Positions 1-64,000 of a DNA stretch of 64,000 bases are shown here, one piece after another (positions within the stretch are counted from its first letter, which is position 1; every line of letters starts with the position of its first letter). Source of the stretch: an uncultured Clostridium sp. (lineage in GTDB: Bacteria > Bacillota > Clostridia > TANB77 > CAG-508). The position numbers were made by a program, and so were the translations under genes. Under the pieces are notes generated by a model. It worked only from the letters and a program-made list of their open reading frames with translations, ran no database searches and was not told the DNA's origin. The stretch is taken from positions 56,256 to 120,255 of the forward strand of contig CANSMW010000003.1 in the NCBI GenBank assembly GCA_947648215.1. The letters run 5' to 3'.

Positions 1-221
1 ATAGAAAGTTGGTATAACAATCGAAGAATACATAGTATTTTATTTGGACATTTGCTACAATTATCTATTTTTTTCTTTTTCTAGAAAATTCCACGAAAGC
101 CTTGATTTTTGTTTATAAATGTAGTAAAATAACATATGTTAAATACCTTATACTTAGCTTAAGGATGAAAGCTCCTCTTTAGCTCAGTTTAAGGAATAAA
201 TAAAATATAGGAGGATTTAAA

Positions 222-485
222 ATGACAAAGGAAAGAAAAGAAGAAATTATTAAAACTTACAAAAGAGATGAAAAGGATACTGGGTCACCAGAAGTTCAAA
301 TTGCTCTTTTAACAGGAAGAATTACCGAATTAACAGAACATTTAAAAGTTCATACAAAAGATAACCATTCAAGACGTGGACTTTTAAAAATGGTAGGTAA
401 AAGAAGAAATTTACTTAATTACTTAGCAAAGAAAGATATTGAAAGATATAGAGAAATTGTTGAAAAATTAGGATTACGTAAATAA
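222..485 (+). CDS. rpsO: 30S ribosomal protein S15
   Basis: 87 aa; S15 signature ([14 protein letters not shown]...[23 protein letters not shown]); RBS aggagg upstream; located upstream of pnp as in most bacteria. Confidence 0.9.
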
Positions 486-495
486 TCTGTTGGTG

Positions 496-530
496 TAGGA
501 CGTTTAAGAGCTTAAACGTCCTATCATGCT
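496..530 (+). terminator. rho-independent terminator / RNase III-type hairpin after rpsO
   Basis: inverted repeat aggacgtttaag-agc-ttaaacgtcct directly after rpsO stop. Confidence 0.55.
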
Positions 531-786
531 ATTTTAAATAACAACTATATAAATTATAATAGCAAAAATAATTAAGAATAGTGGTATAAGCGATAATAGA
601 AAATAGAAGTAGCTTGTATATTGTATAAATAGATAGAAATACTAAACGTATAAAATTATAAACGAATACGGATATGAAATGAATAGCATTATTCTATATA
701 ATTTTAAAATATATTTATGCAATATAGAGGTTACCATCTATTTTAGTTATTATCGAATAATATACAAATAAAACAAAAAAGGAGAA

Positions 787-2910
787 ATGATTATGTTTAA
801 AACATTTGAAACTGAACTTGCAGGAAGAAAATTGAGTATTGAAACAGGAAAAATTGCAGAACTTGCCAATGGTAGTGTTATGGTAAGATATGGGGACACC
901 GTTGTTATGGTAAATGTTACTGCCTCGAAAGAACCAAGAGATGGGATAGATTTTTTCCCATTATCTGTAGACTATGAAGAAAAACTATATTCCGTAGGAA
1001 AAATTCCAGGAAGTTACCAAAAAAGAGAAGGAAAACCAGCTGATAAAGCAATCTTAACTTCAAGAGCAATTGATAGACCACTACGTCCATTATTCCCAAA
1101 AGATTTCCGAAATGATGTATGTGTGGTTGCTACGGTTCTATCTGTAGAACAAGACAATTCACCAGAAGTTGCTGCTATGATAGGAGCGTCAGCTGCTCTA
1201 TCCATTTCCGATATTCCATTTGGAGGACCAACAGCAGCCGTTAATGTAGGATATGTTGATGACCAAATTGTAATTAACCCAACCCTAGCACAAAGAGAAA
1301 AAACAAGATTAACCTTAACAGTAGCAGGAACCAAAGAGAAAATTGCGATGATTGAAGCTGGAGCAGATGAAATACCAGATGATGTTATGTTAGAAGCCAT
1401 TAAACAAGCTCATATGGAAATTAAAAAACTTTGTGACTTTATTCAAAGTATGAAGGCTGAAATTGGAAAACCAAAATTTGAATATAAATCATTTGAAGTT
1501 GATCATGACGTATATGCTGAAATTGAAGAAAAATATGCTGAAAGAATGTACCAAGATGTACAAGCAGTAGATAAAGAAGTAAGAGATACTGCTATGGACA
1601 AGTTATTAGAGGATGTAAAGGCATATTTTGTAGAAAAATATGGGGAAGAAGTAGCTGAAGAAAAAGCGAAAGATATTGCAGATAGTTTATACAAACTAGA
1701 AAAGAAATCAGTACGTAAAATGATACTAGAAGAAAAGAAAAGACCAGATGGAAGAAAAATTGATGAAATTCGTCCACTTTCTTGTGAAGTAGGACTATTA
1801 CCACGTGTTCATGGTAGTGCACTATTTACAAGAGGACAAACACAAGTTATGTCTGTTGTTACCTTAGGTATGGCAAGTGAAGAACAAGCCTTAGATGGTA
1901 TTGATGAAGAAGATGCAAAACGTTATATGCACCAATACAATTTCCCATCTTATAGTGTAGGAGAAGCACGTCCTTCCAGAGGACCAGGAAGACGTGAAAT
2001 TGGACATGGAGCTTTAGCAGAAAAAGCACTTGTTCCTGTTATTCCATCTGAAGATGAATTCCCATATGCTATCCGCGTAGTATCCGAAGTATTAAGTTCA
2101 AATGGTTCTACTTCACAAGCAAGTATTTGTGGAAGTACTCTTGCTTTAATGGATGCAGGTGTGCCAATAAAAAGACCAGTAGCTGGTATTTCAACAGGAC
2201 TTGTGACAGACGAAAACGACCCAAACCATTACATTATGCTAACCGATATTCAAGGATTAGAAGATTTCTTTGGCGATATGGACTTTAAAGTAGGAGGAAC
2301 CGAAAAAGGAATTACTGCTATTCAAGTGGATATTAAAATTGATGGATTAACCTACGACATTATTAAAGAAGCCTTTGAAAGAACTAGAAATGCTCGTAAA
2401 TATATCTTAGAAGAAGTTATGTTAAAACAAATTGATAAACCACGAGCAGAAATATCAAAATATGCACCCAATATTATTAAAACTATCATCAATGTTGACA
2501 AAATAAAAGATGTCATCGGACCAGGTGGAAAAATGATTAACAAAATTATTGCCGAAACAGGGGTAAAAATTGACATTGAAGAAGACGGAAGAGTATTTAT
2601 TTACTCAAATGATGTTTCAAACGGACAAAAAGCACTAAAAATGGTAGAAGACATTGGAAAAGACTTAGAAGTAGGTGCTATCTATGAAGGAACCGTAAGT
2701 AAAATCATGCCATTTGGAGCATTCATTGAACTAGGAGGAGCAAAAGAAGGATTAGTACACATTTCAAAAATATCACATAAAAGAATTGAAAAAGTAGAAG
2801 ATGTTTTAAAAGTAGGCGATGTTGTAAACGTAAAAGTATACGAAATTGACGACCAAGGTAGAATTAATTTAACAATGAAGGATTTAGAAGAGAAGGACAA
2901 AGAAGAATAG
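787..2910 (+). CDS. pnp: polynucleotide phosphorylase
   Basis: 707 aa, two RNase PH domains, KH and S1 domains at C-terminus; long AT-rich leader after rpsO. Confidence 0.95.
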
Positions 2911-2932
2911 AGAGAAAGGCTTCATAGACATA

Positions 2933-3054
2933 CAAAAAAGCCCCTTTAACAAGGGGGCTGTCAGCGTAAGCTGACTGGGGGTTCTTCAAAGAAGTATTAA
3001 GAACCCTCCGTCAGTCCTTCGGACTGCCACCTCCCTTGTTAAAGGAGGTTTCTT
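2933..3054 (+). repeat. family-A structured intergenic repeat (full-length copy, 5 hairpins) immediately after pnp
   Basis: agcccc-loop-ggggct, gtcagc-gtaa-gctgac, ggttctt-loop-aagaacc, cagtcc-ttc-ggactg, cctcc-loop-ggagg; near-identical inverted copy at 44058-44178. Confidence 0.6.
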
Positions 3055-3206
3055 GTGAGTTCTTCGAAGATTAAAACATATAAAAACATTAAGAAATTAT
3101 GAATTTTGTCCAAAACATTGAAAAAAATCAATAACAATAGTATAATATAACAAGCAATAAAATACACTATATAAGAAAAAGACAAGTAATAAAAGTGAGG
3201 AAAAAG

Positions 3207-4436
3207 ATGGAATATCTATATATCATTCAACAAGCATTAGTATGGATTGTAACGATATTTTGGTTATACCAATTAATTGTTAGTATCTGTTCTTTAGTAA
3301 AACTAAAGGATAAACCAATTTTAGAAGAAAAACAAAACCGTTTTATGGCAATTATTCCTGCACATAATGAAGAATCGGTAATAAAAAACTTAGTTGAAAG
3401 TTTAAACAAACAAAACTATCCAAAAGAATTATTTGATATTTATGTGATTGCCGATAACTGTACAGATGCTACAGCACAAATTGCAAAAACAGCAGGAGCC
3501 ATTGTATATGAACGTTTTGATGAAGAAAATAAAACAAAAGGTCATGCACTAAATTGGTTTTTAAATCAAAAAATAGAAGAAGATGCACCATATGATGCGT
3601 TTTGTGTTTTCGATGCTGATAACATAGTAGACGAAAACTTCATAAAAAACATGAATAAGAAACTTTGCCAAGGAGAAGATGTTGTGCAAGGTTATCGTGA
3701 TATAAAAAATCCAACCGATAGTTGGGTATCGGCAGGTTATGCTATTTTTTACTGGACCATGAACCGTTTTTATCATTTAGCAAGATACAATTTAGGTTTA
3801 TCACCATTAATCAATGGAACTGGATTTATGGTAAAATTTGATGTAGTAAAACCACATGGTTGGGATACCAAAACCTTAACCGAAGATATTGAATTCTCTT
3901 TAAAAAGAATTATTGCAGGAAAGAAACTAGGTTGGGCAACCGATGCTATTGTATATGATGAACAACCAGTAGGCTTTAAGCAAAGTTGGTCCCAAAGGTC
4001 TAGATGGACAGTAGGACATATACAATGTATCCAAAACTACACCAAAGACTTAGCAGTTGCAACCAAGGAAAAGAAAACACTTATGAACTTTGATGGCTTC
4101 CTATATATTATTGGAAGTATTCCAATGTTCGTACTAACCTTAGTATTACTTGCTATTAACTTTATTATGTACTTAGGAAATGGAATTAATACCACAGAAC
4201 TTGTCATCAATATCCTAAGATACCTAATTCCAACCTTCTTACTACCAATTGGAACTGCAATTTTAATTATGTTATTAGATAAAAAGCCAATTAAACCAAT
4301 GATAAAAGGACTGATTTGTTACCCACTATTTTTGGGCTCGTGGTTATTAATTAACTTTAAATGCTTATTCAAAAAAGATACCACTTGGGAGAAAATTGAA
4401 CACGTACGCGATATCAAAATAAACGATGTTGCCTAA
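3207..4436 (+). CDS. family 2 glycosyltransferase, membrane-anchored (PgaC/IcaA/cellulose-synthase-like architecture)
   Basis: N-terminal TM, GT2 DxD region (IPAHNEES...IADNCTD...FDADN), C-terminal TM bundle; RBS gtgagg 5 nt upstream of ATG 3207 (GTG 3195 alternative). Confidence 0.7.
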   Translation: MEYLYIIQQALVWIVTIFWLYQLIVSICSLVKLKDKPILEEKQNRFMAIIPAHNEESVIKNLVESLNKQNYPKELFDIYVIADNCTDATAQIAKTAGAIVYERFDEENKTKGHALNWFLNQKIEEDAPYDAFCVFDADNIVDENFIKNMNKKLCQGEDVVQGYRDIKNPTDSWVSAGYAIFYWTMNRFYHLARYNLGLSPLINGTGFMVKFDVVKPHGWDTKTLTEDIEFSLKRIIAGKKLGWATDAIVYDEQPVGFKQSWSQRSRWTVGHIQCIQNYTKDLAVATKEKKTLMNFDGFLYIIGSIPMFVLTLVLLAINFIMYLGNGINTTELVINILRYLIPTFLLPIGTAILIMLLDKKPIKPMIKGLICYPLFLGSWLLINFKCLFKKDTTWEKIEHVRDIKINDVA

Positions 4437-4545
4437 TACAAATAGAGATATATTTTGCTATATCTCTATTTTATTCTAACGCATAGCCATTTTTTGTAAT
4501 CGCCAAAGGCGATTACTTAGGTCATTTATGTAGAGGAGAGAAGAA

Positions 4546-6141
4546 ATGGAAAAATTAAAAGAATTTGTGAAACGTAATCAAAACAAAATATTGCTTGTTC
4601 TACTTGTGGTAATCATTCTACTACAAGTTCTTCTTCGTATCGAGTATGGTTTTGAGAAGGCATATCTTCATATTGATGAAGGTTATTCATATGGATTAAT
4701 GAATTACGACAAAATTGATATTATGGACAACGAAGATTTTTATAATACATGGCATAAAAGCGAATATTATAAGGATTATTTATCTATTTCAAGCAAAGAA
4801 GCGATGGATCTTACTCCTGTATATGAAAACCAGAAAAATGATGTTCATCCACCATTTTATTATTTGTTATTACGAATTGCTTCTAGTTTTACCATAGGCT
4901 CTTTTTCAAAATGGACAGGTATTGTTTTAAATATTGTTATCTTTATTCTAACAAGTATTTTCATATACCTAATTGCCAACCGAATATTCAAAAGCAAAAT
5001 TTATGCCGTATTTATGGTATTGGTAAATGGTTTCACCTTAGCTTCTATCGATACCACCATCTTTATTCGAATGTACGCACTAAATGCTTTGAATTTGCTA
5101 ATTATTGCATACTTACATATTAAAAATACAAACAAGGGTAAACTTTCATGTAAAGAGTTAGCGATAATGTCGATTGCCATAATTATTGGTTCTTTAACAC
5201 ATTACTATTACCTTGTGTTCTTGTTTATTTTGTTTATAATGTATCTAATAAAATTTATCAAAGAGAAAAACATAAGAAACATCATTCGCTATACGATTAT
5301 GATGACTATTTCTGCTATCATTTCTCTTGCTATTTTCCCATACTCATTTGTTCATATGTTTATGGGATATCGAGGAACTGGGACAATTTCTAGTTTGACG
5401 AATATAAATCAAATGTGGAATTCCTTTAGAACTTATTGTAACATTCTTTGCGATAATGTCTTTAATGGAATATTACTATTTATGGTATTAGTTAGTGTTG
5501 CAGTAGTAGTATATCACTTTATAAAAAATAAGAAACTTAGTATCAAGTTTGAAAATAAAGAATTTTGGTTAATGTTTATTCCTTCTGTTATCTATTTTAC
5601 AATGGTAGCACTTGTTTCACCATACCAAGAACTTAGGTACATTATGCCAGTATGCCCACTTCTGGTAATTGGAGGATTTTACCTATTAAAAGTACTACTA
5701 GAAAAAGTATTTTCAAAGAAAAATACATACTATATTTTATCTGCTATATTTGTGGTTATGCTAATTTTACCAAGTATCATAAAACTAGATATTCCTTTCT
5801 ATTACTTATACAAAGATAAAAAAGAGATTGTTACAAAAATAGAGCAAGAACAAGATAAGCCAGTTTTATACATATTTAACAAAGAACAAAATCGTTTTTT
5901 AGATGATTTATATCTATTTACAATAAGTAACCAATCGTATATTATGGATAAAGAAGAGTTTTCCAAAGAAAAACTAAAAGAGATATTTACAAACATCAAT
6001 TTCAAAAATGGCTTCTTTGTCATCATCAATGAAGGACTTGAACACGAAACCTACTTAAAAGAAATATCAGAAACACTAAATGTAACAGGCTATGAACACA
6101 TACAAAGAATGAATGCATGTGATATTTATCAAATGGAATAG
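4546..6141 (+). CDS. GT-C fold membrane glycosyltransferase (PMT/ArnT-like, family 39-like)
   Basis: 531 aa polytopic membrane protein with DVHPPFYYLL motif typical of PMT_2/ArnT-like enzymes. Confidence 0.55.
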   Translation: MEKLKEFVKRNQNKILLVLLVVIILLQVLLRIEYGFEKAYLHIDEGYSYGLMNYDKIDIMDNEDFYNTWHKSEYYKDYLSISSKEAMDLTPVYENQKNDVHPPFYYLLLRIASSFTIGSFSKWTGIVLNIVIFILTSIFIYLIANRIFKSKIYAVFMVLVNGFTLASIDTTIFIRMYALNALNLLIIAYLHIKNTNKGKLSCKELAIMSIAIIIGSLTHYYYLVFLFILFIMYLIKFIKEKNIRNIIRYTIMMTISAIISLAIFPYSFVHMFMGYRGTGTISSLTNINQMWNSFRTYCNILCDNVFNGILLFMVLVSVAVVVYHFIKNKKLSIKFENKEFWLMFIPSVIYFTMVALVSPYQELRYIMPVCPLLVIGGFYLLKVLLEKVFSKKNTYYILSAIFVVMLILPSIIKLDIPFYYLYKDKKEIVTKIEQEQDKPVLYIFNKEQNRFLDDLYLFTISNQSYIMDKEEFSKEKLKEIFTNINFKNGFFVIINEGLEHETYLKEISETLNVTGYEHIQRMNACDIYQME

Positions 6142-6172
6142 TCCAATTGCCGAGGATTTCTCGGTAGTTCAA

Positions 6173-7480
6173 ATGGAAAAAGGAAGAAACATAGATATGG
6201 AAGATAGTTTAAAATTAAGTAAAATAAGAAGAAATAATGCAAAACTTTATCCAATATATAAAATGTTTTCATGGGATTTATTATTCTTCTATTCAATTGA
6301 ATTTTTATTTTATACAATTACCAAAAAAGTAACAGCTTCGGAAATACTAATTATAAATGGTTTTTATTTATTATTTAGAATTGCAATGCAAATACCAGCA
6401 GTTGCACTTACCGATTTTTTGGGAAAAAGAAAAAGCATCATACTAGGCAATATTTTACTGATTATTTATATGTTAACATTATTATGCATTCCAGGAGCAA
6501 TTGGCATTATAATAGCAGATTTAATATTTTCTTTGGGATATGATATGAAAACGATTTCGGAATCTAATTTATTATACGACTCTGTTTCAACAAAAGGAGG
6601 AGAAGGACTTTATTCAAAATTAGATGCAAAAGGAGGAAGTTTCTATTATATACTAGATGGAATTGCATCATTGATAGCAGGATATTTATTTGTAATTAAT
6701 AATTACATACCAATGCTAATATGTTTAGGATTTATTGTAATTTCCACAATTTTATCGTTTGGGTTTAAAGATGTCTATCAAGTAAAACAAGATACAAAAG
6801 AAAAGATAAAAATAAAAGGTGTTTTAAAGGGATATGGACAAGATTTAAAAAGTTCCTTTAAATTTATTTTAAAATCAAAGAGAATGAAAGCTTTTGTACT
6901 ATTTCAAATTGTATTTTATAGTGTAATAGAAATTGTAGATACATATAATAGCGACTTGCTTATAAATATAGGCATTCAAGAAGAACAATTTTCCATGATA
7001 TTTGCCATTCTTACTTTGATTGGTGGCATTGCCATTTCATTAAAAAGACCAATAGAGAAAAAATTTAAAAACAGAACATTGTCTTTTATATCCTTAATGT
7101 ATATAGGAGCGTGTATAGCAATAGGAGCAATTTCCATTATATGGAAAAGTGAAATGATTATACCGATTGTATTAATGCTGTATGCTGTACAAAAAATAAA
7201 TACCTCCATATGGTATATATTAGAAAGTAAATATTTGAAAAATTTTACCAAAGAAGAAATGAGAAACAAAATAACTTTTTCATACGAATTTATTGGAGGA
7301 ATAGCAGCGAGCATTTTCTCAATTATAGGAGGATTATTGTTAAAAGTATTCGATGTTGAAAATGCATTTCTAGTAATTGGATTGTTTGCATTAGCGAGTA
7401 TGATTGTTGTTTTGGATTATATGCGAACAAGATTTGGCTTAAAACCAGAAGAATATACAAAAGACGATTTGGAATTTTAA
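6173..7480 (+). CDS. polytopic membrane protein, putative MFS-type transporter/flippase
   Basis: about 12 predicted TM segments; ORF overlaps previous gene, start uncertain (6173 or 6197). Confidence 0.4.
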   Translation: MEKGRNIDMEDSLKLSKIRRNNAKLYPIYKMFSWDLLFFYSIEFLFYTITKKVTASEILIINGFYLLFRIAMQIPAVALTDFLGKRKSIILGNILLIIYMLTLLCIPGAIGIIIADLIFSLGYDMKTISESNLLYDSVSTKGGEGLYSKLDAKGGSFYYILDGIASLIAGYLFVINNYIPMLICLGFIVISTILSFGFKDVYQVKQDTKEKIKIKGVLKGYGQDLKSSFKFILKSKRMKAFVLFQIVFYSVIEIVDTYNSDLLINIGIQEEQFSMIFAILTLIGGIAISLKRPIEKKFKNRTLSFISLMYIGACIAIGAISIIWKSEMIIPIVLMLYAVQKINTSIWYILESKYLKNFTKEEMRNKITFSYEFIGGIAASIFSIIGGLLLKVFDVENAFLVIGLFALASMIVVLDYMRTRFGLKPEEYTKDDLEF

Positions 7481-7581
7481 AAGGATATAAAAATTATTTA
7501 GCCCCAAAAATAGATATTGCAAAAAAATACGTTTTGGCGTAAAAATAAGGATATAAAAATGTCGTTTTCGTGAAAGTTTTG

Positions 7582-7638
7582 TTTTTAATCTATCGTCTAC
7601 AAGTTATTGCTCAAATGCGAAATAACTTGCAGACGATA
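7582..7638. terminator. bidirectional terminator between convergent genes
   Basis: 22-bp inverted repeat taatctatcgtctacaagttatt ... aataacttgcagacgatagatta. Confidence 0.6.
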
Positions 7639-7640
7639 GA

Positions 7641-8288
7641 TTAATCTTTGCTTTCAATAACAATCAAAACCCCGTTCGTTAAATGAATGCAAGCAGTATC
7701 CTCTACTATCTCATTACTAACACCTAGGCTTTTTCCAAAGGTTAAGCAAGCATTGTTTAGAGGATATTGAAATCCTGTTAAGGTTAAGCCTTGAACAGAA
7801 GAAGTAAGAGGGATTAGGGAAACGTATTTTCCATAAGCCTCTTCTTTTTTTATGGTATGAGATGCATTTACTAAATAAATTCGATTATGGGTATCGATTA
7901 TTTCACAAGGAATATGTGACTCTAAGGCACTCACTAAAATATGAATATTGGCAAGAGAATGGTCCATACGGTTACCAAGAGCACCAATGATTGTAATATG
8001 AGAAGAAAGTAAGCTAATAGCGAGTTTTAGTGCAATATCGGTATCGGTATAATCTTTTTTTGGATTATATTTATGTTGTACAACCTTCGGATTATTTTGG
8101 TAATATTCCAAAATTGTCTTATCAATAGAATCAAAATCGCCGACAATATGATTTGGCATGATATGCAAGGTATGTAATGCCTCCAAACCTTTATCAACAG
8201 CAATAATAATTTGTGGTTTTTTAGTTTCATAAACATTTTTTAATAGGTCAAGATGAATTTCTCCGCCAGATACAATAACAGTATTCAT
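7641..8288 (-). CDS. thiN: thiamine pyrophosphokinase
   Basis: 215 aa; N-terminal MNTVIVSGGE...VDKG...GDFDSID TPK catalytic motif, C-terminal thiamin-binding domain. Confidence 0.75.
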   Translation of the reverse strand: MNTVIVSGGEIHLDLLKNVYETKKPQIIIAVDKGLEALHTLHIMPNHIVGDFDSIDKTILEYYQNNPKVVQHKYNPKKDYTDTDIALKLAISLLSSHITIIGALGNRMDHSLANIHILVSALESHIPCEIIDTHNRIYLVNASHTIKKEEAYGKYVSLIPLTSSVQGLTLTGFQYPLNNACLTFGKSLGVSNEIVEDTACIHLTNGVLIVIESKD

Positions 8289-8394
8289 ATTTTTATTTTC
8301 CTTTCAAAATTTTCTTTCCAATTCACGAATATAATGGTATAATAATTAAAACATAATTGTCAAAACTTAGCAAGATATTACAAGGAGGTTAGAG

Positions 8395-8907
8395 ATGATT
8401 ATCAATCATATGTTAGAACTAAAAGAAAAAACAACGGTATATGCATTTGTAGGACCTTCTGGAACTGGAAAAAGTTACCGTGCAGGATTAGTTGCAAGTG
8501 AATATGGAATTAATTATATTATTGATGATGGACTTTTTATTAAAGATAACGAAATCATAGCAGGAAACTCAGCCAAAAAAGCACCAACCAAAATTGAAAC
8601 AGTAAAACAAGCTCTATTTATTGAAGGCGATGAAAAAAATGAAGTAATAAAAGCCATCAAAAAACATAAGCCAGATAAGATTTTAATTTTGGGTACTTCC
8701 GATAATATGGTAAAAAAAATAGCTGAGAGCCTAGAATTACCAGAAATATCAAAGTTTATTTATATTACCGATATTGCTACCAAAGAAGAAATGGAAACAG
8801 CTAGACGTATTCGTGTAACAGAAGGAAAACATGTTATACCAGTACCTACTTTTGAATTAAAAAAGGATTTTTCTCGGTTATATTTTAGACCCATTACAAA
8901 TATTTAA
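8395..8907 (+). CDS. P-loop (Walker A GPSGTGKS) protein of unknown function
   Basis: 170 aa, Walker A near N-terminus; no confident family assignment. Confidence 0.45.
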   Translation: MIINHMLELKEKTTVYAFVGPSGTGKSYRAGLVASEYGINYIIDDGLFIKDNEIIAGNSAKKAPTKIETVKQALFIEGDEKNEVIKAIKKHKPDKILILGTSDNMVKKIAESLELPEISKFIYITDIATKEEMETARRIRVTEGKHVIPVPTFELKKDFSRLYFRPITNI

Positions 8908-8935
8908 ATCCAAGGGAAAAGGAGCAAAACCATAT

Positions 8936-9262
8936 ATTTCAGAAAAATCCATCATACGACCAACCTTTAGTTACTTAGGAAATTTCACCATTTCCGATAG
9001 CGTGTTTCGTCAAATTATTCAATACATGGCAGATAAGGCACCAGCAATTTATAAAATTGCCAAAACAAGGGTAGACAAGGACAGCGATGGTCCCTATATT
9101 TATTTAGAAGTCATTATTTGCTATGGCTATAACTTAATTACCAGTGTACAAGAATTTAAGCAAAAAGTAAAAAAAGAAATTGAACAACTAACTGCCATGA
9201 ATGTTCAAAAAATAGATGTTGTCATAAAAGGAATTGAAGTACCAGTAAAAAAGGAGGAATAA
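8936..9262 (+). CDS. Asp23/Gls24 family envelope stress protein
   Basis: FTISDSVFRQII...DGPYIYLEVIICYGYNLITSVQEFKQKVKKEIEQ pattern of Asp23 family; no in-frame ATG, putative ATT start 10 nt after aaaggagc (GTG 9002 alternative). Confidence 0.45.
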   Translation: MSEKSIIRPTFSYLGNFTISDSVFRQIIQYMADKAPAIYKIAKTRVDKDSDGPYIYLEVIICYGYNLITSVQEFKQKVKKEIEQLTAMNVQKIDVVIKGIEVPVKKEE

Positions 9263-9264
9263 AA

Positions 9265-9930
9265 ATGTCATTTATAGTTGCAATTGATGGTCCGGCAGGA
9301 ACTGGAAAAGGGACGATTGCAAAATTGGTTTCTGAGAAATTTGGATTGTTAAATGTGGATACAGGAGCAATGTTTCGTTGTGTTACACTTGCCATGTTAC
9401 AACAAAACATTGCCCTTGAGGAAGAAGAAAAAATACAAGCGTTATTAAGCGATATACAAATTGAGTTAAAAGAAGAAAATGGAGAATTGGAGGTTTTTCT
9501 AAATGGGGAAGATGTTACCTCTAAAATTCGAACCCCAGAAGTAAATGCTTTTATTTCAGGTGTTTCTTCTTTGAAAATAGTACGTAGTAAATTATTAGAT
9601 TTACAAAGAAACTTAGCCAAAGGACAAAATGTTGTTATGGAAGGACGAGATATTGGAACCACTGTATTTCCAAATGCTAATGTAAAAATCTATTTAGATG
9701 CTTCATCAGAAGAAAGAGCAAGAAGACGTGTAAGACAAAACGAAGAAAAAGGAATTCATATGTCATATGAAGAAGTTTTAGAAAGTGTAAAAAAGAGAGA
9801 TAAACTAGATTCAACACGAGAACTTGCACCATTAAAAAAAGCAGAAGATGCCATATATATTGATGGCACCAATATGAGTGTAGAAGAATGTGCGAATGTC
9901 GTATATAAGATTATTGAAGAAAAAATGTAG
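9265..9930 (+). CDS. cmk: cytidylate kinase
   Basis: 221 aa; AIDGPAGTGKGT P-loop and full-length Cmk similarity. Confidence 0.9.
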   Translation: MSFIVAIDGPAGTGKGTIAKLVSEKFGLLNVDTGAMFRCVTLAMLQQNIALEEEEKIQALLSDIQIELKEENGELEVFLNGEDVTSKIRTPEVNAFISGVSSLKIVRSKLLDLQRNLAKGQNVVMEGRDIGTTVFPNANVKIYLDASSEERARRRVRQNEEKGIHMSYEEVLESVKKRDKLDSTRELAPLKKAEDAIYIDGTNMSVEECANVVYKIIEEKM

Positions 9931-9992
9931 CAAATGATTTAAGGAATTATCTTCTGTAGGGGCGAGCATTAATTGGATAATAATAGAGAGGA

Positions 9993-10613
9993 ATGAAAAA
10001 AATGAAATTATTTTTTAAGAAAATAGCAAGAGCCATTGTAAGAGGAGCTATTTACCTTTATTGCAAAATTATTCATAGAGCTGAAATTATTGGAAAAAAA
10101 GACATACCGAAAAATGAAAACTTTATTTTTTGTGGAAACCACAGAAACTATTTAGACCCACCATTAATGGTAGCAACCGCTGGAAGACACCTTCGTTTTA
10201 TGGCAAAAGAAGACCTAAGAAAAAATCCTTTTTTTGCATTTTTAGGTGTTGTGTTCGACGGTATCTATGTAAAAAGAGACTCCAAAGACGTAACAGCACT
10301 AAAAACCACATTAAAAGCAATAAAAGATGGAGAAAGTATTGCACTTTTCCCAGAAGGAACTCGAAATGGGCTAGAAAAAGGAGAAAAAGTAAAAGACGGA
10401 GCAGCCTTTTTCGCACTAAGAACCAACACAAGAGTTATTCCAGTAGGAATATCAGGTGGACTAAAAAAATTCCAAAAAGTAAAAATTGTATATGGAAAAC
10501 CACTAGACCTATCAAACTATACTGAAATGTACAAAAACAAGGAAACCGAAAAACAAGCCTTAGAAGAAGTAAGCAAATTAATTATGGATTCCATTATGGA
10601 GTTGACAAAATAA
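9993..10613 (+). CDS. plsC: 1-acyl-sn-glycerol-3-phosphate acyltransferase
   Basis: NHRNYLD (HX4D) and FPEGTRN acyltransferase motifs. Confidence 0.8.
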   Translation: MKKMKLFFKKIARAIVRGAIYLYCKIIHRAEIIGKKDIPKNENFIFCGNHRNYLDPPLMVATAGRHLRFMAKEDLRKNPFFAFLGVVFDGIYVKRDSKDVTALKTTLKAIKDGESIALFPEGTRNGLEKGEKVKDGAAFFALRTNTRVIPVGISGGLKKFQKVKIVYGKPLDLSNYTEMYKNKETEKQALEEVSKLIMDSIMELTK

Positions 10614-10717
10614 GGGGAAAAGTAGTATAATTTACAAGTTATTATTTTTAATAAAGAAATTAAATTGTATAAGAACTCCATACATATGTCGTACTTTGGC
10701 ATCGAAATTGTACCAAA

Positions 10718-10767
10718 AAGGCCCATTTACATAAGGGGGCTGTCGCCGATAGGCGACTGGGGGTTCT
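10718..10767 (+). repeat. family-A repeat, short form (hairpins 1-2) immediately upstream of typA RBS
   Basis: aaggcccatttacataagggggctgtcgccgataggcgactgggggttct. Confidence 0.55.
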
Positions 10768-10785
10768 AAAAAGGAGAAATGACAC

Positions 10786-12606
10786 ATGAATAACGAAAAA
10801 ATAAGAAATATTGCAATAATTGCACACGTAGACCATGGAAAAACCACATTAGTAGACGCCCTACTAAAACAAAGCCATGTCTTTCGTGAAAATGAACAAG
10901 TAGCAGAAAGAGTAATGGATTCCAATGATATTGAAAAAGAAAGAGGAATTACCATTCTTTCTAAAAATACCTCCGTTATGTATAAAGATATAAAAATAAA
11001 TATTGTCGATACACCAGGTCATGCCGATTTTGGTGGAGAAGTAGAAAGGGTATTAAAAACCGTTGATGGTGTTTTATTATTAGTAGATGCTTTTGAAGGA
11101 CCAATGCCTCAAACAAGAGAAGTACTAAAAAAATCACTTGCTTTAAACTTAAAACCAATTGTTGTCATTAATAAAATAGACCGTCCAGGAGCAAACCCTG
11201 AAAAAGTGGTTGACCAAGTTATCGAACTATTTATTGAACTTGATGCCAATGATGATCAATTAGATTTTCCAGTGGTATATGCATCAGCCAAAAACGGAAT
11301 TGGTAAAATGAATTTAGAACAAGAAACTACCGATTTAAATTGTTTATTTGAAACCATTATCAATACCATTAATCCACCAGCATGTGACATTGATGGAACA
11401 ATGCAAATGTTAGTTTCAAACATCGATTATGATGATTATGTAGGAAGAATTGCGGTAGGTAGAGTAGAAAGAGGAACCGTAAAATTAGGAATGCCAGTAT
11501 CGATTTGCAAAAAAGACGATAAAGTAACCAATGGAAGAATTGCAAAATTATATACTCATGTTGGACTAAAAAGAGTAGAAGTAGAAGAAGTACAAGCTGG
11601 TGATATTATTGCCATCGCAGGAATTCCAGATATTAATATTGGAGAAACTATTTGCGATTACGACCATCCAGAAAAAATTGACTTTGTGGATATTGATGAA
11701 CCAACAGTATCGATGACTTTTAGTGTAAATAATGGTCCATTTGCCGGAAAAGAAGGACAATTTATTACCTCAAGACATATTCGTGACCGTTTATTTAAAG
11801 AATTAGAAAGAAATGTAAGCCTACGTGTAAAAGAAACTGATTCACCAGATAGTTTTGAAGTTTCTGGGCGTGGAGAACTACATTTATCTGTTTTAATTGA
11901 AAATATGAGAAGAGAAGGGTTTGAATTATTAGTATCTCGTCCAAAAGTAATTATAAAAGAAATTGATGGACAAAAATGCGAACCAATTGAGCGTTTAACG
12001 GTAAATGTACCAGATGATGCCATAGGAACTGTTATTGAAAAACTAGGACAAAGAAAAGCTGAAATGATTAATATGGAGCCAGCAGAAGATGGACATACCA
12101 AAATTGAATTTAAAATCCCAGCAAGAGGATTAATTGGTTATCGAACTGAATTCTTAACTGATACCAAAGGAACTGGTGTTATGAGCCATGTATTTGATTG
12201 TTATGAACCATATAAAGGAGAGGTATTATCTCGTGTACGTGGAACCATTGTAGCTTTTGAGCCAGGAAAAGCTGTAACCTATGGATTATACAATGCACAA
12301 GATAAAGGTGATTTATTCATAGGAGCAGGAACCGAAGTATATGAAGGAATGATTGTAGGGTTAAACTCAAGAAATGATGATTTAGCCATCAATGTATGCA
12401 AAGAAAAACATTTAACCAATACAAGAGCTTCTGGTTCAGATGATGCCCTTCGTTTAGTACCACCAATTCAATTTTCACTAGAAAAAGCGATTGAATTTAT
12501 TGAAGATGATGAATTAGTAGAAGTAACACCAAAGAGCATTCGTTTAAGGAAGAAAATTTTAAGCAGTAAAGACAGGGAAATTGCTGCAAGAGCAAAACGA
12601 AAATAG
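10786..12606 (+). CDS. typA: translational GTPase TypA/BipA
   Basis: 606 aa; AIIAHVDHGKTTLVD G1 motif, EF-G-like domain order. Confidence 0.9.
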   Translation: MNNEKIRNIAIIAHVDHGKTTLVDALLKQSHVFRENEQVAERVMDSNDIEKERGITILSKNTSVMYKDIKINIVDTPGHADFGGEVERVLKTVDGVLLLVDAFEGPMPQTREVLKKSLALNLKPIVVINKIDRPGANPEKVVDQVIELFIELDANDDQLDFPVVYASAKNGIGKMNLEQETTDLNCLFETIINTINPPACDIDGTMQMLVSNIDYDDYVGRIAVGRVERGTVKLGMPVSICKKDDKVTNGRIAKLYTHVGLKRVEVEEVQAGDIIAIAGIPDINIGETICDYDHPEKIDFVDIDEPTVSMTFSVNNGPFAGKEGQFITSRHIRDRLFKELERNVSLRVKETDSPDSFEVSGRGELHLSVLIENMRREGFELLVSRPKVIIKEIDGQKCEPIERLTVNVPDDAIGTVIEKLGQRKAEMINMEPAEDGHTKIEFKIPARGLIGYRTEFLTDTKGTGVMSHVFDCYEPYKGEVLSRVRGTIVAFEPGKAVTYGLYNAQDKGDLFIGAGTEVYEGMIVGLNSRNDDLAINVCKEKHLTNTRASGSDDALRLVPPIQFSLEKAIEFIEDDELVEVTPKSIRLRKKILSSKDREIAARAKRK

Positions 12607-12615
12607 AAAGGAAAC

Positions 12616-12643
12616 GAGCCGTATGTATAAGACATTACGGCTC
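12616..12643 (+). terminator. typA terminator hairpin
   Basis: gagccgta-loop-tacggctc. Confidence 0.5.
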
Positions 12644-12930
12644 GCTACGGATTATAATAATAAATAATAGCATATCCTTCAGAAAATTCAATGCATACAA
12701 AAGGGATACAAAAATCGACTTGAGATACTTCTACATTATTTTGAATACATAAGTGAACATCTTTTTTGATAGTTTCATATTCTTTTTTTGAAATAGTATG
12801 CTGTTCGATTCTTCTGTTGACCAAATTCAAAATTTCATCAATCCGTTTTTTCACTATAATCAGTCCTTTCTTAAAGACGATGTGTACATAATATCATAAA
12901 TGTAATAAGAAAACAAGAGGTGTAGAAAAA

Positions 12931-13524
12931 ATGAATGAAGTAGAATTAAAAAAAATTAAAGAAGAAGCATTAAATGAGCATATTCCTATTATTATGGATG
13001 ATACCTTAAAAGAAATTGCAATATTACTAAAAAATCGTAAGTTAAAACATATTCTTGAAATAGGAACAGCAGTAGGGTATTCGGCTATTTGCTTTTCACA
13101 GTTTTTAGAAGAAAATGGGAGAATTGATACGATTGAAAGAGAAGAAGAACGAGTACGAAAGGCGAAAAAAAATATTAAAAGGGCAGAAGTGGAAGAAAAA
13201 ATTCAGATATATTCTGGTGATGCTGTTGAAATCTTACCAACTTTTCAAGGAAAATACGATATGATTTTTATTGATGCCGCAAAAGGAAAATATCCTTTTT
13301 TCTTAAGCCAAGCCTTACGTCTATTAGATAAAGATGGAATTATTTTAGCTGATAATGTGCTATATAAAGGCTATGTTATGAGCGATTATAACAAACATAA
13401 ACAACGTACTGCCGTAAGAAACCTACGAGAATATTTAAAAGAAGTAAACGAAAATCCGAATTTAGAAACAAAAATTTTAGAAGTAGGAGATGGGCTTGCA
13501 GTAAGCAAAAGAAAAAGCCGATGA
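12931..13524 (+). CDS. class I SAM-dependent O-methyltransferase (TrmR/YrrM-like)
   Basis: 197 aa; EIGTAVGYS SAM motif, caffeoyl-CoA O-methyltransferase-like fold. Confidence 0.7.
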   Translation: MNEVELKKIKEEALNEHIPIIMDDTLKEIAILLKNRKLKHILEIGTAVGYSAICFSQFLEENGRIDTIEREEERVRKAKKNIKRAEVEEKIQIYSGDAVEILPTFQGKYDMIFIDAAKGKYPFFLSQALRLLDKDGIILADNVLYKGYVMSDYNKHKQRTAVRNLREYLKEVNENPNLETKILEVGDGLAVSKRKSR

Positions 13525-13526
13525 AG

Positions 13527-14606
13527 TTATCTACCTTCATCAGCTTTTTCTTTTGCTTTTGATTTCTTTTCTTGTAAAGTAGGCTTTATTTGTTTACGAT
13601 ATTCTTTTAATGGTATTCCATAAATGTATTCAAAGCATTCTGCATCTGTCATTCGATAAGTATGATAACCATCTGCAAGCTTAGTAGTTAGTGCAAAACG
13701 AGGAATTTTACTTAAAGAATTATTCGATAATGTATGTTCGTTTGGTTTGTATCCATATTCTCTTTCCATATTATTAAAACGTTCCATATCATAGGTTCTT
13801 ATTTGGCATTCAAGCCCTAAACCTTGTTCTTCTGAATAAAAAGAACATTGTAAAGAAGCATATCCAGAAGGTTTTGGACGAGCAATATAATCTTTTCTTT
13901 TTTTTGTTTCAAAACCTTGACTTTCATAAAAGCTTTCAATATCTTTTTGAAAATCATTACAATATGGTACTAAATCTTCTTTTGATGATTTTTTGTAAGT
14001 GGTAGCGGTACTTAAAGGCAAATAAATATCTTTCCCATTTCTATTAGCACAAATATATGGAGTATTGTTATCAATCCATACATTACGAGCATTTTCTTGA
14101 ACAGAGATATTAAGTTTCTTACTTTCAAAAGGAATCTGGAAGCAATCGCCATCAATGATACGAAATTCATCTGGACCAGAATCAATATAAATTCCTTCAC
14201 TATCGATACTTATTTTATTAATTGGATAATTAAGGGATAATAAAAAAACTTTAATTGCATAATCATCCATTATTTCAACTGCTTGAAAATCGTCTTTTTG
14301 AAATAAGTCAATAAATTTTCGGATTACTTTTTCATAATGCGAAAAAGGAGACTTAAATCTACCAGCTATACCAAAATCTAAATGGGGATACTTTTCATAT
14401 AAAAAACCATATAAATCTGTTTGTAACTGAATAAAATCATCTAATGAAGATTCGTGTATATTATATTGTAACTGATAATCATTAGGGTCAATAATTAAAT
14501 TGGAAAGTCTCGTTAATGTAGCACACTTTCTTTCAAATTGCTTAAAAATTGGTTCATCATCATTCCATTTCATTAATCTATTTTTTACTTTTTCATCAAT
14601 TAGCAT
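13527..14606 (-). CDS. RelA/SpoT-domain nucleotidyltransferase (alarmone-synthetase-like) with atypical insertions
   Basis: Synthetase motifs GRFKSPFSHYEKVIRK, DDYAIKV, DYIARPKPSGYASLQ and ECQIRTYDMERFNNMEREYGYK align to RelQ/RelP, but a ~85-aa insertion separates the second and third motifs and there are N/C extensions; start set at second ATG with agaggtg RBS. Confidence 0.55.
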   Translation of the reverse strand: MLIDEKVKNRLMKWNDDEPIFKQFERKCATLTRLSNLIIDPNDYQLQYNIHESSLDDFIQLQTDLYGFLYEKYPHLDFGIAGRFKSPFSHYEKVIRKFIDLFQKDDFQAVEIMDDYAIKVFLLSLNYPINKISIDSEGIYIDSGPDEFRIIDGDCFQIPFESKKLNISVQENARNVWIDNNTPYICANRNGKDIYLPLSTATTYKKSSKEDLVPYCNDFQKDIESFYESQGFETKKRKDYIARPKPSGYASLQCSFYSEEQGLGLECQIRTYDMERFNNMEREYGYKPNEHTLSNNSLSKIPRFALTTKLADGYHTYRMTDAECFEYIYGIPLKEYRKQIKPTLQEKKSKAKEKADEGR

Positions 14607-14697
14607 AATATCACCTCTTTTACTCATACCTCCATTATATCATATATCCACATAAAAAGCTAGCAATGCAGGATTCTGCATTGCTAGCGTAAGTTTA

Positions 14698-15285
14698 TTA
14701 AAACAAATTCAAATATCGAATACTAGATAATACCGTATCAACAGCAAGAAGAACAAAGGCGATGTTAATAACGATAATTTGTACATGAGCAGGTATTTTC
14801 TTTATAACTTTTTTCACAATCTTTTCAATAAATGGATGGACAAAATGGATGAAAATAAGAGCAATAATCCCCCACGCAAAAGAGAAGAAGAGACTAATTC
14901 GTCCATTTAGGTTCATAAAATCATTTGTGTAATCCCACCAACGGTCGGCAAATAAGGCATCTAATGCAAAACCTGCTACATATTCAAAAACAGAAAATAC
15001 AATTACAGAGTAGAAAAACAGTTTTAATGGTTTTGACTTATATTTTCTCAAAATACTAATTAATATAATGGCTCCCCAACCATAAATAGGGCAAAGAGGT
15101 CCATACAAAAATCCTCTTTTTACAAAATGCCCCAAGGTTTCAAATGCATACACAGTTTCTAATAACCAACCAATAATAGCATAAATCAAAAAGTATAATA
15201 AAAGATAACGTATGCTCACTAAATAAGTATCTTTTTTATCAATTTTCTCCATTAAAAAATCCTCCATAAAATATAGGTAAATCAT
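14698..15285 (-). CDS. integral membrane protein (putative ABC-transporter type IV / CmpB-like)
   Basis: 195 aa, 5-6 TM, GWLLETVYAFE...YGPLCPIYGWGA motif; hairpin terminator 14660-14692. Confidence 0.45.
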   Translation of the reverse strand: MIYLYFMEDFLMEKIDKKDTYLVSIRYLLLYFLIYAIIGWLLETVYAFETLGHFVKRGFLYGPLCPIYGWGAIILISILRKYKSKPLKLFFYSVIVFSVFEYVAGFALDALFADRWWDYTNDFMNLNGRISLFFSFAWGIIALIFIHFVHPFIEKIVKKVIKKIPAHVQIIVINIAFVLLAVDTVLSSIRYLNLF

Positions 15286-15387
15286 ATCAAATTTGTAGAG
15301 GATTGTAAATTATTTTTCAAAAAAAACTTGAAAACGTGGTTAAAATATGCTATGATGAATATACTAAAGGAGATACAGAAATGTATT

Positions 15388-15505
15388 AAAAGCGGTTTTC
15401 CTGTATCCAGTTAAAAACAGTTATATAAAGTGGTTTTCCTGTATCCAATCAAAAACAGTCATATAAAGCGGTTTTCCTGTATCCGGTTAAAAACAGTTGT
15501 AAAAC
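15388..15505 (+). ncRNA. ToxI-like antitoxin RNA: 3 tandem 38-39-nt direct repeats
   Basis: aaagcggttttcctgtatccagttaaaaacagttatat x3 (periods 38, 39); sigma-A-like promoter ttgaaa-17-tatgat at ~15337-15365; followed by terminator and toxN-like ORF. Confidence 0.6.
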
Positions 15506-15508
15506 AAG

Positions 15509-15547
15509 TGGGAGGTTATATAAAAAACTTCCTACTTTATTTTTTTG
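15509..15547 (+). terminator. rho-independent terminator between repeat array and toxin gene
   Basis: ggaggtt-loop-aacttcc stem then tttatttttttgg. Confidence 0.5.
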
Positions 15548-15563
15548 GAAAGGAGGAATAGGT

Positions 15564-16079
15564 ATGAAACAAACTTTAAAATGGTACATTGTAGACAAAG
15601 AATATGTAAAATATTTAAGAAAGGCAGATAATCGAGTTCAATATAGTGAATATAATGATAAATTAAAACCATATATTGGTATTATTATTACAATTCATGA
15701 TTTCGACTATTATGTTCCAATCTCTTCTGTGGGAAATAAAATAAAGAAACTTGAAAAGTATTCAAAAATGAAAGATGATATTGATATTATTAAAATTTAC
15801 GATAATAATAAAAAGCTATTATCTGTTTTAAATTTAAACAATATGATACCAGTAAGACCAGAGAATGCAAGAATATTAAAATATAGTGAAATTGATAATT
15901 ATAGACAATTTTATAATTTGACAGATAAAAGGAAGTATATTTATTTTCTACAAATTGAATTAGCAATTTTAAGAAAAAACGCTAATATTATTTCATATAA
16001 AGCAACTAAGTTATACGATGAAAAAATAAAAACAAATTCTCAAAAATTTCCAAAAGAACATGTGATTTTAAATTATTAG
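15564..16079 (+). CDS. ToxN/AbiQ-family type III toxin (endoribonuclease)
   Basis: 171 aa; KWYIVDKEYVKYLRKAD...YYVPISS...NMIPV pattern shared with ToxN/AbiQ; paralogous to 34257-34778; RBS aaaggagg. Confidence 0.65.
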   Translation: MKQTLKWYIVDKEYVKYLRKADNRVQYSEYNDKLKPYIGIIITIHDFDYYVPISSVGNKIKKLEKYSKMKDDIDIIKIYDNNKKLLSVLNLNNMIPVRPENARILKYSEIDNYRQFYNLTDKRKYIYFLQIELAILRKNANIISYKATKLYDEKIKTNSQKFPKEHVILNY

Positions 16080-16194
16080 AAGAAAAGTGCATGGAATATA
16101 ATAAGCACTAGAAAATTTATAGAAACTTTCTTCCAAATGGTACATAAACATGATATAATAGTGTCGAAATATGAAGTAAAAGAGGTAGAGATAT

Positions 16195-17424
16195 ATGAAA
16201 AAGCCAGAATTATTAGCTCCAGCAGGATCTTTTGCAAAAGCAAAAATTGCATTTTTATATGGAGCAGATGCGGTATATGCAGGTACATCTTCTTTATCGT
16301 TACGAAGTCGTGCGGAAATGAGAGATGATGATTTAGCAAATACCATTCGTTATGCCCATAGCATAGGGAAAAAAGTATATGTTGCGATTAATATTTATGC
16401 TTGGGATACGATGTATGAGGAAATCCGTAAACAGGCTAGAATGTTAAATGAACTAAAGGCAGATGGCATTATTGTAGCAGATGGGGGAGTTGTCGATGTT
16501 GTAAAACAGGAGGCTCCTGATATTGATATTCATATTAGCACACAAGCTAATGTAGTAAGTGCTCATAGTGCTAACTTTTGGTATAAAAATGGGGCAAAGC
16601 GTGTTATTTTAGCACGTGAATTGCATGGGGAACAAATTCGAGAAATTATTAATCATACTCCCATACCATTAGAAACCGAAATCTTTGTTCATGGAGCAAT
16701 TTGTTTTGGTTATTCAGGACGATGTTTTTTAAGTGATTTTTTGGCTTCTAGGAGTGCTAATTTAGGGGACTGTGCTCAAAGTTGTAGATGGGCATATAAT
16801 GTGTATGCTGAAGAAGTAAATAATCCGGGAAATCTAATGCCAGTGGAGCATGATGAAAAAGGAACTTATATTTTTTCTTCAAAAGATTTATGCTTAGTAA
16901 AGGAACTACCAGAAATTATAGAAATGGGAGTAGATAGCTTAAAAATTGAGGGAAGATTAAAAACGGAATACTATTTGGCATCGGTTATTAATACTTATCG
17001 TAATGCAATTGATGATTATATAAAGGCTCCAGAAACTTATGATGGTAGCAAATATGTAAAAGAACTTGAAAAAGTAAAAACAAGAGGTTTAACGACTTTT
17101 TATTTTAATGATAGAAACAATAAAGATTTTCAAGAATATGAAGGTAAACAATATAATCCAGACTATGAATTTGGTGGTAAAATTATTTCGTATCATTCAG
17201 AAAAAACAGTCATGGAGGTAAAAAACCGCTTAAAAATAGGAGATACGTTAGAAATTCTAATTCCAAACCAATTAGAGTCGTACTGTTTTACGATTGACCA
17301 GTTATGGGATTCCGAAACAGATGAGAAAGTCGAATTTGTTAACCCAGGAAAAGCAGGACAAACCGTAAAAATTCACGTGCCAATTCCTGTTAAAAAAGAC
17401 TGGATTTTAAGGCGAAAAAAGTAG
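16195..17424 (+). CDS. peptidase U32 family protein
   Basis: 409 aa; N-terminal ELLAPAGS...A...GADAVY U32 signature. Confidence 0.85.
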   Translation: MKKPELLAPAGSFAKAKIAFLYGADAVYAGTSSLSLRSRAEMRDDDLANTIRYAHSIGKKVYVAINIYAWDTMYEEIRKQARMLNELKADGIIVADGGVVDVVKQEAPDIDIHISTQANVVSAHSANFWYKNGAKRVILARELHGEQIREIINHTPIPLETEIFVHGAICFGYSGRCFLSDFLASRSANLGDCAQSCRWAYNVYAEEVNNPGNLMPVEHDEKGTYIFSSKDLCLVKELPEIIEMGVDSLKIEGRLKTEYYLASVINTYRNAIDDYIKAPETYDGSKYVKELEKVKTRGLTTFYFNDRNNKDFQEYEGKQYNPDYEFGGKIISYHSEKTVMEVKNRLKIGDTLEILIPNQLESYCFTIDQLWDSETDEKVEFVNPGKAGQTVKIHVPIPVKKDWILRRKK

Positions 17425-17492
17425 ACATAAGGATTGGAATGTGTTATAATAACATTGTTACAATAAATTTGTAGAAAGAATGAGGTAAAACA

Positions 17493-17666
17493 ATGTCAAA
17501 AAAGAAAAGAGAAAGAGAAAAGGCAAAAAAGGAACAGGCTCGGCAGATAAAAAGAGCAGCAAAAGCCAAACGGCAACAGCACAATCCTGCAAAATGGGAA
17601 GAAAAAAAGGCGAAACGGCAGGAACAGCAGATGGCTAGGCTGGATTTCTTTTCTTGTGGCTTGTGA
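17493..17666 (+). CDS. small highly basic protein (57 aa, K/R/Q-rich)
   Basis: RBS tgaggtaaaac-ATG; followed by strong bidirectional hairpin 17712-17760 (aagcaaaaagcgattc...gaatcgctttttgctt); contains three in-frame CGG codons. Confidence 0.35.
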   Translation: MSKKKREREKAKKEQARQIKRAAKAKRQQHNPAKWEEKKAKRQEQQMARLDFFSCGL

Positions 17667-17738
17667 GTTAAGTCAGTACTTCATTACTGTGTAAATTGTA
17701 CACAGTACTAAGCAAAAAGCGATTCTTTAAGAGAAATC

Positions 17739-18545
17739 TTAGGAATCGCTTTTTGCTTCTAATTGTTTTCCAAGCCAAAAACAAAAAATAAGGATAGCAA
17801 TGGAAAAAATACTGGTAATATTAAATTTTAGGCTAGGGACTAGGATTAGTGTAGAACCTAGTACAAAACCTATAATCGTATAATATGTTTCTGAAAAATG
17901 TGTTTTTAGTAGGAATTGGATTAATTTTAGAAATAGCAATCCCCCTATTGTAAGTCCAATTCCCATGGGGAATAGAATAGACAAGTTAACCGTAGAAATA
18001 GCATTTAGGTAAGTTTCATAGGTTCCTAAAATCATTAATAAAACCGTACTACTAACCCCGGGGACAACTACCCCTGCAGACATAACAAAACCGCTAAGAA
18101 CCAAAAATAATGTGTTTGAAGTGGTAGCCATTGTATTTGTTGGTAGAGCATTTTCGAAACCTAATAGAATAAGTGTAAAAATAAAAGATAAAACAGTATA
18201 ACCAATATAATGCAATCGGAAACCTTTTTTGGAATTCGCAATATGAAATAAATTAGGAATGCACCCTAATATTAACCCCAAAAAAGCACACTTTGTTTGA
18301 AATGGATAACTTTCAAATAATATCTTTAAAACATTCCCCAATAAAACCACTCCAATTGCCACCCCAATTACAATTGGAAACAAAAATAAGGTATTTTTCT
18401 TCATATCCTTAAAAAATCCCAATACACTTTCAATTAACCTATCATAAATTCCAAAAACAACACACAAAACCCCACTACTAATACCGGGCAAAATAGCTCC
18501 AGCACCAATCAAAATCCCAATCATAAAACGAAACCAAACACTCAC
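17739..18545 (-). CDS. DUF368 family membrane protein
   Basis: 268 aa, duplicated LPGISSG / VPGVSST motifs characteristic of DUF368. Confidence 0.65.
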   Translation of the reverse strand: MSVWFRFMIGILIGAGAILPGISSGVLCVVFGIYDRLIESVLGFFKDMKKNTLFLFPIVIGVAIGVVLLGNVLKILFESYPFQTKCAFLGLILGCIPNLFHIANSKKGFRLHYIGYTVLSFIFTLILLGFENALPTNTMATTSNTLFLVLSGFVMSAGVVVPGVSSTVLLMILGTYETYLNAISTVNLSILFPMGIGLTIGGLLFLKLIQFLLKTHFSETYYTIIGFVLGSTLILVPSLKFNITSIFSIAILIFCFWLGKQLEAKSDS

Positions 18546-18596
18546 TTTGCAAAACCCCCTTTTTAATTGTATGTACAGTATGATAAAATTAGTATT

Positions 18597-18640
18597 AAGA
18601 ACCCCCAGTCCTCTTCGTGGACTAGGGGTTCTTACGTATT
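18597..18640. repeat. family-A related palindrome
   Basis: gaacccccagtcc-tcttcgtg-ggactaggggttc. Confidence 0.45.
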
Positions 18641-18723
18641 AATAAAATTTTAAGAAAAATGTGGTTGACGAAATGAGCAAAAAGGAAGATAATAGATAAT
18701 TGAGAGGGGAAGGAAGCACGTTT

Positions 18724-19743
18724 ATGAAAAGAACCAAAAAGTTAGTAAAAAATTTCATTTTATTTCTTATATTAATCATTATCACTTTTTACATCATTTT
18801 AAAAGACCAAGATATTACAGAAATCATAAATATCGTATTTAGTGTCAAAAAGGAATTTATTTTGATTGCCGTTCTTTGTATGATACTATATCTTTCTTGT
18901 GAAGCGATTAATATTAGAAGAACCCTACGAACTTTAAATGAAAATCTATCCTTTCCAAAAGCCTTGAAAATTGCGTTTATTGGATTTTTCTTTAGTTCCA
19001 TTACGCCAGCAGCAAGTGGAGGACAGCCAATGCAAGTCTATTATATGCACAAAGATAACATTTCGATTGCCAATTCTACATTAACACTATTAATCAATTT
19101 AAGCTGTGTTCAAATTGTTACCATTTCTATTGCTTTATTTAGTCTTATTTTCAATTACCAATATTTAAACACAGTACTTATCTGGTTTCTAATTCTAGGG
19201 GTAACATTAAACTTAACCGCTCTAGCATTACTACTAATATCTATCTTTTCAAAAAGAATGACCAATTGGATAATTCAAATTACCCTTCGAATACTAACCT
19301 TTTTTAAAGTAAAAAACATCGAAGAAAAACAAGAGCGTTTTGAAAGTGAACTAACCAAATACCAAGGCAGTGCAAAATATATAAAAAAGAACGGAAAATT
19401 AATTATAAAAACCCTTCTTACCACTTATTTACAATATATTATATTTTATAGTATTTCTTACTGGGTATATTGCTCTTTTGGACTACAAGGACACAATGCT
19501 TTTGAAATTATCACTTTACAATCGGTATTATACGCTACAGTATCTGGTATTCCATCACCGGGAGCAATTGGAGTAAGTGAAGGAGGCTTTCTTGCCATTT
19601 TCAGTTCAATCTTTACGAAAGACCTATTAAAAAGTGCCATGCTATTAAACCGAGGAATCAATTTCTATTTGTTTGTTATCATTAGTTCAATCATTGTAAT
19701 AATAAACACAATTAGAGACAAGAAAAAGGCTTTGAAGGAATGA
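18724..19743 (+). CDS. flippase-like membrane protein (lysylphosphatidylglycerol-synthase TM domain / YbhN-like)
   Basis: 340 aa polytopic membrane protein; RBS gaggggaagg before ATG 18724. Confidence 0.5.
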   Translation: MKRTKKLVKNFILFLILIIITFYIILKDQDITEIINIVFSVKKEFILIAVLCMILYLSCEAINIRRTLRTLNENLSFPKALKIAFIGFFFSSITPAASGGQPMQVYYMHKDNISIANSTLTLLINLSCVQIVTISIALFSLIFNYQYLNTVLIWFLILGVTLNLTALALLLISIFSKRMTNWIIQITLRILTFFKVKNIEEKQERFESELTKYQGSAKYIKKNGKLIIKTLLTTYLQYIIFYSISYWVYCSFGLQGHNAFEIITLQSVLYATVSGIPSPGAIGVSEGGFLAIFSSIFTKDLLKSAMLLNRGINFYLFVIISSIIVIINTIRDKKKALKE

Positions 19744-19749
19744 CTATTA

Positions 19750-19797
19750 AAAGGCCCCTTTACTTAAGGGGGCTGTCGCCATAGGCGACTGGGGGTT
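19750..19797 (+). repeat. family-A repeat, short form
   Basis: aaggcccctttacttaagggggctgtcgccataggcgactgggggtt. Confidence 0.55.
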
Positions 19798-19940
19798 TTA
19801 AGAATTTTATTATTTTACCAAAAGAACTGTAACAGCAACAAGAAAAGAGATTAAGGAACAAAGATAGTGTTGAAAAAATTTGAAGAATAGGTTATAATGT
19901 CAAATAAGTTAGAAATAACTTAAAAATAGGGGAAGTAAAA

Positions 19941-20816
19941 ATGATAAATATATTATTGTGTGGAAATGAGAAAGTGTTTGATGGAGCACTTACACAAAGC
20001 TTATCCATTACCAACAAAACCAAAGAAATCATCCATTGGTACATTCTTACCATGGATGTCTCTAGGATAAAACCAGAATATACCTGTATTACCGAAGAAC
20101 AAATTCAATTTTTAAACAAAGTGGTCAAATCTAAGCATCCGGAAAATCAAGTAACTCGAATCGATATTACCAATTTATACGAAACCGAGTTTGGAAAGTG
20201 CAAAAATGAAGGAGCCTATTGTACGCCATATACTTTACTTCGCTTATTTGCCGATGTAATTCCAGAAATACCAGATAAAATTCTGTATTTGGATATCGAT
20301 ATGATGGCAAAAGGGGATATTTCTGAATTATACCATACCAATATTTCAAATTATGAATATGCAGCAGTAAAAGAAAAATATGGTTCTATTTTCATTTGGC
20401 CAGATTATATTAATGCAGGCATGTTATTACTCAATATAAAGAAAATAAAAGAAACTAAGTTACTAGAAAAAGCACGACATCTCATCAAAACCAAAAAGAT
20501 GTTATTTGCTGACCAAGATGCAATTTATCGTTCTACTACCAAAAAGTTATTATTACCAAGAAAATACAATGAGCAATCTAGTTTTAAAAGGGAAGATACC
20601 ATCATATGTCACTTTTGTAAAAGGCTTATGCTATTACCATACCCACATACCGAAAACTATAAACAATGGCAAATTGATGATATCCATCGAGAACTAAAAT
20701 GTTACGCATTTGAAGACGATTTACAAGAATATGTAAAATTAAAACAAAAATTTGAAGAGGAAAAAGGGGAAAAAGAAAATGAAACAAGAAACAATACCAA
20801 TCTTTTTTGCAGTTGA
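19941..20816 (+). CDS. family 8 glycosyltransferase
   Basis: 291 aa; GT8 DxD (YLDIDMM) and nucleotide-sugar binding N-terminus. Confidence 0.65.
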   Translation: MINILLCGNEKVFDGALTQSLSITNKTKEIIHWYILTMDVSRIKPEYTCITEEQIQFLNKVVKSKHPENQVTRIDITNLYETEFGKCKNEGAYCTPYTLLRLFADVIPEIPDKILYLDIDMMAKGDISELYHTNISNYEYAAVKEKYGSIFIWPDYINAGMLLLNIKKIKETKLLEKARHLIKTKKMLFADQDAIYRSTTKKLLLPRKYNEQSSFKREDTIICHFCKRLMLLPYPHTENYKQWQIDDIHRELKCYAFEDDLQEYVKLKQKFEEEKGEKENETRNNTNLFCS

Positions 20817-31133: not shown

Positions 31134-32867
31134 TTACTTTTTATCTGTAATGTTATTATCTGCCTCTTCAGTAGCAGACCCCTTAAGATTACCAAGACCT
31201 TTAAGCGTTGCATCAGAAAGACCAGCAATTTCATCAGTCAACGGTTTCTTATTAAGTGCCTTATTCTCTGCATTAAGAACTTTCATGATGGTAGGGATAC
31301 TCATAAGAGTATCAATAAAGCCATTTCCTGTTCCATTGTTAGCGATGCCGGGAAGGTTACCACCACCGATGTTGACAAACTCAGCATTCTGACCAATATT
31401 AGCCATAATCTCAGCAGTTGCGGTTGCAACTTTAATCTCAGCTTCAGTTGTGATCTTGAGCTTTTCAATTTCGAAGTTAACCTTCTCATAGGCAGCCCGA
31501 GCTTCAGCAAGGGCTCTTTCACCTTCTGCTTCTGCAAGCTTCTGTGCTTTGATACTTTCCGCTTCTGCAAGACCTTTAGCCTTAATACCTTCTGCCTCTG
31601 CTATAAGCTGTGCTTTCTTACCTGCAGCTTCTGCTTCTTGCTGTGCCTTAACAACATCAGCTGTAGCTGTACCTTCTGCACGTACCTTTGTTGCTTCAGC
31701 TTCAGCTTTATGCTTAACCGCATCAGCATCTTTCTGAGCAACAGTTACACGAGCTTCCGCTTCAGTTTTCTGAACATCAGCAGCACCCTGGGCTTCCTTA
31801 CGCTTAGCATCAGCAAGGCGTTCAGTAACAGCAATTTCGTTTTCAGCTTCAATTGATTTAACATTTGCAGTTGCTTCAGCATTGATACGCTGAGTTTCTT
31901 TTTGAGACTCTGCTTCAGTAATCATAACTTCGCGTTTTTTCTGAGCAGCAAGGTTGGCCTGTTCCTGTTTCGTGATTTCAATTGCGCCCCTATTCTCTTC
32001 GACTTCACGCGCACGTATAATAGCCTGAAGTTCCATAGCAACATCCGCGTTAGCCTGAGCAGTATCAGTCTCGACCTTGTTTGCAGCGATCATAAGATCT
32101 GTTTCCTTACGTTTTTCATTTATAGCCTGTTCAGCAACCATTCGAGCAATATCTGCCTCCTGAGATGCTACTGCCTCTGCTTTTTCTGCCGCAAGAGATT
32201 CTTCTGCCTGCTTTTCACGAGTAATACGATCAGTTTCAGCCTCCTTAATGTCTGCAGCCTTCTGCTTCTCTGCTTTATCAAGATAAGCAATGTTATCGAA
32301 ATAACCATTGTTGTCAGTGATGTCCTGAATATTAAGAGAAACGAGTTCAAGCCCCATCTTCTCCAATTCATCATCAACAGATTCCTGAATAAGCTTCTTG
32401 AAAGCTTCTTTGTCTGCCAATACCTGTTCAGGTGTCATAGATGCAACTACGTCACGAACAGCACCCATAAGAGTAAGCTTAACATCTTCAATGATACCCT
32501 GCTTACCACGTTCCTTGAAGGAGATAATTGCAGTTTCAAGCTTTGCTTCATCATGCCTGTCAGGACGAATCTGAGCAGTCCAGTCAACAAGCACAGGAAC
32601 TGCAGTTTTGGTCATAATTTCATCTTTGTCAGCCCTAACGGTCAATATGCAAAGGTCGAAAAAATCTGCTTTGCGGATAATCGGAATGACGAAAGCTCCT
32701 CCAGATATGATAATATGGGGCTTCTTACCACCGGTGATGATGAGAGCTTTATCAACATCTGCAATGCGATACATTGCTTTTGCAAGAAGAACAATTATTG
32801 CAATAGCAATAACAATAACAATGACAACTACTACAATAGGGATAATGCTGGATAAAATATCATTCAT
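31134..32867 (-). CDS. flotillin-like SPFH/Band 7 domain protein (FloT-like) with long A/E/K-rich coiled coil
   Basis: N-terminal TM helix, SPFH domain (ALIITGG...VDWTAQIRPD), ~300-aa EA-repeat coiled coil; visibly GC-richer codons (gca/gcc/gag) than neighbours; RBS ggagg 8 nt before ATG 32867. Confidence 0.8.
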   Translation of the reverse strand: MNDILSSIIPIVVVVIVIVIAIAIIVLLAKAMYRIADVDKALIITGGKKPHIIISGGAFVIPIIRKADFFDLCILTVRADKDEIMTKTAVPVLVDWTAQIRPDRHDEAKLETAIISFKERGKQGIIEDVKLTLMGAVRDVVASMTPEQVLADKEAFKKLIQESVDDELEKMGLELVSLNIQDITDNNGYFDNIAYLDKAEKQKAADIKEAETDRITREKQAEESLAAEKAEAVASQEADIARMVAEQAINEKRKETDLMIAANKVETDTAQANADVAMELQAIIRAREVEENRGAIEITKQEQANLAAQKKREVMITEAESQKETQRINAEATANVKSIEAENEIAVTERLADAKRKEAQGAADVQKTEAEARVTVAQKDADAVKHKAEAEATKVRAEGTATADVVKAQQEAEAAGKKAQLIAEAEGIKAKGLAEAESIKAQKLAEAEGERALAEARAAYEKVNFEIEKLKITTEAEIKVATATAEIMANIGQNAEFVNIGGGNLPGIANNGTGNGFIDTLMSIPTIMKVLNAENKALNKKPLTDEIAGLSDATLKGLGNLKGSATEEADNNITDKK

Positions 32868-32989
32868 GAACTTTTCCTCCATATGTCACATTGATATTGT
32901 TTACAGTTACCACTACATTACTTTTGTTTTGCAAAACAAAACTCTTATACAAAGTATACCATAAATTGAAAATTATGTAAAGCGGTTTG

Positions 32990-33790
32990 CCTATTTTTTT
33001 CAATAAATAGATATAGGATCAAAAATATAACCATGTAATATGGTCCTATCTTCGTAAATCTTGCTATTACTTTATATTAGCTACTCTCAAGCTTATTTTT
33101 TAACAGCAAACTATATTCATTATTAATAAAAACTCCTTAAAATCGATTCTGGAGCTTCATTTATTTTTAGTTATACCTGGTTTTATTATTATCATATATT
33201 TATATTATTACTTATATAATTTTTCATAAGTATTTTTAATAATTTTTTCTAAATTTCGCAAAATCCTTATATTTCAATAATTACACCATTTTTATAGACA
33301 ACAAACTATATGCCTAATTTTTAAAAACGGCTTAAAATCGATTCTCGTGCTTCGTTTTTTTGCACTTTTTTAGCTATTTTAATAGAGAACTACTTATAAT
33401 CAGCAATTTATAGCAGTTTAGTAAATTTCTATTATATATAATACTATATTTAAAATATTCGTATAAAGTCAAATTTTATTGATTAGATATAAAAATGTCT
33501 TAAAAACAATTTTAGAGCTTTATAAATATAAAATATTTTACTAATATATTATTACAAGATCTAATAGTAAATTTTAAAATATTAATACAAATTATCAATT
33601 TCATATATAAAAACAAAATATAACAAGTGTTCGTTTTTTGAAAAATTTATATTATAAATTGACTTTGCACAAAATGAAATAATTATATTTTATATTTATG
33701 CTATTTTTTTATTGTAAGATATTTTAGATTTATTAAAATAGTATTGTCTATTCCCCTTATTCCCTACTGTATTTACTTTTTAATATAAAT
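32990..33790. repeat. AT-rich non-coding block B (paralogue of block A)
   Basis: same motif order as block A: cttaaaatcgattct-N-gcttc at 33133, 33328, 33496; ctttgcacaaaat at 33662. Confidence 0.6.
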
Positions 33791-33840
33791 ATGGTATTAT
33801 TCTAGGGTAACTTATAGTATAGTTTTAGCAGAAAGGGTTG

Positions 33841-33999
33841 AGTATGAAAAAAAGAATAATTGACACTTTTCCAGCAAGGCATTTAAGTCAACCGCCTTAC
33901 GTCCAAAGGGATACTCTTAGTGAATATTCATTAAGAAATGGCTATGGATTAGGATTAAGACGGCGCTGGCGCACTCGAAAAAAACCAATAGTATTGTAG
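33841..33999 (+). other. possible small ORF (52 aa, basic C-terminus) or non-coding RNA convergent on small peptide gene
   Basis: RBS aaagggttgagt-ATG; ends just before perfect 17-bp hairpin. Confidence 0.25.
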
Positions 34000-34004
34000 T
34001 TCAA

Positions 34005-34053
34005 TGCTGAAAATACTAAAAATTATCCTCCTATATCATAAAAGGATAATTTT
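34005..34053. terminator. perfect 17-bp stem hairpin shared by convergent small transcripts
   Basis: aatactaaaaattatcc-tcctatatcataaaa-ggataatttttagtatt. Confidence 0.6.
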
Positions 34054-34136
34054 TAGTATTGCTTTAAAATATGTTTCTTGTTTTTTCCATCTTTAACTGC
34101 AATAACTGTGAACAAAATTATAGTAGGTAAATTCAT
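34053..34136 (-). CDS. 27-aa hydrophobic peptide (MNLPTIILFTVIAVKDGKNKKHILKQY), type I toxin-like / small membrane peptide
   Basis: strong RBS taggaggagtcgag-ATG; TM-like N-half plus K-rich tail as in Fst/Ldr-type peptides; 3' end overlaps hairpin. Confidence 0.35.
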   Translation of the reverse strand: MNLPTIILFTVIAVKDGKNKKHILKQY

Positions 34137-34256
34137 CTCGACTCCTCCTAACTTTTAACAAACAATGTTTAAGTTACATAAAAAAATACAATAAGCTCTC
34201 TAGCCTAAATTTAGCACATTATATCATACTTTATGTTAAATGTAAATGAAAATTTC

Positions 34257-34778
34257 TTATTTCCCCTTATTCCATTCCTTTAATTTTTCTTCTAATAATT
34301 TAAAATTAACTGTATTTTTTATATAGCCTATGTCCATATTCTTAATTTTCTGATTATAAACTGTTTTTGCATATTTTATAATCCTATTACTATTGTTATT
34401 GATATATCTTAACTCTCCAAGTATTACTTCCTTATATTTTAAATCAGTTTCATTTGATACCATATATGGTTCTAGTTCTGTTATAGGAACAGGTATCATA
34501 TTACTTATTCTTAAAGTCCCATATAAACGATTACCTTCATAAATTCTTATTATCGTTTTAGTATCTTTTCTAATAATCTTTTTATTAATATCAATATAAT
34601 CTGAATTTTTAGGCGAAGACATTGGAATATAATAATTGAATTCGTTTACAGTTAAAACAACGCCTAAATATTTTCTTTCATGAGTCCTTATTTCTTCTTT
34701 ATTGTCATAAATTTTATCATCAAATTGTCTTAAATAGTTTATGTATTTATCACTTACACTATATAAATTTAACTTCAT
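34257..34778 (-). CDS. ToxN-family type III toxin
   Basis: 173 aa; SDKYINYLRQFDDKI...KYLGVVLTVNEFNYYIPMSSPK...NMIPV...NFKLLEEK closely follows ToxN/AbiQ; RBS aaaggagagg. Confidence 0.75.
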   Translation of the reverse strand: MKLNLYSVSDKYINYLRQFDDKIYDNKEEIRTHERKYLGVVLTVNEFNYYIPMSSPKNSDYIDINKKIIRKDTKTIIRIYEGNRLYGTLRISNMIPVPITELEPYMVSNETDLKYKEVILGELRYINNNSNRIIKYAKTVYNQKIKNMDIGYIKNTVNFKLLEEKLKEWNKGK

Positions 34779-34794
34779 TTGCCTCTCCTTTTAC

Positions 34795-34833
34795 AAAAAT
34801 AAGAGAAGGCTATCACTTAAGATACCTTCTCTT
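34795..34833 (-). terminator. terminator between ToxI repeats and toxN
   Basis: perfect 9-bp stem aagagaagg-15nt-ccttctctt followed on minus strand by attttt. Confidence 0.6.
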
Positions 34834-34840
34834 GATTTTA

Positions 34841-34975
34841 ACTTTCTCATTTTAAAGGCTGTGAAACACCCGATTTATAACTTCCTCAATTAAAGGTTGT
34901 GAAACACCCGATTTATAACTTTCTCATTTTTAAATGGTAGTGAAACACCACGATTTTCTTATATTTATTATACTA
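34841..34975 (-). ncRNA. ToxI-like antitoxin RNA: ~3.5 tandem 38-41-nt repeats
   Basis: (plus-strand view) ggctgtgaaacacccgatttataacttcctcaattaaa / ggttgtgaaacacccgatttataactttctcatttttaaat / ggtagtgaaacaccacgatttt; minus-strand promoter ttgaca-18-tataat at ~34985-35020. Confidence 0.6.
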
Positions 34976-35243
34976 TTTTCTTGTTGTAGCTGTCAAGTAA
35001 TATGAATACAATAAATATATTATATTCTATGCATTTTTTATCAAAATATTATAATCAATTTTAACTTTGCACAAAATTGATTTAAGTCAAATAAATTTCA
35101 CGCTTTTTATAGTTTATATATAACCTTGAAGTTATCTTTTAGATTATTTCGATATCTTTGTCCCCTCTTCTCAATATGCATAAAAAGGAAAAAAGCTACC
35201 TCAATATGAGATGAGTTAACTTTTTTCCTTTTCTTAATAAATA

Positions 35244-35948
35244 TTAAAACTCTTTCTTCTCATAAATTCCATAAGCTATCTTATAGGAACTATGATAAAC
35301 CAGTATGATTAATGCAACTAATACAAAAGGAATAAATGGTTTTAAGCTATTTATATCAATCGACCATCTTTCTAACCAATAGAGAATTCCTCCTGTTAAA
35401 AGTGCTAGCATAACCAATAATACTACCATAATAATAAAAATTTGCATTCTGGCTTTTTCGACTCCGAATTTATAGATGCAAGGTATCTGTATGGCTTCTA
35501 CAATGCTAAGTCCTAGTATTCCACCTAAAGATATAAATAGGATTTTGGATAGGTTTATGAAAATTTCTCCTTTTGTAAAAAGTGCCGAAAGAATAATGGT
35601 TATTGGTATTCCAATGAGTGCTCCTATTATTGTGCAACCAACTGCCAAATAGTATTTTGATAAAACGATTTCTTTTAGGCTAATTGGTAGGCTTCTAATG
35701 TATCGGTCTGTTTTGGAGGTTTCATCATAATTGAAACTAGCAATACTAAACATACCAAAACCAAGTGTAACCATAACAGGAAGAAGACTTAGCAAATCAT
35801 TTCCTCCACCACTAAGTAATTGAATTATGGTTGTTATACTAAAGATTAGAATAAAGCTAATGAGTGTTCTTTTATAGGTTTTTAGTTGTAATAAGTCTTT
35901 CATGATAAGCCCTTGCATTTTTGGATTTTTGGTTAGAATTATTTTCAT
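35244..35948 (-). CDS. ABC-2 type transporter permease
   Basis: 234 aa, 6 TM; directly downstream of ABC ATPase. Confidence 0.55.
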   Translation of the reverse strand: MKIILTKNPKMQGLIMKDLLQLKTYKRTLISFILIFSITTIIQLLSGGGNDLLSLLPVMVTLGFGMFSIASFNYDETSKTDRYIRSLPISLKEIVLSKYYLAVGCTIIGALIGIPITIILSALFTKGEIFINLSKILFISLGGILGLSIVEAIQIPCIYKFGVEKARMQIFIIMVVLLVMLALLTGGILYWLERWSIDINSLKPFIPFVLVALIILVYHSSYKIAYGIYEKKEF

Positions 35949-35949
35949 A

Positions 35950-36808
35950 CTATTTTTCTCCTTTCACATACATAATCATGATATCTTCTATTCGTGGTTT
36001 GTCGATTACTTCTATTTTATATTTGGTTTTAAAAGCCGTCTTATCATCCACAAGAACATCGTATTCGTATTTATTTTTCTTATATCGAAGGTAATCGTTT
36101 TTATCAATTTTTTTAAATTGTTCTTTGGAAATTTTAGCAATTCCGCATTTTATCCAATAGTTCATCTCTTGTTTTACTTAATACAATTTCTCCATTATTA
36201 ATGAAAGTAATATAATCGGCAATGCTTTCTAAGTCGGAGGTAATATGGCTAGAAACAAAAATGCCGTGTTCTTCATCTTGTATGAAGTCTTGAAAGATAT
36301 CTAAAATGTCATTTCGTGCAACAGGGTCTAAACCAGAGGTAGGTTCATCTAATATTAAAAGCTTTGGATGATGTGCCAATGCTACTGCGATTTTTAGTTT
36401 CATTTTCATACCACTCGAGTATTCTTTTGAAATTTTATCTTCTGGTAGTTTAAAATCTGCTAAATATTTAAAATACAATTCTTCATCCCAGTTTTTATAC
36501 ATATCTTTCATAATCGTATTGATGTCCTTGGGGTTTAAGTATTCCGATACAAATCCTTCATCTAGTACAATACCAATATCTTCTTTTATCTCCATTTCGT
36601 GTTCTTTACAATCAAGCCCAAAAATCTTAATGATGCCATCACTTGTATGTACTAAATTTAAAATGGCTTTTATGGTCGTACTTTTTCCCGCCCCATTTTC
36701 GCCAACTAATCCCATAATGGTTCCTTTTGGAAGATTTAAACTAATATTCTTTAAACTAAACTTATCATAATTCTTACATAAATTTTTAACCTCTAATATA
36801 TTTTCCAT
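35950..36808 (-). CDS. ABC transporter ATP-binding protein, frame interrupted by 1-nt insertion at 36145
   Basis: Walker A GENGAGKST, signature SSGMKMK, Walker B LILDEPTSGLD; C-terminal domain continues in ORF 35950-36165 after removing coding-strand C (atg|c|gga att). Confidence 0.75.
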
Positions 36809-36816
36809 CTTTTTAC

Positions 36817-37191
36817 CTATTCCTCCTCATACAAAATATTTACCATATCCATCACTTCTTGTTTTGATATTTTACTAAGCTTTGCGATTGATACCGCAGT
36901 ATCAATTAAACTTTCTATTTTTTGCATTTGTTCTTCTTTAATAATTTCGATATTCTTATTTGCAACATATGTCCCCTTTCCTGGGATTGTTTCAACATAT
37001 CCCTCCTTTTCTAATTCATCATAAGCATTTTTGGTAGTAATAACACTAATTCTTAAATCTTTCGCCAAATTTCGTATTGACGGCAATAACTCCCCCGTTT
37101 TCAATTCATTTGAAACAATCTTATTTTTAATTTGTTCCTTAATTTGTTCATATATGGGAGTATTGCTCGAGTTACTAATAATAATATCCAT
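36817..37191 (-). CDS. GntR family transcriptional regulator
   Basis: PIYEQIKEQIKNKIVSNELKTGELLPSIRNLAKDLRISVITTKNAYDELEKEGYV = GntR wHTH; heads the ABC operon. Confidence 0.75.
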   Translation of the reverse strand: MDIIISNSSNTPIYEQIKEQIKNKIVSNELKTGELLPSIRNLAKDLRISVITTKNAYDELEKEGYVETIPGKGTYVANKNIEIIKEEQMQKIESLIDTAVSIAKLSKISKQEVMDMVNILYEEE

Positions 37192-37315
37192 ATTTTCTCC
37201 TTTCTTCGACTGTTCATATACAGTATATACACACAGAATAAAAAAGTCAATAGTTTTTTTAAACATTGTACAAAATTTTTAACTTTTGTTGTATAATTGG
37301 TGTGGAGGTTTTGTT

Positions 37316-38291
37316 ATGATAAGTCGTGAAAATAATCCTGATTATTTAAATTCGTTTTTAGATTATTCGGTAACTATATTGAATAAGTCACCAAATAGTA
37401 TTAAGGAATACAATTATGACCTAGCTACTTTTTTAAAGTTTATTAAAATACATTTTGGTTTAACCAAAGAAAATGATTTTTCGAAAATTGTGATTTCGGA
37501 TTTGCCAATTGAGGTAGTTCAGAAAATTACGTTGGATGATATACATGCTTTTATTTCATATTTGGCAACAGAACTTCGTAGTAAGTCTGCAACAAGAGCT
37601 AGGAAGGTTTCTAGTATTCGTATCTTTTTTAAGTATTTATCGGCAAAAGCAAAGTTAATTGAGGTAAACCCTGCTCAAAATTTAGAAACACCGAAATTAG
37701 ATAAACGTACTCCAAAGTATTTGACCTTAGAAGATAGTAAAAGGTTATTAGATGTTGCAAGCAATGAAGATAATCGTAATACCGAAAGAGATTATGCCAT
37801 TACTACTTTGTTTTTAAATTGTGGTATGCGTTTATCGGAACTTGTGAATATTAATATAAAAGACATTCAGTTTGATGAATGTAAAATGACGGTAATTGGA
37901 AAAGGTAATAAGGAACGTACCATTTATTTAAATAAAGCATGTATGAAAGCCATTGCTCATTATTTAGAAGTTCGCCCCAAAGAAGGAATTAATTACAAAT
38001 CGAAGGATGCTTTATTTTTAAGTGAAAGACGTGAACGTATTAGTAATCGAACGGTACAATATATTGTAAAAAGAGAATTACAACAAGCTGGATTAGATAC
38101 GAATAAATATTCTGTACATAAACTACGCCACACAGCAGCCACTCTTATGTATCAATACCGGAAATGTGGATATCCGTGCTCTACAAGAATTATTAGGACA
38201 TGCTAGCATTTCTACCACAGAAATTTATACCCATGTTGCCAATGAACAAGTTCGTAATGCTGTAGAAAGCAACCCATTAGCAGATATGTAA
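37316..38291 (+). CDS. xerD: XerD/XerC-like tyrosine recombinase, frame interrupted by 1-nt insertion at 38158
   Basis: core-binding N-domain, catalytic R..HxxR..Y region; after taCCgga the +1 frame gives canonical [26 protein letters not shown]; RBS ggaggtt. Confidence 0.8.
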
Positions 38292-38410
38292 TTTATTATT
38301 TCAAAAAAATAGCTTAACACTTGTCATCAAGTATTAAGCTATTTGACTTTTTCTGGATAAATATTTCCATCTTTAACTGTCACTTCCTATTTTACAAATT
38401 GGACTACTTT

Positions 38411-38710
38411 TTATTCACGTATTCTTAATTCCTGATGTATTTTTAAATCGCTATTTTTCATATGATTTGCCTGTTTAATTTCTGCTATGATGTTTTGTAT
38501 ACTTTTATTTTGATAATATGGATTATTTTCTTGTTCTTCCCTAGCAATGCTCCATAAGGTATCTCCTTTTGCTACATAGATGGTTTTATATTGAATTTCT
38601 GTATGAGATAAACTTTGGTTACTAATCATAAAACTAATTCCAAATAAGATGGCAAAAATAAATGCAATACTTCTAATAAATTTTTTTCCATTTACAATTT
38701 TTAAATTCAT
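38411..38710 (-). CDS. LysM domain protein with N-terminal TM anchor
   Basis: YVAKGDTLWSIAREE...NIIAEIKQAN LysM motif. Confidence 0.55.
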   Translation of the reverse strand: MNLKIVNGKKFIRSIAFIFAILFGISFMISNQSLSHTEIQYKTIYVAKGDTLWSIAREEQENNPYYQNKSIQNIIAEIKQANHMKNSDLKIHQELRIRE

Positions 38711-38908
38711 TGTGATTTCCCCCTTTTTCATGAATATCGCATTTCTTTTTCCTGCGAACATTCATTCTTTATGAATTCATTATAAACAAACAAAAGTTTC
38801 TTGTCAATACTTTTTGATAAAAAAGTGAAAAAATGTTCGTAAAATAAAAAATAACAAAAACCCCCCTATAATTTTGCAATTATTGAGGGGTTTTTGTTAA
38901 ATGAAATT

Positions 38909-39682
38909 TTATACTCCCATAATATTATAGCCATTGTCTGCGTAGATGACTTGCCCTGTGATGGCACTTGCCATACTGCTTAATAAGAAACTTGCAACAT
39001 CTCCTACTTGTTCTTGTGTTACGTTTTTATGAAGTGGGGCTTTTTGTTCTACTACCGTTAAGATAGAATTAAAGTCTTTTATTCCTTTTGCAGATAGGGT
39101 TTTAATTGGACCTGCTGAAATAGCATTTACTCTCATGTTGTCTTTTCCTAAGTTTTCTGCTAAATAGCGAACGCTTGCTTCTAAGGCTGCTTTGGCAATT
39201 CCCATTACATTATAACCTTCTAGTACTTTGGTAGAACCATGGTAGGTTAAGGTTACTAAACTTGCATTTTCGTTTAGCATGTCTAACTCTTTTGCTACTC
39301 TTGCTGCTAGTACAAAAGAATAACTGCTTACATCACAGGCATGTGAAAAACCGTCTTTTCCTGTGTAGATAAAGTCTCTATGTAAATCTTCTGTATTGGC
39401 ATGAGCAATAGCATGCACAATTCCATCGATTTTTCCATTTTCTTCTTTTATTTTGGTAAAAACGTCTTTTACTAATTCATCCTCTGATGCGCCATCTAAC
39501 ACATAAGCTTTGCTTCCATTAAATTCTTTGGTAAGTTCTTCTATTTTATCCTTGTTTTCTTCTCCCATATAAGTAAAAATTAGTTTTGCTCCATTTTCAT
39601 AAGCGGATTTGGCAATTCCAAAGGCAATACTCCACTTATTTCGAATTCCCATAATCAAAATTTTCTTATTTTCTAATAACAT
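38909..39682 (-). CDS. fabI: enoyl-[acyl-carrier-protein] reductase (NADH), FabI type
   Basis: 257 aa SDR; GIRNKWSIAFGIAK glycine motif, Y-x6-K active site. Confidence 0.85.
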   Translation of the reverse strand: MLLENKKILIMGIRNKWSIAFGIAKSAYENGAKLIFTYMGEENKDKIEELTKEFNGSKAYVLDGASEDELVKDVFTKIKEENGKIDGIVHAIAHANTEDLHRDFIYTGKDGFSHACDVSSYSFVLAARVAKELDMLNENASLVTLTYHGSTKVLEGYNVMGIAKAALEASVRYLAENLGKDNMRVNAISAGPIKTLSAKGIKDFNSILTVVEQKAPLHKNVTQEQVGDVASFLLSSMASAITGQVIYADNGYNIMGV

Positions 39683-39740
39683 ATTCCACTCTCCTCTATT
39701 TTTAATTTATTTTTATACCTTACTTTGATGTATAAAAAAC

Positions 39741-40553
39741 TTATTTTGAAATAATTTGATACTCTCCCATATTTCTAAATTTTTGGTATCTTTCTTCTAC
39801 TAACTGTTCTGGTGTTTTTTGTTTTAATTCCTGTATTGTTTTTGCAATTTCTTTTTGTAGCGTTTTAGATACGTTTTCAAAAGATGTTTCAAAATCTCCT
39901 CTTGGTTCTTTAATAATCTTATCAATGACTTTTAAGTCATATAAATCTTTTGCTGTTAATTTCATTTTTTCTGCTGCCTCTTTTGTTCTTGTGCTATCTT
40001 TCCATAAAATACTTGCATATCCTTCTGGAGATAAAATGGAATAGATTGCATTTTCTAGCATAAACACTTGGTTACCAACCCCTAGTGCTAATGCACCACC
40101 ACTAGAACCTTCTCCAATCACAATACAAATAATAGGTACTTGTAAAGATGCCATTTTTAACATGGAACTGGCTATTGCTTCTCCTTGCCCTCTTTCTTCT
40201 GCTCCAATTCCAGGATAAGCTCCTTTGGTATCAATAAAGGTAATAACTGGTCTATGGAATTTTTCTGCTTGCCCCATAAACCTTATGGCTTTTCGATAAC
40301 TTTCTGGGTTGGGCATTCCAAAATTTCGTTCAATGTTTTCTTTGGTGGTCCTTCCTTTTTGTTCGGCAATTACAGTAACATTTTGGTTTCCAATTCGTGC
40401 AAGTCCACATACAATTGCCTTATCATCTTTAAAATTTCGGTCACCATGTAATTCCATAAAATCATCGAAAATAGCTTCAATATAATCCAAAGAGGTTTTT
40501 CTTTTTGGGTTTCTGGCTATTTCTACTTTTTCCCAAGCCGTTTGTTTTTCCAT
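39741..40553 (-). CDS. accA: acetyl-CoA carboxylase carboxyltransferase subunit alpha
   Basis: 270 aa; full-length AccA similarity. Confidence 0.9.
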   Translation of the reverse strand: MEKQTAWEKVEIARNPKRKTSLDYIEAIFDDFMELHGDRNFKDDKAIVCGLARIGNQNVTVIAEQKGRTTKENIERNFGMPNPESYRKAIRFMGQAEKFHRPVITFIDTKGAYPGIGAEERGQGEAIASSMLKMASLQVPIICIVIGEGSSGGALALGVGNQVFMLENAIYSILSPEGYASILWKDSTRTKEAAEKMKLTAKDLYDLKVIDKIIKEPRGDFETSFENVSKTLQKEIAKTIQELKQKTPEQLVEERYQKFRNMGEYQIISK

Positions 40554-41410
40554 TATGCTTCAACCTCCTCTGTTTTATGGTACTGAATTAACTGATAAAT
40601 GGTATCTTTTAATTGTTCTCTTTCTACAATTTTATCAATAAATCCATGTTCTAATAAAAACTCTGCTGTTTGAAATCCCTCTGGTAATGCTTCTTTTATG
40701 GTTTGTTCAATAACTCTTGGTCCTGCAAACCCTATCATGGCATGTGGTTCAGCAAGCACAATATCTCCTAAACTAGCAAAAGAAGCGGTAACACCACCAT
40801 AGGTTGGGTCTGTTAAAACAGAAATGTATAATAACCCTGCTTCATTTAGTTTGGCAAGTGCAGATGTGGTTTTTGCCATTTGCATAAGAGAGATAATTCC
40901 TTCTTGCATTCGTGCTCCGCCAGAAACACTAAAGATAACAAGTGGTAACCTTTGCTTAAGGGCTTGTTCAATTGCATAAGTGATTTTTTCTCCTACTACA
41001 ATTCCCATACTTCCCATTAAAAAACCACTATCCATAATACAAATAACTACTTTTTCTCCATGAATTTTTCCTGTACCACAAGCAACCGCTTCTTCTAATC
41101 CTGTTTTTTCTCGTAAGGCTTTTAATTTTTTTGGGTAATCTTCTAATGCTAATGGATTGGTGGTATCAATGCAATAATCAAAACGCTCATACGTATCTTT
41201 ATCAATCATTAAATCCAATCGTTTTCCAATATGCATACGAAAGTAATGTCCACAGTTTGGGCAAATATTTAAGTTTTCTCGTACCGTTTCTTTATACACA
41301 ATTTCCTTGCAATTTTCGCATTTTAGCCATTTACCAATAGGAATATCCACTTTGGATTTTTTGTTTTTTGCGGTTGCAATTTCTCTTTTCTTTATTTTAT
41401 CAACAATCAT
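40553..41410 (-). CDS. accD: acetyl-CoA carboxylase carboxyltransferase subunit beta
   Basis: N-terminal zinc ribbon CxxC...CxxC, CT domain. Confidence 0.9.
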
Positions 41411-42765
41411 TGTCTATTCCTCTTTTCCGTAATATTTCCTTTTCAATAAAAGAGGTATCAAAATTTCCTCTAATAAAGTTTGGATTTCGAATAATCGTAA
41501 ATAAAAAGTCTCGATTGGTAGAAACACCATCAATAACGAGTTCTTCTAACGCACGTTTCATTTTCGCAATTGCCTCATTTCTCGTGGTTCCATGGGTAAT
41601 TAGTTTGGCTATCATCGAGTCGTAATGTGGTGGTATGGTATAACCACTATAAATAGCTGTGTCGATACGAATTCCATTTCCCCCTGGTAGGTTAATTTCG
41701 GAAATGGTACCTGGTGATGGCATAAAGTTTTTGCTTGGGTTTTCGGCATTAATTCGACATTCAATCGCATGACCACGAAATTCGATATCTTTTTGTTTGA
41801 ATTGTAGTTCTTCTCCACCTGCTACTTTAATTTGTGCTTTTACTAAATCAATTCCAGTTCGCATTTCTGTAATGGGATGTTCTACTTGAATACGAGTATT
41901 CATTTCCATGAAGTAGAAGTTTTTATCTGCATCTACTAAGAATTCGATGGTTCCGTAAACTGGTATAGCCTGCTACTTTTGCCGCTTTTACAGCAGCATT
42001 TCCCATTTTATTTCTGGTTTTATCATCAATTGCAGTAGAAGGGGTTTCTTCAATGATTTTTTGGTGTTTTCGTTGAATGGAGCAATCTCTTTCGCCTAGA
42101 TGTACAACGTTTCCCTGTTCATCGGCTAGTATTTGAATTTCTACATGTCTTGGGTTTTTAATGAATTTTTCTAAATAGATTTCATCATCATTAAAAGAAT
42201 TTTTGGCTTCTTGTTTAACAATATTATAATTTTCTTCTAATTCTCGTGCATTATTTGCAATACGAATTCCTTTTCCGCCACCACCAGCAGCAGCTTTTAG
42301 CATAACAGGATAACCAATTGTTTGTGCTATGGCAATAGCGTCTTTTAATCCTCGAACACTTCCATTAGAACCGGGAATAACAGGAACACCAGCTTCTTTC
42401 ATTAATTGTTTGCTATTGGATTTATTTCCGAGTAAATCAATTACTGTTGCGGTTGGTCCAATAAATTTGATGTTGGATTCTTCACAGATTTTGGCAAAAC
42501 TAGCATTTTCAGATAAAAAGCCAAAGCCAGGATGAATGCTATCTGCACCAGTAATACAAGCAGCTTCAATAATGTTTTTTACATTCAAATAACTTTTTGA
42601 AGATGCTGCAGGTCCAATGCAAATGGCTTCATCAGCAAGACGAGTATGTAGTGCATTTTTGTCTGCTTCGGAATACACGGCGACGGTTCGTATGTTCATT
42701 TCTTTACAAGCTCGAATAATACGCACTGCAATTTCTCCACGGTTTGCAATTAAGATTTTGTTCAT
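41400..42765 (-). CDS. accC: biotin carboxylase, frame interrupted by 1-nt insertion at 41955
   Basis: ATP-grasp biotin carboxylase; ...AGYTS then ttaCgga; removing C gives [28 protein letters not shown]. Confidence 0.9.
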
Positions 42766-42781
42766 CGTTTTTCTCCTTCCT

Positions 42782-43204
42782 TTATACTAATGCAAAAGTA
42801 AGTTCGCCTTTTGCTGCTATTTTCCCATCAACAGTAGCAATGGCTTCTCCTATACCAATAGGTCCCTTTTTCTTTATAATCTTTACTTCTAACTTTAATC
42901 GGTCTCCTGGAACTACCATTTTCTTAAATTTCATTTTATCAATTCCACCAAACAAAGCATTCTTTCCCTTGTTTTCCTCTACACTTAAAATTGCCACAGC
43001 CCCTGTTTGAGCTAAACTTTCCGCAATTAACACCCCCGGCATAATAGGATTACCCGGAAAATGCCCTTTAAAATACCATTCCGTTTCGTCTATCGTTTTA
43101 TATGCAATTGCACTTTCTCCCGGAGTGTATTCTTCCACTTCATCTATCATCAAAAATGGTTCTCGTTGTGGAATGATTTTTTTAATTTCTTCTTTATTTA
43201 ACAT
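42782..43204 (-). CDS. fabZ: 3-hydroxyacyl-ACP dehydratase
   Basis: 140 aa hotdog fold, HFPGNPIMPGVL motif. Confidence 0.9.
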   Translation of the reverse strand: MLNKEEIKKIIPQREPFLMIDEVEEYTPGESAIAYKTIDETEWYFKGHFPGNPIMPGVLIAESLAQTGAVAILSVEENKGKNALFGGIDKMKFKKMVVPGDRLKLEVKIIKKKGPIGIGEAIATVDGKIAAKGELTFALV

Positions 43205-43550
43205 TGGTTATCTCCTTATCATTAAAATTGACATTTTATGTTGATTAGTGTATAATAAAGTTATGAAACTTTATTAACCTTAGTAGTCATATTTGACTAC
43301 ACCAGCCTTTTTGGAGGTAAAATTATGAAATACTTTCATTACTTTGTATCTTTTCAAGGTCGCCTTTTAGGCGAAACGCGTTTGTCAATGGCTGAATTCC
43401 GCTTGCAAGAAAAAATTTCTTCTTATGAAGATATTAAAGATTTAAAAGAAATAATAGAAACCAATTATTTAATGACAGATGTCATTATTATCAATTATCA
43501 GCTCATTCGTGATGAAAAGTACTAATAAGCCTGCCTCCATGGGGGCTTTT

Positions 43551-43997
43551 TTATTTTATTCTAAACAATGGTGTACCATATTCTACTGGTTCGCCGTCGT
43601 TTACTAGAATTTCTGTTATGGTTCCGTTAAATTCGGACTCGATTTCGTTCATTAGTTTCATGGCTTCTATGATACAAAGGGTATCCCCTTTTTTTACCGT
43701 TTTTCCTATTTCTACGTAACTTTCTGAGGTTGGTGATGGTTTCATATAGAAGGTTCCTACCATTGGGGAAGTTACAAGGTTTCCGTCTTCTTGTTTGGTT
43801 TCTTTTGAAGAAACAGGGATTGTGGTTTCTGTTTGTGTTTCAATTGGTTTTGTTTCAGTTTGATTTACGATAATGGTTTCGTTTTTTGCTTCTTTTTTCA
43901 TGCTAATTTTGGTTCCATCTGGGAAATCAATGTCGATTGCAGTTAATTTTGAATTCCCCATGTCTTCCATTAATTGTTTAATTTTTTCGTATTCCAT
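43551..43997 (-). CDS. accB: biotin carboxyl carrier protein
   Basis: C-terminal biotinyl domain EAMKLMNEI (biotinylated K in AMK). Confidence 0.85.
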   Translation of the reverse strand: MEYEKIKQLMEDMGNSKLTAIDIDFPDGTKISMKKEAKNETIIVNQTETKPIETQTETTIPVSSKETKQEDGNLVTSPMVGTFYMKPSPTSESYVEIGKTVKKGDTLCIIEAMKLMNEIESEFNGTITEILVNDGEPVEYGTPLFRIK

Positions 43998-44057
43998 GTT
44001 GGTTCTCCTTTCTCATTTATACTTTAAAACTCATTATTATCTACGAAGAATTTACAG

Positions 44058-44178
44058 GAAACCTCCTTTAACAAGGGAGGTGGCAAGGCAAAGCCTTGAC
44101 GGAGGGTTCTTAATGCTTCTTGGAAGAACCCCCAGTCAGCTTCGCTGACAGCCCCCTTGTTAAAGGGGCTTTTTTGTA
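44058..44178 (-). repeat. family-A structured repeat, full-length copy (inverted relative to copy at 2933-3054, same sense as local fab transcript)
   Basis: reverse complement nearly identical to 2933-3054 except hairpin 4 (caaggc-ttt-gccttg vs cagtcc-ttc-ggactg) with fully compensatory changes. Confidence 0.6.
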
Positions 44179-44210
44179 GTCCTTCGTAGTCTTAAAAAGT
44201 AATCTATTTA

Positions 44211-45449
44211 TTACATATATTTTTTTAAAATAATGCTAGCGTTTTGACCACCAAAACCTAGTGAATTTGACATGATGATGTTTAAATCTGCTTTTCTTGG
44301 GGTGTTTGGTACAATGTCTAGGTCACATTCTTCGTCTTTTTCTTTGTAATGAATGGTTGGTGGAACAAGTTTTTGTTCCATTGCTTTTGCACAAATAAGT
44401 GCTTCTACGGCTCCTGCTGCTCCTAATAGATGTCCTGTATTTCCTTTTGTAGAACTAACCATTACTTTAGCACTAGCAACATCTCCTAAAGCTTGTTTAA
44501 TGGCTTTTGTTTCGGTACTATCGTTTAAATGAGTAGAAGTTCCATGTGCGTTAATGTAGTCAATGTCTTTAGGTTCAATGTTAGCATCCTCAATGGCTCT
44601 TTTCATAGCTCTTGCACCACCTTCACCATCTGGTGATGGCGAGGTAATATGATAACCATCTGAGGTTGCTCCATAACCAATTACTTCGGCATATATGGAT
44701 GCTCCTCTTTTTTTAGCATGTTCTAGTTCTTCTAATACAATCACACCTGCTCCTTCACCCATAACAAATCCGCTTCTTTCCTTATCAAAAGGAATACTTG
44801 CTCTGGTTTTATCTTCTGCACTCGATAAAGCTTTCATATTTTCAAAACCAGCAATTCCTATTTCACAAATAGATGCTTCGGTTCCTCCTGCTAAAATAAC
44901 ATCTTCTGAACCATATTTAATGGTTCGGTAAGCTTCTCCTATTGCATGAGTTGAGGAAGCACAGGCTGAAACAATCGAAATGGATTCTCCCTTTAAACCT
45001 AATTCAATAGCAATGTTTCCAGCTGGTATATTGGTAATTATCATTGGAATAAACATAGGAGAAATACGATTATGCCCTTTTTCAAAATTAACTTCACATT
45101 GGTCTTGTAAAGTTTTTATTCCACCAATTCCAGAACTAACAAATACCCCCACTCGGTCAAAATCCGTGTTTTCCTTTGTAATACCACTATTTTCAAAGGC
45201 TTCTTTTGCAGCAATAATAGCAAATTGAGAGGAACGATCCAAACGTTTTGCTTGTTTTTGCTCAAAATAGTCTAGTGGATTATATTCCTTTACCTCTGCT
45301 ACCAATTTGGTTTTAAATGTTTCGGCATTAAATAACGAAATGTTATCAATTCCACATGTTCCATTTTCAATTCCTTTCCATGTTTCGTCTACATTTTTTC
45401 CAATTGGAGTAATGGCTCCAAGTCCAGTTATCACAACTCTTCTTTCCAT
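44211..45449 (-). CDS. fabF: 3-oxoacyl-ACP synthase II
   Basis: 412 aa KAS II, Cys-His-His triad context; upstream part of the 448-aa ORF is translation of repeat DNA. Confidence 0.9.
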   Translation of the reverse strand: MERRVVITGLGAITPIGKNVDETWKGIENGTCGIDNISLFNAETFKTKLVAEVKEYNPLDYFEQKQAKRLDRSSQFAIIAAKEAFENSGITKENTDFDRVGVFVSSGIGGIKTLQDQCEVNFEKGHNRISPMFIPMIITNIPAGNIAIELGLKGESISIVSACASSTHAIGEAYRTIKYGSEDVILAGGTEASICEIGIAGFENMKALSSAEDKTRASIPFDKERSGFVMGEGAGVIVLEELEHAKKRGASIYAEVIGYGATSDGYHITSPSPDGEGGARAMKRAIEDANIEPKDIDYINAHGTSTHLNDSTETKAIKQALGDVASAKVMVSSTKGNTGHLLGAAGAVEALICAKAMEQKLVPPTIHYKEKDEECDLDIVPNTPRKADLNIIMSNSLGFGGQNASIILKKYM

Positions 45450-45513
45450 TTTTTCATCCTTTCTTGTTTTCAGCAGGTCTTGTGTCTGCCCTTTTTTCAA
45501 AATTTTTCCCTTT

Positions 45514-45596
45514 TGGGTCGACACAAGGCCGCCCCCTACATTTATATATTGTGGCATTTCGGGTCGATGTGGGCATCGACCCCTACATTTTGATAG
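45514..45596. repeat. family-B GC-rich palindromic (REP-like) units
   Basis: gggtcgatg-tggg-catcgaccc-ctaca (9-bp stems), one full and one degenerate unit; paralogues at 56543-56619. Confidence 0.55.
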
Positions 45597-45597
45597 G

Positions 45598-46332
45598 TTA
45601 CATTAACATTCCGCCATCTACGTTGATTACTTGCCCTGTTATGTACGAACTTTCTTCGCTTGCTAGGAATTTTACAATATTGGCTACGTCTTTTGCTTCT
45701 CCCATTCGTTTTAGGGGAATGTTTTTTGCAATTTCTTCTTTGATTTCTTCTTTTAGACTGGCGGTCATGTCGGTTTGTATGAAGCCAGGAGCTACTGCGT
45801 TTACTAATATGTTTCTTGAGGCTACTTCTTTTGCTAGGCTTTTGGTAAAGCCAATGATACCTGCTTTTGAAGCAGAATAGTTTGTTTGCCCTGCATTGCC
45901 AGATATGCCAACTACAGATGAAATGTTTATAATTCTTCCGTTTCTTGCTTTCATCATAACTGGAATGACTTGTTTGGTTACATTGAAGGTTCCAATTAGG
46001 TTTACATCAATTACCTCTTCAAAATCTTCTTTTTTCATTCGCATAAGAAGCATATCTTTGGTAATTCCTGCGTTATTTACTAATACATCAATGCTTCCGT
46101 AATGGTCGACTACTTCTTTTACAAATTTTTCGCAATCTTCGTAATTGGAAACATCTCCTTGTACAGCAAAGCATTGAACGTTATTTTCTTCGATTTCTTT
46201 TTTTGTTTGTTCTAATTCATTATTTTGTGTTCGGTAATTAATGGCGATGTTATATCCTTCCTCTGCAAGGGTTAATGCAATTTGTTTACCAATACCACGT
46301 GTTCCACCAGTAATTAATGCTATTTTATTCAT
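45598..46332 (-). CDS. fabG: 3-oxoacyl-ACP reductase
   Basis: 244 aa SDR, TGGTRGIG, YSASKAG active site. Confidence 0.9.
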   Translation of the reverse strand: MNKIALITGGTRGIGKQIALTLAEEGYNIAINYRTQNNELEQTKKEIEENNVQCFAVQGDVSNYEDCEKFVKEVVDHYGSIDVLVNNAGITKDMLLMRMKKEDFEEVIDVNLIGTFNVTKQVIPVMMKARNGRIINISSVVGISGNAGQTNYSASKAGIIGFTKSLAKEVASRNILVNAVAPGFIQTDMTASLKEEIKEEIAKNIPLKRMGEAKDVANIVKFLASEESSYITGQVINVDGGMLM

Positions 46333-46359
46333 TTTTATCATCCTTTCTTTTTGCTTTTT

Positions 46360-46552
46360 CTTTGTAGCAGAACCCTCCGTCAGAGCTTCGCTCTGCCATT
46401 TCATATAAGATATCTGTAACACTCACTAACGTTCGTTAACAGCTATCTTAACTTCCCTTAACTAAAGGAGGCTTTTTAGGGTTATGCTTCTAAGACAAAG
46501 GCCCCTTTATCTAAGGGGGCTGTCGCCTTTAGGCGACTGGGGGTTCTTACAT
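46360..46552 (+). repeat. family-A repeat modules (3' half with hairpin 4 variant cagagc-ttc-gctctg, then 5' half)
   Basis: gaaccctccgtcagagcttcgctctgcca ... cttaactaaaggagg ... aaggcccctttatctaagggggctgtcgcctttaggcgactgggggttctt. Confidence 0.5.
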
Positions 46553-47483
46553 ACCCTTTATAGCCTCAATTGTATTTTTTAGGCTTTCTACATCGTTTAT
46601 ATGTAATATATTGATTTCTTTTTCGGTCGGAATTCGTTTTACAAAACCAGACAAGGTTTTTCCGGGTCCTATTTCAATAAAGGTATCGATTCCCATATTA
46701 AGCATTGTTTCCAAACCTTTTCCAAACTGCACAGGGCTTATGATGTGGTTTGCTAATATCTCTTTTATATCATCGTTTTCTTGATAGATGGTTCCATCTA
46801 GGTTTTTTATAACAGGAGTTTGGAATGAATGAAATTCTACTGTTTCTAGTTCATTTCGTAAAGCCTCTTTGCTATCAATTAGTTTTTTTGTATGGAAAGG
46901 ACCAGATGTTTTTAGTATTCTTACTTTTTTAATGCCTGCTTCTTTGGCATAGATTTCTGCCTCTTCTACTCCTTCCTTGTCACCAGAAATAACAATTTGT
47001 CCGAGGACAATTAAAATTAACTGGTACAACAAAGCCTTTTTGCACTTTTTTACAAATTTCTTCTACTTGTTCCTCTGTTACGCCAAGAAGAGCTGCCATT
47101 CTCCATTCGCCTTTTGGTGCAAGATTTTGCATATATTCTCCTCTTTTTTTCACAAGCATAATTCCCTCTTCTAAACAAAGAGCTTTACTGTAGATAAGTG
47201 CCGTATATTCTCCTAAACTAAGCCCACTCGAGCAAGTTGCTTGAATTCCCTGTTTTTCCAATACTGCAAGAAGAGCCAAACTCATTGTTAGGATACAAAT
47301 TTGGGTATATTTCGTTTCATTTAAGGTTTCTTCTTCTTCAAAACTAATTTTTTTAACATCAATTCCAGTTATTTGTTCGACTTTCTGGTAAATGTTTCTT
47401 ACTTCTTCATATGTCTCGTATAAATCTTTTCCCATACCAAGGCTTTGTGAGCCTTGCCCTGGAAATAAAAATCCAATTTTCAT
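46547..47483 (-). CDS. fabD: malonyl CoA-ACP transacylase, frame interrupted by 1-nt insertion at 47003
   Basis: GQGSQ and GLSLGEY motifs; ...VNFNCP then cctCgga; removing C gives NCPGQIVISGDKEGVE. Confidence 0.85.
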
Positions 47484-47539
47484 CTTACCTCATCTTCCTT
47501 TCTTACGTTTCCCCTTAGATTTCACCATATTTATCCTAT

Positions 47540-48134
47540 TTATATTTTTGTAACAAAAAGCTTCCTTTGTAACAATTCTTGCTCTAGCATTTCAAAAAAA
47601 CGTTTCATTACCTGATGATTATCAATTATCTTGTTAAATTCTCTATAAAGGGAAGAAGCAATTTGTTGTAATTCTTCGTTAAATGTTTCTTGATTGGTAT
47701 TAATTCCAATTCCAATTACCATATACTTTACCCTATTTCCACTCACCTTTGTTTCGACTAAAATGCCACCAATTTTTTTGTTATGATATACAATATCATT
47801 TGGTAGCTTAATCTCTAAGCTAATATCATACAATTCTTGAAAAACCTCTTTTATAAGATTTGCAATTTTTAGTGTAATCCCTTCTATTTGTTTTAAGGAA
47901 CAATCACTTCTTACAAAACAAGAAAAAGCAATGTTATTTGGTTTATCGGTATACCAAACTCTTCCATGAGTGCCGTTTTCCATGGGTTTGAGTATCGGCA
48001 ATTACCAGTGTTCCATTGGTAATGGTATTTGCTTTAATTCTTCTTAAAATTTCCAATTGTGTTGAATCAATTTGGGAATAATAATACACATCTCTTATCA
48101 AATATTTTGTTTTTAAATCGCTTTCTCGTTCCAT
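47540..48134 (-). CDS. birA: biotin-[acetyl-CoA-carboxylase] ligase, frame interrupted by 1-nt insertion at 47975
   Basis: BPL catalytic domain ...ADTQTHGK then aaaCggc; corrected reading HGKGTHGRVWYTD matches the GRGRxGRxW motif; sits upstream of fab/acc operon. Confidence 0.7.
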
Positions 48135-49846
48135 TTATTGCCTTCTTCTTTCATAATTTGACTTAAGTTCATCTCGCGTTTTATCTTATTGGTAGTCGTT
48201 TTTATTAATGGAGTAGTACTTAATAAAATTCCTCGAATTGCTTTGTATGTCGGCATAATCTGATTAATTTCCTTTATTTCATTATTAATGGCTGTATAAA
48301 TTTCTTCTTTGGTTTGTACTTTATAAACATTTTTTACAATTTCCTCATTGTACACAATTTTGGCATATATTTTGATATTTTCGGCATCTTCTGAGAGTTG
48401 TTTTCCAAACACAAACGACTCTTCAATTCCTTCAATTCGATTAATAAGATTTTCCATTTCTTCTGGGAAAATGTTTTTTCCGTTTTTTAATACAATCACA
48501 CTTTTCTTTCTACCACAAATAAAGATATATCCTTCTTCATCAATTTTGGCTAAATCTCCTGTTCGGAACCAATTACCACTCATGGCATTTCCGTGTTGCT
48601 ACTTTGTTTGCAAAATACCCTAGCATAACATTTGGTCCTTTTACCAAAAGTTCTCCTACCCCTTCACGGTTACAATCTACTACTTTTGCTTTTACACTTG
48701 GTACTGTTTTTCCGAATGGAACCTAGTTTGTAATTTTCTAAAGTTCCGCATTGCAACAACTGGAGAAGTTTCGGTTAAACCATATCCTTGTACAAGGTTT
48801 AAGCCCAATTTTCGATATCTCTCTTCAATGCTTCGTTCCAAACTTGCCGCTCCACTAATTAATAATTTTACATTTCCACCTAGCATATCATGTATCTCAG
48901 AAAATACTTTCTTCTTTTCTTCCATACTTGCATTTATGTATTCTTCTTCTTTTTTTAAGATTTCCTCTAATTTTCCTTGTTTTTCTAAATTCTTTCGGAT
49001 ACTTTTAAAAATTCTTTCATAAATAGCTGGCACAGATGCCATAACCGATACTTTGTATTCTTTCATATTTTCGGTAATATGTTTTGGCCCATCACAAAAT
49101 ACAGTTTGTGCTCCTTTATATAAAGCAAATAAGAAACCTACTGTACATTCAAATACATGATGCAATGGCAAAAAGGATAAAAAGACATCATCTGAATTAA
49201 CCTCTAAAATAGAGGCTATATCCATTAAATTAGAGCAAATATTAAAATGCGATAGTGCTACTACTTTTGAAGCAGAAGTAGTACCAGAGGTAAATAGCAT
49301 AATATTCATCTCTTTGTTATTAATTTTTGCATTAATAAATTCATCATTTCCTCTTAAAATTAAATTTCTTCCCTTATCAATTAATTCCTTCTGGGAATAA
49401 ATACCTTCTTTATGTTGGTGTAAATCCATAGAGATTAAATGCTTTAATTTCCCAATTCCTTTATATTTTATTTTTTCTAACATTTCTTCATATTTTTTGG
49501 TATAGAAAATCGCTTCTACTTCTGACCTTTTAATTAAATCGCTTAATTCATTTTCTGGTAAAGATTTATCTAGTGGAACTACCGTTCCTACTCCACAAAC
49601 AATCGATAAATACGCAATTTCCCATTCATATCGATTTTCTCCAATAACAGCAATTCTCTTTCCTTTTAGCCCCATATCGTATAATGCGGTTCCTAAGCAA
49701 TTTATCATTTCTCTTACGTCTTTATGGGTAAAGATTTGGTATTGGTCTTTTTCACTTCTAATTTTATAAGCAATTTTTTCGCCAAATTCATCTCCAGATT
49801 TTTCAAGCATATCTTTTAAATCTGTTATTTTTGTATAAGTATACAT
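48113..49846 (-). CDS. AMP-dependent synthetase/ligase (long-chain fatty-acid-CoA ligase-like), interrupted by three 1-nt insertions (48593, 48714, 48748)
   Basis: AMP-binding motifs LFTSGTTSASK, GYGLTETS, C-terminal WFRTGDL...GRKK; the three shifts each lie before gga. Confidence 0.7.
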
Positions 49847-49939
49847 ACTTCCCTCCCAATTCTATTATTTTATATCATATCTAGCAAAAAAAATATATTG
49901 TACTGACCTATCAGTATAATATATTTTTTTCTTTCATAT

Positions 49940-50519
49940 TCATAACAAAATTGGTTGAATTTGCTCTTTTTCTAAGGCATATTCTAATGTTTTTACCAAA
50001 TATTCTGGGTCAAATACTAAAGAGCGTGGTTTGGTAATTGGGTTATCTTGCCTTAAGGGAACAAAGAAGTAATTATTTCGATTTAATAAAGTTCCTATAT
50101 TGGATGCATTACCACTTAGTGCATCATTGGTCGATACAGCAATGACTAATGCATTATTATTTCTCAAATGGGATTTTGCTGCCATTGTTACAGGAGTATC
50201 TGTAATGCCATTTACTAATTTTGCAATGGTATTTCCTGTGCATGGAGCAATAATCATAATATCGGTCATTTTCTTAGGACCGAATAGGTTCGGCATCTGG
50301 AATGGTATGAATTATTTTTTTTCCTGTTATCTCTTCAATTTCTCGAATAAAATCTTGTGCTTTTCCAAATTTTGTATCTAATTCATAGGCATGAAACGAC
50401 ATAATGGGAATAACCTCGGCACCTTCATCGATAATTGCTTTTATTTTGGGAATTGTGCTTTTAAATGTACAAAAAGAACCAGTCATAGCAAAACCAACTT
50501 TTTTACCTTCTAATTTCAA
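49940..50519 (-). CDS. dpaB: dipicolinate synthase subunit B (flavoprotein), frame interrupted by 1-nt insertion at 50282
   Basis: MKLEGKKVGFAMTGSFCTF...IPDAEPI then attCggt; corrected ...GPKKMTDIMIIAPCTGNTIAKL matches SpoVFB. Confidence 0.75.
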
Positions 50520-50602
50520 AATACATAGCCTCCTTTCTTTGGACTTCTTACTAATATATTATGAAATTATGTAAATTTTGCCACATGGTTCTATTGGGAT
50601 TT

Positions 50603-51004
50603 TTATTTAATTATATTATTTATATACTCTTCTACTAATTTTAGCAATTCTTCTGCTGTTTGCATTTGAATTAGCGTATTTTCTGGATTAACAAAAAAAT
50701 CATCATCATAGTCACTATCTTCACGAACTTGACTTGCTCTTGCAATTCTTCTTCCCATGGTTTTAGGAAATTTTTCTGTATTTACATAGTTTTTATTAAA
50801 ATATGCTATAATATCTTTGTGTCGTTTAAAATCGATTGGTTCTAATGCTAAAATACTTCTTATTGCATGAAAAATTGCATAATATGCTCTATTATTAGAG
50901 GCTTTATATAGTTGTTCTCTATATAATGTTTTACAAGCTCTTAAATCTTCTTTTGCTTGTTCCAAACGATGAAGCACTAACTCATTTGATACTCTAGGAT
51001 TCAT
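50603..51004 (-). CDS. HEPN domain protein
   Basis: 133 aa; HEPN helical fold with conserved R-x4-6-H region; overlaps MNT gene by 11 nt. Confidence 0.65.
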   Translation of the reverse strand: MNPRVSNELVLHRLEQAKEDLRACKTLYREQLYKASNNRAYYAIFHAIRSILALEPIDFKRHKDIIAYFNKNYVNTEKFPKTMGRRIARASQVREDSDYDDDFFVNPENTLIQMQTAEELLKLVEEYINNIIK

Positions 51005-51344
51005 TTAGAACAACTCCTTCCCTTTGCACATTCATATAAAATGGTAATGCTTCTAGCCAATAGTTAAATTTATCAATATTTTTAATTAAAATGGATAATA
51101 TGATATCGTTTTCTAATTCAATATCATAGGCAAAATCCCATATTTTTTCACTATATTCTATAATTTCATTATCGTTTAGGTCTGTTAAAATCATTATATC
51201 AATATCAGAACTACTGTTAAAATCACCACGTGCATAGGAACCATAAAGTATAATTTTTTTTACTCTGTTTCCAAACATAGCATTTGTTTCTTTAATAAAC
51301 TTATCAATTGCCATATTTATTTTATCTGGTATCTTTTTCTTCAT
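50994..51344 (-). CDS. minimal nucleotidyltransferase (MNT) domain protein
   Basis: ILYGSYARGDFNSSSDIDIMI = Pol-beta NTase G[GS]x9-13Dx[DE] motif; HEPN/MNT pair. Confidence 0.7.
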   Translation of the reverse strand: MKKKIPDKINMAIDKFIKETNAMFGNRVKKIILYGSYARGDFNSSSDIDIMILTDLNDNEIIEYSEKIWDFAYDIELENDIILSILIKNIDKFNYWLEALPFYMNVQREGVVLNES

Positions 51345-51411
51345 GGCTAATCACCTCTTTTTACTTTATATTCCTAGTATAACACAAATCTTACGCTTTT
51401 ACCATAGTTTT

Positions 51412-52287
51412 TCATATCTTTATTAACACAATACTAATAATAATCAAAATCGCCGAAATAATTTTTCTTACTAAATTATCTTTTTCATTTAGGAATAAGT
51501 ATCCCACAATTACATTTAGCATAACTGTTAAGGCACATAATGGTGCAATGACGGTTACATTGCCTAGTTGATATGCTCGAAGTTGTACGATAATTGAAAT
51601 TGCCCAAGATAATGCAGTGGTTAGAATTGCTTTTTTGTTTCCGTTTACGAATTCTTCTTTTATTTCTGATGGTTTAATTCTTTCAAAAAGCATAATTAGA
51701 AAAGATGGTACAAGTAAGGTTAGTGCTACATAGAAAGGTAAGTTGAAATTGTCGGATATGTTTACATCTAGGAATAAGGCAATGGTAAAGGAAATATTAG
51801 CTAATATTCCTAATAATACATACTTATTCCATTCAAATTTTCCTTTTTTATAAAAGATAATCACATTGCTAATAATAATTAACATAGCACCAATAAATTT
51901 CGTTATAATAAATTCTTCTTTAAAGAACAGTAATCCTGCAAATATCATAAAGGTAGTAGATAATTGTTTTAACATGCTAAAAGTAGATGCTTCAATTCCA
52001 CTTCTTACCGTTGTATTTACTCGATCGGTAATGGCATAAAATAGAATTGATATTGCAAGCATAAGATAAATACGAATATCGGTTGGAAATTTGAATTCAA
52101 ATAATGGACATAAAAGTAATGCCGATAGTCCTGCCATCATTTGTAATAAGACGGTTAATGCCCCTGCCTTTTTTAATGTTTTTGTTGCCACTTTGAAAAA
52201 TTGCGTAAAAATGGTTGCTAAAACTAAATATAGCACCACATACAGTAGCCAATTATTAAATATTGACATATTTCTCCTCCTTTTCAT
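51412..52287 (-). CDS. DMT (EamA-like) superfamily transporter
   Basis: 10 TM, two EamA-like halves; start may be 52269. Confidence 0.45.
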   Translation of the reverse strand: MKRRRNMSIFNNWLLYVVLYLVLATIFTQFFKVATKTLKKAGALTVLLQMMAGLSALLLCPLFEFKFPTDIRIYLMLAISILFYAITDRVNTTVRSGIEASTFSMLKQLSTTFMIFAGLLFFKEEFIITKFIGAMLIIISNVIIFYKKGKFEWNKYVLLGILANISFTIALFLDVNISDNFNLPFYVALTLLVPSFLIMLFERIKPSEIKEEFVNGNKKAILTTALSWAISIIVQLRAYQLGNVTVIAPLCALTVMLNVIVGYLFLNEKDNLVRKIISAILIIISIVLIKI

Positions 52288-52338
52288 TTCATCGTTTTTT
52301 ATAGGAAATACCTTTTATTGGTATTTTCCCTCTTTTTC

Positions 52339-52878
52339 TTAATTTTTAAGCCAATCTTTTAAGATTGCCTCATAAATATCATCTCTTTTTACCATATTTT
52401 CATGTTCTACCATGTATTGAAATTCTTCTCTATTTACTAATTTTGCACTCTCAACTTCGCTTTCTTGTAAGGTAATCTGTTCCATATCAATTTTATCTAC
52501 TTTTGCAACATAAAAATCATGAATATGTTTTACAATATAATTCTCTTTTGGTCTACTTTCATGTTTGCAAGTAAAAACATATTGTAAGTTTTCCTTACAA
52601 ATATGAATTCCCACTTCTTCTTCTACTTCTCTTATAGCTGCTTCTACAGAGGTTTGCCCAGCTGATACATGTCCTGCTACGGATATATCCCATTTTCCCG
52701 GATTGGTATCTTTTGTATAAGAACGCTGTTGCATTAATATTTGATTATTATTATCAATAATCGCAACAACAATTATTCTGTGCCATAATCCATTTTTGTG
52801 AACCTCTTTTCTTGTTACCACCTCTCCTGTTTTCACACCATTTTCATCTAAAACATCAATCATTTCTTCCATTATCAT
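52339..52878 (-). CDS. NUDIX hydrolase
   Basis: GHVSAGQTSVEAAIREVEEEVGI = Nudix box. Confidence 0.7.
   Translation of the reverse strand: MIMEEMIDVLDENGVKTGEVVTRKEVHKNGLWHRIIVVAIIDNNNQILMQQRSYTKDTNPGKWDISVAGHVSAGQTSVEAAIREVEEEVGIHICKENLQYVFTCKHESRPKENYIVKHIHDFYVAKVDKIDMEQITLQESEVESAKLVNREEFQYMVEHENMVKRDDIYEAILKDWLKN

Positions 52879-64000: not shown

What the first reader, a model, noticed from the sequence alone, without database searches (positions are those of the whole stretch)
2933..3054. Dispersed structured repeat family A (GGGGCTGTC...GACTGGGGGTTC) with compensatory covariation in its hairpins
Full-length (~120 nt, five hairpins) copies occur after pnp (2933-3054) and, inverted, between accB and fabF (44058-44178). 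Both are in the same sense as the local transcript. Shorter modules occur at 10718-10767 (fused to the typA RBS), 18597-18640, 19750-19797, 46360-46402 and 46498-46550. The fourth hairpin has three different stem sequences (cagtcc/ggactg, caaggc/gccttg, cagagc/gctctg) with fully compensatory substitutions and a conserved cUUCg-like loop. Hairpin 2 likewise varies as gtcagc/gctgac versus gtcgcc/ggcgac. This is the signature of selection on RNA or DNA secondary structure, i.e. a REP/BIME-like element or a structured RNA acting as terminator or stabiliser, not a decaying duplication.
Basis: seen in the sequence. Interest (0 to 1): 0.65.

Follow-up and report, generated by a model that had tools for sequence, protein, structure and literature searches.

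The report
Palindromic DNA repeats tied to DUF559
The repeat family is real: it is a gut-Clostridia version of the poorly understood BoxC/REP-type palindromic DNA repeats, it works at the DNA rather than the RNA level, and in every genome examined the same kind of unit sits next to a small DUF559 nuclease gene that may be the missing enzyme behind these repeats.

Summary
All seven reported copies exist, and the compensatory changes hold over 144 copies from about 100 loci (98% paired; 0 of 500 shuffles as good).

- **Architecture:** it is REP/BIME-like. A ~52-nt unit A and a diverged unit B occur singly or as inverted A/B dimers in two circular permutations.
- **Not a sense-specific RNA:** single units lie in either orientation to genes (30:20). 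They abut stop codons or ribosome-binding sites, sit inside operons, and are present or absent between near-identical genomes.

Each unit reads pyrimidine tract, loop, purine tract, GNA-loop mini-hairpin, then a mirror purine tract (CCCCCTT / AAGGGGG / GGGGGTT; B: CCTCCTTT / AAGGGAGG / GGAGGGTT). That is the layout of E. coli BoxC/PIT/TMECO intrastrand-triplex motifs. The B core is 31/32 identical to repeats on Sphingomonas replicons, which resemble CGTC-tagged REPs.

Unexpectedly, DUF559 (Vsr-like nuclease) genes had such units beside them in nearly every lineage examined: Clostridia, Nostoc, E. coli ycjD, Neisseria, Sphingomonas, Sinorhizobium, Deinococcus, Azospirillum and Photobacterium. 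I found no report of this. Triplex formation and DUF559 activity are inferred, not shown.

The parts
2920..3069 (+). Type I (head-to-head) composite element after pnp. Layout: CTTCATAG octamer 2920-2927; A unit 2935-2985 (HP1 2940-2958, HP2 2959-2977, mirror G tract 2977-2983); spacer 2987-2998; B unit 3000-3053, which reads as a unit on the - strand (HP4 3012-3026, HP5 3030-3048); CTTCGAAG octamer 3062-3069.
   Evidence: (I24). RNA fold z = -7.4 on the + strand and -7.8 on the - strand.
44034..44193 (-). Type I composite element between fabF and accB. A unit at 44125-44174 (-). B unit at 44057-44110 (unit sense on the + strand).
   Evidence: (I1/I2, 86%).
10716..10767 (+). Single A unit in the predicted 5' UTR of typA. 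It ends 2 nt before the AAAAGGAG ribosome-binding site. A 12/12 promoter-like site lies at 10602-10631.
   Evidence: (67.9 bits).
18597..18640 (.). Minimal palindrome: AAGAACCCCCAGTCC-loop-GGACTAGGGGTTCTT. It contains only the HP2-type hairpin flanked by the mirror tract and its complement.
   Evidence: 21 bits on -, 14 bits on +.
19749..19799 (+). Single A unit starting just after the stop codon of the 18700-19743 gene (LPG_synthase_TM). A CTTTGAAG-containing prefix at about 19722-19748 overlaps the end of the ORF.
   Evidence: (76.2 bits). Identical in L020.
46369..46547 (+). Type II (tail-to-tail) composite element between the 46547-47032 gene and fabG. Layout: B half 46369-46398; optional inserted hairpin 46399-46455; HP5 46456-46476; linker; A unit 46496-46547. 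The TAA stop of the upstream (- strand) gene is formed at the element end (TAAGAACCCCC).
   Evidence: The whole element is absent at the orthologous site of L101.

Best explanation
Family A is a DNA-level, insertion-polymorphic palindromic repeat of the BoxC/PIT (intrastrand triplex motif) and CGTC-REP kind. It is not a dedicated RNA.

**Unit structure (about 52 nt; 75-80 nt with its prefix).** Read on its sense strand, the unit is:
- an A-rich lead;
- hairpin HP1 (GCCCCTT-loop-AAGGGGGC);
- a TGTC tag;
- a hypervariable but always complementary mini-hairpin HP2, mostly with GAA, GTA or GNNA loops;
- an invariant GGGGGTT tract that mirrors the purine arm of HP1.

**Unit B.** A diverged unit B carries CCTCC / GGAGG / GGAGGG at the three corresponding places. 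It is found only next to an A unit and always inverted to it. These two arrangements are circular permutations of one alternating array, as in BIMEs.

**Shown.** The units fold best on one DNA strand. They covary in the hairpins and in the mirror tract. They occupy intergenic sites in either orientation. They differ in presence or absence between close relatives. Nearly every DUF559 gene examined had them, or clade-specific variants, beside it.

**Inferred.**
- The fold-back or triplex structure forms on single-stranded or supercoiled DNA and is what selection maintains.
- The DUF559 Vsr-like PD-(D/E)xK nuclease recognises or cuts it and drives spread or turnover. The DUF559 cassette would be the autonomous copy, and the solo units and A/B dimers would be its gene-less derivatives. 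This parallels RAYT genes and REP/REPIN elements.
- Effects on transcripts (hairpin plus T run after stop codons, structure abutting ribosome-binding sites) are side effects.
For: **Reality and spread**
Almost all are from uncultured Clostridia, Oscillospiraceae or Ruminococcus genomes.
- Those loci fall into two GC classes, 25-34% and 49-65%.
- Phage sequence is essentially free of the element: 1 hit in viral contigs and none in the phage collection.

**Structure**
- 98.2% of cells are paired in 144 copies.
- The top pairs of HP2 read AU72/GC51/UA9/CG7 and CG65/GC52/AU10/UA9.
- 0 of 500 shuffles reach the observed score, and slid controls give 39-62% paired.

**Strand asymmetry**
- G.U pairs number 113 against 7 A.C pairs. 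More than 80% of HP2 loops are G...A types.
- In 5 of 5 window units the sense strand is more stable as ssDNA than its complement. The GGGGGTTCT tail is always left unpaired.

**Mirror tract**
- The three-way table of pyrimidine arm, purine arm and third tract reads C/G/G 126, T/A/A 15, other 3.
- Mirror symmetry holds with different interruption positions in units from other lineages.

**Mosaic arrangement**
- 27 head-to-head and 15 tail-to-tail A/B dimers, 87 singles, and no B unit alone.
- The HP1 and HP5 loops of a dimer are complementary: 0.85 against 0.65 in shuffles, 0 of 2000 as high.

**Not RNA-oriented**
- Single units are sense 30, antisense 20.
- In 8 of 20 antisense singles the upstream stop codon overlaps the element end. 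In 9 of 30 sense singles the gene start lies 14-31 nt past the unit, so the unit sits just upstream of the ribosome-binding site.

**Polymorphism**
- L101 lacks the whole 46369-46547 element.
- L020 is 98.8% identical to the window, yet carries a unit plus 720 nt where the window has 51 nt.
- L003 has a third state at that same site.

**DUF559 link**
- All 4 DUF559 genes in 834 kb of loci are bracketed by units.
- The background is 4 of 625 genes with units on both sides, and 2 of those 4 are DUF559 genes.
- 10 further homologues (48-76% identical), in unrelated neighbourhoods, were checked. Nine have family-A-like units or clade-specific variants beside them; the tenth (50-51% identical, L111) has a different multi-hairpin palindrome with no mirror tract found.
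- E. coli ycjD has a perfect TMECO 170 nt downstream.
- Six more lineages from plasmid and chromid records show the same pattern.
- An internally deleted pseudogene copy (L022) is a plausible intermediate towards the gene-less dimer.
- The DUF559 catalytic-type residues are invariant across the homologues. The nearest solved structure is 3HRL, which PMC3424549 groups with Vsr and a homing endonuclease.

**Known parallel**
- For TMECO/BoxC, Holder et al. 2015 (PMC4666352) report the following. The motifs are intergenic with no strand bias. Type A and type B pair in inverted configuration. The loci are unstable. A triplex was shown in vitro. No transposase was found.
Against: - No experiment or transcript data were available.
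- The third tract also serves as one arm of hairpin 3 in head-to-head dimers. Its conservation therefore has a second possible cause.
- The A to B three-way change may be a single inherited event.
- The collection scan fixed GGGGGCTGTC and GACTGGGGGTT, so conservation of those blocks in A units is ascertained rather than measured.
- Loci from related MAGs are not independent.
- Gene calls were a longest-ORF heuristic, applied to low-GC loci only.
- No clean target-site duplication or precise empty site was obtained between near-identical genomes.
- The window itself has no DUF559 gene.
- The DUF559 association could mean that the gene homes into, or accumulates at, unstable repeat loci rather than mobilising them.
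- A 120-aa PD-(D/E)xK nuclease is not a known transposase type.
- The composite elements show some orientation bias relative to genes (Type I 9:3, Type II 10:2).
Confidence: 0.68

Rival explanations
1. A cis-acting structured RNA: an intrinsic terminator, a 3'-end stabiliser, or a 5'-UTR element that masks the ribosome-binding site. On this view the covariation is selected at the RNA level.
For: - The copies lie in transcribed intergenic regions.
- In the unit's antisense direction, HP1 followed by a T run is flagged as terminator-like.
- 8 of 20 antisense singles start at the stop codon of the upstream gene.
- Sense copies abut ribosome-binding sites.
- There are G.U wobble pairs.
- The RNA folds are strong, z about -7.
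- Composite elements show some polarity relative to genes, 9:3 and 10:2.
Against: - Single units lie in both orientations, 30:20.
- The terminator-like hairpins at 2941-2956 and 19755-19771 are on the non-coding strand.
- One copy lies inside the fab operon.
- Close relatives differ in presence or absence.
- Rfam has no match.
- In a dimer, the A and B units each fold best on opposite strands.
- An RNA role does not explain the mirror purine tract.
- For the E. coli analogue, PMC4666352 cites earlier work that found no promoter or terminator activity.
Confidence: 0.12
2. An ordinary MITE: a deletion derivative of an insertion sequence, moved in trans by a DDE transposase that recognises the terminal inverted repeats AGAACCCCCAGTC...GACTGGGGGTTCT.
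For: - Type II elements have clear inverted ends and AT-rich flanks, often with TA before the left end.
- Elements are insertion-polymorphic.
- Size is 150-190 nt.
- Many homologous genes and units lie on very short contigs, as repeats do.
Against: - There is no consistent target-site duplication.
- The same units occur with opposite polarity at the ends of Type I and Type II elements.
- No transposase gene carries these ends in 834 kb of loci. The only bracketed gene family is DUF559.
- The sequence is nearly the same in genomes of 25% and 65% GC and in Sphingomonads.
- The internal hairpin covaries, which a transposase binding only the termini would not require.
Confidence: 0.08
3. A classical REP/REPIN family mobilised by a RAYT (Y1 HUH transposase).
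For: - Palindromic units, inverted doublets and many singletons resemble REP/REPIN.
- The GNA-loop hairpins are good single-strand DNA substrates.
- The genome also carries GTAG-tagged palindromes, a likely RAYT-type family (D9).
Against: - Family A has no GTAG tag next to its hairpins. The tag is TGTC or CGTC.
- No Y1 transposase gene was seen beside the units.
- DUF559 genes, not RAYT genes, are the ones bracketed.
- The paper on CGTC-type repeats reports that they are not associated with RAYT genes (PMC3733652).
Confidence: 0.05

Closest known systems
BoxC / PIT elements / TMECO intrastrand triplex motifs of E. coli and other bacteria (Holder et al. 2015, PMC4666352)
   Same: - The order of parts matches: pyrimidine tract, loop, complementary purine tract, loop, mirror purine tract.
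- They are intergenic with no strand bias.
- Two types (A and B) pair in inverted configuration.
- Loci are rearranged between close strains.
- No transposase is known.
- A DUF559 gene lies next to a copy (E. coli ycjD).
   Different: - The second loop is a covarying 20-30-nt mini-hairpin here, against 3 nt in TMECO.
- The tracts are shorter (7-8 triads) and use T.A:T at the AA end.
- Copies are far denser: about 9 units in 64 kb, against 23 in 4.6 Mb.
- Units form BIME-like mosaics with specific linkers.
- The triplex has not been shown for this family.
CGTC-tagged REP superfamily (Di Nocera et al. 2013, PMC3733652)
   Same: - An unpaired CGTC or TGTC tag precedes the hairpin.
- The B unit has a CCA-type tail.
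- Head-to-head dimers predominate.
- No dedicated transposase is known.
- The B-unit core is 31/32 identical to repeats on Sphingomonas, Sphingobium and Novosphingobium replicons. Those repeats have the same five-hairpin layout.
   Different: - Stems are shorter (about 6 bp against 8-9) and loops are 3-4 nt.
- The A units lack the CCA tail.
- The paper describes only the hairpin, not the flanking C and G tracts.
- The paper does not mention Firmicutes or Clostridia.
REP / BIME / REPIN elements with RAYT transposases
   Same: - Short GC-rich palindromic units.
- Two unit types alternate in orientation, with specific head-to-head and tail-to-tail linkers.
- Inverted doublets form a long hairpin, and there are many singletons.
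- A small nuclease gene is bracketed by inverted units.
   Different: - There is no GTAG tag.
- The bracketed gene is a PD-(D/E)xK (DUF559) nuclease, not a Y1 HUH transposase.
- Units have two hairpins plus a mirror tract.
- The sequence is conserved across a whole class and beyond, rather than being species-specific.
Correia/NEMIS, ERIC, RUP and BOX-type bacterial MITEs
   Same: - Elements of 100-200 nt that form near-palindromes in transcribed intergenic regions.
- They occur in modular and internally deleted or inserted variants.
- They can supply stop codons, terminators or structures next to ribosome-binding sites.
   Different: - No TA or other target duplication was demonstrated.
- No trans-acting DDE transposase is implied.
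- The two circular permutations do not fit a fixed pair of transposon ends.

Membership tests
BoxC/PIT/TMECO intrastrand triplex motif | Pyrimidine tract, short loop, complementary purine tract, loop, then a purine (G/A or G/T) tract that mirrors the second. | tested here: met
   - A unit: CCCCCTT / AAGGGGG / GGGGGTT. B unit: CCTCCTTT / AAGGGAGG / GGAGGGTT.
- Three-way table: 126 C/G/G and 15 T/A/A out of 144.
- Variant units next to other DUF559 genes keep the mirror.
- Deviation: the second loop is a hairpin of 20-30 nt rather than 3 nt.
BoxC/PIT/TMECO intrastrand triplex motif | Forms a stable intrastrand triplex as single-stranded DNA (shown by CD and NMR for TMECO). | not testable with these tools
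   Only secondary-structure prediction is available. It leaves the GGGGGTTCT tail unpaired in 5 of 5 units.
BoxC/PIT/TMECO intrastrand triplex motif | Intergenic, no strand bias, two types paired in inverted configuration, loci variable between close strains. | tested here: met
   - 4 single units lie inside predicted ORFs, and singles are 30:20 in orientation.
- All 42 B units are inverted next to an A unit.
- Three variable loci were found.
CGTC-tagged REP superfamily | An unpaired CGTC (or TGTC/CCTC) tetranucleotide at one end of the hairpin and a short CCA-like tail at the other. | tested here: met
   - B units read CCGTC-hairpin-(T)GCCACC.
- A units read CTGTC-hairpin-GACTGG: the tag is present, the CCA tail is absent.
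CGTC-tagged REP superfamily | Stem of 8-9 bp with A-T pairs at positions 1-2; loop of 4-5 nt. | tested here: not met
   - Stems are about 6 bp (GTC + 3, sometimes 4-5 variable pairs).
- Loops are mostly 3-4 nt: GAA in 44 copies, GATA in 11, GTAA in 8.
CGTC-tagged REP superfamily | Head-to-head dimers predominate; no associated transposase gene. | tested here: met
   - 27 head-to-head against 15 tail-to-tail A/B dimers.
- No transposase was seen beside the units.
REP/BIME/REPIN (RAYT-associated) | A GTAG (GT[AG]G) tag directly 5' of a 20-40-nt imperfect palindrome. | tested here: not met
   - No GTAG lies next to HP1 or HP2.
- GTAG-tagged palindromes exist in the window as a separate family (D9).
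REP/BIME/REPIN (RAYT-associated) | A RAYT (Y1 transposase) gene flanked by inverted units. | tested here: inconclusive
   - In 834 kb of loci the only gene family bracketed by units is DUF559.
- Whole genomes of carriers could not be scanned for RAYT genes.
REP/BIME/REPIN (RAYT-associated) | Mosaic of two unit types in alternating orientation with specific linkers; doublets able to form one long hairpin. | tested here: met
MITE derived from a DDE-transposase IS | Terminal inverted repeats plus a fixed-length target-site duplication, and a parent IS with the same ends. | tested here: not met
   - Inverted ends are present, but flanks show no consistent duplication.
- No parent IS was found.
- The polarity of the ends differs between Type I and Type II elements.
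Described RNA family (Rfam) or intrinsic terminator | A match to a curated covariance model, and one orientation relative to transcription. | tested here: not met
   - 0 gathering-level hits in the 64-kb window.
- Only generic long-hairpin (miRNA-type) chance hits, far below threshold.
- Orientation is 30:20.

The most novel reading that the evidence does not exclude
DUF559 (YcjD-type, Vsr-like PD-(D/E)xK) proteins may be the dedicated nucleases of a pan-bacterial superfamily of mirror-tract palindromic repeats. That superfamily would include BoxC/PIT/TMECO, CGTC-type REPs and this Clostridial family A/B. The nucleases would recognise the folded hairpin or triplex unit and drive its spread, turnover and the local genome instability. 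On this reading the DUF559 gene bracketed by inverted units is a new kind of 'REPtron', with a restriction-fold nuclease in place of a Y1 transposase. Family A elements in the window would then be its non-autonomous copies.
Probability: 0.45. Interest if true: 0.88.

Novelty: new variant of a known kind. Interest (0 to 1): 0.72.

Why it matters
BoxC/PIT triplex motifs and CGTC-type REPs have been catalogued for decades. The papers read here report no known mobilising enzyme and no agreed function (PMC4666352: 'never found ... transposases or integrases'; PMC3733652: 'seem lacking a dedicated transposase').

This window shows three things.
- The same design is abundant in gut Clostridia of very different GC content.
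- The two literatures appear to describe parts of one structure: a hairpin set inside a mirror-tract motif.
- There is a concrete candidate protein partner, DUF559, which includes E. coli ycjD and the solved 3HRL fold.

That makes an old open question directly testable in E. coli and in cultured Oscillospiraceae. On the practical side, these units create stop codons, sit against ribosome-binding sites, mark rearrangement hot spots and break metagenome assemblies. They should therefore be annotated in gut MAGs.

Tried and rejected
- **Rfam, gathering and permissive thresholds:** only chance long-hairpin hits.
- **Full-text search for the core sequences:** nothing relevant.
- **Literature search for DUF559, COG2852 and YcjD:** no paper links these proteins to repeats.
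- **Phage origin:** rejected, with 1 hit in 2.9 million viral contigs and none in the phage collection.
- **Orthologous empty site at near-identical identity:**
  - L020 against the window shows a replaced segment rather than a clean insertion.
  - L065 diverges upstream of a shared promoter.
  - L101 is a true empty site but is only 70-75% identical, so exact ends and any target duplication could not be read.
  - L123 against L124 has its breakpoint in a different repeat.
- **Small ORF starting in hairpin 5 (SD-like AAAGGAGG followed by GTG or TTG):** rejected, because it is not conserved between copies.
- **Read-through of the A unit as an N-terminal extension of DUF559:** rejected. It is in frame in L107 but interrupted by stops in L005 and L095.
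- **G-quadruplex, attC-site and SD/anti-SD mimicry readings:** considered from the sequence alone and not pursued, for lack of support.
- **E. coli strain IHE3034:** I asked whether its single TMECO is the one next to ycjD. This could not be settled. The ycjD-TMECO region is complete in 3316 of 5426 genomes.
Full report
**1.

The two long copies are 86% identical as inverted copies: window 2916-3076 on the + strand and 44034-44193 on the - strand (I1/I2). The signature GACTGGGGGTTCT occurs 10 times at up to 2 mismatches, against 0.37 expected.

I built a covariance model (R1: 52 positions, two hairpins) from 62 related units and searched the whole window with filters off. It finds:
- five strong units at 2935-2985+, 10716-10767+, 19749-19799+, 44125-44174- and 46496-46547+;
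- three diverged units at 3000-3053-, 44057-44110+ and 46416-46476-;
- one truncated palindrome at 18598-18635.

The flanking genes are PNPase, TypA/BipA, FabF, AccB and FabG. The window has about 31% GC. Rfam has no hit for the element or for anything else in the window.

**2. Anatomy**

The basic unit, which I call A and read on its sense strand, has these parts:
- AAAG;
- HP1, GCCCCTT-loop-AAGGGGGC;
- TGTC;
- HP2, with variable stem and loop;
- GACT;
- GGGGGTTCT.

In B's own sense it reads CCTCCTTT-loop-AAGGGAGG-TGGC-hairpin-GAC-GGAGGGTTCT. The five-hairpin element is therefore an inverted A/B dimer.

The two halves can also pair over their whole length, which gives a cruciform with three inner hairpins (I24). 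The palindrome extends outward to CAAGAAAG and CTTCGAAG-like octamers, for about 150-160 nt in total.

**3. The family elsewhere**

Nearly all are uncultured Clostridia, Oscillospiraceae or Ruminococcus MAGs, plus Flintibacter muris. L020 is 98.8% identical to the window, so the window comes from that species or a very close relative of it ('uncultured Clostridium sp.' bin SRR15604628_bin.47).

The loci fall into two GC classes, 25-34% and 49-65%, yet the unit sequence is nearly the same in both. The element is essentially absent from phage sequence.

Across these loci:
- B units occur only beside an A unit and always inverted to it;
- 27 pairs are head-to-head (Type I) and 15 are tail-to-tail (Type II; outer ends AAGAACCCTCCGTC...GACTGGGGGTTCT);
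- 87 A units are single.

Window 46369-46547 is a Type II element. Types I and II are circular permutations of one alternating array, A> loop <B linker A>. This is how BIMEs are organised.

**4. Covariation and which strand folds**

In 144 model hits, 98.2% of cells pair. The three top pairs of HP2 read AU72/GC51/UA9/CG7, CG65/GC52/AU10/UA9 and CG102/GC14/UA8. No shuffle out of 500 reaches the observed score, and slid controls give 39-62% paired.

There are 113 G.U pairs against 7 A.C pairs. HP2 loops are GAA (44 copies), GATA, GTAA, GTA, GCA and GGA. These are GNA and GNNA loops closed by C-G. From my own knowledge, d(GCGAAGC) is an exceptionally stable DNA mini-hairpin.

As ssDNA, the sense strand is more stable than its complement in all five window units. 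The invariant GGGGGTTCT tail stays unpaired in every fold. In dimers, the 'loop' of HP1 is complementary to the 'loop' of HP5 (0.85 against 0.65 in shuffles, 0 of 2000 as high). The two halves therefore co-evolve.

Caveats:
- the scan pattern fixed two blocks of the A units;
- the alignment is fitted to the model;
- many loci come from related genomes.

**5. It does not behave like a sense-specific RNA**

I used a longest-ORF gene call on the 74 low-GC loci (coding fraction 0.85). Results:
- Single A units lie sense to both neighbours 30 times and antisense 20 times.
- In antisense copies the stop codon of the upstream gene overlaps the element end (TAAGAACCCCC or TAGAACCCCC) in 8 of 20 cases.
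- In 9 of 30 sense copies the start codon lies 14-31 nt past the unit, so the unit sits just upstream of the ribosome-binding site. The typA copy at 10716-10767 is an example.
- The terminator-like hairpin plus T run of the units at 2941-2956 and 19755-19771 is on the non-coding strand.
- One dimer sits inside the fab cluster.
- Composite elements show a modest polarity, with A nearer the upstream gene: 9:3 and 10:2. I leave this unexplained.

**6. Polymorphism**

- L101, a relative 70-75% identical to the window, lacks the whole 46369-46547 element. There the two genes are almost contiguous.
- L020 (98.8% identical) has a unit plus 720 nt with an orphan ORF where the window has 51 nt. Those 51 nt contain a GTAG-tagged palindrome.
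- L003 has a third state at the same site.

No clean target duplication could be read.

**7. The mirror tract and the closest known kinds**

The purine arm of HP1 and the tract after HP2 are mirror images:
- A: AAGGGGG / GGGGGTT;
- B: AAGGGAGG / GGAGGGTT.

The pyrimidine arm, purine arm and third tract change together: C/G/G in 126 copies, T/A/A in 15, other in 3. That is the design of a purine-motif intrastrand triplex with G.G:C, A.A:T and T.A:T triads.

It is also the design of E. coli BoxC/PIT/TMECO, CCCTCNCCC-N3-6-GGGNGAGGG-N3-GGGNGAGGG. For TMECO, Holder et al. (PMC4666352) report:
- an intergenic location with no strand bias;
- type A paired with type B in inverted configuration;
- rearranged loci;
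- a triplex shown in vitro;
- no transposase found.

They also state that purine-motif triplexes do not form in RNA. In family A the second loop is the HP2 hairpin instead of 3 nt.

Separately, the B-unit core CCCTCCGTCAGTCCTTCGGACTGCCACCTCCC is 31/32 identical to repeats on Sphingomonas, Sphingobium and Novosphingobium replicons. Those repeats have the same five-hairpin layout. In form they match the CGTC-tagged REPs of Di Nocera et al. (PMC3733652): a CGTC or TGTC tag, a CCA tail and mostly head-to-head dimers. That paper describes CGTC elements as 'seem lacking a dedicated transposase' and does not mention Firmicutes. Stem and loop lengths in family A do not fit the paper's definition.

**8. 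The DUF559 link (found while looking for a parent element)**

*In the collected loci.* All four DUF559 genes (PF04480, E = 5e-29) in the 834 kb of loci are bracketed by A units within 50 nt.
- L005, from the same MAG as L020, reads: CTACGAAG-N5-CAAGAAAG-HP1-HP2-GGGGGTTCTTA-GAAAGGAG-N6-ATG ... TAAGAACCCCCAGTC-HP2'-HP1'-CTTTCTTG-N5-CTTCGCAAG.
- L095 is similar.
- L022 is an internally deleted pseudogene with 223 nt left between the units.
- L025 has the tail-to-tail arrangement.
- Only 4 of 625 called genes have units on both sides, and 2 of them are the 2 callable DUF559 genes.

*In other genomes.* Ten further homologues (48-76% identical to the L005 protein) were looked up in unrelated neighbourhoods. 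Nine have family-A-like units or clade-specific variants beside them, and often the stop codon lies inside the unit. The variants include L119 (GCTCCCTT / AAGGGAGC / GAGGGTT) and L121 (CCTTCCTC / GAGGAAGG / GGAAGGAG). The Nostoc gene lies between 83-nt inverted repeats that are 89% complementary. The tenth, P0103 (50-51% identical; L111), is followed instead by a different multi-hairpin palindrome in which I found no mirror tract.

*In E. coli.* MG1655 ycjD ends inside a C-tract/G-tract hairpin. A perfect TMECO lies 170 nt downstream on the same strand. With 23 TMECOs per genome, the chance expectation is about 0.002. This is my arithmetic from the paper's count. The region is complete in 3316 of 5426 complete genomes.

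*In six further lineages.* Sphingomonas, N. gonorrhoeae, Sinorhizobium, Deinococcus, Azospirillum and Photobacterium all show mirror-tract units beside the gene.

*The protein.* DUF559 proteins keep invariant acidic and other residues from Clostridia to E. coli. The nearest solved structure is 3HRL. PMC3424549 groups it with Vsr and the I-Bth0305I homing endonuclease. Searches for DUF559, COG2852 and YcjD found no paper linking the family to repeats.

**9. Interpretation**

Shown:
- a DNA repeat family with strand-specific fold-back potential;
- covarying hairpins and a mirror tract;
- a BIME-like mosaic arrangement;
- near-random orientation of single units;
- presence/absence polymorphism;
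- a tight, cross-phylum physical association with DUF559 genes.

Inferred:
- the structure forms on single-stranded or supercoiled DNA, possibly as a triplex;
- DUF559 acts on it;
- the bracketed gene is the autonomous form, and solo units and dimers are its derivatives.

The alternative direction remains open: DUF559 genes may home into, or accumulate at, unstable repeat loci. Transcript-level effects (stop codons, hairpin plus T run, structure next to ribosome-binding sites) are probably by-products, but they may matter locally, for example in the typA leader.

**10. Verdict**

The finding is real. The element is a new variant of a known but poorly understood kind. The side result, DUF559 as the candidate partner of BoxC/PIT/CGTC-type repeats, is the part that would surprise specialists, and it can be tested directly.

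Noticed in passing
window 45557-45590, 56543-56576, 56588-56621, 23362-23387: A second, unrelated repeat family: GTAG followed by a GC-rich palindrome. Examples are GTAGGGGTCGATG....CATCGACCC and GTAGGGGCGATTTTAATCGCCCCTAC. This is the classical GTAG-tagged REP signature and would predict a RAYT gene elsewhere in the genome. Similar copies sit next to family-A units in L107 and L117.
   Followed up: partly
L005 1520-2160; L095 2870-3500; L025 4690-5185; L107 1500-2015; L127 496-1145; L130 5206-5761; L135-L140: DUF559 (Vsr-like nuclease) genes had mirror-tract palindromic units next to them in nearly every lineage examined, across Clostridia, Cyanobacteria, Proteobacteria and Deinococcus. The units often sit on both sides, and often the stop codon or C-terminal codons lie inside the unit. 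I found no report of this.
   Followed up: yes
window 46399-46455; also L023 and L077: An optional, conserved extra hairpin (GCCACTGCATAAGATATCTGTAACACTCACTAACGTTCGTTAACAGCTATCTTAA) is inserted between the CCA tail of hairpin 4 and hairpin 5 of B units in several genomes. It is either a nested insertion or an optional module.
   Followed up: partly
window 23347-23397 versus L020 5154-5874 and L003 4194-4911: This is an intergenic hot spot with three different contents in three relatives. The window has a GTAG palindrome. L020 has a family-A unit plus a 173-aa orphan ORF with no Pfam match. L003 has a Type I element plus other sequence.
   Followed up: partly
window about 28000-34000: GC skew and gene orientation both switch here: + strand genes lie to the left and - strand genes to the right, converging. 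This looks like a replication terminus. The region also holds about 110-150-nt direct repeats 2.65 kb apart (30403-30728 and 33056-33384), which flank a Band_7/flotillin-like gene (31134-32882, - strand).
   Followed up: no
window 15389-15504 and 34852-34927: Two short tandem arrays with a 38-nt period: three copies 90-93% identical to the reference copy, and two copies at 92%. Both lie in intergenic DNA and their nature is unknown.
   Followed up: no
L095 2870-2930 and 3440-3500: The inverted repeat around the DUF559 cassette extends about 58 nt beyond the CTTCGAAG octamers. The cassette therefore seems to sit at the centre of a larger palindrome. This hints that insertion is targeted to the apex of existing palindromes, or to a CTTCGAAG site.
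   Followed up: no
L130 5250-5440 (E. coli MG1655, downstream of ycjD): The last ~42 nt of ycjD coding sequence are repeated about 65 nt further downstream, on the far side of a C-tract/G-tract hairpin that holds the stop codon. This looks like the scar of an insertion or rearrangement at the gene's 3' end.
   Followed up: no

Follow-up and report, generated by a model that had tools for sequence, protein, structure and literature searches.

A chromosomal toxIN-family locus with a frameshift allele of the toxin gene in an uncultured gut Clostridium

Identity and organization of the locus

The window analyzed here is a 64,000-nucleotide stretch of an uncultured Clostridium sp. (contig CANSMW010000003.1, positions 56,256 to 120,255 of the forward strand), and it contains a locus in which a sigma-70-like promoter precedes three 38-nt direct repeats, after which come a strong terminator hairpin and its T-run, a ribosome-binding site and an ORF of 171 aa. 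Judged by family and architecture alone, this is almost certainly a chromosomal type III toxin-antitoxin cassette of the toxIN (ToxN/AbiQ) family in an uncultured gut Clostridium. The complete statement that we favor, namely that the cassette keeps its RNA antitoxin intact while the toxin has been crippled by a recent 1-nt deletion, is put forward as probable. In its type, a small repeated RNA set against an RNA-cutting toxin, the cassette is an ordinary representative of the well-known ToxIN/AbiQ family.

An earlier reading of this DNA, made from the sequence only, had described the locus as canonical type III toxIN architecture. This description holds for the family criteria that can be checked from sequence: promoter, repeats, terminator, a ToxN homologue and a repeat predicted to form a pseudoknot were all present. 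Its proposal that the system is independent of a second one (locus 2) also stands, the two toxins being 35% identical and the repeat units having no sequence relationship. Repeat length, copy number and toxin size agree with the published means for toxIN loci (38.1-nt repeat, 2.8 repeats, 168-aa toxin; PMC3401426), and the array (38 nt, 2.9 copies), which ends 65 nt 5' of the ATG, falls inside the family ranges of 31-62 nt and 1.9-5.6 copies (PMC3401426). Membership in the cptIN family was considered and rejected: CptN (4rmo) was only the fifth fold match (TM-score 0.49/0.57, 14% identity) and gave no match at the sequence level, and a 38-nt repeat is outside the cptIN range of 40-48 nt (PMC3401426).

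The elements that surround the repeats are the following:

15328-15356, + strand: promoter-like site, with -35 TTGAAA at 15328-15333, a 17-nt spacer and an extended -10 TGcTATGAT at 15348-15356
15372-15387, + strand: leader hairpin GAUACA-GAAA-UGUAUU, 1 nt short of the first repeat
15506-15547, + strand: intrinsic-terminator-like hairpin plus T-run, between the repeats and the toxin gene
15551-15556, + strand: ribosome-binding site AGGAGG, 7 nt upstream of the ATG, read from sequence

The proposed ttgaaa-17-tatgat promoter was recovered in a consensus scan, the only evidence used for it, as a site with 10 of 12 consensus matches plus the upstream TG, just upstream of the repeat array; its position is kept in the near-identical loci L001-L010, and transcription would start at about 15363. 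The leader hairpin has a folding energy of -4.1 kcal/mol (z = -6.2) and is replaced in relatives by a hairpin of other sequence at the same position; it may serve to stabilize the 5' end. The hairpin and T-run that had been noticed between the repeats and the ORF were confirmed as a consensus match, with 12 bp and an 8-nt loop at 15506-15537 followed by TATTTTTTTG. Apart from this hairpin (-14.9 kcal/mol, z = -4.15), the centroid fold of the full leader contains nothing stable; all related loci inspected have a counterpart of the hairpin. In toxIN systems the terminator sets the RNA-to-toxin ratio (PMC3401426).

Related loci from genome and metagenome collections show promoter, two to five repeats of 35-38 nt, terminator and toxN in the same order, and this layout is common to relatives whose toxins are 33-84% identical. 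Two loci with toxins 78-84% identical (L009 and L010) occupy the same genomic slot and have the same repeats. At 42-43% toxin identity, Tandem Repeats Finder reported no arrays in many loci; in the three of these read by eye (L033, L062 and L037), two or three repeats are present that have diverged, compensate one another and score below the threshold of the program. One near-identical locus, L008, differs in the 52 nt upstream of the promoter; these lie at a contig end and were not read as a cassette boundary.

Repeats and predicted pseudoknot

The three copies of the antitoxin-like repeat were delimited by repeat finding:

15389-15426, + strand: ToxI-like repeat 1, 38 nt
15427-15464, + strand: ToxI-like repeat 2, 38 nt
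15465-15502, + strand: ToxI-like repeat 3, 38 nt, with a divergent 3' tail UUGUAA running into the final UAAAA junction at 15500-15504

Tandem Repeats Finder returned a single array of period 38 at 15389-15498 (2.9 copies, 87% matches). The copies start at 15389, 15427 and 15465, exactly 38 nt apart, and each is 90-93% identical to the reference copy. Thus the three near-identical direct repeats described before were confirmed, while the length of 38-39 nt and the limits of 15388-15505 given for them were slightly loose. A 27-nt core pattern matched three times in the window, compared with 0.00 matches expected from 100 shuffles, so that the window has no further copies recognizable by this core. 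No phage-borne mimic of the repeat was found in the viral contigs searched, and an Rfam scan of 15200-16200 with E values up to 10 gave nothing for the repeats, only three chance-level matches (one ctRNA model and two for snoRNAs), each with a score far under the gathering score of its model.

Each repeat can be drawn as an H-type pseudoknot following the template published for the family, i.e. two interleaved stems of 3-4 bp, a short loop between 2a and 1b and a longer one between 1b and 2b (PMC3401426). (N)GG/CC(N) forms stem 1 and CUGU/ACAG stem 2, with loops of 5, 2 and 7-8 nt; in repeat 1, G15394-G15395 would pair with C15407-C15408, and CUGU at 15401-15404 with ACAG at 15417-15420. Given that MAFFT placed the shorter repeat units out of structural register, an N-padded, hand-registered alignment was used. 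In this alignment (38 units, 16 loci) 85.6% of the cells pair, compared with 27-53% after a shift of the 3' partners by 1-3 columns, although registering the units by hand to the proposed structure inflates pairing. Stem 2 is 98% paired, with both sides changed in five of six pairs. In distant relatives the core pairs of stem 1 change from G-C to A-U, while among close relatives stem 1 is invariant, for which reason the support for this stem comes from the distant loci only. Compensatory changes were also seen between repeats within a single array. Taken together, the compensatory changes in relatives support the predicted GG/CC plus CUGU/ACAG pseudoknot. The nested minimum free energy fold of repeat 1 was tried on the same alignment and discarded, its pairing (57%) being close to the control level; nested ViennaRNA folds of single repeats are weak and differ from one repeat to the next.

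The toxin family, fold and active site

The ORF downstream of the terminator and the two features that define its allele are:

15564-16079, + strand: toxin gene of the toxN/abiQ family, frameshift allele, 171 aa (residues 1-154 native, 155-171 out of frame)
16021-16026, + strand: A6 homopolymer, site of the 1-nt deletion (A7 in intact alleles), from the window aligned with L001-L007
16022-16111, + strand: C-terminal coding remnant, displaced into the -1 frame, KNKNKFSKISKRTCDFKLLEEKCMEYNKH then a stop at 16109-16111

The 171-aa product matches the Pfam family PF13958 ToxN_toxin with E = 4.2e-36 (cut-off 25 bits), over profile positions 1-142 of 159 only, and the PADLOC AbiQ family with 1.3e-23. 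The intact allele P0002 covers the Pfam profile from 1 to 159 of 159, with 151 bits. At the sequence level the ORF matches the solved structures 4ato, 4glk, 2xd0 and 7d8o, and a profile built from 40 homologues matches 4ato, 2xd0, 4glk and 7d8o end to end (4e-27 to 1e-21). An AlphaFold2 model (pLDDT 87.6, pTM 0.85) was made of P0002, an intact allele sharing 96% identity with the window ORF across residues 1-154. In a Foldseek search with this model, the toxins ToxN_Bt, AbiQ, ToxN_Pa and ToxN_Ec were the top four PDB matches (probability 1.0, TM-score 0.70-0.82), and P0002 is accordingly modeled with the ToxN fold, a twisted beta core with helices around it. The sequence-only reading was to be given up if homology or fold match to ToxN proteins were missing; both turned out to be strong.

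The active-site residues of ToxN_Pa are K33, T52, S53 and K55 (PMC8860590). In the alignment K35, S54 and S55 line up with this site, and in this clade the column of ToxN_Pa K55 holds G57, after which seven residues are inserted; the Lys of TSRNDK in ToxN_Bt has K59 as its aligned partner.

A 1-nt deletion in the toxin gene

The identification of the ORF as a ToxN/AbiQ protein was right as regards the family, which Pfam and PADLOC both support; the 171-aa product is not the native toxin, being instead a frameshift allele of a 182-aa protein, a point that the earlier reading had overlooked. The window shares the A6 run with three Logan assemblies from three different SRA runs (L001-L003), while the other four contigs in the L001-L007 alignment have A7. 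Residues 1-154 of the window ORF are identical to those of the intact allele P0121, and the displaced remnant is identical to the C-terminus of both P0002 and P0121. The reading frame diverges after K154, so that the 182-aa toxin has its final 28 residues replaced, among them the near-invariant RTCDFKLLEEKC motif. The remnant carries the motif C-x-F-x-x-L-E-x-K, which aligns in all four solved ToxN/AbiQ toxins; in the window this motif is found in the -1 frame only, so that the complete C-terminal segment is missing from the product, a failing of this copy and not of the locus type. Because the displaced reading frame is otherwise unchanged, the frameshift is taken to be recent. Promoter, repeats and terminator are unchanged in the A6 allele.

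A second disruptive allele, with an 11-bp deletion, was found in L097. P0137, from L096 (GCA_018263615), was examined as a second C-terminal frameshift and set aside: in that assembly indels are numerous and the neighboring U32 peptidase gene is split as well.

The difference between A6 and A7 is a single base within a homopolymer, and the L096 assembly illustrates that a public sequence of a related locus can be riddled with such indels. This could suggest a sequencing or assembly error in a genome that truly has A7 and an intact 182-aa toxin. Such an artefact is, however, quite improbable, since A6 was read in the window and in L001-L003 from three SRA runs with neighboring genes intact throughout: those beside the toxin locus in the three contigs, and in the window a 409-aa U32 peptidase and a 366-aa RelA_SpoT protein.

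The run might also be a means of regulation, if slippage on it (during replication, transcription or as a -1 ribosomal shift at AAA-A) restored the full-length toxin in a subpopulation or in a small fraction of the product. A -1 shift after codon K154 does recreate the P0121 sequence exactly, and the A6 and the A7 allele are both in circulation, on backgrounds that are almost the same. Even so, we regard a phase-variable toxin as very improbable: the next relatives do not keep the A-run (L009 reads GAAAAGTC here), the canonical X XXY YYZ heptamer is missing from the zero frame, and only two run lengths were seen. Six A residues are also short for efficient slippage.

Expected state of the toxin

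The toxin of the window is most likely inactive or destabilized, since two helices predicted with confidence are lost together with the RTCDFKLLEEKC motif, and the locus would be a toxin-defective copy that keeps its RNA antitoxin. The two helices have pLDDT 91-95 in the AlphaFold2 model of the intact allele, and nine columns of the lost segment are invariant or nearly so (S160, K164, R165, C167, F169, L172, E173, K175 and Y179). Speaking against a crippled toxin, the predicted beta core and the aligned residues of the catalytic region (K35, S54, S55) all lie within the retained residues 1-154, and Blower et al. (2012; PMC3401426) called it unclear whether naturally shortened type III toxins continue to be toxic.

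It is therefore pertinent to ask whether the 171-aa product might keep endoribonuclease activity and ToxI binding, in which case the locus would be a fully active toxin-antitoxin pair, possibly acting in abortive infection. The identity of residues 1-154 with intact P0121 means that the product keeps every predicted strand, the region of K35/S54/S55 and the larger part of the long helix 140-156; furthermore, the A6 allele persists in at least four assemblies, with promoter, repeats and terminator untouched. Nevertheless, the loss of those nine columns and two well-modeled helices, along with the conservation of the C-x-F-x-x-L-E-x-K motif from Pectobacterium ToxN to Lactococcus AbiQ and its retention in essentially all full-length homologues retrieved, makes an active toxin unlikely, if with some real chance of being right. 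An inactive or destabilized toxin is the reading that we retain.

Proposed mechanism and phage defense

The sequence analysis establishes the anatomy and homology of the locus, the fold of the intact allele, the covariation in the pseudoknot and the frameshift, which recurs in other assemblies. Transcription, RNA processing, the cleavage site, the stoichiometry, the loss of toxicity and any phage-defense role are elements that we infer, as follows. A single promoter would produce a transcript with the short hairpin leader and the three 38-nt repeats. Most transcripts would end at the hairpin/T-run terminator, leaving the RNA in excess, and those reading through would carry the toxin gene. Each repeat would fold into the H-type pseudoknot, with two invariant G-C pairs in stem 1 and CUGU/ACAG as stem 2, and the A-rich loop 3 would probably dock in stem 1. 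Where the system is intact, cuts made by the ToxN-type endoribonuclease in the A-rich linker (UA|AAG region) would release 38-nt units from the precursor, and these units would hold the toxin inhibited within a closed RNA-protein ring; should the RNA supply fail, for example upon phage infection, the toxin would be set free.

The locus had been regarded as a probable abortive-infection phage defense. This may not apply to the copy in the window because the 28 C-terminal residues are missing, and for the intact relatives a defensive role is suggested only by analogy. Published evidence from the family goes both ways: ToxIN_Pa and AbiQ are positive for phage defense, and ToxIN of B. thuringiensis showed no anti-phage activity in its native host (PMC5086642). 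More speculatively, the A6 allele could be more than decay: the strain could hold a strongly expressed "orphan" ToxI array guarding against cognate toxin from mobile elements or sibling alleles (anti-addiction), or A6/A7 slippage could make a costly suicide defense phase-variable within the population; we give these ideas little credence.

Besides adding to the toxIN family a well-documented gut-Clostridium subgroup with clear natural covariation for the ToxI pseudoknot, the locus reveals that intact and freshly toxin-disrupted alleles (1-nt and 11-nt deletions) coexist in one species with the RNA antitoxin unchanged. The alleles form a convenient natural pair for asking if ToxN activity depends on the conserved C-terminal segment, and by what route type III systems on chromosomes degenerate. 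In annotations the gene is best marked as a toxN with a frameshift, and not as coding for a functional toxin of 171 aa. The general understanding of the toxIN family is unaltered by this locus.

Comparison with known systems

The best match among solved structures was ToxIN of B. thuringiensis pAW63 (4ATO), with a profile E value of 4e-27 and Foldseek TM-scores of 0.77/0.82. [quoted passage not shown] The comparison of the 38-nt unit with known antitoxin RNAs, proposed as a check in the sequence-only reading, gave the same order of stems in ToxI_Bt (pAW63) and antiQ (pSRQ900); ToxI_Bt pairs GGU with ACC, its 4-bp stem 2 covaries, and an A-rich linker lies 5' of stem 1. However, the toxins are only 28% identical and ToxN_Bt is intact, the ToxI_Bt repeat has 34 nt instead of 38 and a loop 3 of 5 instead of 7-8 nt, there is no sequence similarity between the repeats outside the G-C core, and ToxIN_Bt is plasmid-borne whereas the locus described here is chromosomal.

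AbiQ/antiQ of Lactococcus lactis pSRQ900 (4GLK) has the Pfam and PADLOC family and the fold in common with the window toxin. The antiQ array consists of 2.8 repeats of 35 nt, with a GG/CC stem 1, a UCCAA/UUGGA stem 2 and a repeat sequence unlike that of the window; it is cleaved within the A-run of the linker, A/AAA (PMC5086642). Identity between the toxins is about 30%, and AbiQ is a proven abortive-infection system, a role that is putative for the window locus.

The founding members, ToxIN of Pectobacterium atrosepticum and E. coli (2XD0/2XDB/2XDD, 7D8O), also have the fold in common (TM-score 0.70-0.78), and the C-terminal TCNFSLLEEK motif of their ToxN is the counterpart of the motif displaced in the window. 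In stem 1 of their ToxI, two conserved G-C pairs are contacted by conserved adenines (PMC8860590), in parallel with the invariant GG/CC and AAA found here. They differ in toxin sequence (24% identity), in having 5.5 copies of a 36-nt repeat cleaved at AA/AU or GAA/AU, and in their plasmid-borne location in Gram-negative bacteria. Among Clostridia, the ToxN/AbiQ toxins annotated by NCBI (e.g. MCI8999585.1) are intact 182-aa proteins, in contrast to the A6 frameshift allele of the window, and the toxIN loci of C. botulinum plasmids and phage D-1873, already included in the 2012 survey (PMC3401426), are 35% identical.

Organization of locus 1

Locus 1 (approximately 15328-16111, plus strand) is an uncharacterised, new member of the well-known toxIN kind of type III toxin-antitoxin system. 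It is of modest interest because it offers clean natural covariation for a ToxI-type pseudoknot, and because intact and freshly disrupted toxin alleles coexist beside an unchanged antitoxin array. The sequence-only reading had described a canonical toxIN architecture with a promoter, three near-identical direct repeats, a hairpin plus T-run and a toxin gene; all of these were found, in that order, the promoter as a sequence match. The elements of the cassette and its upstream region are:

15281-15309, minus strand: divergent promoter-like site, TTTACA-17-TATGAT with TG, pointing to the CmpB-family gene
15328-15356, plus strand: promoter-like site, TTGAAA-17-TATGAT, with a TG extension upstream of the -10
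15372-15387, plus strand: leader hairpin just 5' of the first repeat, 6 bp with a GAAA loop (-4.1 kcal/mol, z = -6.2)
15389-15498, plus strand: tandem repeat array (Tandem Repeats Finder: single array, period 38, 2.9 copies, 87% matches)
15389, 15427 and 15465 (starts), plus strand: three repeat copies, spaced by exactly 38 nt, 90-93% identical to the reference copy
15506-15537, plus strand: terminator-like hairpin of 12 bp, then TATTTTTTTG, between the repeats and toxN
15551-15556, plus strand: ribosome-binding site AGGAGG, upstream of the toxin ATG
15564-16079, plus strand: toxin ORF, 171 aa

A 27-nt core pattern of the repeat occurs three times in the 64-kb window, where shuffles give an expectation of 0.00; a scan of the window gave no occurrence outside the array. 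When the whole leader is folded, the terminator-like hairpin (-14.9 kcal/mol, z = -4.15) is the sole element left in the centroid structure. The leader hairpin keeps its position, not its sequence, in related loci from other contigs, including L012, L017-L019, L026 and L028, and may plausibly have a role in 5'-end protection or stabilisation of the antitoxin precursor. Overlapping it, at 15367-15389, AAGGAG is followed 9 nt on by ATG-TAT-TAA, a two-codon mini-ORF that is probably due to chance; its Shine-Dalgarno-like part is degenerate in the relative L010.

The toxin and its frameshift

Homology and a fold match to ToxN proteins, on which the sequence-only reading had made its case depend, were both found. 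The 171-aa ORF matched Pfam ToxN_toxin (PF13958, E = 4.2e-36) and the PADLOC AbiQ model (1.3e-23), and a search with this sequence alone retrieved four solved ToxN/AbiQ toxins (4ato, 4glk, 2xd0 and 7d8o), with which a 40-homologue profile aligned end to end (E = 4e-27 to 1e-21). Relatives with 78-84% identity are named 'type III toxin-antitoxin system ToxN/AbiQ family toxin' at NCBI. The closest intact relative, P0002, was modelled with AlphaFold2 (pLDDT 87.6, pTM 0.85), and the best Foldseek matches of the model in the PDB were ToxN_Bt, AbiQ, ToxN_Pa and ToxN_Ec, each with probability 1.0 (TM-score with ToxN_Bt 0.77/0.82); CptN matched much more weakly and MazF only distantly. With these Pfam, PADLOC, profile and Foldseek matches, membership of the ToxN/AbiQ family is secure. 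The equivalent of the catalytic K55 is ambiguous in the alignment, because the clade carries an insertion at that place.

While the ORF and its family were thus correctly recognized, a frameshift had been missed. The nearest relatives are 182 aa long, and the PF13958 match of the window ORF is limited to profile positions 1-142 of 159 (125 bits), whereas the intact product covers the whole profile (151 bits). Three-frame forward translation located the conserved C-terminus, NKNKFSKISKRTCDFKLLEEKCMEYNKH, in the -1 frame, with a stop at 16109-16111. Nucleotide alignment traced this to a single base: the adenine run at 16021-16026 has six residues (A6) in the window and seven (A7) in contigs L004-L007. 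The A6 allele is also present in L001-L003, Logan assemblies each built from a different SRA run, in which the neighbour genes are intact, as are the flanking genes in the window. The intact protein P0121, found on 13 contigs, is identical to window residues 1-154. Judging from these sequences, the A-run deletion is recent, since, the indel aside, the window and the A7 contigs disagree at just two positions over the 820-nt locus, and the displaced frame has undergone zero further changes. A similar-looking frameshift in L096 was discarded, the assembly being indel-ridden and its U32 peptidase gene split as well.

The frameshift removes 28 residues, among them nine columns invariant or near-invariant in a 40-sequence toxin alignment (S160, K164, R165, C167, F169, L172, E173, K175 and Y179), together with the end of helix 140-156 and helices 161-165 and 169-178, modelled in P0002 with pLDDT 91-95. 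The motif C-x-F-x-x-L-E-x-K can be aligned across ToxN_Bt, ToxN_Pa and AbiQ, and the ToxN_Ec match covers the same profile positions. Alignment and model suggest that the 171-aa product has probably lost its function or is severely weakened; whether naturally shortened type III toxins are still toxic is unclear according to Blower et al. 2012 (PMC3401426). L097 (SRR25391111), with the A7 run and otherwise near-identical to locus 1, has an 11-bp deletion in toxN corresponding to window positions 15905-15915, and this independent event suggests that the toxin is lost repeatedly in this species while the repeats remain intact.

A proposed pseudoknot in the repeat unit

For comparison, 8 related loci with toxins 33-99% identical were taken from a genome collection and 80, with toxins 41-56% identical, from a metagenome collection. 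Wherever the upstream region was inspected, it comprised, in this order, a promoter, a short leader, an array of 2-5 repeats (each 35-38 nt), and a GC-rich hairpin with a T-run, followed by toxN. Common to the aligned repeats are a 5' AAAG-N-GG and, both invariant, a CC and an A-run, while the sequence enclosed by GG and CC varies together with the one that follows the A-run: CUGU/ACAG in the window, and compensatory versions CCAU/AUGG, UCAU/AUGA and CUAU/AUAG, of 5 nt (ACUCU/AGAGU, UCUCA/UGAGA, CUUGU/ACAAG) and of 6 nt (GGCUGU/ACAGCC, GAUUGU/ACAAUC), some of the changes being seen even among repeats of one array. We propose from this covariation that the repeat unit forms an H-type pseudoknot, the stems interleaving because the 5' strand of stem 2 lies between GG and CC.

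When 38 units from 16 loci were aligned, with the register set by hand to fit the structure, the pseudoknot gave 85.6% standard pairs versus 27-53% when the 3' partners were slid by 1-3 columns, and neither the observed pairing nor the observed covariation score was reached in any of 500 shuffles. Stem 2 was 98% paired in these hand-registered units, with both-side changes in five of its six pairs. In stem 1, both core G-C pairs become A-U in the distant loci L012, L013 and L015; among close relatives this stem never varies, and is there neither supported nor contradicted. The nested minimum-free-energy fold of repeat 1 was rejected: with 57% paired, it did about as well as its own controls. 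The repeats matched none of the Rfam families.

L033, L062 and L037 have only two or three diverged repeats, with stem 2 differing compensatorily between them (e.g. GAGCGU/AUGCUC versus GAUUGU/ACAAUC), and because of this divergence Tandem Repeats Finder misses the arrays at usual score thresholds; other L030-L095 loci with 42-43% toxin identity probably carry such repeats too. In L016, whose own array is of the window class, the leader contains, approximately 40-85 nt upstream of the array, one isolated unit (CAGGTGAACCCTACCAATAAGTGGGAG) that belongs to another ToxI type and is similar to the L011/L013 class.

Genomic context and locus 2

On either side of the cassette are genes for a CmpB-family membrane protein and a U32 peptidase. 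Two further features of the window are:

13527-14627, minus strand: RelA_SpoT-domain gene, 366 aa, two genes from the cassette (Pfam 6e-12, weak PADLOC PDC-S33 match)
34257-34956, minus strand: locus 2, intact and toxIN-type, with 38-nt repeats (3.1 copies, 34834-34956), a terminator and a 173-aa toxin

The site at 15281-15309 points away from the toxIN promoter, and two divergent promoter-like sites thus stand back to back within the 310-nt intergenic region. For the CmpB-family gene, a start at 15252 (184 aa, GGAGG ribosome-binding site) looks likelier than one at 15285 (195 aa). In L010 (1123-2094) the RelA_SpoT slot is filled by a different, 323-aa RelA/SpoT-like protein; the slot is variable and might encode alarmone-synthetase-type toxins or defence genes.

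The locus 2 toxin is of the ToxN/AbiQ family (full Pfam profile covered, E = 4.9e-39; PADLOC AbiQ 3e-43). Its independence from locus 1, already claimed from sequence, is supported by the 35% identity of the two toxins and by the unrelated 38-nt repeats. The locus 2 repeat may fold differently, as a GG-GUG-UUU-CAC-AA-CC hairpin rather than a pseudoknot. No copy of the locus 1 repeat was found in the viral contigs searched.

Proposed mechanism

The promoter would drive a transcript of leader and repeats, most of which the terminator would halt, leaving RNA in excess of toxin message (for this role of the terminator, see PMC3401426). In intact copies the toxin would cut the precursor within the linker between pseudoknots. 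ToxI_Bt and antiQ have an A-run directly 5' of stem 1, and each of the four junctions in the window array has UAAA at the equivalent place (UUAAAAG, AUAUAAAG twice, and GUAAAAC), for which reason the cut is tentatively placed in UA|AAG, to the region rather than to the exact bond. By analogy with the solved complexes, the 38-nt products would then keep the toxin inactive by binding it in a closed assembly. Abortive infection, the function suggested initially, is a reasonable guess by analogy for intact copies and doubtful for the window copy.

Comparison with known systems

The sequence-only reading had pointed to ToxI and antiQ for structural comparison, and the experimentally characterised ToxI_Bt (pAW63) and antiQ (pSRQ900), examined from the plasmid records, share the proposed stem order, with GGU/ACC plus ACUC/GAGU or GCCU/AGGC in the former and GG/CC plus UCCAA/UUGGA in the latter. 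This order and the loop lengths (5, 2 and 7-8 nt) agree with the published ToxI template, in which loop 1a-2a is medium, 2a-1b short and 1b-2b longer (PMC3401426). In E. coli ToxI, conserved adenines contact two conserved stem 1 G-C pairs (PMC8860590), and the invariant GG/CC and AAA of locus 1 are consistent with the same arrangement. Repeat length (38 nt), copy number (2.9) and toxin size (171/182 aa) of locus 1 coincide with the averages published for the toxIN family, 38.1 nt, 2.8 copies and 168 aa (PMC3401426). Apart from the ambiguous K55 equivalent, all the sequence-testable toxIN features of Blower et al. 2012 are present in locus 1, the one clear exception being completeness of the toxin, in the window allele only.

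Follow-up and report, generated by a model that had tools for sequence, protein, structure and literature searches.

A chromosomal type III toxin–antitoxin cassette of the ToxIN family in an uncultured Clostridium

Within the window, namely the whole 64,000-nt stretch of DNA analysed here, a compact cassette of ~785 bp occupies positions 35041–34257 on the minus strand. It comprises, in order, a promoter, three complete repeats, a hairpin followed by a U-tract, a ribosome-binding site (GGAG) and an open reading frame (ORF) of 173 aa, a parts list supported by the sequence itself. At its 5′ end, the inherited module begins with a conserved upstream element (34997–35041, minus strand): nucleotide homology to 22 loci of other species begins at 35033–35057, most frequently at 35041, and the consensus of the element contains ...TGCATAAAATATAGTATATTTATT... 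It is followed by a sigma-70-type promoter (34967–34996, minus strand), composed of TTGACA (34996–34991), an 18-nt spacer and TATAAT (34972–34967), as the first-pass annotation of this DNA had proposed. This promoter agrees with the consensus at 12 of 12 positions, and no promoter-like site in 34000–35300 scores better; both hexamers, with a spacer of 17–18 nt, are kept in 25/25 compared loci. Given the spacing, transcription is predicted to start near A34960. An inverted repeat with 13-nt arms (34960–34972 and 35007–35019, 92% complementary), the latter arm lying in the upstream element, flanks the −35 box. The upstream element could serve as a UP element, as an operator or as a second promoter.

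Tandem Repeats Finder located the repeat array at 34834–34956 (period 38, 3.1 copies, 86% matches, score 177), with in-register copies 41 and 38 nt apart. The 3.1 copies correspond to three complete units of 42, 38 and 38 nt followed by the opening bases of a fourth, and the complete units are bounded by four AAAUC motifs. All on the minus strand, toxI unit 1 (34913–34954, 42 nt, AUCGUGGUGUUUCACUACCAUUUAAAAAUGAGAAAGUUAUAA), unit 2 (34875–34912, 38 nt, AUCGGGUGUUUCACAACCUUUAAUUGAGGAAGUUAUAA) and unit 3 (34837–34874, 38 nt, AUCGGGUGUUUCACAGCCUUUAAAAUGAGAAAGUUAAA) have covariance-model scores of 53.6, 57.9 and 63 bits, respectively. Unit 1 stands apart by its longer loop 2 and by the U-A pair that closes its stem 1, and the fourth AAAUC motif (34838–34834), after unit 3, supplies the last predicted cut site. 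The same arrangement applies to all loci, where an array of N repeat cores carries N+1 AA^AU(C) motifs, with one on either side of every core. Of the 70 units, 66 have AA^AU in front of them, and three of the four without it are first units, at their 5′ edge. Repeat 1 resembles the repeat 1 of another array more than the other copies of its own array in 18 of 20 cases. Aligned ToxI repeats span 31–46 nt (PMC3401426), and the window units, lying between promoter and toxin, are within this published length criterion. About 3.5 copies had previously been assigned to 34841–34975. The array itself stands, but it starts at ~34957/34954 rather than 34975 and holds 3.1 copies; the earlier range takes in the −10 box and the likely transcription start.

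Downstream of the array there is an intrinsic-terminator-like hairpin with a U-tract (34793–34833, minus strand). The arms of the hairpin (34833–34801), AAGAGAAGG (34833–34825) and CCTTCTCTT (34809–34801), form the perfect 9-bp stem noted in the first-pass annotation; an inner UAUC/GAUA stem extends it to 13 pairs with one bulge, and the U-tract AUUUUUGU occupies 34800–34793. The hairpin folds at −18.2 kcal/mol (z = −4.4), a value reached by 0 of 200 shuffles. Hairpin and U-tract were found in 25/25 loci, and the changes in L007, L013, L019 and L020 preserve pairing. A generic terminator scan, which allows loops of up to 8 nt, passed over the hairpin on account of its longer outer loop; this miss is no evidence against the hairpin. 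The hairpin would function as a Rho-independent terminator with some read-through. The expected ribosome-binding site ahead of the toxin gene is likewise present, as a GGAG-type Shine-Dalgarno sequence read from the DNA (AAGGAGAGG, 34782–34790, minus strand) 3 nt upstream of the ATG; in relatives, the GGAG motif is located 4–6 nt before the ATG. The 3′ arm of the terminator pairs with the Shine-Dalgarno sequence in the minimum-energy folds of loci L006 and L008, but not in that of the window.

The toxN gene (34257–34778, minus strand, ATG start) encodes a predicted ToxN/AbiQ-family endoribonuclease of 173 aa. It matches Pfam PF13958 (ToxN_toxin) at E 4.9e-39 and 134.5 bits against a cut-off of 25, over profile positions 1–159 of 159, and the PADLOC AbiQ model at 3e-43; an NCBIfam search gave no family. 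Lack of ToxN-fold similarity on profile search had been named in advance as a refuting outcome, whereas these matches are strong, and the motifs by which the ORF had been called ToxN-like (KYLGVVL, YYIPMSSPK, NMIPV and NFKLLEEK) are all in place. A sequence search of the PDB with phmmer retrieved AbiQ, ToxN_Pa, ToxN_Ec and ToxN_Bt at 3.8e-18 to 3.4e-13, with AbiQ (4glk) at 3.8e-18 and ToxN (2xd0) at 1.5e-17. For an AlphaFold model of the toxin (pLDDT 78), the top four Foldseek matches in the PDB are the four ToxN/AbiQ crystal structures, with TM scores of 0.71–0.82. We considered membership of the CptIN or TenpIN families and rejected it: the Pfam match is to ToxN_toxin only, and the model matches ToxN and AbiQ structures in the PDB at 1e-9 to 6e-10, versus E 1.4e-3 and TM 0.56 for CptN (4rmo).

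The catalytic positions K33, T52, S53 and K55 of ToxN (PMC8860590) align to R35, S54, S55 and K57 of the window toxin, and Arg35, Ser54, Ser55 and Lys57 constitute its predicted active site. Both serines, S54 and S55, are unchanged in all 26 relatives compared, and conservation is at least 90% at R35 and K57; a change of K33 to R has been described for two E. coli clusters (PMC8860590). Family, fold and retention of the catalytic residues are thus apparent for this toxin. At the positions of W57, F88 and Q117, with which ToxN_Pa/Ec hold the RNA, the window toxin instead has S, N and E, so the exact cleavage motif could differ from that of ToxN_Pa/Ec.

Four sequence criteria have been published for toxIN loci, namely a promoter, an array downstream of the −10 box, a hairpin terminator, and a start codon with a toxin ORF (PMC8860590; review PMC5086642), and the locus carries all four. 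The reading as a type III toxin–antitoxin locus made in the first-pass annotation has therefore held, every element listed there having been found and neither of the two refuting outcomes named there having been observed. Such loci are not new, since toxIN loci in Clostridia, several per genome, were already catalogued in 2012, and close homologues of the toxin already carry the NCBI name ToxN/AbiQ family toxin. The cassette is a genuine and well-preserved but ordinary ToxIN example.

We compared the repeats with the published ToxI pseudoknot, an H-type fold with two nested stems of 3–4 bp and single-stranded tails. Transferred to the units, which are related by descent, the pseudoknot is 85.8% paired, versus 34%–52% in controls with slid partners. 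Stem 1 reaches 96.8% pairing and has comparative support, its closing pair showing G.U, U-A and A-U exchanges and 12 double-sided changes, whereas stem 2 is 78.5% paired in a register that was chosen after seeing the sequences. The centre of stem 2 holds an A.A mismatch in 51/51 Clostridia units, at the place of a G-C pair in ToxI_Pa. Aligned end to end with ToxI_Pa, the units show no variation at G5, at either central G-C pair of stem 1 or at the first A-minor adenine; the second A-minor adenine is at least 90% conserved. The repeats thus appear to fit the published ToxI pseudoknot, with stem 1 covarying. ToxI_Pa and the window units are identical at 25–26 of 36 positions (z 3.8–5.1), a score that 0 of 2000 shuffles reach, although these statistics overstate independence because the units share descent. 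The covariance model, built from Clostridia units only, detects canonical ToxI_Pa marginally, at E ~0.05 and in one variant repeat. Homology of the window RNA to ToxI_Pa is accordingly supported by the register-defined alignment and the shuffle test, but not proven.

A search with the Rfam ToxI model RF02519 (34-nt model, gathering score 50 bits) gave no match on 34700–35100 even at E up to 10, and Rfam at the gathering threshold gave only chance hits across the whole window. In control searches, a B. cereus array scored 35.5 bits and antiQ 26.8 bits with RF02519, which did not match the ToxI of pECA1039. As a Bacillus-type model that misses canonical ToxI, it provides no argument against a ToxI-like RNA in the window. 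Could the repeats instead act as DNA or protein, as iterons, as operators of a regulator or as a repeat-encoded peptide? A RefSeq hypothetical protein is annotated across the ToxI repeats of pECA1039, indicating that such arrays can be read as coding, and the inverted repeat around the promoter leaves room for some regulation at the DNA level. Nevertheless, stop codons occur in all three reading frames across the array, which lies between the −10 box and the terminator and therefore inside a short transcription unit. Moreover, the stem 1 pairs covary, and the units align with ToxI_Pa, a processed RNA that was crystallised with ToxN (PDB 2xd0 and related; PMC3401426). A role of the repeats as DNA or peptide is hence exceedingly improbable, and we retain the RNA antitoxin.

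The cassette is chromosomal and its neighbours are housekeeping genes (fatty-acid synthesis, Rho, RF-1); other recognised defence genes were not found beside the locus. It borders a strain-variable, repeat-rich and AT-rich region with indels on both sides, where the adjoining Band_7 gene is present or absent depending on the strain. Local GC is 23%–25% versus ~31% for the window, and the context of the cassette differs in every other species. Among contigs encoding an identical upstream ABC-2 permease, we found no conspecific contig without the cassette, five of the nine ending at the array. The cassette had been described earlier as embedded in an AT-rich accessory insertion; of this, the low GC and the varied context stand, but the insertion itself gains little backing, as no empty conspecific site was seen. 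Metagenome contigs tend to break at the array. Downstream, a 27-aa hydrophobic ORF was considered as a type I toxin and dismissed, for it is the truncated form that the window has of a small, linked gene for a conserved membrane protein of 62 aa.

As the first-pass annotation had stated, the window carries a second, sequence-distinct toxIN. This locus 1 lies on the plus strand (array 15389–15498, ORF 15564–16079) and matches Pfam ToxN at 4.2e-36, with a frameshifted C-terminus; its toxin is 30% identical to that of the present locus (locus 2). Both arrays have ~38-nt units with A-rich boundaries, and window unit 1 agrees with the locus 1 unit at 28 of 38 positions, as would suit two cross-wired loci in which the RNA of one neutralises the toxin of the other. 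To our knowledge, however, antitoxins of the ToxIN family are generally cognate-specific. The low identity of the two toxins also argues against such cross-wiring, the covariance model of locus 2 found nothing at 15389–15498, and the PDB title of ToxIN_Bt (4ato) speaks of selective toxin inhibition by non-coding RNA. Cross-neutralisation thus seems highly improbable.

Comparison with relatives covered 25 loci, that is, the window and 24 full-length relatives from different species; the uncultured host is represented by MAG records only. The whole cassette is retained in these 24 other species-level genomes of uncultured Clostridia: 24/24 relatives keep the promoter, the repeats, the hairpin and the ribosome-binding site, an architecture that is thus common to all 25 loci. 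Loss of the repeats from relatives that keep the ORF, the other outcome named as refuting, was not observed, since 24/24 full-length relatives keep the array. Three units are present in 21 loci, two in three and one in one. Homology across species starts ~45 nt before the −35 box and stops at the stop codon, and these limits make the cassette the unit of inheritance. The non-coding leader is more conserved than the synonymous sites of the toxin, with 84% identity versus 66% at third codon positions, and the median dN/dS of the toxin is 0.09 (range 0.07–0.13 versus 20 orthologues). Judged from these alignments, both the protein and the RNA region are under purifying selection. The toxin genes of L023 and L024 carry frameshifts, and the L021 toxin is 12 aa shorter than that of the window, with the repeats persisting; these defects could be decay or assembly errors. 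Together with the frameshifted C-terminus of locus 1 and the truncated membrane-protein gene downstream, they are the signs expected if the cassette were a decaying or inactive remnant, its toxin devoid of RNA cleavage and its repeats a relic. However, the window ORF is intact and full-length against the Pfam profile with its catalytic positions kept, and the low dN/dS, the consensus promoter and the conservation of the leader above that of synonymous sites all speak for maintenance. We therefore regard a remnant as very unlikely, and an intact toxin–antitoxin cassette remains our reading.

It is highly probable that the locus is a chromosomal type III toxin–antitoxin cassette of the ToxIN family that works in the following way. 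One strong constitutive promoter would drive a short non-coding toxI RNA of three tandem repeats. The hairpin and U-tract would stop most transcripts, and a minority would read through into toxN, so that the antitoxin RNA would be in excess. ToxN, as a sequence-specific endoribonuclease, would cut the precursor at the AA^AU of each unit boundary, the motif at which the P. atrosepticum and E. coli systems are processed. Each 38–42-nt unit would then fold into a small H-type pseudoknot, with its single-stranded tails in the active sites of neighbouring ToxN molecules, locking toxin and RNA in a closed, inactive complex. Once transcription of the locus drops, for example upon host shut-off by a phage, the labile RNA would decay without being replaced. 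Free ToxN would cleave cellular and phage RNAs at A-rich sites, and the cell would arrest and the infection be aborted. We infer the cut site, the stoichiometry, the ratio set by the terminator, the trigger and the anti-phage role by analogy with the ToxIN systems of P. atrosepticum, E. coli and B. thuringiensis and with AbiQ; by the same analogy, the RNA would neutralise the toxin by binding it directly in a closed hetero-oligomer, and the free toxin would be toxic. The module probably serves as an anti-virus suicide switch.

The same module might instead serve the variable region, through addiction or stabilisation or as a switch for stress or persistence, rather than acting in abortive infection. 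The housekeeping neighbours without a recognisable defence island and the strain-variable border, with the Band_7 gene present or absent and indels on both sides, are in line with such a role, and Blower et al. 2012 mention the maintenance of loci as well as persistence when listing what toxin–antitoxin systems do in general. In contrast, the functionally tested ToxIN_Pa, AbiQ and ToxIN_Ec confer phage resistance (PMC3401426, PMC8860590), and a relative with a very similar RNA on a Fusobacterium phage fits phage–host and phage–phage conflict. We consider maintenance or a stress switch instead of abortive infection possible yet somewhat unlikely; maintenance and anti-phage roles are compatible with each other. 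The anti-phage role is plausible, though not indicated by the context.

A more speculative proposal, which we hold to be doubtful, is that the ~785-bp promoter-to-stop cassette, lacking a mobility gene of its own, is a unit of horizontal transfer that settles into AT-rich intergenic DNA of gut Clostridia, and that its three repeats are not redundant, the first unit being specialised. The latter idea arises because array positions are orthologous across species and repeat 1 has a distinct closing pair and a longer loop. If true, unit 1 might nucleate assembly or set the decay rate that times toxin release. The locus leaves the understanding of ToxIN systems unchanged, and its practical lessons are modest. 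The Rfam ToxI model is too narrow for the window RNA and even for the founding ToxI, and such antitoxin RNAs consequently stay unannotated while the toxin gets named. In addition, 70 natural repeat variants (52 unique) from the 25 loci bear on the ToxI pseudoknot.

Among the known systems, ToxIN of Pectobacterium atrosepticum pECA1039 (PDB 2xd0/2xdb/2xdd) has the same layout of promoter, repeats, hairpin terminator and toxN. The fold of ToxN_Pa superimposes on that of the window toxin with TM scores of 0.77–0.81, and its T52/S53/K55 are conserved as S54/S55/K57, with K33 replaced by R; sequence identity is only 27%. ToxI_Pa and the window units have in common the GG/CC core of stem 1, G5, the A-minor adenines and the AA^AU boundary. 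The window array, however, consists of three position-specific copies of 38–42 nt that are 86% alike, as against 5.6 near-identical copies of 36 nt in pECA1039. Moreover, its stem 2 differs by the A.A mismatch and up to three extra pairs, and its 3′ tail is 3 nt longer. The window locus resides on the chromosome of uncultured Clostridia, whereas pECA1039 is a small plasmid.

Lactococcus lactis AbiQ of pSRQ900 (4glk), the best sequence match in the PDB (3.8e-18 over residues 3–171), is likewise encoded in the same layout, with a similar copy number in antiQ (2.9 copies of 35 nt), and has the NMIPV and FKLLE motifs in common with the window toxin. Its antiQ RNA is undetected by the covariance model of the window units and less similar to them than ToxI_Pa (shuffle z 1.8–3.0); unlike the window locus, the system is plasmid-borne. 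The ToxN proteins of E. coli (7d8o) and of Bacillus thuringiensis pAW63 (4ato) have the same fold (TM 0.71–0.82) at 22%–24% identity in structural alignment. The four criteria by which E. coli toxIN loci are called all apply to the window locus, whereas the Bacillus-type RNA (Rfam RF02519) is unrelated to the window units at the sequence level.

The annotated proteins nearest to the toxin, with 41%–42% identity in tblastn, belong to the toxIN loci of Fusobacterium phage phiFN37 (OR492271), known by annotation only, and of Fusobacterium vincentii. The phiFN37 units are 39 nt long (AGGTGTTCCACCACCTTAAAATGAAGCAGTTATAAATTC) and are found by the Clostridia-only covariance model at E 6e-8 and 4e-4. 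They have the same GUUAUAA^AU boundary as the window units, which resemble this phage array more closely than Pectobacterium ToxI. The phiFN37 locus differs in being phage-borne, in having 1.9 copies and in its host, which is of a different phylum. A search of IMG/VR viral contigs gave no close relative of the window toxin, so that phage carriage of its clade is unsupported. In sum, these comparisons link a Clostridia/Fusobacteria subtype at the sequence level to the Proteobacterial ToxI RNA.

On the minus strand, locus 2 carries in succession a promoter, a tandem repeat array, a hairpin with a T-run, a ribosome-binding site and the toxN ORF, as the first-pass annotation had described. The promoter, TTGACA (34996-34991) and TATAAT (34972-34967) separated by an 18-nt spacer, agrees with the consensus at 12/12 positions and is the top-scoring site within the 1.3 kb scanned. 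Tandem Repeats Finder delimited the array at 34834-34956 (period 38, 3.1 copies, 86% matches, score 177), in which the in-register spacing is 41 and 38 nt and all three reading frames are interrupted by stops. The array itself had been correctly recognized, but its earlier range of 34841-34975 overshoots the upstream end and takes in the -10 box, and the earlier count of ~3.5 copies is too high. The hairpin pairs AAGAGAAGG (34833-34825) with CCTTCTCTT (34809-34801), comprises 13 pairs including an inner 4-bp stem, and is followed by AUUUUUGU; none of 200 shuffles was as stable (-18.2 kcal/mol, z -4.4). A generic terminator scan made no call at this hairpin, because its outer loop exceeds the scan's 8-nt limit. 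As read from the sequence, AAGGAGAGG lies 3 nt 5' of the toxN ATG, and the ORF (34257-34778) encodes 173 residues including the motifs quoted previously. In addition, a 13-nt inverted repeat, TATATTTATTATA / TACAATAAATATA in plus-strand letters (34960-34972 / 35007-35019), encloses the -35 box between its arms, with overlap into the -10 box; both this repeat and an upstream block, TGCATAAAATATAGTATATTTATT (34997-35041), are kept across species. They could represent an operator, an UP element or a second promoter of the TTGCAT-17-TATTAT type.

The proposed ToxN likeness was borne out by profile search, in which the ORF matched Pfam ToxN_toxin at E 4.9e-39 (profile positions 1-159 of 159) and the PADLOC AbiQ model at 3e-43; a search of NCBIfam returned no family. 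Sequence matches in the PDB, all near full length, were AbiQ (4glk, 3.8e-18) and the ToxN proteins of Pectobacterium atrosepticum (ToxN_Pa; 2xd0, 1.5e-17), Escherichia coli (ToxN_Ec; 7d8o, 7.4e-14) and Bacillus thuringiensis (ToxN_Bt; 4ato, 3.4e-13). An AlphaFold model built from 26 aligned sequences (pLDDT 78, pTM 0.77) is poorly defined only in loop 58-72. Foldseek against the PDB ranked AbiQ, ToxN_Pa, ToxN_Ec and ToxN_Bt as the best four (TM 0.71-0.82, E 6e-10 to 6e-9), followed by CptN at E 1.4e-3 (TM 0.56), with MazF-like folds in the noise. The CptIN and TenpIN families were excluded by toxin sequence and fold. The catalytic residues Lys33, Thr52, Ser53 and Lys55 of ToxN (PMC8860590) align with Arg35, Ser54, Ser55 and Lys57 of the locus 2 toxin, the Lys-to-Arg change being known from two E. 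coli clusters (PMC8860590), and Tyr110 is conserved. The fine specificity of the toxin may differ from that of ToxN, because the RNA-holding Trp57, Phe88 and Gln117 are replaced by Ser, Asn and Glu.

The protein database yielded 643 homologues at E ≤ 1e-5, many of them 81-100% identical and nearly all from metagenome assemblies; those named by their source bear the label 'type III toxin-antitoxin system ToxN/AbiQ family toxin' at NCBI or 'protein AbiQ' at JGI. Scanning one genome per species gave 25 loci, all hosted by uncultured Clostridia, Clostridiaceae or Eubacteriales. Each of the 24 full-length relatives has kept the repeats, whose loss beside a retained ORF would have spoken against the earlier reading. 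Also present in 24/24 are the promoter (TTGAC(A/T/G), 17-18-nt spacer, TATAAT), a repeat start 15-18 nt downstream of the -10 box, and the order hairpin and U-tract, GGAG, ATG. The array comprises three copies in 21 loci including that of the window, two in three loci and one in a single locus. Against 20 intact orthologues, the toxin dN/dS is 0.05-0.13 (median 0.09), and the median identity is 84% in the non-coding leader versus 66% at toxin third codon positions; protein and RNA region are therefore both constrained. The toxin is frameshifted in two relatives (L023 and L024) and has 162 rather than 173 residues in a third (L021), changes that decay or assembly errors may explain. Some species carry, in tandem with the orthologous cassette, a second and divergent ToxN paralogue (31-36% identity to the locus 2 toxin), which makes a two-toxIN mini-cluster (L005 2288-2758; L034-L038 5234-5728; L020 5166-5630).

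Splitting the arrays at AA/AU(C), the slash marking the boundary, gave 70 units, 52 of them unique and mostly 37-43 nt long, with the predicted toxI units of the window at 34954-34913, 34912-34875 and 34874-34837. AA/AU stands directly 5' of 66 of the 70 units, the exceptions being the 5' edge of a first unit (three cases) and the start of the second unit in one relative (L013); one 3'-terminal boundary in L023 reads AC/AU, and N repeat cores are always enclosed by N+1 AA/AU(C) sites. As described in PMC8860590 and PMC3401426, ToxI folds as an H-type pseudoknot with stem 1 from 1:16 to 4:13 including two central G-C pairs, stem 2 around C11:G23, and conserved G5, A19, A20 and G21. Transferring this structure onto the unit alignment, whose units are related by descent, placed standard pairs in 85.8% of cells versus 34-52% with the partners slid. 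Stem 1 is paired at 96.8%, with G.U (26 units), U-A (11 units) and A-U (9 units) as its closing pair; stem 2 reaches 78.5% in a register picked after viewing the sequences, and one of its pairs shows U-A to C-G exchanges. G5, the GG/CC core and one A-minor adenine are invariant, and the other A-minor adenine is at least 90% conserved. All Clostridia units share an A.A mismatch in stem 2, where P. atrosepticum ToxI (ToxI_Pa) has G-C. In 18 of 20 arrays, repeat 1 resembles a foreign repeat 1 more closely than the other repeats of its own array, and the repeat positions are orthologous across species, a mildly distinctive property.

The best-supported reading is that locus 2 follows the standard type III toxin-antitoxin mechanism, as outlined in PMC5086642, PMC8860590 and PMC3401426. 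One promoter would drive the repeat RNA, and the hairpin terminator would curb read-through into toxN, so that antitoxin RNA would be in excess. ToxN would cut the precursor at each unit boundary, and the pseudoknotted units would trap it in a closed inactive complex. When transcription ceases, ToxN would be freed to cut RNAs at A-rich sites. The present data establish the anatomy of locus 2, the family, fold and conserved residues of its toxin, the selection, and the comparative evidence on the RNA. By analogy with the described systems, we infer the cut site, stoichiometry, ratio control and trigger of locus 2, as well as a role against phages.

Nucleotide homology to the loci of other species extends from 35033-35057 (mode 35041) to 34257-34270, a span that begins ~45 nt 5' of the -35 box and closes with the toxN stop codon. 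Judged from these edges, the inherited module is sharply delimited and free of any mobility gene, which is mildly distinctive. The adjoining genes differ in every other species; same-species contigs (L001, L030-L033) have in common an upstream GntR regulator, an ABC transporter and a Xer-like recombinase, and a Xer-like tyrosine recombinase lies at 37286-38206 of the window. The wider context is chromosomal housekeeping: acetyl-CoA carboxylase and fab genes lie to one side, Band_7, Rho, DivIC and RF-1 to the other, and IMG/VR viral contigs contained no close relative. The cassette had been placed in an AT-rich accessory insertion. Its surroundings are indeed AT-rich (GC 23-25% vs ~31% overall), but its accessory nature is supported only between species, where the flanks differ; a search for conspecific contigs lacking the cassette found none. 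The demonstrable strain-to-strain variation here concerns the neighboring Band_7 gene.

This Band_7/flotillin gene (31134-32882, GC ~40%) is flanked by two paralogous AT-rich, ORF-poor segments of ~650 bp (30318-31002 and 33005-33680), in each of which a 71-nt element (consensus core CTTAAAATCGATTCT...GCTTC) occurs three times, together with 151-nt and 42-nt repeats; Rfam had no match for these elements. In one conspecific contig (L032), window position ~33013 is fused to ~30728 and Band_7 is absent, the outcome that recombination between these segments would give. The 42-nt repeat occurs a third time (...AACTTTGCACAAAAT; 35036-35077) directly at the upstream edge of the module. At 35120-35181 strains differ by an indel (60 bp vs ~380 bp), and the longer version contains an ORF of 90 aa on the opposite strand (L031, L032). 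Directly 3' of toxN (34053-34246, minus strand), a strong promoter-like TTTACA-17-TATAAT with an upstream TG (11/12) and an AGGAGG ribosome-binding site precede a hydrophobic ORF of 27 aa, beyond which lies a perfect hairpin of 25 bp (34010-34062). In L001 (3642-3830), L002 (from 3639) and L003 (from 3641), this start leads into a conserved single-pass membrane protein of 62 aa (MNLPTIILFTV...KMEKTRNIF). This gene travels with toxIN in three species; its copy in the window is truncated, which fits a 114-bp difference. Of nine metagenome contigs with the window's ABC-2 permease, five (L040, L041, L043, L045, L046) end 390-480 bp past it, at the toxI array, so that the repeats evidently interrupt short-read assembly. 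The cumulative GC skew peaks at ~29-30 kb (region ~29000-31000), where the dominant coding strand switches, the pattern expected close to a replication terminus or origin.

At locus 1, the other toxIN of the window (15389-16110, plus strand), the ORF (15564-16079) matches Pfam ToxN at 4.2e-36, with coverage of only positions 1-142 of the 159 in the profile. Its canonical C-terminus, TCDFKLLEEKCMEYNKH*, lies in another frame and ends at ~16109, which implies that one nucleotide shifts the frame within the A-rich stretch at ~16040-16055; the ORF could be a pseudogene, the shift could be a sequencing error, or the product could depend on frameshifting. The equivalent of catalytic Lys55 aligns as Gly. 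About 1 kb away, a 366-aa protein (13527-14627, minus strand) contains at residues 224-297 a RelA_SpoT nucleotidyltransferase domain (E 6e-12), which makes it a candidate small alarmone synthetase or toxSAS-like toxin.

Reference arrays taken from annotated records have units of 36 nt in pECA1039 ToxI (5.6 copies), 35 nt in pSRQ900 antiQ (2.9 copies), 36 nt in a B. cereus plasmid (3.1 copies) and 39 nt in Fusobacterium phage phiFN37 (1.9 copies); on pECA1039, RefSeq annotates a 'hypothetical protein' CDS over the ToxI repeats (254-475), an annotation artefact. A covariance model built from 51 Clostridia units only matched phiFN37 units at E 5.8e-8 and 4e-4 and a single variant repeat of pECA1039 at E ~0.05, and gave no match on antiQ, the Bacillus array or locus 1. 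The Rfam search of the window gave no match, a negative without weight because the Rfam ToxI model, 34 nt long and of Bacillus type, also misses canonical ToxI_Pa. Over their full length, ToxI_Pa and the Clostridia units can be aligned with one 3-nt gap; in the cleavage-defined register ToxI_Pa is identical to the window units, themselves related by descent, at 25-26 of 36 positions (z 3.8-5.1, 0/2000 shuffles as high), more than antiQ or the Bacillus unit. All four sequence features used in the literature to call toxIN are present at locus 2. The 2012 census (PMC3401426) reports numerous toxIN loci from Clostridia and Fusobacteria, some genomes with 2-4 of them, and ToxI units 31-46 nt long; because it lists both, neither locus 2 nor the pair of loci in the window is new in kind. 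The Clostridia repeats are position-specific, unlike the near-identical repeat copies of pECA1039.
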